A DNA stretch of 35,792 nucleotides from Draconibacterium sp. Its GTDB lineage: Bacteria > Bacteroidota > Bacteroidia > Bacteroidales > Prolixibacteraceae. A program made the position numbers and the translations under genes. Numbering within the stretch: the first letter of the stretch is position 1; each line of letters starts with the position of its first letter. The notes beneath the pieces are model-generated. The model was not told where the DNA came from, did no database searches, and saw only the letters and a program-made list of their open reading frames with translations. The stretch is from positions 1 through 35,792 of the forward strand of contig JAUVDE010000001.1 of NCBI GenBank assembly GCA_030595485.1, read 5' to 3'. Positions 1-35,792 of this stretch are shown here, piece after piece.

Positions 1-41
1 TGGAATAATCTTAATTTTATAAAATTGAATTATTCAAATAA

Positions 42-719
42 ATGAAAAAGATTTTACTCCATTTTATTTTTGCGATCATTGTAATAGCCGATTTAGTTGG
101 TGAATTCTTGCAAAATACTCAGTTGGACCACATTGCGAAACCTTTGCTGTTAATTTGGATTGGTGGCTATTTTATTGCACACTCGAAGGGATTAGATAAA
201 AAGGTGCTTAAACTAGCGGGATTTGGTTTTTTGTTTTCGTGGTTTGGCGATTTATTTATGCTATTTTCTGCCGATTTTATCTACTTTGTTTTAGGAATTG
301 CTTCGTTTTTGGTGGCACAGATGCTTTATGCATTCCTATTTCTTCGTACCATAAATATTTCGGGTAAAAAGCCATTTCTGAAAAAGAAACCGGTATGGCT
401 GATTCTATACATTGCCTTTGGCTTGATCATTTATATTCTTCTTTTTAATCAATTAGATGCCGTATTAAAAGTTGCCATTTTTATTTATATGGTTGCCATT
501 TTAATTATGTCGGCAATGGCCTTAAATCGATATGGAAATGGACATCCTTTAAGTTTTTCATTGGTGTTTGCAGGCTCCTTACTTTTTGTGGCTTCCGATT
601 CAATGATTGCTATAAATCGTTTCCTCGTGCCTATTCCTTTTGAAGGACTTTTTATTATGGGCACTTATATTGCAGCGCAGTTTTTAATAATGAAAGGGAT
701 TTTGAAACAATACGAATAA
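42..719 (+). CDS. YhhN/TMEM86-family lysoplasmalogenase-like membrane protein
   Basis: 225 aa, about 8 hydrophobic segments; family motifs AKPL, FSWFGD, LGIASFLVAQ, LFVASDSMIA, TYIAAQ. Confidence 0.85.
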   Translation: MKKILLHFIFAIIVIADLVGEFLQNTQLDHIAKPLLLIWIGGYFIAHSKGLDKKVLKLAGFGFLFSWFGDLFMLFSADFIYFVLGIASFLVAQMLYAFLFLRTINISGKKPFLKKKPVWLILYIAFGLIIYILLFNQLDAVLKVAIFIYMVAILIMSAMALNRYGNGHPLSFSLVFAGSLLFVASDSMIAINRFLVPIPFEGLFIMGTYIAAQFLIMKGILKQYE

Positions 720-747
720 AAAAGTCCCGACTTTTTGAGACGGGACT
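718..747 (-). terminator. Intrinsic terminator hairpin between convergent genes
   Basis: AGTCCCG (723-729)/CGGGACT (741-747) stem; the A-tract at 718-723 gives a U-tail on the minus strand. Confidence 0.65.
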
Positions 748-777
748 GCCTTGATTTTATTTTTAATCAAACTCAGG

Positions 778-1188
778 TTAATATGCAAATACTTTACTGT
801 TTGAGCTAATAAAACGGTCGAGAAAAATTAGCACTGAAAAAGCTGCCATAATTGCACCTACGGCCAAAGGAAGACTTCCCAGTTTACTAAAAAATGAGTC
901 GTAACTTTCCAATACTCCACTATTCATCTTAGGTAATATGCTTTGTAACTGACCATCGGGTTGAGTGCCTGTGTTTTGCATGAAAAAAACCATTGCTAGC
1001 AAGGCAATAAATAGTATCATAATAATCCAAAATCCCTTTCCTAAAACCTTTTCCGACTTAATTCTTTCCAAAGCGGTACTTTCTTCAAAGATTTTATTCA
1101 TCACCCTTACCGAGAAATTTGGCTCAGGAGAGTCAAGTTTCATTCCCTGTAATAATGCTTTTAATTTTATGTCTTCTAGCTCGTTCAT
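778..1188 (-). CDS. Probable membrane anti-sigma factor
   Basis: 136 aa; N-terminal LKALLQ...SPEPNFSVRVMNKI segment followed by two TM helices; 4-nt ATGA overlap with the upstream ECF sigma gene. Confidence 0.7.
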   Translation of the reverse strand: MNELEDIKLKALLQGMKLDSPEPNFSVRVMNKIFEESTALERIKSEKVLGKGFWIIMILFIALLAMVFFMQNTGTQPDGQLQSILPKMNSGVLESYDSFFSKLGSLPLAVGAIMAAFSVLIFLDRFISSNSKVFAY

Positions 1189-1751
1189 AATATGGTGTAT
1201 AACTCGTCTTTCATCATTTCGCTTAAAATTGAATAGAGCTTTTTGCGTGCCCTGAACAATTTAACCTTCGTATTACTTTCCGAGAGTCTGGTGACCCTGC
1301 TTATTTCTTCAATCGATTGTTCTTCGAAATAATAGAGCAGAACCAATGTGTATTCCTCTTCGGGAAGTTTCGCTAACGCCTTTTTTACGGCTTGTGCACG
1401 ATTCTCTTCTGGAATGCCATCCAGATTTAATTCAGTAGTTTCATCTCTTATTTCTATGTCGTCAGTCGATGCAAAATGTATTTTTCGTTTCCTTACTTCC
1501 GAAATACAGTTATTGTATGTAATCCGGTAAAGCCAGGTGGAGAATTTTGCACTTCCTTTAAAAGTGTGTAACGACTTATAGGCTTTTATAAAACTTTCCT
1601 GTGCCATTTCCTCGGCATCTGTACGATTTTTAAGAACTTTTAGAGCAATTGAAAATACAATATCTTGATATTGTTCCACGATATATGAAAAGTAATTGGT
1701 TTGCCCAGCCTTTACTTTTTCTATATAATAGATATCGTCTTTTTGCTCCAT
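1185..1751 (-). CDS. ECF RNA polymerase sigma-70 factor
   Basis: 188 aa; region 2 DAEEMAQESFIKAY...FSTWLYRITYN and region 4 LYYFEEQSIEEIS...TKVKLFRARKKL. Confidence 0.95.
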   Translation of the reverse strand: MEQKDDIYYIEKVKAGQTNYFSYIVEQYQDIVFSIALKVLKNRTDAEEMAQESFIKAYKSLHTFKGSAKFSTWLYRITYNNCISEVRKRKIHFASTDDIEIRDETTELNLDGIPEENRAQAVKKALAKLPEEEYTLVLLYYFEEQSIEEISRVTRLSESNTKVKLFRARKKLYSILSEMMKDELYTIL

Positions 1752-1756
1752 CTGTC

Positions 1757-1787
1757 CTTTTGACGTAAGAAAATGTTTGTGGTTACA
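1757..1787 (-). promoter_or_regulatory. ECF-type promoter for the sigma/anti-sigma operon
   Basis: Minus strand TGTAACC-N15-CGTCAAAAG ending 5 nt before the ATG; fits the general ECF -35 AAC / -10 CGT pattern; identical copy on the opposite strand. Confidence 0.8.
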
Positions 1788-1881
1788 AATTACGAAGAAA
1801 AAATTATACTCTTCTTTCTTATATATTAATAAATGTCAAAGATGATAAAATGAATATTTCTGAAAATTAAGTTTGATAAAG

Positions 1882-1912
1882 TGTAACCGATAAACTAAAG
1901 TTGCGTCAAAAG
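1882..1912 (+). promoter_or_regulatory. ECF-type promoter for the DUF6249-like gene
   Basis: TGTAACC (1882-1888)-N15-CGTCAAAAG (1904-1912). Confidence 0.8.
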
Positions 1913-1952
1913 AGCGATAACAAAAATTAGAAACATTTTAAAATTTAATATC

Positions 1953-2276
1953 ATGGAAGGAATATTTGTACCAATCGGATTTTTTTTAGCACTTTTCGCT
2001 ATTTTGTATGTTTACTGGACAACAAGAACCAAAGAACGTTTAGCCTTAGTTGAAAAAGGAATGGATGCTGGCATTTTTAAAGGAGCATGTTCGCAACTGG
2101 CACTAGTAAAGTGGGGGATTTTTTTAGTAGCAATTGGAATGGGTGTTGTAGCTGGTTTCGGACTCTCGACAGTAATAAACGAAGTAGTAGCATTTTTTAC
2201 TGCCATACTAATTTGCGGCGGAGTAGGCTTAATCGTAGCCTACACAGTTACTAATAAGTTGATGGAGAAAGAGTAA
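1953..2276 (+). CDS. Small membrane protein, DUF6249-like
   Basis: 107 aa, 3 TM; motif R-x-K-E-R-L-A-L-V-E-K-G followed by KWG...GMG; divergent from the ECF sigma gene. Confidence 0.75.
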   Translation: MEGIFVPIGFFLALFAILYVYWTTRTKERLALVEKGMDAGIFKGACSQLALVKWGIFLVAIGMGVVAGFGLSTVINEVVAFFTAILICGGVGLIVAYTVTNKLMEKE

Positions 2277-2292
2277 GGATTTCTAAAAACTG

Positions 2293-2328
2293 AAAAAGCG
2301 ACATTGAATTTCATTGTCGCTTTTTTTT
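2293..2328. terminator. Bidirectional intrinsic terminator
   Basis: AAAAAGCGACA...TGTCGCTTTTTTTT between convergent genes. Confidence 0.85.
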
Positions 2329-2340
2329 GCTTTTTGTTTT

Positions 2341-3615
2341 TTATTCTGAATAGAATTTTATCACTTTTCGTATTGATTCTTCACACACTGGGCAAAATCC
2401 ATTTGCTACGTTGCTTTTCATTCGGCAGTCAATAGCCGGACTATAAATCCCTTTATCCATGTAACCACCACCTTCGAAAACTCCAACTGAATTTTTGTAT
2501 TTCTCTTTTCGTGGAGTTGGAATAGGAGTTGATTCTTCAATCATTGATTTCCATTTCTTTTCGAAATCAACATTGGTTGTTAAGTTTGGTTCCCAGGGTT
2601 CAATTTCAAGGTTGTAAAAATCTTCATAGGCCACTGATGAATTGTAATATTCATCGCCCAAGCCGGCAAAACCATGCCCAAATTCGTGTACAAAAACTTC
2701 TTTGGTAAGTTCATTATCCGATGTGCACACCGATAAAAAATTGTAAAATCCGCCACCTCCATATCTTTCGGTATTTACTAAAACATAAATATGGTCGTAT
2801 GGCGCAGCCGAGGCCACATCGTAAACCGATTTCATATCGTAGGTTGTCAGGTAGCGTGGCACATCAAAGGTGTAGAACTTCGAGTTGAAATGAGTATTTT
2901 TATAAATGTTTTCTCCCGGAACATCGGTTCCTGATTCTGCAGAAGGAGTAAAGACTGCTTTTATATTAAATTTTTCTTGCTCCGATTTAAAGGGTTCCTC
3001 TTCAAATAGGTAGCCTGAAACTCGCTTGGCATCTTCAATAAATTTCTCTTTTTCAAAAGTGCTGTAACCTTCAGCTAAAATTACCAAGTCTACTTTCTTT
3101 TCAGGGTTACCATTTTTCACAATGTCAAATATCTCGTAGTCGGCATTGGCTTCTTTTAAAATGAAGTAATCTTTCGGGTTGATTTCGGTTTGGTACAAGG
3201 TTTTAAAATTGCCGTCCCATTGGCGTGCTTCAATTTCCAATCGTACATTCTTCTTGGGAAAAGGGAAAATAGCAGCTTGGTAAAAAGTTTTGTTGAGCGT
3301 TTTTGCTTCGGCTGTTGTTTGCCATTCCTGAAAAAGGGTACTAAATCCTTTGCTGAAAATCAAACTGTCGGATTTTGAATCGAATATACGAAAACGGTAA
3401 CTTCCATAATTGAATGTATCGATTAGGTTATTTTTAGATCCAGCCCAAAAAGCTTCCTGTTTCATTTCTTGTGGATAAACAACAACTTCATCGCTGTTTC
3501 CGCCCAAAAGAAAATCAAATCGAAAGGATTTATTCTTGAAATATGAATTGTAATCTACTTGAGCAAATGTTAAAAACGGCAGAATTAAAAGAATTAATAC
3601 AAAGTTCAGCTTCAT
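2341..3615 (-). CDS. Secreted M64-family (IgA peptidase-like) zinc metallopeptidase
   Basis: Signal peptide; VDLVILAEGY, YGGGG, HEFGHGFAGLGDEY zinc motif; C-terminal CRMKS...FCPVC. Confidence 0.9.
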   Translation of the reverse strand: MKLNFVLILLILPFLTFAQVDYNSYFKNKSFRFDFLLGGNSDEVVVYPQEMKQEAFWAGSKNNLIDTFNYGSYRFRIFDSKSDSLIFSKGFSTLFQEWQTTAEAKTLNKTFYQAAIFPFPKKNVRLEIEARQWDGNFKTLYQTEINPKDYFILKEANADYEIFDIVKNGNPEKKVDLVILAEGYSTFEKEKFIEDAKRVSGYLFEEEPFKSEQEKFNIKAVFTPSAESGTDVPGENIYKNTHFNSKFYTFDVPRYLTTYDMKSVYDVASAAPYDHIYVLVNTERYGGGGFYNFLSVCTSDNELTKEVFVHEFGHGFAGLGDEYYNSSVAYEDFYNLEIEPWEPNLTTNVDFEKKWKSMIEESTPIPTPRKEKYKNSVGVFEGGGYMDKGIYSPAIDCRMKSNVANGFCPVCEESIRKVIKFYSE

Positions 3616-3670
3616 TTTATGAGCATTTATTATTTTTGGCTGAAAATAAGAAATATTAGCAAATAAAAGT

Positions 3671-4993
3671 ATGAGTACTATTTATAAATTCTTACTGGAT
3701 TATATTCGTGGATTCGCGGGGATGGATTCTTTTGCAAAGCCTTTGGCAGCATTTGTATGTATTGTATTAATTGTAATTGTAGCCTTGCTCGCACATTTTT
3801 TAACACGGCAAATATTATTGCGAATTGTAACTCGAATTGCTAAACGTACAAAAACTGAATGGGACGATATTCTTGTTAAAAATAAAGTATTTAGAGGCTT
3901 GTCGCACTTAGTGCCTGCCTTTATCCTTTTTTACACTGCCGATTTCTCGTTGCCTGAAATTATGCCAGATTTAGATGATCCTACTCAGGCTGGCTTGATT
4001 GCAACGCTATCCGCCAATCATTATTTTGAACTAACAGGATTCTTACTTAAAATAGCCAGAGTATACTTTACATTAATTCTTGTTTTTGTGGCAAATTCGG
4101 TACTGAATGCCGGAACGGAGATTTATAATACAACCGAATATTCGCATCATCGGCCAATAAGAGGGTATGTTCAGTTGCTAAAAATACTCGTTTATTTTAT
4201 GGCAGCAATAATGATAATTGCTGCTTTACTTAATCGAAACCCTACTTTTTTGTTAACATGGCTGGGAACTATGGCGGCAGTTCTGCTTTTGGTGTTTAAA
4301 GATACAATTCTTGGTTTTGTGGCTTCTATACAGTTGTCGGCAAATAATATGGTGAAAATTGGCGATTGGATTGAAATGAAAAGCCATGGTGCCGATGGAA
4401 CAGTTTTGGATATTACTTTGAATACTGTAAAAATACAGAATTGGGATAAAACTATTTCAACAATACCAACATATGCACTTGTATCCGAATCGTTTAACAA
4501 TTGGAAAGGAATGGAAGAATCAGGCGGACGTAGAATTAAACGTTCGGTTGCGATTGATACCAACTCAATCAAATTTTGCGATTCGCAAATGCTCAATCGT
4601 TTCGAGAAGTTTGAGTTAATTCGTGATTACGTAATTCAAAAAGAAAAAGAATTAAGCGAGTACAACAAAAACAAAAATTTAACTGAAGGGGATTATATTA
4701 GTGGACGCCATCAAACGAATGTGGGTATTTTTAGGAAATATCTTGAGGTGTACTTACATCAACATCCGAATGTACACAATAGTATGACTTTTTTGGTTCG
4801 TCAGTTGCAGCCAATGGGGAAAGGTTTGCCCATTGAAATCTATGTTTTTAGTAACGACCAGGAGTGGGCAAACTACGAAGCTATTCAGTCAGATATTTTT
4901 GATCATATTTTTGCGGTTGTTCCCGAGTTTGAATTAAGAGTATTTCAGGAGCCAACAGGTGCCGATATTGCAATAATTGCGTCAAAAAGGTGA
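3671..4993 (+). CDS. MscS-family mechanosensitive channel (YbdG-like)
   Basis: FKDTILGFVASIQL, IGDWIEM, GADGTV, VKIQNWDKTI, GGRRIKRS, QSDIFDH. Confidence 0.92.
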   Translation: MSTIYKFLLDYIRGFAGMDSFAKPLAAFVCIVLIVIVALLAHFLTRQILLRIVTRIAKRTKTEWDDILVKNKVFRGLSHLVPAFILFYTADFSLPEIMPDLDDPTQAGLIATLSANHYFELTGFLLKIARVYFTLILVFVANSVLNAGTEIYNTTEYSHHRPIRGYVQLLKILVYFMAAIMIIAALLNRNPTFLLTWLGTMAAVLLLVFKDTILGFVASIQLSANNMVKIGDWIEMKSHGADGTVLDITLNTVKIQNWDKTISTIPTYALVSESFNNWKGMEESGGRRIKRSVAIDTNSIKFCDSQMLNRFEKFELIRDYVIQKEKELSEYNKNKNLTEGDYISGRHQTNVGIFRKYLEVYLHQHPNVHNSMTFLVRQLQPMGKGLPIEIYVFSNDQEWANYEAIQSDIFDHIFAVVPEFELRVFQEPTGADIAIIASKR

Positions 4994-5097
4994 TTATTGG
5001 ATTAGATTAAATACATTTGGTAAACTTCCATCTTCTTACAGATCGTAACAATTTATATGTTTTTAAGCATCTCAGCTTAATAATTATGGTTTTTATA

Positions 5098-5105
5098 TAC
5101 ATTTG
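5098..5105 (+). promoter_or_regulatory. Bacteroidota sigma-70 -7 element
   Basis: TACATTTG matches TAnnTTTG, 34 nt upstream of the Lrp/AsnC start; a second identical copy lies at 5012-5019. Confidence 0.6.
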
Positions 5106-5139
5106 TGCTCGAAATTGAAACTAACAGAGAAATAGAATA

Positions 5140-5625
5140 ATGAAGACTGACGATTATTTAGAAGAAAAACCAGCTGCTATTGACCAGTTGGATGAAAAAA
5201 TACTCAAATTAATTACAAAAAATGCCCGAATTCCTTTTCTTGAAGTTGCTCGCGAGTGCGGAGTTTCAGGAGCTGCAATTCACCAAAGGGTACAGCGATT
5301 ATTGAATATTGGTGTTGTTCATGGAAGTGAATTTATTGTGAGCCCGCAGAAGCTGGGTTACAATACTTGTGCTTACATGGGGATTTACTTAGATAAGGCA
5401 AAATATCATGCACAGGTTGCCGAAGCTTTACGTAAAATTCCAGAAATTGTAGAGTGTCATTACACCACTGGTGCTTATGCCATCTTTGCGAAAATTCAAA
5501 CAAAAACCAATAAGCATTTAAAACGTTTAATCGACGAAGAACTTCAGGATATTGAAGGGATTGCACGAACCGAAACGTTTATATCGCTTGAAATGGATTT
5601 TAAACGACAAGTTCCTATCAAATAA
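5140..5625 (+). CDS. Lrp/AsnC family transcriptional regulator (paralog 1)
   Basis: IDQLDEKIL...NARIPFLEVARECGVSGAAIHQRV HTH; ECHYTTG; TETFISL. Confidence 0.95.
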   Translation: MKTDDYLEEKPAAIDQLDEKILKLITKNARIPFLEVARECGVSGAAIHQRVQRLLNIGVVHGSEFIVSPQKLGYNTCAYMGIYLDKAKYHAQVAEALRKIPEIVECHYTTGAYAIFAKIQTKTNKHLKRLIDEELQDIEGIARTETFISLEMDFKRQVPIK

Positions 5626-5653
5626 AAAAGCCGGTTTTAAACCGGCTTTTTTT
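5624..5653. terminator. Bidirectional intrinsic terminator
   Basis: AAAAAAGCCGGTTTTAAACCGGCTTTTTTT near-perfect inverted repeat. Confidence 0.9.
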
Positions 5654-5671
5654 TATCTCATTTTATTCGTT

Positions 5672-7006
5672 TTAACTGTTTTCGTTGGAATAAGCAATGT
5701 TATACGATTCGTTGTGTTGGCTCATGTCCAAACCAATCTTCTCTCCATGCGGTGAAATACGCATCGGAACAATCATATCGGTAATTTTATACATTAACAT
5801 TGAACCTCCGAATGTAAAGATGCCAACAATTACAAGTGCCAATAAGTGATAAAGGAAAGTCGTGATTTCACCGTGAATAAGTCCTACTTCGTTGGCAAAA
5901 ACTGCAGTGGCAAGCATACCAACAATTCCACCCATTCCGTGTGCAGGAAATACATCTAGAGTATCATCTAAACGCGATTTGGAACGAAGTGTAATGGAAT
6001 AATTACTAACAATGGCAGCAATGACTCCAATAAAAACACTTGAGCCAATATTTACAAATCCGGCAGCAGGAGTAATTGCAACCAACCCAACTACCAGTCC
6101 AATAGATGCACCAACTGCCGAAGGTTTTCGTCCTTGAGCTGCATCGAAGAAAATCCAGGTTAACATGGCTGCTGCTGATGCAGTATTCGTATTTACGAGA
6201 GCAGTAGCTGCAACCGCATCGGCTGCCAAGGCTGAACCTGCATTGAATCCAAACCAACCAAACCAAAGCATACCAGCTCCTAATAATATATAAGGAATAT
6301 TGGCAGGCTTAAATTCTTTGCTGGCATCTTTTCTTCTGCCTAAGAAAATGGCACCTGCTAAAGCCGCAAAACCTGCAGACATGTGAACAACGGTACCACC
6401 GGCAAAGTCAAGTACTCCCCAATTTCTTAAGAATCCATTTGGGTGCCAGGTCCAATGGGCTAGTGGGGCGTATATAAATACAATAAACAGTACCATAAAT
6501 AGCATATAGGCTCTAAAACGAACTCTTCCGGCAAAGGACCCAGTAATAAGTGCTGGGGTAATTATGGCAAATTTAAGTTGGAACATTGCAAATATTGCAA
6601 ATGGGAAGGTTGGTGCAAAGTCGGGGTGGGTTCCGCCACCAACGCCTTTGAACATGAAATAGGTGAAGGGGTTTCCAAATAAACCAAAGCCGTCGGGGCC
6701 AATACTTTCTCCAAATGCAATGCTAAACCCAACAACAACCCAAAGTACACTTACTATTCCCATGGCAATAAAACTCTGTAGCATGGTTGAAATGATGTTA
6801 CGTGGTTGTGCCATTCCTCCGTAAAAAAACGCAAGTCCTGGAGTCATTAAAAGCACAAGGCCAGTTGCTGTTAACATCCAGGCAGTATCTCCTGTATCTA
6901 TGTTTGAAAAATCTTGCTCGCCAAGTCCGGTAGGAATAAAAAGGCCTACGAAGGCAACAATTACCAATAGGGCTAAAATAAGCCACCAACTTAATGTCTT
7001 TTTCAT
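5672..7006 (-). CDS. amt: Ammonium transporter (Amt family)
   Basis: GDTAW, PGLAFFYGG, DFAGGTVVH, WFGWFGFNAGS, DDTLDVFPAHG (both pore histidines present). Confidence 0.97.
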   Translation of the reverse strand: MKKTLSWWLILALLVIVAFVGLFIPTGLGEQDFSNIDTGDTAWMLTATGLVLLMTPGLAFFYGGMAQPRNIISTMLQSFIAMGIVSVLWVVVGFSIAFGESIGPDGFGLFGNPFTYFMFKGVGGGTHPDFAPTFPFAIFAMFQLKFAIITPALITGSFAGRVRFRAYMLFMVLFIVFIYAPLAHWTWHPNGFLRNWGVLDFAGGTVVHMSAGFAALAGAIFLGRRKDASKEFKPANIPYILLGAGMLWFGWFGFNAGSALAADAVAATALVNTNTASAAAMLTWIFFDAAQGRKPSAVGASIGLVVGLVAITPAAGFVNIGSSVFIGVIAAIVSNYSITLRSKSRLDDTLDVFPAHGMGGIVGMLATAVFANEVGLIHGEITTFLYHLLALVIVGIFTFGGSMLMYKITDMIVPMRISPHGEKIGLDMSQHNESYNIAYSNENS

Positions 7007-7021
7007 TTGTCTGTCGTTTTT

Positions 7022-7056
7022 AATAGCTTAAAACAATGCCATTGTAATAAGCTATT
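7022..7056. repeat. 35-bp imperfect inverted repeat upstream of amt
   Basis: AATAGCTTA-AA-ACAATG-C-CATTGT-AA-TAAGCTATT. Confidence 0.7.
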
Positions 7057-7286
7057 TATATTTAAATAAACTAGAGTTTACTTACTGTCTGTTATTAATT
7101 CGAGTTGAATGTATGAATATATTGTTTTATTTAGGTTTAATGTGGAAAAAAGAAAGATAAAATGAATAATACTTAACAGATTGATAAAGATTGCGGCATT
7201 GGAACTAGGTTTGCCAGTATTGTTTTCATTTTGTTACTTTCTATGTAATTGCCTTTCTAAAACTTGAATTAATGTTAGTTTTTTGA

Positions 7287-7294
7287 TAATTTTG
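7287..7294 (+). promoter_or_regulatory. Bacteroidota sigma-70 -7 element
   Basis: TAATTTTG, 17 nt upstream of the second Lrp/AsnC start. Confidence 0.55.
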
Positions 7295-7311
7295 GTAGAA
7301 AATTGTAAGAT

Positions 7312-7779
7312 ATGACTTTGAGGAATAATTTGGATGACTGGGATTTAAAGATTTTAGATATTATTACAAAAAATGCACGTATACCTTTTAAAGATGTAGC
7401 TAAAGAAGTGGGGATCTCACGAGCGGCAGTTCATCAACGTGTTAATAGAATGGTAGATTTAGAAGTTATTGTTGGTTCCGGTTATCACATTAATCCTAAA
7501 AAAGTTGAATTTAAAACCTGCACTTACATAGGTATTTTTCTGGATAAAGGTGGCCTTTTTACTGAAGTAGTAAAAGAGCTGGAAAAGATTCTGGAGATTG
7601 TGGAATGTCATTATACCACAGGTCAGTATGCAATTTTTGTTAAAGTATATGCAAAAGACAACGAACACCTGAAAAATATCCTAAGTGGTAAGATTCAGAA
7701 AATTCAGGGCATTGCAAGTACCGAGACTTTTATTTCTCTGGAAGAATCATTCAAAAGAACAATTCCGGTAAACGCTTAG
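7312..7779 (+). CDS. Lrp/AsnC family transcriptional regulator (paralog 2)
   Basis: LDDWDLKIL...NARIPFKDVAKEVGISRAAVHQRV; ECHYTTG; TETFISL. Confidence 0.95.
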   Translation: MTLRNNLDDWDLKILDIITKNARIPFKDVAKEVGISRAAVHQRVNRMVDLEVIVGSGYHINPKKVEFKTCTYIGIFLDKGGLFTEVVKELEKILEIVECHYTTGQYAIFVKVYAKDNEHLKNILSGKIQKIQGIASTETFISLEESFKRTIPVNA

Positions 7780-8513
7780 TTACGTTGTCGGATAGCCTCG
7801 TATATCATCAGGGCTGCCGATACCGAAACATTTAAAGAACCTATTTCTCCAAGAATTGGAATTTGTAATTGCTCATCGGCAATACGCAAAATCTGATTTG
7901 AAATACCTGTATCTTCAGAACCCATAACTATACCTAAAGGCATTGTTAAATTGGCCTGAGTATATAATTTATTTCCCTTTTCGCTTGCTGCGACAACAAA
8001 TATGCCCGAAGCTTGCAAAAAGCTAACCGTATCGGTAATGTTCTTTACTCTACAAATAGGTATATGGTGAATAGCTCCTGCCGAAGTTTTTATGGCATCT
8101 GCACCAATTCGCGCCATTCCTTTTTCCGGAATTACAATGGCATGTACGCCTGCACATTCTGCAGAACGGGTGATGGCTCCAAAATTACGCACATCTGTAA
8201 TTTGGTCAAGAATAAGGATTAATGGAGTTTTACCTTCTTCGTAAATGCCCGGAAGCACATTTTCAATATTGTCGAATTCAACTGGCGAAATAAAAGCCAA
8301 AACGCCCTGGTGATTTTTTCGGGTAACACGATTAATCTTTTCAACCGGAACATATTGAGTTACAATGTCATTCTCTTTTATCAACTGGTGCAACTCTTGA
8401 AACAACTCATTCGAAAGTCCCTTTTTTATTAGTACCTTTTCTACTGTTTTTCCTTTTTTTATAGCTTCAATTACAGCTCGTGTTCCAAATATAAAATCTT
8501 CGTTGTTTGTCAT
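7776..8513 (-). CDS. rlmB: 23S rRNA (guanosine-2251-2'-O)-methyltransferase RlmB (TrmH/SPOUT)
   Basis: FGTRAVIEA, NHQGV, DQITDVRNFGAITRSAEC, MGSEDTG, SLNVSVS; start moved from 8537 to the ATG at 8513, which overlaps the ABC-F stop (TAATG). Confidence 0.93.
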   Translation of the reverse strand: MTNNEDFIFGTRAVIEAIKKGKTVEKVLIKKGLSNELFQELHQLIKENDIVTQYVPVEKINRVTRKNHQGVLAFISPVEFDNIENVLPGIYEEGKTPLILILDQITDVRNFGAITRSAECAGVHAIVIPEKGMARIGADAIKTSAGAIHHIPICRVKNITDTVSFLQASGIFVVAASEKGNKLYTQANLTMPLGIVMGSEDTGISNQILRIADEQLQIPILGEIGSLNVSVSAALMIYEAIRQRN

Positions 8514-10459
8514 TACCAGGTTTTTTTTAGTTTCCAATTTTCAAGTTCTTCGTGTGTGTGTGCCCAATCGTGCATTGTTTGCTCTAAATCGGCTTTTCGT
8601 TTATCGTAATTTTCAAAAATAGAGTGGTCTTCCAGTTCAACTGATGATGACAATTGTTTGTCGATTGCCTCAATTTCTTCTTCAAGTTTGGCAATTTCCT
8701 CTTCTGTTTGAATTACTTTTTTCTCCAAACGCGAAATCGTACGATTCACTTCTTTTCGCTCTTCAAAGGTAAGCTCATTTGTTGATTTTACCTTACTTTC
8801 TTGTTTTGTTGTTCTTGCCGCTCCTTTTTTTGCTTCCAGCTCTTTCAGCGATTCCATTTTTTTACGATAAAGGAAATCGAAAATCCCACCAAGGTGTTGT
8901 CTTGCTTTTTTATTTCGAAACTCGTAAATACAATTTATTAATCCGTCGAGGAAATCGCGGTCGTGCGAAACCACCAAAACAGTTCCGGGGAAATTAGCCA
9001 AAGCATTTTTTAGAATTTCTTTCGAGCGCATATCCAAATGGTTGGTTGGCTCATCTAATATCAGAAAGTTAACCGGTTCCAGCATCAAACGAATCATTGC
9101 CAGTCTTGACTTTTCTCCGCCACTTAATACCTTAACTTTTTTGTCAATGTCTTCTCCTCGGAAAAGAAAAGCGGCCAAAATATCTCTTATTCTTGTGCGA
9201 ATATCACCAATGGCAATTTGGTCAATCGTTTCAAAAATGGTTAGTTCTTCATTTAAAAGTTGTGCTTGGTTTTGTGCAAAATAACCCACTTTAACATTAT
9301 GCCCAAGTGTCAAGCTGCCTTCATGTTGCAGCTCGTCCATTATAATTCGGGCAAGCGTGGTTTTACCTTCTCCGTTTCGACCAATAAAAGCTACTTTTTC
9401 CCCATTTTCAATGGTAAGGTCTACATCTTTTAATACCTCGAGAGTACCATATGATTTGCTTATGTGTTTAGCTTCTACAACAACTTTACCCGAACGAGGA
9501 GGGGGAGGGAAGTTTAATTTTAATGCTGAGTTATCTTCCTCTTCAATTTCTAGTCTATCCAGTCTGTTCAGCTGCTTTACCCTCGACTGAACTTGCACTG
9601 CTTTGCTCGCTTTGTACCTGAAACGTTCAATAAAACGTTCGGTATCCTCAATCATCTTTTGCTGGTTACGGTAGGCGGCTAGTTGCACTTCCTTTTGTTC
9701 CTCTTTCCAAACAATAAACTTTGAGTAGTTCATACGTTGGTCAGTAATTTTTCCCAGCGAAATTTCAATGGTTCGGTTACCCACAGCATCCAGGAAGGTA
9801 CGATCGTGTGAAACCAAAACAACAGCACCTGAATATGTTTTTAGGAAATCTTCCAGCCACTGAATAGATTCAATATCGAGATGGTTGGTAGGCTCATCCA
9901 AAAGAAAAACATCGGGTTTACGTAAAAGAAGTTTTACCAGCTCCACACGCATACGCCATCCTCCACTAAATTCAGAGGTCATTCGATTGAAATCGCTTCT
10001 TTCAAATCCAAGCCCAAGTATGGTTTGCTCCAACTCGGCTTCGTAATTATCGCCCCCCAACATTTGGTAACGTTCATTTAATTCAGTTACCAAGTCCAGC
10101 TTTTTTAGATATTCTTCAGCGTGGTAATCGTTACTTTCAGCAATTTCCGTATTTAATTTGGCAATTTTCTTTTCCAGCTCAATTAGCTCCTCAAATGCCA
10201 GAGTAGCTTCTTCTTTTAAAGTTCTGGAGTCAACAATTTTCATTTGCTGAGGCAAGTAGCCAATTGAAACATCTTTGGGAATCCCCACACTTCCTGCAGT
10301 TTGATTTTCTTGGCCCGTAATAATTTTAAGCAATGTTGTTTTTCCAGCACCATTTTTTCCAATTAGCCCAATCCTGTCTTTAGGATTAATTAAAAAGCTA
10401 ATCTCTTTAAATAGTTCGAAGCCACCAAAACTCAGGTTTATTTTATCTAATGAAATCAT
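8513..10459 (-). CDS. ABC-F family ribosome-associated ATPase
   Basis: Two ABC domains (GKNGAGKTT/FSGGWRMR/LDEPTNHLD and GRNGEGKTT/LSGGEKSR/LDEPTNHLD), no TM segments, C-terminal coiled coil; ATG at 10459 preferred over TTG at 10465. Confidence 0.95.
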   Translation of the reverse strand: MISLDKINLSFGGFELFKEISFLINPKDRIGLIGKNGAGKTTLLKIITGQENQTAGSVGIPKDVSIGYLPQQMKIVDSRTLKEEATLAFEELIELEKKIAKLNTEIAESNDYHAEEYLKKLDLVTELNERYQMLGGDNYEAELEQTILGLGFERSDFNRMTSEFSGGWRMRVELVKLLLRKPDVFLLDEPTNHLDIESIQWLEDFLKTYSGAVVLVSHDRTFLDAVGNRTIEISLGKITDQRMNYSKFIVWKEEQKEVQLAAYRNQQKMIEDTERFIERFRYKASKAVQVQSRVKQLNRLDRLEIEEEDNSALKLNFPPPPRSGKVVVEAKHISKSYGTLEVLKDVDLTIENGEKVAFIGRNGEGKTTLARIIMDELQHEGSLTLGHNVKVGYFAQNQAQLLNEELTIFETIDQIAIGDIRTRIRDILAAFLFRGEDIDKKVKVLSGGEKSRLAMIRLMLEPVNFLILDEPTNHLDMRSKEILKNALANFPGTVLVVSHDRDFLDGLINCIYEFRNKKARQHLGGIFDFLYRKKMESLKELEAKKGAARTTKQESKVKSTNELTFEERKEVNRTISRLEKKVIQTEEEIAKLEEEIEAIDKQLSSSVELEDHSIFENYDKRKADLEQTMHDWAHTHEELENWKLKKTW

Positions 10460-10479
10460 ATTCAATAAAAATAGAAGCG

Positions 10480-10487
10480 CAAAGATA
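10480..10487 (-). promoter_or_regulatory. sigma-70 -7 element proximal to the ABC-F gene
   Basis: Minus strand TATCTTTG(C), 20 nt upstream of the ATG. Confidence 0.7.
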
Positions 10488-10524
10488 ATTATTAAAGGAA
10501 GACTAGAAAGTTAGAATTTTGGGC

Positions 10525-10546
10525 AAAAAAAATACCCTTACGGGTA
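10525..10546 (-). terminator. Short intrinsic terminator
   Basis: Minus strand UACCC-GUAA-GGGUA (GNRA loop) followed by U8. Confidence 0.6.
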
Positions 10547-10692
10547 AAAAAAGGAAGGGGAAAGCTCTATGGACGCTTTTTGAAGATGATTGATAATTTA
10601 CAAACCCCTAAACACAAAACCAATCATAAATACAGAAGTCGCTTCCCCCTTTTAAGTTTTACTTATTGAAAATAAAACCAACCATTAAATCA
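10525..10692 (-). ncRNA. Candidate structured sRNA or attenuator leader (about 165 nt)
   Basis: Bounded by the TATATTTG promoter (10697-10704) and the terminator; 11-bp outer stem AAGGGGGAAGC/GCUUUCCCCUU and inner stem AUGAUUGGU/AUCAAUCAU; contains two similar mini-ORFs; TSS is estimated. Confidence 0.6.
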
Positions 10693-10696
10693 AGAG

Positions 10697-10704
10697 CAAA
10701 TATA
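10697..10704 (-). promoter_or_regulatory. sigma-70 -7 element driving the candidate sRNA/leader
   Basis: Minus strand TATATTTG(C). Confidence 0.7.
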
Positions 10705-10849
10705 GGGAATAGAAATTCTTAGAAAAGTTATATAAAACATAAAACACTTTTGTACAGGCAATGTGACTTTATTTTCCCACAATGGGAAGCTTTGAATTTA
10801 TTTGGGAATGTGGTTCGTTGGTGGGGTAGGTGAATGTATAATAATGAGT

Positions 10850-10857
10850 TATATTTG
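10850..10857 (+). promoter_or_regulatory. sigma-70 -7 element for rlmD
   Basis: TATATTTG(C), 17 nt before the GTG start. Confidence 0.7.
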
Positions 10858-10874
10858 CAGCAAAATTATTGAAC

Positions 10875-12284
10875 GTGGCTAGAAATAGAAAAAAACCTTT
10901 TTACGAGAATGTAAAAATTGAAGACATAGGTGCTGAGGGAAAAGCTGTTGCCAAAGTAGGCGAAATGGTAGTATTTACAAAAATGGCAATTCCTGGCGAT
11001 GTGGTTGATTTACAGGTTACAAAAAAACGCAAACGCTTTCAGGAAGCTTTTATAAAGGAGTATAAAGAGTATAGCAATGATCGAGTTGATGCATTTTGCG
11101 AACACTTTGGAACTTGTGGTGGATGTAAATGGCAAATGTTGCCTTACGATAAACAATTGTTTTACAAACAAAAACAGGTGAAGGATCAACTTTTAAGAAT
11201 AGGGAAAGTTGAAATTCCTGAAATTATGCCAATACTTGGTTCTAAAGAAAACACGTTTTATAGAAATAAGCTAGAATTTACATTTTCGAATAAACGGTGG
11301 CTAACATTTGATGAAGTAGAAGCCGGAAATGAGATTGAAAAACCCGATGCACTAGGTTTTCATGTGCCAGGTTTATTTGATAAAGTAATTAACATCACTA
11401 AATGTTGGTTGCAACCTGAACCTTCGAATAAAATAAGAAACTTTATCTATGAGTACGCAATTGATAATGGACTAGCGTTTTTCGATATTCGAGCACAAAC
11501 AGGTTTCTTACGCACCTTAATACTGCGCACGAGTTCTACGGGGGAAAATATGCTTATCATAACTTTTTACCACGAGGATGAAAGTAAGCGAACGGCTTTA
11601 TTAGAAGCTGTTAAAAATGAGTTTCCTGAGATTACCTCGCTGCTATATGTAATTAACACAAAAGGAAATGATACAATAACCGATCAAAAAATCGAGGTCT
11701 TTAACGGAAGAGAATACATTTTGGAAGAAATGGAGGGACTGAAGTTTAAAATAGGCGCAAAAAGTTTTTACCAAACAAATTCGGAGCAAGCTTATACTTT
11801 ATACAAGGTAACCCGCGATTTTGCTGAATTGGATGGAACAGAAACAGTTTATGATCTTTATACAGGCACAGGAACGATTGCAAATTTTGTGGCAAGGAGT
11901 GCAAAAAAGGTGGTTGGGATTGAATATGTTCCCGAGGCTATTGAAGATGCAAAAGTAAATTCGCAACTAAACGGAATTACGAATACGTCTTTTTTTGCTG
12001 GTGACATGAAAGATGTGCTTAACGAAGACTTTGTTCGTAAGCATGGCAAGCCGGAAGTAATTATAACAGATCCTCCTCGAGCAGGAATGCATGCCGATGT
12101 AATTAATACCATTTTAAAAGTAGCTCCAAATAAAATAGTTTATGTTAGTTGTAACCCTGCAACTCAGGCTCGAGATATCGCAATTTTGGACGAATTTTAC
12201 CAAATTGAGAAAATATGTCCTGTTGACATGTTCCCACACACCCATCACGTCGAAAATGTGGTGTTACTTACAAAAAGAGCTTGA
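10875..12284 (+). CDS. rlmD: 23S rRNA (uracil-1939-C5)-methyltransferase RlmD
   Basis: N-terminal TRAM domain, Fe-S motif CEHFGTCGGC, SFYQTN, DLYTGTG, DPPRAG, YVSCNP, DMFPHTHHVE; GTG at 10875 preferred over TTG at 10869. Confidence 0.95.
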   Translation: MARNRKKPFYENVKIEDIGAEGKAVAKVGEMVVFTKMAIPGDVVDLQVTKKRKRFQEAFIKEYKEYSNDRVDAFCEHFGTCGGCKWQMLPYDKQLFYKQKQVKDQLLRIGKVEIPEIMPILGSKENTFYRNKLEFTFSNKRWLTFDEVEAGNEIEKPDALGFHVPGLFDKVINITKCWLQPEPSNKIRNFIYEYAIDNGLAFFDIRAQTGFLRTLILRTSSTGENMLIITFYHEDESKRTALLEAVKNEFPEITSLLYVINTKGNDTITDQKIEVFNGREYILEEMEGLKFKIGAKSFYQTNSEQAYTLYKVTRDFAELDGTETVYDLYTGTGTIANFVARSAKKVVGIEYVPEAIEDAKVNSQLNGITNTSFFAGDMKDVLNEDFVRKHGKPEVIITDPPRAGMHADVINTILKVAPNKIVYVSCNPATQARDIAILDEFYQIEKICPVDMFPHTHHVENVVLLTKRA

Positions 12285-12432
12285 CTAATTAAGTAAAATG
12301 AGCTAACTTGGTGAACCTAAATGCAATCAGAAATGTTGCATGCGGTAAAATAAGGGTCATATTAAGAGCATATACATGTTTCTTAATATTTGGTATAATT
12401 AATGTTTTACAAAAATCCTAAATTCAGATATT

Positions 12433-13995
12433 ATGAAAAAAGTAATACTTATTCTATTGGGTATTCTTCCAATTATGTTAGTTGCACAAAATAAATGTGT
12501 ATACTTTGAGAAGATGGTAAAGTTGCAAGTTGAGAAAACGGACCTCAATACTGTTGAAAGTGATTTTGGTCCAGCTTTTGTCGGAGATGAGTTATATCAT
12601 TCATCATATACCGATGAGGAACTTGAAAAGCTATCCAAAGGAAAGAAAAAGAAAATTAATTACGACGTATTTACTTCAAATGTCGATGCAACCGGAAACG
12701 TGGTTGGATCGAGGTCAGTTCGACTAGCAGATCAAAGTGAAGGCTATCATGTTGGACCGGTTTCTTATTGTGAAAAAACGGGTGAAATATTTGTAACCAT
12801 AAGTAACTTTGAGAATCCTGCTCCCAGAGGAACAAATAAAGCCTACCAAGCGCTTGATGTGAAACTAAAAATATTTATTGGTGAAAAAGTGGATGGTAAA
12901 TGGACAAAAACAGGTGAACTTCCATTCAATAGTCCTGATTATTCCGTTGGTCATCCTTCTGTTACGTCATCGGGTGATACCTTGTATTTTGTTTCAGACA
13001 TACCTGAAAAAGGTATCGGTGGAACTGATATTTATATGACTGTTAGAAAAAATGGAGTATGGGGAGATATGATTAATCTTGGAGATAAGATTAATACTGT
13101 CGAAAACGAAATGTTTCCATTCATATATAAAGACAAGATGCTGATATTTGCATCGAATGGTAGAAAAGAAACTGATGATTTGGACTTGTACCATGTTGGA
13201 ATGTTTGGTAAAAATATGACCGCAATTACTGAAATTGAGCAATTGAATTCAGAAGCCGATGATTTCGGATTTATAATACATAAGAAAGAAGAAGTGGGGT
13301 ATTTTACCTCGAATAGAGAAGGAGGAGTTGGTGATGACGATATTTACAAAGTACTTATCGAAAAAATTCCTCAAGGAAAACATGAACTCGAGTTAATCGT
13401 AAGAGATAGAAATACAAACGAACAGATTCGCGATGCGAAAATTGGTTTTGGAGATGCTTTGTTAACCATTGCAGGCTTGATCTTTAAAAGAGATTTGGAG
13501 AAAGAAAAAAGCTACATCGTTAAAACAAACATGGAAGGCTACATGAACGATTCGAAAACTATTTCAACCGTAGGTAAACCATTTGGTGTGATAAGGGAAA
13601 CACTCTATGTAGAGAAGGTTGTGGTTGGTCAGAAGTTCGTTATGGACAATATTTATTACGATTTCGACAAATGGGATATTCTTCCTGAATCGAAAATTGA
13701 GTTGGATAAATTAGTGAAGGTGATGAATGATAATCCAAGCTGGAAAGTTGAACTTGGTTCGCATACAGACTGTAGAGGTAGTGACCCATACAATAAAATA
13801 TTAAGTCAGAAACGTTCTGATTCAGCAATTGGATACATTATAGGTAAGGGTATTGCTGAAGGTAGAATAATTGCTAAAGGTTATGGTGAAACAGAATTGG
13901 TGAACGAATGTGATGATGGCGTTAAGTGTTCTGAAGCAGACCACAGAAAGAACCGTCGTACTGAATTTAAAATTTTAGAAATGGACGGAAAATAG
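12433..13995 (+). CDS. PD40 beta-propeller plus OmpA-like peptidoglycan-binding protein (PorE-like architecture)
   Basis: Signal peptide; PD40-like repeats (TLYFVSD...GGTDIY, GYFTSNREGGVGDDDIY); OmpA_C NIYYDFDK...SHTDCRG...LSQKR...GYGE...NRRTEF. Confidence 0.88.
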   Translation: MKKVILILLGILPIMLVAQNKCVYFEKMVKLQVEKTDLNTVESDFGPAFVGDELYHSSYTDEELEKLSKGKKKKINYDVFTSNVDATGNVVGSRSVRLADQSEGYHVGPVSYCEKTGEIFVTISNFENPAPRGTNKAYQALDVKLKIFIGEKVDGKWTKTGELPFNSPDYSVGHPSVTSSGDTLYFVSDIPEKGIGGTDIYMTVRKNGVWGDMINLGDKINTVENEMFPFIYKDKMLIFASNGRKETDDLDLYHVGMFGKNMTAITEIEQLNSEADDFGFIIHKKEEVGYFTSNREGGVGDDDIYKVLIEKIPQGKHELELIVRDRNTNEQIRDAKIGFGDALLTIAGLIFKRDLEKEKSYIVKTNMEGYMNDSKTISTVGKPFGVIRETLYVEKVVVGQKFVMDNIYYDFDKWDILPESKIELDKLVKVMNDNPSWKVELGSHTDCRGSDPYNKILSQKRSDSAIGYIIGKGIAEGRIIAKGYGETELVNECDDGVKCSEADHRKNRRTEFKILEMDGK

Positions 13996-14015
13996 TCAAA
14001 CTTACAATAGTTGAG

Positions 14016-14050
14016 AAAAGCTGTTCTGTGTATATGGAACAGCTTTTTTT
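14016..14050 (+). terminator. Intrinsic terminator
   Basis: AAAAGCTGTTC...GAACAGCTTTTTTT. Confidence 0.85.
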
Positions 14051-14249
14051 GTTTTTAAATTATTGAATAGAATAAATCTCTTTTTTGTGTTCCCCGTGTT
14101 TAATCGTAATAAAAATCTCATTTCCTTCTTTTAGATCCAATAGCTTTTCAAATCTTATTACTTTCGCTCAAAAGTAAATCGGAAGTAAATATGTCTTCTG
14201 TGCAGAAACAAGCAGTTAAAATATTTGTTTTTATTTAAAGTTAGATTTT

Positions 14250-15551
14250 ATGTTGGATTATATTCAGAAATATATTGATGAATTGTGGTTTTTATTGTTG
14301 GAAATGGCTCCCTGGCTTTTGCTTGGCTTATTATTTGCCGGCTTGTTAAAGGTTTATTTTCCTCAAAAACATATCGATAAATACCTGGGTAAAGCTGATT
14401 TCAAATCGGCTTTAAATGGTTCATTACTGGGAATTCCGATGCCTTTATGTTCTTGTGGTGTAATTCCCACCGGAATTTCGTTTCATAAAAATGGAGCATC
14501 AAAAGGTGCAACCAACTCATTTCTAATTTCAACTCCGCAAACCGGCGTCGATTCTATTTTTGCAACCTACTCGATGTTAGGTTGGCCATTTGCAGTTTTA
14601 AGGCCAATTGTGGCTTTTGTTACTGGCGTGGCTGGAGGTGTTTTAACCAATCTGTTTGTAAAGGAAAAAGTAAAACCAATTTCTCCTTTTGCAAACTTTA
14701 AGCTTGATGTTGCTGCTGTTGATGGCACTGAGAATTGTGAGGAAAATTGTGATTGTACAGAATCCGATATGGATAAAAGACATTCTGTTATCCAGGTTGC
14801 AAATTATGCTTTTGTAGAGTTGCTGCAAGATATTGCCAAATGGTTGGTCATTGGGTTTTTGGCTGCAGCTTTAATTGCAGTTGTTTTACCGAACGATTTT
14901 TTTAGTCGTTTTCAAGGACTGGGTCTTGTTGAAATTCTGGTTATTCTTTTGGCTTCGGTGCCTATTTATATTTGTGCAACAGGTTCTATTCCTATTGCTG
15001 CAGTGCTTTTACTAAAAGGTGTTTCGCCAGGAGCAGCACTCGTCTTTTTAATGGCGGGGCCTGCAACTAATGTGGCTACGATTACTGTTTTAGGAAAAAC
15101 CATGGGGCGAAAATCTTTAATTATTTATTTGTCTACCATTATTATTGGGGCAATTGTTTTTGGCTTGCTAACTAATTGGCTTATTCCCGCCGATTTTATT
15201 TTAAGCAAAATCATGCACATTCATGGAGATGGTGAGCATCAAATGTTGCCATTTTGGTTGCAGCTTGCTTCCGCCTTAGTTTTGTTGATTTTAATACCCT
15301 TAGGCTACATTTTGCAAAAAGCACATAAGAATAGAAAAATGGAAGTAGCAAAAGGAGTTACTATAAAGGTTGAAGGAATGACTTGTTCTCATTGTGAAGC
15401 AAATGTAAAAAGGAATCTTGAGGCTTTAAAAGGTGTTCGTTCTGTAGTTGTAAATAGTAAAACGAATTCAGTAAAAATAACTGGTGGTATGTTCAGTTTA
15501 AATAAAATAAAAGAAACCGTAAATGGTTTGGGCTATAAATTTATTGGATAA
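14250..15551 (+). CDS. DUF318/ArsP-like (SO_0444-type) metal permease fused to a C-terminal HMA domain
   Basis: PLCSCGVIP, STPQTGVDS, PIYICATGSIP, AGPATN; Cys-rich loop CEENCDC; HMA motif GMTCSHC. Confidence 0.88.
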   Translation: MLDYIQKYIDELWFLLLEMAPWLLLGLLFAGLLKVYFPQKHIDKYLGKADFKSALNGSLLGIPMPLCSCGVIPTGISFHKNGASKGATNSFLISTPQTGVDSIFATYSMLGWPFAVLRPIVAFVTGVAGGVLTNLFVKEKVKPISPFANFKLDVAAVDGTENCEENCDCTESDMDKRHSVIQVANYAFVELLQDIAKWLVIGFLAAALIAVVLPNDFFSRFQGLGLVEILVILLASVPIYICATGSIPIAAVLLLKGVSPGAALVFLMAGPATNVATITVLGKTMGRKSLIIYLSTIIIGAIVFGLLTNWLIPADFILSKIMHIHGDGEHQMLPFWLQLASALVLLILIPLGYILQKAHKNRKMEVAKGVTIKVEGMTCSHCEANVKRNLEALKGVRSVVVNSKTNSVKITGGMFSLNKIKETVNGLGYKFIG

Positions 15552-15583
15552 CGAAATATTCTTCCCTAACTTCGAAATAAAAA

Positions 15584-16267
15584 ATGAACATTTGTAATTT
15601 TCGATTGTGGCTGCTGATCATAGTTGTAGCATTAGGTTTTGTTTCATGTTCGTCAGAAAAGAAAGCAGAAAAAAAGATCACAAAACCTGAATCTCCTATT
15701 TTTCAAGCACCTGAAGGTGGGCAGGTATTATTTGATGGAAATACATTCGGTGGATGGGAAATTACCAATTTCGGAACAGAAGGTCACATCATGGTCACGG
15801 AAGGAAAAATCGTGATAAACATGGGCGATGGCGCAAGTGGTATAACCTGGACCAAAGACTTTCCAACAGTTAATTACGAAGTAAACCTTGAAGCTCGCAA
15901 AACAGTTGGAAATGATTTCTTTTGTGGGATGACTTTTCCTGTTAATGATGATTTTTGTTCGCTAGTTGTTGGTGGATGGGGCGGACCTGTTGTTGGATTA
16001 AGCTGTATTGATGGCGCAGATGCTTCTGATAATGAAACAGAAATCTTAAAACGATTTGATAAAAATGTTTGGTATGAAATTAGGTTGCGCGTAACGGAGG
16101 AAAAGATTACCGCTTGGATTGATGAGGAAAAGCTAATTGATTTTTCTTATACTGGACGTGAATTAACTACACGTCCAGAAGTTGATCTTTCAAAACCATT
16201 CGGAATTTGCACCTGGCTTACAAGTGCTGAACTTAAAAATATTTGGATAAAGAGAATTGAAAATTAA
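15584..16267 (+). CDS. DUF1080 (3-keto-disaccharide hydrolase-like) lipoprotein
   Basis: Lipoprotein signal ending FVSC; LFDGNTFGGW, NYEVNLEA, GGWGG, ELKNIWIK. Confidence 0.8.
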   Translation: MNICNFRLWLLIIVVALGFVSCSSEKKAEKKITKPESPIFQAPEGGQVLFDGNTFGGWEITNFGTEGHIMVTEGKIVINMGDGASGITWTKDFPTVNYEVNLEARKTVGNDFFCGMTFPVNDDFCSLVVGGWGGPVVGLSCIDGADASDNETEILKRFDKNVWYEIRLRVTEEKITAWIDEEKLIDFSYTGRELTTRPEVDLSKPFGICTWLTSAELKNIWIKRIEN

Positions 16268-16276
16268 CTTTCTACG

Positions 16277-16305
16277 ACGTAAAAAGTAGGGATTACTTTT
16301 TACGT
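16277..16305. terminator. Terminator-like hairpin between convergent genes
   Basis: Perfect 12-bp arms ACGTAAAAAGTA/TACTTTTTACGT with a GGGAT loop; overlaps the helicase stop codon. Confidence 0.6.
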
Positions 16306-17537
16306 TTCTTCTTAACCTTTTTAATTGCTTTTAATTCTCGTTGGTTTTCACGCATTAATCCTTTCCAGTTGTAATCGGTGTCTTTTGTAAAGTCTAGTGT
16401 TTCAACATAATCTCGTTTTTCAATTTCAAGAACGGTTATTTCCTGTCCAAGGAAATCCTGAATCTCGGCCAAAATTTCTTTTTCTTCGGTACTGCAAAAT
16501 GAAATCGCTTGACCTTTTTTATTTCCTCTACCCGTTCTTCCTACTCGGTGGACGTAGTTTTCTGCCACTTCTGGTAAATCGTAGTTTACTACAAAATCAA
16601 CGTCGGGAATGTCAATTCCACGGGCACTAACATCAGTAGCAACTAGCAGCATTAATTCGCCTGTCTTAAATCGACCCAGTGTCGCATTACGTTCCTTTTG
16701 TTCTTTATCGCTGTGAATTGAGTCGGCTTTAATTTCAACACGAGCCATTGCTTTTTTTACGCGCTCGGCTCTAACTTTTGTTCGAACAAAAGCGAGAATT
16801 TTTGCATCCGGATTTTCATCAACGAGCCTTTCCAAAAAGGCTCGTTTGTCGTCCATCTCAATATAAGCAACCTTGTGCTCAATGTTTTTAGCAACCGGAT
16901 TCTTAGGTGAAATTTGAATTCGGATTGGTTTATTTACCAGCGAATAAGCAAGTTTTTTAATCTTTGGGTTAATGGTGGCTGAAAAGAAAAGTGTTTGTCG
17001 TTTGTTGGGTAAAAAACGAATAAGGTCGTTAATGTCCTTGATAAATCCAAGGTCGAGCATGTGGTCTGCTTCATCTAAAATTAAGGTTTCAACCCTGTGT
17101 AACATAATGTACCCTTGGCTTACCAAATCGAATAATCTTCCAGGGGTTGCAACTAGTATATCAACTCCACTTTGTAATTTTTGAATTTGAGGCTCCTGCT
17201 CAACACCGCCAATTATGTAGGTGGCTTTAACACCAGTATTGTTGGCAATCGACTTAAAAACATCTGTAATTTGTTCGGCTAACTCGTGTGTGGGCGCCAT
17301 TACTAAACATTTAATACCATCAGCTCGTCTGTGCTTTTTGGCTTGTTGGATTTTATGAATAATCGGAATCGCAAATGCTGCTGTTTTTCCAGTGCCCGTT
17401 TGAGCAATTGCCAAAACATCTTCTCCCTTTAATACCGGAGGGATGGCTTTAAACTGAATATCAGTAGGTCGGCGAAATCCTTGTTTGTCAAGGTTCTTTT
17501 TTATTTCAAACGATATGGAATAATCCTCAAACTTCAT
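16293..17537 (-). CDS. DEAD-box RNA helicase (RhlE-like)
   Basis: Q motif PTDIQ, AQTGTGKT, PTHELA, TPGRL, DEAD, SAT, ARGIDI, HRVGRTGR; ATG at 17537 lies behind TATCTTTG at 17553-17560. Confidence 0.95.
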   Translation of the reverse strand: MKFEDYSISFEIKKNLDKQGFRRPTDIQFKAIPPVLKGEDVLAIAQTGTGKTAAFAIPIIHKIQQAKKHRRADGIKCLVMAPTHELAEQITDVFKSIANNTGVKATYIIGGVEQEPQIQKLQSGVDILVATPGRLFDLVSQGYIMLHRVETLILDEADHMLDLGFIKDINDLIRFLPNKRQTLFFSATINPKIKKLAYSLVNKPIRIQISPKNPVAKNIEHKVAYIEMDDKRAFLERLVDENPDAKILAFVRTKVRAERVKKAMARVEIKADSIHSDKEQKERNATLGRFKTGELMLLVATDVSARGIDIPDVDFVVNYDLPEVAENYVHRVGRTGRGNKKGQAISFCSTEEKEILAEIQDFLGQEITVLEIEKRDYVETLDFTKDTDYNWKGLMRENQRELKAIKKVKKKRKK

Positions 17538-17637
17538 AGCTCTAATTTGCTGCAAAGATAGTATTCTTTAGTCACTAGCTACAAGCACTTGGGCTCTGGT
17601 CGGAAACATTATTCAAATAACATTAATCTTTATTCAA

Positions 17638-18051
17638 TTAAAGTGTTGCCCAAATACGTGCCAGCGAAAAACCGGGGGCTTTTATTGTAAGGTCTAGAAA
17701 GTATCCAAATGGAGTTTGTGCTGTAATGAATTCCGCATTTTGCAGCCGTTTTTCAGCTAAGTCGAAAAGTTCTTTTGTGAATTCTACTGAAGCTTTCGAT
17801 TCAGATAAATGAGCAAAGGAGTGAAGAATTAAACGCTTACAATTGTTTTTACGTGCTGTCCATTTTAGGTGGTTAACCAACTTTTTTTCGCGGCTTTTAA
17901 CATCTTTTTCTTCATCATTTTCTTCTACTTGAATAAAAGCTAATATTGAATCTTGAAAGGTTGCACTTTCAGTAACCTCGGTTGCATTGTCTAAGTTTTT
18001 CTGAGCCGGAGTGTATCCAAATTCATCAACGTACATTACCAGAACTTTCAT
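17638..18051 (-). CDS. Free-standing archaeal-type threonyl-tRNA synthetase editing domain protein
   Basis: About 137 aa; FIQVEEND, ILHSFAHLS (compare archaeal YPYAHLS), TPFGY (compare APFGWY); alternative start at 18060. Confidence 0.8.
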   Translation of the reverse strand: MKVLVMYVDEFGYTPAQKNLDNATEVTESATFQDSILAFIQVEENDEEKDVKSREKKLVNHLKWTARKNNCKRLILHSFAHLSESKASVEFTKELFDLAEKRLQNAEFITAQTPFGYFLDLTIKAPGFSLARIWATL

Positions 18052-18087
18052 AAAAAACATTTTTTTTTAGTAGCTGAAAAATATAAC

Positions 18088-18558
18088 CTATTTACTGATG
18101 GCTTTGGCCAATAGTTCTTCGGCAAGTTTGCTTGTCCAATCACAAAGATCCGCAATTTCGTTATTTTTCAGTTTTGCTTTTGGGTGTATGACTCTATACG
18201 ATTTTAAAGGCATTGTACTTCGCTCGGTTTCCTGACACATTTCTTCAAGAATGGTAATTTTTTCAAATACATCCATGTTGCCCCAATCCGAAAAGTTCAG
18301 CTCATCTTTTCCTTCAATAACATGTTTATTTACCATTAAACTAACCGGCATAAAATGATACCAAGTATAACGCGTATTATTCGAATGGCAATCTAAACAA
18401 GCTTCTGCAAGTGTAGTTTTAATTTTGTCAGGTACTTGTTCTTGTTTGAAAATATGATTTGCTGTTATTTCTTCTTTGTTTTTTTCGGGTTGAAAAAATT
18501 GTAGCACAATAAAACTAAGGACAAAAATAATGCCCAGCAGTCGGACTATTTTACGCAT
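18088..18558 (-). CDS. Haem-binding (Haem_bd) c-type cytochrome-like protein
   Basis: N-terminal anchor; ACLDCHSNNT, WY, GKDELNFSDW, MPLKSY. Confidence 0.88.
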   Translation of the reverse strand: MRKIVRLLGIIFVLSFIVLQFFQPEKNKEEITANHIFKQEQVPDKIKTTLAEACLDCHSNNTRYTWYHFMPVSLMVNKHVIEGKDELNFSDWGNMDVFEKITILEEMCQETERSTMPLKSYRVIHPKAKLKNNEIADLCDWTSKLAEELLAKAISK

Positions 18559-18559
18559 A

Positions 18560-18946
18560 CTATTTACTTTTTACCAATGCTTCAGCTTCTTTCTTCGACC
18601 AATTAATAAGTAGCTCCTTTTCTTCGTCGGTAAGTTTTTTCTCAGGTTTACGCTCTAAAAACTTTTTTGGAGGCATTTCTTGTTCTTCAATGGCTTCGCC
18701 TATTTCTTTGTAGGCTCCGATTTTTTTTATAGTTGATAGACCATCTAGTTTTTTAAAGTCGAGTTCTTTTTTCGCATCTTCATTTTTTGAGTCGCTATTG
18801 TGGCATCCGAAACACGATTTATTAATGGCTGCTTTTACATTTTCGGGCATATTATCCTTTTTTGTTGGATTATCGTGTGCCGAAACGATAAACGACATGG
18901 CGAACAATGCTGCAATAAATACTGAAATAATACTTCTCTTTTTCAT
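18560..18946 (-). CDS. Haem-binding c-type cytochrome-like protein
   Basis: Signal peptide; SCFGCHN; distal MPP; LINW; 1 nt from the downstream start codon. Confidence 0.82.
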   Translation of the reverse strand: MKKRSIISVFIAALFAMSFIVSAHDNPTKKDNMPENVKAAINKSCFGCHNSDSKNEDAKKELDFKKLDGLSTIKKIGAYKEIGEAIEEQEMPPKKFLERKPEKKLTDEEKELLINWSKKEAEALVKSK

Positions 18947-19092
18947 AATATATTTATTAAGGTTAAATGATTCTTCAAACTGTAAACATTAAAATCAAGA
19001 TTTTGTTGAAATTTGAACTGTTTCTTCTCAGCTCAGAAAATTTATGTAATTTACAACCGTTTTACAAAAATACCCTACGAAAGCTGGATTAA

Positions 19093-21282
19093 ATGCGTTA
19101 CACTATAACTATATTTCTTTGTTTGCTATTCATTTCAACCCTTTCTTTCGGACAACTTTCTTCTGGAGGTTTTCCTTTGCAAGTTAATGCTTTAAAGAGT
19201 GCAGAGAAGCAATTTGTTCGAATGCCCATATTGAAACAAAGTGTTATTGATGAGGCTATGAATCGAAATGCCTCAACTGATAACATGTTGAAGGCCTTTA
19301 AATTTGCGCATGCATTCGAAGTTGATTTAAACCCTACCAATTCGGGACAATGGTATTCAACTAACGCAAACTATAATGTTTGGAAGCTTACTATTGAATC
19401 GAAAAATGCAAAATCGCTCAACCTTATTTTTCATAATTTTCAGCTTCCCGATGGTGTACGACTTTATTTGTATAATGAAAAGCTAAATCATTACCTCGGT
19501 GCTTTTACTTCGGATAACAACAAGCCATCTGAAAAATTTGCAGTAGCTCCGGTTGCTGGCGGTGAAATTACCATTCAATACGAAGTTCCTAAAGCTATGG
19601 GAACTCCAGCCGATTTTAAAATAGCACGAGTAAACCATGATTTTATTGGGATATTAAAATTTGATAGAAGACCATTTAGTCCTACAGTTGCCGGTGATTG
19701 TAATGTGGATGTAAACTGCGATTTTGCTGTTAGATGGAATGATATTAAAAATTCGGTTTGCCGCTTAATTGTTGATGGCGACGAAGTTTGTAGCGGAACT
19801 TTAATAAATAATACTTCCGAAGACCAGACACCGTATGTAATTTCAGCATCGCATTGTTATGATAAATGGGAATATGCTGAAACCAGTGTTTATACTTTTA
19901 ATTACGAAAGTCCGTATTGTGCGCCGCTTGATGGCGATCCAATGCATTCACTCTCTGGTTCAATTATGAAGGCTCATTTTGATAGTTTAGATTTTGCATT
20001 GGTACAGTTAGATGAAATACCTCCACCTAATTTCAGACCCTATTATGCGGGCTGGAATCGCTTAAGTTCCTTACCCGACTCTTCGGTAAGTATTCACCAC
20101 CCGTGGGGAGATGTGAAAAAGATTGCTTTGGACTACGATGAAGCTGCTTATGCTACATTTGAATCAAATTCGATAAAAAATCCTAAAAATGGGTCGTTTG
20201 AAATTAAACGGTGGGATGAAGGTGTGACAGAAAAAGGTTCGTCGGGAGGTGGTCTTTTTGATAATAAAGAGAACTTTATTGGAACATTATCGGGAGGAGC
20301 AGCTTATTGTGGAAATCCAGTTAGAGACTATTTCGCTCGTTTTGCAATGCAATGGGATTACAGCTCTGATTCAACAAAACAGCTAAAATATTGGCTGGAT
20401 CCCATAAACTCTGGCCAAGAAATTTTAGATGGGAAACAGTTTAATACAGGTGAGAATTTATGCAAAGCCTTTACCAACCTGACCGATTTTGATGAGCATA
20501 CAAATGTTGGATTGACTGTTTCTGGAGAAGATAAGGGATATTGGGGAGGAACAAATGACGTTGGTATTACCGAAATTGTAGAGCGTTTTCATATTTCAGG
20601 AAATGAAAGTTTGGATGGAATTGCCTTAGGTATAGGTAAGCTCGTCCAATCATCAAGTGCTTCGGATAACGAAATTAAGATTAAGGTATACGACGGTGAT
20701 AAAATGCCTGAGACTTTGATTTATAGTAAGCTAGTGAATATTAAGGGTTTTGCTGAAGATGCAATGAATTACATTGAATTTGATGAAACCGTTGAGCCTC
20801 AGGATACTTTTTTTATAGGTTTCGAACTTACCAATATTAATACACAAGACACTTTTGTAATTTATCAGTCGCTACGTTCCGAACAGGATTTACCAAACAG
20901 TTTTTTTTATAAGAAAAATAGTTCCTGGTACAATTTTAAAGACACAAATCCACAGGCTTATTCAATGGTTAATGTTATGGAGTTGGTCGCTTGTAATATT
21001 GATAATATAACCGATACGCCAATTGTTGAAATACCGGTGAATGTTTTAATTTATCCCAATCCAACTTCTTCAGAATTGGTTTTGGAATCGGATAATGAAA
21101 TAGATCCCACAAGTATTTCTGTCTACAATATAATAGGACAAGAGCTTTCTGTTTACCTGCTAAACGTTGAGCCTTACAGAGTAAGAATCAATTTAGATGG
21201 AAAAACACCAGGAGTATATTTTGTCCGATTTAATTACGACGATTCTTACGTAACACGCAAGTTCTCGTTTGTTCCCAAATAA
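19093..21282 (+). CDS. T9SS-secreted trypsin-like (lysyl endopeptidase-type) serine protease
   Basis: Signal peptide and propeptide; CSGTLINN, SASHC (His), DFAL (Asp), GSSGG (Ser); C-terminal IYPNP...GVYFVR T9SS type A CTD. Confidence 0.88.
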   Translation: MRYTITIFLCLLFISTLSFGQLSSGGFPLQVNALKSAEKQFVRMPILKQSVIDEAMNRNASTDNMLKAFKFAHAFEVDLNPTNSGQWYSTNANYNVWKLTIESKNAKSLNLIFHNFQLPDGVRLYLYNEKLNHYLGAFTSDNNKPSEKFAVAPVAGGEITIQYEVPKAMGTPADFKIARVNHDFIGILKFDRRPFSPTVAGDCNVDVNCDFAVRWNDIKNSVCRLIVDGDEVCSGTLINNTSEDQTPYVISASHCYDKWEYAETSVYTFNYESPYCAPLDGDPMHSLSGSIMKAHFDSLDFALVQLDEIPPPNFRPYYAGWNRLSSLPDSSVSIHHPWGDVKKIALDYDEAAYATFESNSIKNPKNGSFEIKRWDEGVTEKGSSGGGLFDNKENFIGTLSGGAAYCGNPVRDYFARFAMQWDYSSDSTKQLKYWLDPINSGQEILDGKQFNTGENLCKAFTNLTDFDEHTNVGLTVSGEDKGYWGGTNDVGITEIVERFHISGNESLDGIALGIGKLVQSSSASDNEIKIKVYDGDKMPETLIYSKLVNIKGFAEDAMNYIEFDETVEPQDTFFIGFELTNINTQDTFVIYQSLRSEQDLPNSFFYKKNSSWYNFKDTNPQAYSMVNVMELVACNIDNITDTPIVEIPVNVLIYPNPTSSELVLESDNEIDPTSISVYNIIGQELSVYLLNVEPYRVRINLDGKTPGVYFVRFNYDDSYVTRKFSFVPK

Positions 21283-21285
21283 TAT

Positions 21286-22953
21286 TTAAGATTGTCCGGT
21301 AAGTTTATCAATTACGTTTGTTACAGGATTATTCGACATATCAACCGGTTTGGTAACAGCATCTGTATTTGGTATAGTTGATTCATTTCCATCGCGGAAA
21401 GCAGAATAATGTGGAGAGAGAATCTCAACATTTGCAGCATTAAAAGCATCAAGAATATTTTTATGTAATTCAGAATAAAAATGAGCCATCTTTTTAGGCT
21501 GTTTGGTGTATACATTTAATTCATATTCAACATAAAAATCGCTTAGGCCCTTTTGTAGAACAAACGGTTTAAAGTCGCGGGTTAAGTTTTTTGTATTTTT
21601 TGCTGCCTCCAACAAAAGGGCTATCACGGTTTCCGAAGGAACATCGTATCCAATTGTAACATTGGTGTGAAGAATAATCCCAATGGAGCTGGCATTTTTT
21701 GAATAGTTCCATAAGTGGGTATTTATTATGGTTGCATTTGGAATGGTAATGTCTTCGTTTTTTATCGTTTTTAGTCGTGTAACCAATAGGTTTTTTTCAA
21801 CAATATCACCAATGGTTTCTCCTATTTTAACACGGTCACCAATGGCAAAGGGACGCATATAAGTAATAACAATTCCTGCTATCATATTAGCAATTGCCGA
21901 TGTAGAACCAAGCGTGAATAAAACTCCAACAAAAATGGAAACTCCTTGAAATGCTTTTGATGATGGTAAATATTGAACCGTAAAAACAAGTGCCAATGCG
22001 TATATTAATATTTTTACCAGATTAAAAGTTGGTTTCGCCCAATCGCGATGGAAACCATTTATTTTTAATTTGTCTTGTTCAATTTCCTTTGAAACATAAG
22101 TCAAAATTCGTAAAAAATAGCGGGCAATAATGAAGATTACAAAAATTGAAAATAGATTTGGAACAAAAGCAATAAATCCACTTACAACATTCTTAACGGG
22201 GTCTGCAATATAGCCGTAAAAGGTTTCCGCCAGACCTTGTGTCCAGGGTAAAAAGCTGAACATAAAAGGCAAGTAGAAAAATAGAATGAAAATAATAAGC
22301 GCAAACTTTACAATTTTAGAAACGAGAAGAAAAATGCTGCTTGAGTTATTGTGAATCAGATATTTGAAAAAGCTTTTTCGTTTTTTCTTGAGTCCTTTTT
22401 CATAACTATCCAACCTCTTATTGAGCCATCTGAACAACTTATTAATAAGGAAAATAATTAGAAACAAACCTGAAAAAGCCAGGAGCGTGTACACCACACG
22501 AAGTATCCAATACAATAGGGTAGCTTGTTCAATTAATTCGCTAAAAGTGGATTTAATTATTTCCAGGTGTTCCGTTGCAATTTCATGACGTGACTTTCCC
22601 AAAAAAGCTGCATCAGCTTCACTTACACTAATCAGCGGAAAATCGGAATATGAGATTATGGAATAGTTGTTTTTTTCTAAAATAATAAATGAGTCTGCCA
22701 CAATAGTATATTCATCAACCATCTGCTTAAGTCTGCTTGAGGCTGATTCTGCACGTTCTTCAGGTGAATAGGGCCCCAAGTATGCTCCAACAGTAAATAA
22801 GGTGTCATTGTCAAATACAACATATGCATATTTCGAATTGGTAATTTGTAACGTGTCTTTTTTATCAATAGCCAAACTATCGGTATTTTGTGCAAAAATA
22901 AATGAATTACAGGCTGTTAGTAGTAATAATATAGCAGTAAGATTAAGGCGCAT
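21286..22953 (-). CDS. MscS-family mechanosensitive channel with a periplasmic N-terminal domain
   Basis: Signal peptide; NMIAGIVITYMRPFAIGDRVKIG, ITIPN, VTIGYDVP, EILSPHY. Confidence 0.9.
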   Translation of the reverse strand: MRLNLTAILLLLTACNSFIFAQNTDSLAIDKKDTLQITNSKYAYVVFDNDTLFTVGAYLGPYSPEERAESASSRLKQMVDEYTIVADSFIILEKNNYSIISYSDFPLISVSEADAAFLGKSRHEIATEHLEIIKSTFSELIEQATLLYWILRVVYTLLAFSGLFLIIFLINKLFRWLNKRLDSYEKGLKKKRKSFFKYLIHNNSSSIFLLVSKIVKFALIIFILFFYLPFMFSFLPWTQGLAETFYGYIADPVKNVVSGFIAFVPNLFSIFVIFIIARYFLRILTYVSKEIEQDKLKINGFHRDWAKPTFNLVKILIYALALVFTVQYLPSSKAFQGVSIFVGVLFTLGSTSAIANMIAGIVITYMRPFAIGDRVKIGETIGDIVEKNLLVTRLKTIKNEDITIPNATIINTHLWNYSKNASSIGIILHTNVTIGYDVPSETVIALLLEAAKNTKNLTRDFKPFVLQKGLSDFYVEYELNVYTKQPKKMAHFYSELHKNILDAFNAANVEILSPHYSAFRDGNESTIPNTDAVTKPVDMSNNPVTNVIDKLTGQS

Positions 22954-23069
22954 AAATTTGTATTTTTGAATGGAAAAGAAGTTACAATAAAATATTCTAA
23001 ATGAAAACAGCCTTATAAAGTATTGTTTCCGTCAACTCATTTTTAAACAGTTTTCAACCCAAAACAACT

Positions 23070-23558
23070 TTATCTTTTAGGATGTTTTGGATGAAGATAG
23101 GGTAAGGATGAATGATGCAGGTTGATTTTTAGCGTGCCATCTTTGGTTCTAAAAACACCGAGCGTATATTCCACTTGTTTGTCTTGTCCCGACAAATCAG
23201 TAAAATAGTAGTTTCCCATGGCAACAGCGCAATCTCCTTTAAAAATAAAACCACCATTTTCAAACCGCACTTTTGTCCAGGGTTGCAATGCAAAACCAGT
23301 ATCTTCGTTGTAGGTTTTGTCGCCGCCAATAAAATAAGAAATTGCACTTTGGGCATTTAACCTAAATTGCTTGTGTTGGGCGCGGGTAGGTTTAAATAGA
23401 ACCTGTCCCTCGTGGTAGCCATAAAACTGTTCAACAAGTTCAATGGCAGCCTGTTTATAATCTTTTTTATCGAGGAAATTTTTGCCAATGTCTACAACGG
23501 CCTTGCCCCATTCTTTCTGAAAAGAGAGAAACTCTTCCTTGCTTATTTGTTTTAACAT
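23070..23558 (-). CDS. COG4337-like (iota-class, NTF2/SnoaL fold) carbonic anhydrase
   Basis: VLFKPT, SYFIGG, GFALQPW, VRFEN, AMGNYYF, VEYT, C-terminal LHHSSLPY; ATG at 23558 preferred over 23597. Confidence 0.75.
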   Translation of the reverse strand: MLKQISKEEFLSFQKEWGKAVVDIGKNFLDKKDYKQAAIELVEQFYGYHEGQVLFKPTRAQHKQFRLNAQSAISYFIGGDKTYNEDTGFALQPWTKVRFENGGFIFKGDCAVAMGNYYFTDLSGQDKQVEYTLGVFRTKDGTLKINLHHSSLPYLHPKHPKR

Positions 23559-23646
23559 TTGCTGGTTTTTATTTCTAAAATTACATATTATCAACATAAA
23601 ATTACTGAGAATAAATATGTTGTATAAATAACAGAGAGTCGGATAC

Positions 23647-25044
23647 TTAGTTCAATTTCTGACCAATTAACTGTTTAAGTCCTTTAATATCCATTTTCTT
23701 TGCAATAATTCTTTTATCCGAATCTAAGAGATAAACACCGGGTGTTTGTCGGGCATCGTATAATATTTTGAAGCGCGAACTATGGTCTTTGTCCCAAACA
23801 TTCATCCAGTCAAACATATCGTGCTTGGTCAAAAAGGTTTCCCATTCTTCTTTATCGTCCATGGAATAAATGGCAAAAACTTGCAGGCCTTTATCTTTAT
23901 TTGGCAGGTACACATCCTTATAAAATTCGGGTACAAATACTTTGCAGTGCGAGCAGTTTGGTTCGTATATAAGAACTGCTGTGAGTTCCGATTCAACTTG
24001 ATGAAGCTTATAAAATTCACCATCGAAACTTTCAAGTGTTAAATCGGGTGCAGTTTTGCCAAGCAAATTGTCCTTCATGAAAAGAACATTTTCTCTTATC
24101 TTTTTCATCGATTCGTCGCTTGCCCAAAATGCTTCGCCGGTAAAATAATAATCGTTGGCAATGTCAACAAATAGCGCATCCATTCCCATAATTTTACTGT
24201 TTATACTACCATTTAAAAAAAAGGAAGTAGCAAACTGGAAAATCCGTTTACTGGGTTTTACATCGTCCAAGAACTGGTATACGTATGGTTTAACTGAGTC
24301 GTATGCCGGATATAAAACTTTATTGAACCAAGTAGTTAGCTTTGGTTTGTAAAATGGTGTGTATAAAAGACGCTCATCGGTATAATTAAAATTGTCCCAA
24401 AAATGCTCGTGCTGATATTTAAAACGTGCATGCAAAAGCAATGAATCGTCATTCTGAACCTCTAAAGGCAAGGTGGTAACATCAAGTGCTGGAACATAAT
24501 TAGCGACTAAAAATTGGTGTACAAAGGAGTTGGGGTGTTTCTCACCAACACTTTCCCAGTAACTATACATTTCTTTGTTCAGCCCATTCATTTTATCTCG
24601 AATCAGGATTTTATCATCTTCACTTGTAGCCGATTTAAGTTGATTGTTTAAATCGGCACCCCGCTTTTTTAAGCCTTCAATAAAAATTAGATAGTTAACC
24701 AAAGCTTCAGTTTCTGGAGCACCGGTAACTTTCATTTCAAACGATTTATAGGACTTATTGGAAAGACTAAATTGCTGGTCGTCCCCTATCAGAAAATCAA
24801 AATGATGGTCCTTGTCAATATATACTTTGTATAATCCTTGCGGAAGGAGTGTATCTCCTTGCCATACACCAATGCCATTGTTATCCAACAAACAAGTATC
24901 TTTTATGTAAATATTGTCGAGGAAATGATAAGCCAATTGCACTTTTTGATTCGCAGCCAAAGGCAGTTGAAGCTCGATTTTATAATTTTGACTAAAAACC
25001 TGAGTCGAAAACAGAATTAAAAGTAGTAGTAGTGTTCGTGCCAT
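23647..25044 (-). CDS. Exported DUF5106/thioredoxin-like (TlpA/redoxin) protein
   Basis: Signal peptide; HFWDNF; GKTAPD; CSHC CxxC motif; TPGVYLLD. Confidence 0.82.
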   Translation of the reverse strand: MARTLLLLLILFSTQVFSQNYKIELQLPLAANQKVQLAYHFLDNIYIKDTCLLDNNGIGVWQGDTLLPQGLYKVYIDKDHHFDFLIGDDQQFSLSNKSYKSFEMKVTGAPETEALVNYLIFIEGLKKRGADLNNQLKSATSEDDKILIRDKMNGLNKEMYSYWESVGEKHPNSFVHQFLVANYVPALDVTTLPLEVQNDDSLLLHARFKYQHEHFWDNFNYTDERLLYTPFYKPKLTTWFNKVLYPAYDSVKPYVYQFLDDVKPSKRIFQFATSFFLNGSINSKIMGMDALFVDIANDYYFTGEAFWASDESMKKIRENVLFMKDNLLGKTAPDLTLESFDGEFYKLHQVESELTAVLIYEPNCSHCKVFVPEFYKDVYLPNKDKGLQVFAIYSMDDKEEWETFLTKHDMFDWMNVWDKDHSSRFKILYDARQTPGVYLLDSDKRIIAKKMDIKGLKQLIGQKLN

Positions 25045-25076
25045 ATTTATAGTAATACGAGGCTAAAATTATAATA

Positions 25077-25092
25077 TTTAGTTTAAACTAAA
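25077..25092. promoter_or_regulatory. Perfect 16-bp palindrome, candidate operator
   Basis: TTTAGTTTAAACTAAA in the divergent gap, next to the TAGATTTG promoter element at 25102-25109. Confidence 0.45.
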
Positions 25093-25152
25093 GTTTTTAG
25101 ATAGATTTGTTCCCATTCTTTTTTAGTTTCAAGCCATAATTATACTGAATTT

Positions 25153-26055
25153 ATGCTGTCGGTAAATATTCCTGTTTATAACATTAAAGTAGTAAGCCTG
25201 GTAAAGGAGTTAGTGGCTCAGGCCAACGATTTAAAAATTGATTTTGAGGTGCGCGTGTACGACGATGGGTCAGACGAGATTATTAAATCGCTAAACAAGA
25301 ATATTGCTGAAATCCCACAAGTGGTTTATGTTGAATTAAAAGAGAATTTGGGGCGCTCGGCCATTCGGAATAAAATGGGTTTTGAATCGCAGTTTGCCAA
25401 CTTACTTTTTATTGATGCCGATTCGTTATTGATTGATGAAAGTTACCTTCATGATTTTATTCAGCACTTAAAACCGGGGCGTATATTATGTGGCGGAACT
25501 GCTTATTCGGCTAAAAAACCTGCCGATGAGCGAAAGCTTTTACGTTGGGTTTACGGGCAAAAACGGGAGGCTGTTTCGGCTGAAAAACGAAATCGTAATA
25601 AAGGATTTATTATTACATCGAATAACTTTTTAATTGAAAAGAAAGTTTTTGAGAAGGTACATTTTAGAGAGAACCTGAGAAACTACGGACACGAAGACAC
25701 TTTGTTGGGCTATGATTTATTCAATAATGATTTTGAACTGTTTCATATTCAAAACCCAGTAGAACATACCGGTTTAGAGAGTTCGCATCTTTTTATTCAG
25801 AAAACAAAAGCAGCACTAAAAAATCTTCAGCTTGTTTCGGAAGTTTTATTGGAAGGTGATAAGAAGTTCCGCAAACAGGTGAATTTCTTGAAAATGTATT
25901 CCCGATTAACTCTTCTTATTCCCGGCTCATTTTTTCGGTGGTGTTTTAATAAATACGAAGAGCGTATGGAAAGTAACTTGAAAAGCCAAAGTCCAAGTTT
26001 GCGTTGTTTCGATTTTTATAAACTTACTTATTATTCAACATTAAAAAACCGCTGA
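25153..26055 (+). CDS. Glycosyltransferase family 2
   Basis: LSVNIPVYN, DDGS, NLGRSAIRN, FIDAD (DxD), YGHED. Confidence 0.92.
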   Translation: MLSVNIPVYNIKVVSLVKELVAQANDLKIDFEVRVYDDGSDEIIKSLNKNIAEIPQVVYVELKENLGRSAIRNKMGFESQFANLLFIDADSLLIDESYLHDFIQHLKPGRILCGGTAYSAKKPADERKLLRWVYGQKREAVSAEKRNRNKGFIITSNNFLIEKKVFEKVHFRENLRNYGHEDTLLGYDLFNNDFELFHIQNPVEHTGLESSHLFIQKTKAALKNLQLVSEVLLEGDKKFRKQVNFLKMYSRLTLLIPGSFFRWCFNKYEERMESNLKSQSPSLRCFDFYKLTYYSTLKNR

Positions 26056-26077
26056 CAGTGGTTTGCCAACGGTTTTT
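26043..26077. terminator. Bidirectional intrinsic terminator (imperfect stem)
   Basis: AAAAAACCG...CGGTTTTT between convergent genes. Confidence 0.65.
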
Positions 26078-26098
26078 GTTATTATTATCTTGTGAAGA

Positions 26099-27139
26099 TT
26101 AATCTAATCTGATTTCGCCATAGCGACTGCGAACATAAACTTTGCCACCTTCGCCCGAGCCAATTTTACCCTTTACAGTGCGTGTATTGTTTTCTTTAAT
26201 CCGGTCGCCCGAAAATTCGTCTTCAGGATACGAAATTCCACAGTAGTTGCAGCTGGCATCAAGCATATATTCAGCATCATCCAATCCTAGGGAAATTTGA
26301 CCATAGCTGTTTGTAATATGAATCGATTCAAAATCATCGGCAACTTCACCTACTTTTATTCCGCCATAGCCTGCTTCAACTTTTAGGCTTTTCGATAATT
26401 CATCAATTCGTACTTGCGTATACTTTGTGTCAATTGTAAGCGATTCCAACTCTTCGCAGTTGTATTTATCGTAACGCGATGTAGCTTGAATATCGCCACC
26501 TTCTTCAACGTTAATAGTTGAGTATTTCGAGTTAACAGTAAGTTTTTTAATCTCTTCGATGGTAATAGGCGAGTAGCTTACATTTACATCCATAAAAGAA
26601 GCTGTGCCAATGTTTCCATTTCCGTAGGCAAGATTCAAACGAAGTGTGCCTTCTTTTGGCGTACTGAGCTCGTAAGCGGTAATGTTACCATACTTAATTG
26701 TAAAATCTCCGTTTCCGGTAAGTTTAGCAATTACAGTATTACCGTAGCGGTTGCTAATTTTCAAGTTCTTGTCCGAAGGAATATTTACCGTATAATCAAT
26801 ACTCAGGTTATTGTTGCCCTTTAAGCGGCCTTCAATTTCGGTTACGGCTTTAACTGTACTTCCACTTTTTTTGAATTCCACCTCAATTTGGTCAAGCAAA
26901 TCGTTCATTCTTTTCTCGTTCGAGCCTTCAACAGTAACTATCACGTCGATTGTTACTTCGTTGCCTCCTTCATTGTTTACACGCACTTCTCCAAAACGAT
27001 TGTCAATTTCGAGTGAAGACACCGATGCAACCGGCCATTTTTCGTTAAACTCTTTTGTAAATTCCTCGGCAGTTGCCGAAGTTCCCATGCTTAGTAAACT
27101 CACTAAAAATAGGGCGGAAATTAATTTAAATGTTTTCAT
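26099..27139 (-). CDS. Exported DUF4097-like beta-strand repeat protein
   Basis: Signal peptide from the ATG at 27139; repeated N/S-x-Y-G units (DNRFG, SNRYG, IKYG, NSYG, RSRYG). Confidence 0.72.
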   Translation of the reverse strand: MKTFKLISALFLVSLLSMGTSATAEEFTKEFNEKWPVASVSSLEIDNRFGEVRVNNEGGNEVTIDVIVTVEGSNEKRMNDLLDQIEVEFKKSGSTVKAVTEIEGRLKGNNNLSIDYTVNIPSDKNLKISNRYGNTVIAKLTGNGDFTIKYGNITAYELSTPKEGTLRLNLAYGNGNIGTASFMDVNVSYSPITIEEIKKLTVNSKYSTINVEEGGDIQATSRYDKYNCEELESLTIDTKYTQVRIDELSKSLKVEAGYGGIKVGEVADDFESIHITNSYGQISLGLDDAEYMLDASCNYCGISYPEDEFSGDRIKENNTRTVKGKIGSGEGGKVYVRSRYGEIRLD

Positions 27140-27205
27140 TATATTATAGTTTTTAATTTTCAACGGCATGAATTGTATCGTGCATATTTTTATTAGTTAC
27201 CAGAA

Positions 27206-27805
27206 TTAGATGTCTGATACGCTCGATTCAAAATTTATATTTTTTCTTTGTTGTACTTCTTCCAGTTTATCTACAATAATATTTATTACACTCAGTTTGG
27301 CCTGGTAATATTCAAGCATGGCATTAATTACACGCTCGTCATTCGGATTCGTTTGCAGGTCGGTTTGCAGGTTTTTATAAAGTGTTTCAAATTCTACCAA
27401 TTCTTCCTTCATTAAAGTTTGCTCTTCTTCCGAAATGAAACCTTCAGCGTTTAATTTTTCCCATTGCTCTATTCCGGTGTTAATGGCACTTGTATAATAG
27501 AATTCAACCTCTTGGTACTCTGTTGAAAGCGACGCCAAAGTCATTGCCTTATTCGTGTTTTTCGAAGGAATCATTCCTTGGTTATTGGGCGAAAAATAGA
27601 TAAATGCCTGGTTGCTTGCTAACAGAACAAAAACAATGGCAGCAGCTACTTTCCACACTACATTCAAAGTAATTTTTCGTTTCTTTTTATGCTGTTTATT
27701 TAGTTTTTCCTCAAATCGAGCAAAGTGTCCTTCCATGGGTTCGTTGTCGTTCAACTCCTCCATGTTTTGGTGAATAAGGTCGTCTATGTAATCTTTTTCT
27801 TTCAT
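27206..27805 (-). CDS. Probable anti-sigma factor (single TM)
   Basis: N-terminal EPMEGHFARFEEKL, basic stretch, TM WKVAAAIVFVLL, helical periplasmic part; directly downstream of the ECF sigma gene. Confidence 0.7.
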   Translation of the reverse strand: MKEKDYIDDLIHQNMEELNDNEPMEGHFARFEEKLNKQHKKKRKITLNVVWKVAAAIVFVLLASNQAFIYFSPNNQGMIPSKNTNKAMTLASLSTEYQEVEFYYTSAINTGIEQWEKLNAEGFISEEEQTLMKEELVEFETLYKNLQTDLQTNPNDERVINAMLEYYQAKLSVINIIVDKLEEVQQRKNINFESSVSDI

Positions 27806-27812
27806 GTTATTT

Positions 27813-28367
27813 TCAATTATAGGAGAAAATCTCTTTTCCCTTTAACAACTCTCTTAATTTGTTTTTGGCTCTCAATAATTGGGTTCTCGACGATGAGTTC
27901 GAAATGCCTAAAATCTGGCTTATTTCTTCGTGGTCGTAGCCTTCAATAAGGTAAAGGCTCAAAACTACCCGGTAACCGTCGGAGAGATTATGAATGGCAT
28001 CTTTTACCACTTTCGAATCTATTTCCTTTGTTTCCATTTGGTAGTCGGCAACTTGCGCAGTCCGCTCATTTATCACCTCAAATTGTACTTTTCTTTTCTT
28101 TAAATAATCCAATGAACGATTTACCACAATCCGCTTTAACCAAGCACCAAAACTAACTTCGCCTTTGTAAGATTCCATTTTGCTAAGAGCACTTAAAAAG
28201 GCTTCTTGCATTACGTCTTCGGCTTCCATTCCATCGTTAATAATTCGCAGGCATACACTGTACATGGCTTTGTAGTACAACTTGTACAATTGGAACTGAG
28301 CCTTCTGGCTTCCTTCCTTACACTGGTCGATGATCTCCTGATGAATGTTTTTATAAAGCGTATTCAA
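27813..28367 (-). CDS. ECF RNA polymerase sigma-70 factor
   Basis: AEDVMQEAFL, FGAWLKRIVVN, LYLIEGYDHEEIS, RTQLLRAK; start moved from 28472 to the TTG at 28367 because an ECF promoter lies in the longer frame. Confidence 0.93.
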   Translation of the reverse strand: MNTLYKNIHQEIIDQCKEGSQKAQFQLYKLYYKAMYSVCLRIINDGMEAEDVMQEAFLSALSKMESYKGEVSFGAWLKRIVVNRSLDYLKKRKVQFEVINERTAQVADYQMETKEIDSKVVKDAIHNLSDGYRVVLSLYLIEGYDHEEISQILGISNSSSRTQLLRAKNKLRELLKGKEIFSYN

Positions 28368-28389
28368 ACTATCTAATTTCTGATTCAAT

Positions 28390-28415
28390 GACGAACGCAA
28401 TATTTTAATGTTGCA
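28390..28415 (-). promoter_or_regulatory. ECF-type autoregulatory promoter
   Basis: Minus strand TGCAAC (28410-28415)-N16-CGTC (28390-28393). Confidence 0.7.
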
Positions 28416-28517
28416 TGCGTTATGAATAAATTTTGCTTTTGTGAATAAAAGTACGGAAATTAAGACGGGCAATTGTGTGTATTGAAATGTTGTAGGAGAA
28501 TAATTTTAAGTCTTAAC

Positions 28518-29213
28518 TTACAGTGAGTTATAATATTGAACCAATTGCTGAAGGCTTTTTTCCTTATTGATTTTTATCTTATTCTTTTTTATAAAATCAG
28601 CAACTTCTTTCTGGTGGTCAGGGAAAATTGAAATAAGCTCCTTTTTATTCGTAAACTTTGTCGCGGCTTCTTTTCCAACTCTGATGAAGTAGCCATCAGG
28701 TCTTTCCATAAATTTGGCAGGCTCTGCATCTTTGTACGCCCCAGCTTCCTGGGGTTTCTGATACATTATTTCGGGTTGTGCATATAACGAAACAGTACCT
28801 TCTTCAATAAGCTTTAAAAATCCATTTTTTATTTTCTTTGATAATATAAAAGGCACATAGCTCAAAACAAAGTTGCCAAATATTGCTTTTTCAACAATCT
28901 CAGGTGCCGCCAAAGCCAGTATCTGGTCTTCGGGTGTTTTGAACTCTAAATTGCCGTTGTAAATATTATAGCGTAAGGGTATGTCGTTAAACTGCATTCG
29001 TTGATAGGTATAAATAGAACCCGTTATAAATTCGTCGTTTAAAAACGGTGAACCTTCAATGTCACTCTCCGAAAGTGTTTGCATCCAATCGCCGGTTTGC
29101 ATTTTATGCGCTTTGAAAAAATCTAAAGTCTCGGCCAACTGATAACTGCTTTGTGCAGATGAATACAAGTTTGAAAAAAGAATACAAATGGAAGCAAGGA
29201 TTAGTTTTCTCAT
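28518..29213 (-). CDS. Exported hypothetical protein
   Basis: Signal peptide from the ATG at 29213 (MRKLILAS...SA-Q); IEGSPFL; C-terminal FIKKNKIK...LVQYYN. Confidence 0.75.
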   Translation of the reverse strand: MRKLILASICILFSNLYSSAQSSYQLAETLDFFKAHKMQTGDWMQTLSESDIEGSPFLNDEFITGSIYTYQRMQFNDIPLRYNIYNGNLEFKTPEDQILALAAPEIVEKAIFGNFVLSYVPFILSKKIKNGFLKLIEEGTVSLYAQPEIMYQKPQEAGAYKDAEPAKFMERPDGYFIRVGKEAATKFTNKKELISIFPDHQKEVADFIKKNKIKINKEKSLQQLVQYYNSL

Positions 29214-29261
29214 GTCTATCGTTTTTATCTTAAATTTTTGTGCGTACAAAGTTTGAGCCAG

Positions 29262-29954
29262 TTATTCTTGAAGGGCAAAGTCCACAATGGCCTCTACATG
29301 AATTTCAAGTGTGCTAAATAGTGGCAAATCAAAATCGTTTTGTTTAATCAGAAGCGGAATTTCAGTACAGCCTAAAATCATTCCTTCAGCACCCTGTTCT
29401 TTTAATTTGTTCATTATTGAAATAAAGCCCATTTTTGTTTCCTCATTAAAATTGTCTTTCAATAATTCATGCATTATTGAATAATGAATAAATTCTCGTT
29501 CTGGTTTATCGGGTGTAATAACTTCAATACCCAATTTGTGGAGTCGTTTTTTGTAAAAATCTAATTCCATGGTTTCGCGGGTTCCTAGCAAGCCCACTTT
29601 TTTCAATCCTTTTGTTTTTATTGCCAAACCAGTTGCATCGGCAATGTGTATAATCGGAAGTTGAAATTCCTTTTGCAACTTATCATAGGTAAAATGAATG
29701 GTGTTGGCACAAAGCGCCATAAAATCAACCTTTGCATTGTTCAAAGTTTCGGCTCCTGTTTTTATAATCTGATAAACACCCTCGCGGTCCTCGTTTTGGT
29801 TACAGGCATAAATTTCGCTGTAGTTTATCGAGTACAAAATAATACGTGGAAACTGAAGGCCACCAAGCTTTTTATTTACCCGTTCGTTTATTTGCTTATA
29901 ATACTCTTGTGTTGAAATCCAGCCTGTTCCGCCAATTAATCCAATCGTTTTCAT
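29262..29954 (-). CDS. Aspartate/glutamate racemase family protein (YgeA/RacX-like)
   Basis: MKTIGLIGG, LCANTIH, IIHIAD, GLLGT, ILGCTEIP. Confidence 0.9.
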   Translation of the reverse strand: MKTIGLIGGTGWISTQEYYKQINERVNKKLGGLQFPRIILYSINYSEIYACNQNEDREGVYQIIKTGAETLNNAKVDFMALCANTIHFTYDKLQKEFQLPIIHIADATGLAIKTKGLKKVGLLGTRETMELDFYKKRLHKLGIEVITPDKPEREFIHYSIMHELLKDNFNEETKMGFISIMNKLKEQGAEGMILGCTEIPLLIKQNDFDLPLFSTLEIHVEAIVDFALQE

Positions 29955-30039
29955 TTCATTTCGTTGTATGAAAACAAAAGTCGTAAATTAATTCAGATAG
30001 CTAAAATTTATATTCGTAATTTTGCCGCAAATTATATTT

Positions 30040-32016
30040 ATGCAAAAGCCGGAACTTCTTCTTCCCGTTGGAAATCCTGAATCGTTTTATGCCGCTCTTA
30101 AAGGGGGTGCCGATGCCATTTATTTGGGTTTGAAACAATTTAATGCCCGTGGACGTGCTAAAAATTTTACCAACGGACAACTTTCTACAATTTTAAAGGA
30201 GGCAAAAAAGAATAAGGTTTTGGTTTACATAACGCTAAATACAGTTATTAAGAACCACGAAATTCCTGAGCTTATCGATTATTTGCATTTTTTGCAACAA
30301 GCAAAAGTTGATGGAGTAATTATCCAGGACTGGGGTGTGTTTTATATAGCCAAAACCTATTTCCCAAATCTGGTTTTGCATGCCAGCACGCAAATGGGAA
30401 TTCATAATTCCTTGGGTGCAAACTATGGCGGTAAAAATGGCATGGAACGCGTGGTTTTAGCACGTGAATTAACCTTGCGTGAACTTCAAAAAATTTGTAA
30501 GAATAGCACAGTTGAAACGGAGGTCTTTATTCATGGCGCACTTTGTTACTCTTTTTCTGGAATGTGCTTATACAGCAGTTATGCAGGTGGGAGAGGAGCC
30601 AATCGTGGCCTTTGTACACAACCTTGCCGACGAACGTACTCGTCTTCAAAAAAAGACCAATATCTTTTTAATTTAAAAGATAATCAGCTACTTGATTTGG
30701 TGGATGAGTTTGAAAAAATGGGCGTCACAAGCTTGAAAATAGAAGGCCGCATGAAATCGGGTGAGTACACTTACCGTGTTGCACAAGCCTACCGTATGTC
30801 TTTAGATGATAAAAGTTCAACGGAACAAGCCAAAGAACTTTTGTCGATGGATTTTGGTCGTGAAAAGACAGCCTATTTTATGGGCAAAGATATTAGAATG
30901 GCTGTTTCGAATAAAACGGTTGCGGGTGTCGCACTTGGGAGAGTGGCAAGTATTCAAGGGCCATATGTTTTATTGTCATCGAAAATGAAAATTGAGCCTG
31001 GCTTCCGTTTGCGTTTTCATATTCCGAATTCTGAAAAACAAGAATCGGTTAAAGTACGCGAAGTAAGTTTTGAAAACGGTTTGTATAAAATACATACCGG
31101 AGGAAAGCAGGTGAAAGCGAAAAGCGAAGTTTACCTTTCAGGAATTAACGATGTTAAGTTTCCGTCGAAGCTTGACGAAAATCGTGAGAGACAATCTCAA
31201 ATTAACCACGGTTTTAAACGGAAGATTATTAATGAATTAAAGGCTAAACCGGTTTCGAAAAGGGAAGAATATTATTTCAGAATTAATTCAATGGAATGGC
31301 TACGCAAAATTAATTTTAACGAGCTGGACGGGCTTTTTCTTTCTTTTTCTAAAATTACCTGGAGTCGATTTAATCCTGATGTTCCTTTTATTCAGAAGTT
31401 CAAAGACAAAGTTTATGTGGAACTCCCCAAATTTATTCAGGAAGATGCACTGCCGTTTTATCGCGACTTAGTAGCTAAAATGGTGAAAAGTGGTATTCGT
31501 AATTTTGTAATTAGTCACTTGTCGCAGAAGGAATTAATTCCTTCCAATTGTAAAATAATTACCAACGAAAATGTGTACGTTTTTAACGATGCAGCTGCTA
31601 AATGTTTTAATAACGAAGGCGTTGCCATGTTTAGCTATCCACAAGAAATAGATTTTGAAACGTTATTTTCCTTATCAGATAAGAGTGGTATTGTTCCGGT
31701 ATATTTTCACCCTGAGCTTTTTTACTCTCGCATGCCCATTGCAATGACATCTGAAAATGATGATTTAACGGATGATATGAATTTGCGTTTACATCGGTAC
31801 CGACGAAATGGAATTACTTCAATTGTTCCAACAACGCCGGTATCTATTTCGCAGTCGAGGACAAAACTTAATAAACAAGGTTTCTTTCGTTACTTAATTG
31901 ATTTGAGTTACGAACCTGTTTCGAAAAACAGAGCTAAAACCATAACGAACCGCATTCGAAAAGCAGAACAAATTCAACCATCAAATACTTTCAATTTTAA
32001 TAAGGGCTTGAAGTAG
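30040..32016 (+). CDS. Peptidase U32-family Fe-S protein, long form (RlhA-like RNA hydroxylase)
   Basis: PELLLPVG, GADAIYLG, HASTQ, LAREL, HGALC...GMC...RGLCTQPCR, SLKIEGR; ATG at 30040 lies behind TAATTTTG at 30017-30024. Confidence 0.88.
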   Translation: MQKPELLLPVGNPESFYAALKGGADAIYLGLKQFNARGRAKNFTNGQLSTILKEAKKNKVLVYITLNTVIKNHEIPELIDYLHFLQQAKVDGVIIQDWGVFYIAKTYFPNLVLHASTQMGIHNSLGANYGGKNGMERVVLARELTLRELQKICKNSTVETEVFIHGALCYSFSGMCLYSSYAGGRGANRGLCTQPCRRTYSSSKKDQYLFNLKDNQLLDLVDEFEKMGVTSLKIEGRMKSGEYTYRVAQAYRMSLDDKSSTEQAKELLSMDFGREKTAYFMGKDIRMAVSNKTVAGVALGRVASIQGPYVLLSSKMKIEPGFRLRFHIPNSEKQESVKVREVSFENGLYKIHTGGKQVKAKSEVYLSGINDVKFPSKLDENRERQSQINHGFKRKIINELKAKPVSKREEYYFRINSMEWLRKINFNELDGLFLSFSKITWSRFNPDVPFIQKFKDKVYVELPKFIQEDALPFYRDLVAKMVKSGIRNFVISHLSQKELIPSNCKIITNENVYVFNDAAAKCFNNEGVAMFSYPQEIDFETLFSLSDKSGIVPVYFHPELFYSRMPIAMTSENDDLTDDMNLRLHRYRRNGITSIVPTTPVSISQSRTKLNKQGFFRYLIDLSYEPVSKNRAKTITNRIRKAEQIQPSNTFNFNKGLK

Positions 32017-32064
32017 GAAGAAAGTTTGCAGTAATCAGTCTCAGTGTTCCGATTTTGTAAGCAC

Positions 32065-32098
32065 AAAAAAAGACAAGCCCGAAACCGAACTTGTCTTT
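32065..32098. terminator. Intrinsic terminator downstream of rho (possibly bidirectional)
   Basis: AAAAAAAGACAAG...CTTGTCTTT; U7 tail on the minus strand. Confidence 0.75.
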
Positions 32099-32120
32099 CA
32101 TATATTATTTTCAACTATTT

Positions 32121-33959
32121 TTATCCGTCGTTCATTGATGCAAGGAACTCTTCAGTGTTTTTTGCACGCATGAGTCGTGTTTTAATGAATTCCATTGCTT
32201 CCAGCGAATTCATATCGCCCAGGTAGTTGCGTAAAATCCATAATTTATCCAAAACTTCTTTTCTAAATAATAAATCTTCGCGACGTGTACTTGACGTTGG
32301 AATATCCACGGCAGGGAAAATACGTTTGTTCGAAAGTTTCCTGTCGAGTTGTAATTCCATGTTACCGGTCCCTTTAAATTCTTCGAAAATTACTTCATCC
32401 ATTTTCGAACCGGTTTCTGTTAGGGCAGTTGCAAGAATGGTTAAAGAACCACCATCTTCGATGTTACGTGCAGCACCAAAGAAACGTTTTGGTTTGTGCA
32501 ATGCGTTAGCGTCGACACCACCCGAAAGTACTTTACCCGATGGAGGTTGAACCGTATTGTATGCACGTGCCAAACGTGTAATCGAGTCGAGCAGAATAAC
32601 CACATCGTGACCACATTCTGTAAGCCTTTTAGCTTTCTCTAAAACAATATTTGCAATTCGTACATGTTTGTCGGCTGGCTCGTCGAAAGTTGACGAAATA
32701 ACCTCGGCATTTACGCTGCGTGCCATGTCTGTAACTTCTTCCGGACGTTCGTCGATAAGAAGAACAATCATATAAACTTCGGGATGATTAGCTGCAATTG
32801 CATTTGCAATTTCTTTTAAAAGAACAGTTTTACCTGTTTTAGGCTGAGCAACAATCAATCCACGTTGACCTTTTCCTATTGGCGCAAACAAGTCCACTAC
32901 ACGTGTTGAAATACTGTCCTGACCATTTCCAATTAACGTGAACTTTTCATCAGGGAAAAGAGGTACTAAATGTTCGAAAGGAACACGGTCGCGAATGTAT
33001 TCAGGACTGCGTCCGTTAATCTCGTTTACTTTTATGAGCGGGAAATATTTTTCACCTTCTTTTGGTGGACGAACAGTACCTGTAACAGTATCACCCGTTT
33101 TTAAACCGAACAATTTAATTTGCGACTGCGAAACATAAATATCGTCAGGCGAATTCAGGTAGTTGAAATCCGATGAGCGAAGGAAACCATATCCATCCTG
33201 CAGAATTTCCAAAACACCTGTGTTGGAAATAATACCTTCAAATTCGAAATTGCGTTGTTTCTGACGGTTGTTATTGTTCTGATTCGCTTGTCTTTGCTGG
33301 CCTTCGTTTCTTTTTGGTTCAGGCTTTTGCTGTCCGTCATTTCGTTTAGTATCCGCTTTTTGTGTTGGCTGTTCGCCTTGCGGTTCAGCTTGTGGCTGTG
33401 CTTGCTGTCTCTGCTGTTGCTGAGCTTGCTTAATCGGTTTGAATTGCGAAACTTTTTTCTCCTCTTTTTTAACCGGAGGAGTTGCTGCAGCCGGCGTTTG
33501 ATCAGCCTCTTTCTTAACCTCTTCACCTTCCGGTTTTTCGCGGTTAAAGCCTTTAATAATTGATTTTATTTGATCTTGACGCGATTGAACACCGTCAGCC
33601 TTTTTATCGCCTTGTTTTTGTGGAGGTTGTTTTTTGCGTGGTCCGGCGCCAACTTTCTCACGCTTAATAGTTTCTACCCTCTGGCGAGGACGTTTCTGGC
33701 GTCGAGGTTCTTCTTTTTCAACTTCCTCTTTTTTGGTCGTTTTTTTAATTAAACCAAGCAATCCTCCTTTTTCTTCTTTTTTCTCTTTAGGAGCATACTT
33801 ACGTTCCTTCTTTTCGGCTTCTAAAATAGCCTGTGTATCTAAAATCTTATAAATTAAATCTTGTTTTTTGTAAGATTCAACTCGTTTGATCTTAAGCTCC
33901 TTAGCAATGTCCTTTAACTCAGGAACGAGCTTTTTATTCAATTCTAAAATATCGTACAT
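32121..33959 (-). CDS. rho: Transcription termination factor Rho with a long low-complexity insert
   Basis: [68 protein letters not shown]. Confidence 0.98.
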
Positions 33960-34050
33960 TATGGTATTGTTATAACTTTTACTCGATTAATAATTGTTGA
34001 ATTTTTTTTGGAACAATTGACGAGGGGAATGATTTCGTTGAAATCGGTTG

Positions 34051-34058
34051 CAAGTATA
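34051..34058 (-). promoter_or_regulatory. Probable rho promoter (-7 element variant)
   Basis: Minus strand TATACTTG(C), one mismatch to TAnnTTTG, about 90 nt upstream of the ATG. Confidence 0.5.
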
Positions 34059-34267
34059 AATAATTACTGTGTTCTAAACAAGAATCCTGCTCTCTTTTTT
34101 CCTTATTCCCCTTAATACTTACTAATTTAGTGTTTTGCTCCCTTATTACAAAATTTATTTATTAGCTTTTTGATTTCAAATGACTTAGGATTGTTTATCT
34201 GTTAGAAGATATACGTTTGAAACGCTGAAAAGTTTAAATTGGTGTTCCCATTGTTGTTAAAAAAGCT

Positions 34268-35792
34268 TTAAAAGCGAATGTTGTATTTAAGTTTAAGGCG
34301 AAGTGCGCTGGCATCCATAAAGTAATTATTCTCTTTTTCTAGAAAATTAGTAGTCCATACCAGTATAATCTCATTACCCGGTTTTAAAATCCATTGAAAG
34401 CGAGATTGCCAGCATATACTATTACTGGCATTATCGTATTGAAAGTAATTGTAAAGTGTAAGGGTTGGACTAAACAATATATTTGCATTCATTTGGTAAA
34501 TGTTGGCTGTAAATTCACCATCGGGTAGCTTCACGTTGCTCTGGTGAAATTTTCCGCCAAGAAAAAAGGGAACTGCAACTTTCCAATTCACTTCTAAATC
34601 GATATCCTTGCGGTAACCCGTGAAAAAATCACCAAAACCGTAACTGGCTTCGCCCCAAACATTTCTTGCACCTTTTGTTTCTACTGAAACCTGTTGAAAC
34701 CACCATTCATATTCACCAGCCGGAATAACATAGTCATCATAAATGTTAAAATCTTCACTTAGCATTTCGTACTGATTGCTTACCGAATAATTAAGGTCTT
34801 CGCCCGACATAAAACGAATTCCCAGCGGCGTTAATTTTATTTCGCGTGTCTCCAATTCACTCGTTTCCAGATTTGATACAAAATCGAAATCGCCTCCAAA
34901 TTCAAGCTGCAAAATTCCCCATTTATTTGGTCGCGGTCCAAATTCTAATTCTCCGTAGGTTTCTTTAATATTGGTTCGTGGAACAAATCCCATTCCGGCA
35001 ATAAAATTTTCGCCAATTTGATGGTAGCCAAGTCGTGCACTAATTAAGTCGTTAGGGTAAACCGCCTGGATCCCCCACGAACTATTGTCGCCTTCAATAT
35101 CTTTTGTATTTGATTTCATCCCAAATAAAAAGAAGGATATATTTTTATCTTCTTGAAATGTAGATGTGGCCAATTTCAGGTCGGCGCCTGCAACGTAATT
35201 CTCATCGCCACCGAGTGCATTGCCATAAGTGCTGATAATGCCAACCGACGACTGTGCTCCAAGGTTTCGGGTTACACGAGCCACGGTAAAGTTATTGTCT
35301 CCAAGGTCGCGATCGTCGTTAATATACATCATTCCAATGTTCCAATCGTCAACCTGTCCTATTAATTTAGCTCCAACATTTATTCGAATAGGATTTCCGT
35401 TTTCATCTAAACCCATACGACGCGAGAAAAAAGGTATAATTTTTTTTGCGGCTTCACTACGGCTATCTCCTTCAATTCCAAACTGAAAATAGTTGGCACC
35501 ATCTAAAAAAAAATCACGTTTTTCGGGGTAGTGCAAACTAAAACGGGTGAGGTTAATCTGACGGTCGTCTACCTCGGTTTCAGCAAAATCGGTGTTTATA
35601 CTTAATGACGATTTTAGGCTGGGTGTAATCTGGTAAAACATATCCAAACCCCCGGTTAGTTTTCCTTTGTTATCTTCGCCGTTTTTTGTGTCGAGTCCGG
35701 TTAAAAGATAAGGCGAAATATCCAATCCAATTCCTTGTGTAATATCCTCAATTCCTTCTAATTTCCCAGCGTCGGAAACCTGAAATTTATGT
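34268..35792 (-). CDS. DUF5916-like outer-membrane beta-barrel protein, 5' end outside the window
   Basis: NTDFAETEVDDRQINLTRFSLHYPEKRDFFL, FFSRRMG, C-terminal YNIRF; the frame stays open to the window edge (HKFQVSDAGKLEG...), so the track start at 35725 is probably internal. Confidence 0.8.
   Translation of the reverse strand, partial: HKFQVSDAGKLEGIEDITQGIGLDISPYLLTGLDTKNGEDNKGKLTGGLDMFYQITPSLKSSLSINTDFAETEVDDRQINLTRFSLHYPEKRDFFLDGANYFQFGIEGDSRSEAAKKIIPFFSRRMGLDENGNPIRINVGAKLIGQVDDWNIGMMYINDDRDLGDNNFTVARVTRNLGAQSSVGIISTYGNALGGDENYVAGADLKLATSTFQEDKNISFFLFGMKSNTKDIEGDNSSWGIQAVYPNDLISARLGYHQIGENFIAGMGFVPRTNIKETYGELEFGPRPNKWGILQLEFGGDFDFVSNLETSELETREIKLTPLGIRFMSGEDLNYSVSNQYEMLSEDFNIYDDYVIPAGEYEWWFQQVSVETKGARNVWGEASYGFGDFFTGYRKDIDLEVNWKVAVPFFLGGKFHQSNVKLPDGEFTANIYQMNANILFSPTLTLYNYFQYDNASNSICWQSRFQWILKPGNEIILVWTTNFLEKENNYFMDASALRLKLKYNIRF

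What the first reader, a model, noticed from the sequence alone, without database searches (positions are those of the whole stretch)
10598..10685. Twin paralogous mini-ORFs MVGFIFNK and MIGFVFRGL with mutually exclusive start-codon pairing
Seen: minus strand 10659-10685 reads ATG GTT GGT TTT ATT TTC AAT AAG TAA and 10598-10627 reads ATG ATT GGT TTT GTG TTT AGG GGT TTG TAA. Both give M-[VI]-G-F-[IV]-F with conservative swaps and stop after 8-9 codons. The segment AUCAAUCAU (10586-10594), just after the second stop, can pair with either AUGAUUGGU (ORF2 start) or AUGGUUGGU (ORF1 start), which suggests a switch. Inference: these are tandem leader or arrest peptides sensing translation, or a duplicated single-stranded UUGGUUUU protein/mRNA-binding motif that only looks like an ORF.
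Basis: partly seen in the sequence, partly recalled or inferred. Interest (0 to 1): 0.72.

Follow-up and report, generated by a model that had tools for sequence, protein, structure and literature searches.

The report
Multicopy small RNA targeting secreted protease
The two 'mini-ORFs' are repeated motifs inside a conserved, multicopy structured element of one group of Prolixibacteraceae bacteria, likely a stand-alone small RNA that is predicted to pair on both sides of the start codon of a secreted metalloprotease-like gene and so likely shut off its translation.

Summary
The coordinates, peptides and complementarity are correct, but the leader-peptide and switch reading fails. The repeats lie in a ~165-nt element (10691→10526, minus strand) with its own TAnnTTTG promoter motif and its own terminator; the ABC-F gene has a separate promoter motif. 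MVGFIFNK is kept in 21 of 79 orthologous copies, the genome's paralog lacks the second ATG, and the alternative pairing costs 11 kcal/mol. The ~100-nt core is an undescribed multicopy family (no Rfam match) confined to the Draconibacterium/Maribellus/Mariniphaga/Tangfeifania clade. Its closing stem covaries (9 of 9 pairs) and its loop boxes are nearly invariant. Dispersed copies often carry sigma-54-type promoter motifs under the same upstream palindrome, TTCCCA-N3-TGGGAA. A candidate target emerged: a T9SS-secreted metalloprotease-like gene ranks 1 of 2,246 for pairing with boxes B and D on either side of its AUG. Sites occur in 41 of 49 orthologs, against 1 of 38 outside homologs, in two reading frames, often repeated along its leader. 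Best reading: a trans-acting base-pairing sRNA, probably repressing, analogous to FopS, Rfp18 and Qrr but not a member of them. Transcript ends, pairing and the sign of regulation are untested.

The parts
10526..10691 (-). Predicted stand-alone small RNA, ~165 nt (long form of the family); ends inferred from promoter and terminator motifs
   Evidence: Conservation starts at GATTTAATGG and ends at the U tail in orthologs; median 165.5 nt in 64 long copies
10697..10704 (-). Bacteroidota primary-sigma -7 box TATATTTG (TAnnTTTG)
   Evidence: In 75 of 77 long copies, 73 in one 10-nt bin; shuffles 15; consensus from PMC7366714 passage
10774..10788 (.). Palindrome TTCCCA-N3-TGGGAA, likely a regulator site shared by the family
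   Evidence: 74 of 77 long and 30 of 78 short copies, shuffles 0.1; the only perfect copy in G000
10800..10808 (-). Extra TTCCCA half-site about 20 bp further upstream
   Evidence: Consensus of long copies
10680..10691 (-). 5' single-stranded tail GAUUUAAUGGUU (holds the 'ORF1' AUG); candidate seed U1
   Evidence: Mean unpaired probability 0.86; pairs at <= -9 kcal/mol just before the target AUG in 9 of 49 orthologs and 0 of 38 outside homologs
10655..10679 (-). Hairpin H1, covering most of 'ORF1'
   Evidence: Formed by all 40 commonest variants printed despite loop indels
10641..10651 (-). Closing stem P1, 5' strand
   Evidence: 9 of 9 pairs with two-sided changes, 98% of cells paired, 69 distinct rows
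10616..10627 (-). Box A (AUGAUUGGUUUU; 'ORF2' start), 5' strand of inner helix P2
   Evidence: Mean A:C pairing probability 0.75
10596..10610 (-). Box B (UAGGGGUUUGUAAAU), candidate seed for the upstream site ACAAACCY
   Evidence: Near-invariant; complementary sites at about -35..-18 of the target
10586..10594 (-). Box C (AUCAAUCAU), 3' strand of P2
   Evidence: 8 pairs 95-97% paired, 3 with a two-sided change
10568..10581 (-). Box D (AAAAAGCGUCCAUA), candidate seed for the first codons; in G000 it is predicted to cover the target's AUG itself
10555..10565 (-). Closing stem P1, 3' strand, followed by a U-rich run
10526..10546 (-). Intrinsic terminator (TACCC-GTAA-GGGTA + U8)
   Evidence: stem variants TGCCC/GGGCA and CACCC/GGGTG; pattern in 53 of 64 long copies
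10480..10487 (-). Separate TATCTTTG promoter box of the ABC-F gene
   Evidence: 68 of 68 ABC-F genes that follow a copy have TAnnTTTG within 60 nt of the start; also seen in outgroup loci without the RNA
8513..10459 (-). ABC-F ATPase gene (648 aa); a neighbour, not shown to be a target
   Evidence: NCBIfam and Pfam
10869..12284 (+). rlmD, the divergent neighbour that marks the syntenic copy
   Evidence: TIGR00479 above cut-off

Best explanation
The element is likely a trans-acting small RNA, one of a multicopy family, that is predicted to base-pair on both sides of the start codon of a secreted metalloprotease-like gene and would thereby block its translation. Shown by comparison: its own promoter and terminator motifs, a covarying closing stem P1, an inner helix P2, near-invariant boxes A-D, 1 to several copies per genome, and a shared upstream palindrome. 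Inferred mechanism: a regulator bound at TTCCCA-N3-TGGGAA drives the copies, through sigma-54 at many dispersed copies and the primary sigma at this rlmD-linked copy. P1 clamps the ends of the ~100-nt core and P2 presents two exposed seeds. Box B binds ACAAACCY about 18-35 nt before the AUG, and box D binds GGACGCUU or GACGCUUUUU in codons 2-5 (in G000 including the AUG). The 5' tail, which holds the 'ORF1' AUG, is a third seed in some lineages. Two contacts flanking the AUG would occlude the A-rich initiation region on which Bacteroidota depend. Extra B sites and duplicated start regions in the target's 300-450-nt leader would act as decoys that set a dose threshold (speculative). The 'mini-ORFs' are by-products of GGUUU-rich seeds.
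For: Autonomy: promoter motif in 75 of 77 long copies. ABC-F is absent downstream of 8 of 66 long and 68 of 78 short copies, and has its own promoter motif in 68 of 68. Outgroup loci L207, L214 and L216 keep rlmD next to ABC-F with no RNA. The nearest downstream gene of short copies is on the opposite strand in 11 of 29. Structure. Promoter geometry: strict sigma-54 motif in 24 of 78 short copies against 0.5 in shuffles; in the shortest class P1 begins about 11-12 nt after the -12 box; G000 has rpoN and three sigma-54 activator domains. Target: 7 B/D sites in its leader against at most 2 for any other of 2,249 called genes. Rank 1 of 2,246 for summed B+D duplex energy (-29.1; mean -10.8, SD 3.1, next -23.0). 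In a clade of 49 orthologs (SH-aLRT 100, quick tree), all from genomes with the RNA, 41 have at least one site and 31 have two or more. Outside the clade the figures are 1 and 0 of 38; the genome background is 3 of 2,246 with two. Without the 7 rows brought in by the pattern search they are 34 and 25 of 42. The D site sits at offset +8 in 25 rows and +4 in 10, so in two frames, behind Trp or Arg codons alike. A control T9SS protease family shows no such conservation (B 1 of 28 vs 1 of 21; D 0). Precedent: Rfp18 controls secreted metalloprotease mRNAs, and its pairing region holds the same UGGUUGGUU 9-mer (PMC9723704).
Against: No transcript end, strand or pairing was measured. The target patterns were written after the G000 leader was noticed, and the site-bearing orthologs are one clade, so one evolutionary event. 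There is no genome-wide enrichment of seed complements at start codons. Genera g26 and g29 have the RNA, but their homologs lack sites and no other bipartite target was found in 5 of their genomes, so the main targets may be unknown. The B and D sites lie in the same order on mRNA and sRNA, which needs a two-contact, non-colinear complex rather than one duplex. Single-sequence folding of this copy is only modestly better than shuffles (z -1.5 to -1.7). Deleting Rfp18 lowers its target mRNAs, so the sign could be activation. 32 of 78 short copies lack even the loose sigma-54 motif.
Confidence: 0.68

Rival explanations
1. A stand-alone sRNA that mainly sponges an RNA-binding protein (CsrB, RsmY or CrcZ logic; recalled) through repeated GGUUU motifs; the mRNA complementarity is secondary.
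For: Three GGUUU-type repeats; dedicated upstream palindrome and sigma-54-type promoters; no global enrichment at start codons; a sibling RNA shows box B in a hairpin loop and box C unpaired from A; the genome encodes an RRM protein and a cold-shock protein.
Against: Does not explain why complements of two or three different boxes are kept around one gene's AUG in two frames. Near-invariance over 70 nt is more typical of seeds than of protein sponges (established knowledge).
Confidence: 0.14
2. Same base-pairing sRNA, but it stabilises or activates the metalloprotease mRNA.
For: Deleting Rfp18 reduces two metalloprotease mRNAs (PMC9723704 passages). Many B sites lie far upstream in the leader.
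Against: Box D binds codons 2-5 and, in G000, the AUG itself; the 5' tail binds directly before the AUG in 9 orthologs.
Confidence: 0.08
3. Tandem leader or arrest peptides that attenuate the ABC-F gene through a pairing switch.
For: Both ORFs exist. ORF2 starts with ATG in 78 of 79 long copies, and MIGFVFRGL is encoded by 118 of 166 copies. ABC-F follows 58 of 66 long copies. A terminator lies between.
Against: ORF1 is kept in 21 of 79; no synonymous change in 30 orthologs. Start contexts rank at the 2.8th and 0.5th percentile of 2,249 called starts (the ABC-F start itself only at the 10th). The alternative pairing costs 11.1 kcal/mol and, even when forced, leaves the terminator intact. ABC-F has its own promoter motif.
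Confidence: 0.04
4. A DNA element: a miniature inverted-repeat mobile element, or a cluster of transcription-factor sites shared with the protease gene's upstream region.
For: Dispersed copies with complementary ends; tandem duplicates in some genomes; ACAAACCC is repeated 2-5 times upstream of the target.
Against: Promoter motifs and the palindrome are conserved 50-170 bp outside the stem ends. One copy is syntenic across genera with a near-invariant interior. The stems keep G-U pairs. One site lies inside the coding sequence.
Confidence: 0.04
5. A divergent 6S RNA.
For: Closing stem, central bubble and inner stem look superficially 6S-like; no 6S match in the 75%-complete G000.
Against: No Rfam match. 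A separate single-copy Bacteroidales-1/6S-Flavo match lies elsewhere in 5 of 5 near-complete relatives. This family is multicopy and clade-restricted.
Confidence: 0.02

Closest known systems
FopS and GibS of Bacteroides thetaiotaomicron (PMC11697453: abstract, sections 8, 14, 28 and supplement 4 rows; PMC7366714 passages)
   Same: Paralogous intergenic sRNAs of Bacteroidota with U-rich seeds that pair near start codons of envelope or secreted proteins
   Different: Different seed (FopS-10 and GibS begin GUGUUUUUCAUAG). FopS is a single-stranded 5' part plus terminator under primary-sigma promoters. This family has an end-closing stem, 2-3 seeds and sigma-54-type motifs at many copies. No Rfam match.
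Rfp18 of Flavobacterium (PMC9723704: passages and supplement rows)
   Same: About 100 nt; controls secreted metalloprotease mRNAs; its pairing region contains UGGUUGGUU, as does unit 1 here
   Different: One seed region in stem-loop 3; by eye no P1 clamp or boxes B-D (no alignment run); deletion lowers target mRNA
Vibrio Qrr1-5 (recalled, no call)
   Same: Several paralogous base-pairing sRNAs under sigma-54 and an upstream activator site
   Different: Hfq-dependent and proteobacterial; no similarity detected in Rfam scans; here one copy has a primary-sigma promoter under the same upstream site
OxyS-fhlA and RNAIII-rot double kissing complexes (recalled, no call)
   Same: Two separate contacts, one upstream of and one inside the coding sequence
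   Different: Here the two sites are in parallel order and are repeated along a long leader
Leader-peptide attenuators of antibiotic-resistance ABC-F genes (recalled, no call)
   Same: Short ORFs and a terminator upstream of an ABC-F gene
   Different: Peptide and linkage not conserved; ABC-F has its own promoter motif; all named resistance ABC-F models score below cut-off

Membership tests
ABC-F leader-peptide attenuator | Conserved peptide and frame | tested here: not met
   ORF1 in 21 of 79; ORF2 ATG lost in 27 of 87 short copies
ABC-F leader-peptide attenuator | Alternative fold that removes the terminator | tested here: not met
   Probability 0.000 in 64 of 64; the forced fold keeps the terminator
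ABC-F leader-peptide attenuator | Gene transcribed from the promoter upstream of the leader | tested here: not met
   Own TAnnTTTG in 68 of 68; motif evidence only
ABC-F leader-peptide attenuator | Ribosome initiation or stalling on the uORF | not testable with these tools
   Needs Ribo-seq or toeprinting
FopS/GibS | R1 seed at the 5' end | tested here: not met
   Primer-derived 5' ends differ; no Rfam match
FopS/GibS | Multicopy intergenic sRNA with its own promoter and terminator | tested here: met
   (motifs, not transcripts)
FopS/GibS | Binding to the RRM protein RbpB | not testable with these tools
   One RRM gene is present
Rfp18 | Homologous sequence and four-hairpin fold | tested here: inconclusive
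   By eye only a shared 9-mer; no alignment run
6S RNA (RF00013, RF01693, RF01685) | Covariance-model match; single copy | tested here: not met
   separate locus in 5 of 5 relatives
Trans-acting base-pairing sRNA (general kind) | Conserved exposed seed with conserved complementary target sites | tested here: met
   control
Trans-acting base-pairing sRNA (general kind) | Discrete transcript and pairing-dependent regulation | not testable with these tools
   Only contigs of mixed communities were available
Sigma-54-dependent sRNA (Qrr/CrcZ logic) | -24/-12 motif, upstream activator site, rpoN and activator genes | tested here: met
   For dispersed copies; not met for the window's own copy, which has the primary-sigma box

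The most novel reading that the evidence does not exclude
A sigma-54/primary-sigma dual-input family of end-clamped sRNAs that staples a target mRNA on both sides of its AUG with separate seeds. The target's leader carries duplicated copies of its own start region as built-in decoys, so secreted-protease output would switch at a threshold set by the number of sRNA copies fired by one dedicated regulator.
Probability: 0.3. Interest if true: 0.82.

Novelty: new variant of a known kind. Interest (0 to 1): 0.64.

Why it matters
How sRNAs regulate translation in Bacteroidota, which lack Shine-Dalgarno initiation and Hfq, is known from a few gut and fish-associated species (PMC7366714, PMC11697453, PMC9723704, passages read). 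This is an undescribed family in a free-living clade. It comes with a specific target gene, defined seeds, natural variants that swap one site for another, and a regulator palindrome that is unique in the genome, so each step can be tested directly. It points to a link between sigma-54 signalling and T9SS protease secretion. The UGGUUGGUU motif shared with Rfp18 hints at a recurring way to control secreted metalloproteases in the phylum.

Tried and rejected
Rfam: 0 matches at E<=5 for the region and none on the RNA in 12 paralog loci. Viral contigs: 0 matches. Model R2 over 140 other genomes of the order: two matches at E~0.04, not accepted. Global target scans (duplex energies, 8-mers) showed no enrichment at start codons; a first attempt timed out. 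BLAST look-alikes on C161, C277 and C366 lie in coding sequence. The window's trypsin-like T9SS gene (19093-21282) has B-like text upstream in this genome only, so it was rejected as a conserved target and used as a control. T9SS cargo as a class is not enriched (13 crude calls). The 5'-tail pattern in 5 genomes gave 22 matches against 12 for the control, few at real starts. The D-only pattern was below its control. The target leaders hold no hidden antisense copy of the RNA. The regulator could not be assigned. A possible B:D pseudoknot was seen by eye and not tested. Metatranscriptomes (8 of 23 listed runs laid): contigs of relatives cover the RNA core in all 8. In X8 and X17, core-only contigs are deeper (61-157) than those running past the terminator (10-13). 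However, one X1 contig runs 18 nt past the predicted start, and contig depth cannot show ends, strand or level, so this is not counted as evidence. Codon counts and position counts are partly circular (selected by pattern) and are not relied on. Literature searches that found no description: 'Prolixibacteraceae + small RNA', 'Draconibacterium + sRNA' (66), 'Bacteroidetes + sigma54 + small RNA + RpoN' (65), 'ABC-F + leader peptide + attenuation + Bacteroidetes' (119), 'Rfp18' (118, only the original paper). The library lacks most subscription papers. The FopS alignment figure and its main supplementary PDF were not readable.

Full report
Observation. They lie in the 409-nt gap between an ABC-F gene (10459-8513, minus strand) and a divergent rlmD. 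The twin motif occurs only here in the genome. Rfam has nothing for the region.

It is a self-contained element. In 30 orthologous loci chosen by BLAST, conservation starts abruptly at GATTTAATGG (10691), 4-5 nt after an invariant TAnnTTTG box. It stays near 100% for about 135 nt and ends in a terminator whose stem changes in pairs. All 36 same-genus genomes match. Among 166 distinct copies collected (79 long, 87 short), 75 of 77 long copies with enough flank have the TAnnTTTG box. ABC-F follows 58 of 66 long copies and 10 of 78 short ones, and all 68 have their own TAnnTTTG within 60 nt of the start. In 29 rlmD loci from genomes without a model match, three keep ABC-F next to rlmD across a gap of about 170-210 nt with no RNA. 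The element therefore looks inserted beside ABC-F rather than built as its leader.

The peptides are not what is conserved. ORF1 reads MVGFIFNK in 21 of 79 long copies and gives 26 different peptides of 6-28 aa, because indels fall in the loop of hairpin H1. ORF2 begins with ATG in 78 of 79 long copies but only 60 of 87 short ones (19 TTG, 8 non-start codons); this genome's paralog on C434 has TTG. No synonymous change appears in the 30 BLAST-chosen orthologs. Both starts score poorly against a matrix from 2,249 called genes (2.8th and 0.5th percentile; the ABC-F start only reaches the 10th, so the test is blunt). Because ORF2 is intact in most long copies, occasional translation is not excluded. 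The switch fails: in 64 of 64 long RNAs the ORF1:C pairing has probability 0.000, against a mean of 0.75 for ORF2:C. Forcing it costs 11.1 kcal/mol and leaves the terminator standing.

The family. The 3' ~100 nt recur at dispersed sites, up to 5 model matches per genome. The model matches 27 of 100 family genomes, in 8 of 36 genera counting G000, and none convincingly among 140 other genomes of the order. On 69 distinct rows, closing stem P1 shows two-sided changes at 9 of 9 pairs. Inner helix P2 is 95-97% paired, with 3 of 8 pairs changed on both sides. That alignment was fitted to the model and the rows are related. Boxes A, B, C and D stay nearly fixed while the spacers vary. A separate 6S-type match exists elsewhere in 5 of 5 near-complete relatives.

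Transcription signals. Short copies mostly lack TAnnTTTG (12 of 78, shuffles 12.6) but carry TGG[CT]-N7-TTG (loose 46 of 78 vs 11; strict 24 vs 0.5). In the shortest class P1 begins about 11-12 nt after the -12 box, the spacing expected for a sigma-54 start (spacing from established knowledge). Sigma-54 promoters are documented in Flavobacterium (PMC9723704 passage). Both classes share TTCCCA-N3-TGGGAA upstream (74 of 77 long, 30 of 78 short), and the window's copy is the only perfect one in G000. G000 encodes RpoN and three activator domains; which one binds is unknown.

A target. Global scans were negative. While listing box-B matches I noticed a leader on contig C164 with four ACAAACCC and three anti-D sites. 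The gene encodes an 815-aa protein with a T9SS C-terminal domain and an HExxH motif, with a below-cut-off match to NF038122 metalloproteases. It ranks 1 of 2,246 for summed B and D duplex energy around the start. There, box D pairs with UAUG-A-GACGCUUUUU, covering the AUG. Because the patterns were post hoc, I tested other genomes. A strict B..ATG..D pattern matches 14 of 101 family genomes (reversed control 2): 11 at this gene's start in genomes with the RNA, one at a SusC-like start in a genome without it, the rest off-start. It matches 14 of 36 same-genus genomes and 0 of 24 from other families (control 5 of 61). A quick tree of 87 homologs has a clade of 49 (SH-aLRT 100), all from RNA-bearing genomes. 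Of these, 41 have at least one site and 31 have two or more, against 1 and 0 of 38 outside. Dropping the 7 rows found by pattern gives 34 and 25 of 42. At least four of the site-less clade rows are second copies in genomes whose other copy has sites. The D site lies in two reading frames, and in nine orthologs the complement of the 5' tail (AACCAUUAAAUC or close) sits just before the AUG. 24 of 49 leaders hold two or more ACAAACCY, and several contain a decayed duplicate of the gene's own start region. A control T9SS protease family shows no such pattern. Limits: one clade is one event; genera g26 and g29 have the RNA without this target; and the site order requires two separate contacts.

Mechanism. 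Shown by comparison: autonomy motifs, structure, multicopy family, promoter classes, conserved complementary sites. Inferred: transcription, sigma-54 dependence, pairing, repression and the decoy role. I put stand-alone sRNA at about 0.9, pairing with this mRNA at about 0.75 and repression by it at about 0.68.

Comparison. It works like FopS/GibS (paralogous, start-region pairing), Rfp18 (secreted metalloprotease targets, shared UGGUUGGUU) and, from recall, Qrr and OxyS. It fails the sequence tests for FopS and 6S; homology to Rfp18 is not shown beyond the 9-mer. What I read: PMC11697453 abstract, sections 8, 14, 28 and supplement rows; PMC7366714, PMC13750123 and PMC12316311 passages; PMC9723704 passages and supplement rows. 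The searches listed under Tried and rejected found no description of this RNA. Earlier scan notes held nothing relevant.

Verdict. Real feature, wrong first interpretation: an undescribed, clade-restricted, multicopy sRNA family with a testable target. New variant of a known kind; interest 0.64.

Noticed in passing
G000:C314:11987-12170 (L258; relatives L259-L262, L264, L267): Sibling mini-RNA candidate with the same upstream site and sigma-54-type motif; it carries box C (without box A) and box B in its terminator-like hairpin loop.
   Followed up: partly
G000:C434:4156-4262 (L031): The genome's second full copy, with a sigma-54-type motif and a degenerate palindrome; it lacks unit 1 and the ATG.
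   Followed up: yes
L038:1212-1316(-) and 1540-1652(+); L080:970-1075(-) and 1501-1606(+): Divergent pairs of copies flanking one shared stretch with the palindrome, as for a bidirectional enhancer.
   Followed up: no
L326-L328, L321, L323, L329, L330, L332: The target's leader begins with a decayed duplicate of its own start region, giving short uORFs such as MRQTLL... about 300 nt upstream.
   Followed up: partly
L334:1525 onward (G004): A second candidate target: a large protein with a weak GH141 match whose start region carries anti-B, anti-5'-tail and anti-D text; conservation not tested.
   Followed up: partly
L064, L069, L071, L073, L075: In genera g26 and g29 the copy lacks unit 1 and mostly shows a TGGCA(T/C)GA.. 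sigma-54-like box instead of TAnnTTTG, suggesting a promoter swap under a kept palindrome.
   Followed up: partly
L286, L292, L353-L358, L360: In several genomes the target ortholog's open frame is only about 420-460 aa instead of about 815, so it may lack the T9SS tail.
   Followed up: no
G000:C324:1807-1870 and C326:7590-7615: Further palindrome plus sigma-54-type motif, and a GATAAAAAATAAGGGTTTG stretch like the 5' extensions of short copies; possible further members of the regulon.
   Followed up: no
window 10850-10877 (+): rlmD has its own TATATTTG box at 10850-10857 and probably starts at GTG 10875 rather than TTG 10869.
   Followed up: no
window 5140-7779: An ammonium-transporter-like gene flanked by two similar Lrp/AsnC-like regulator genes (recognised by eye).
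   Followed up: no
window 32121-33959 (-): Rho-like protein with a long Q/K/E-rich N-terminal insertion (by eye).
   Followed up: no
L137: One long copy lies in a record titled Ignavibacteriales; mislabel or transfer not tested.
   Followed up: no
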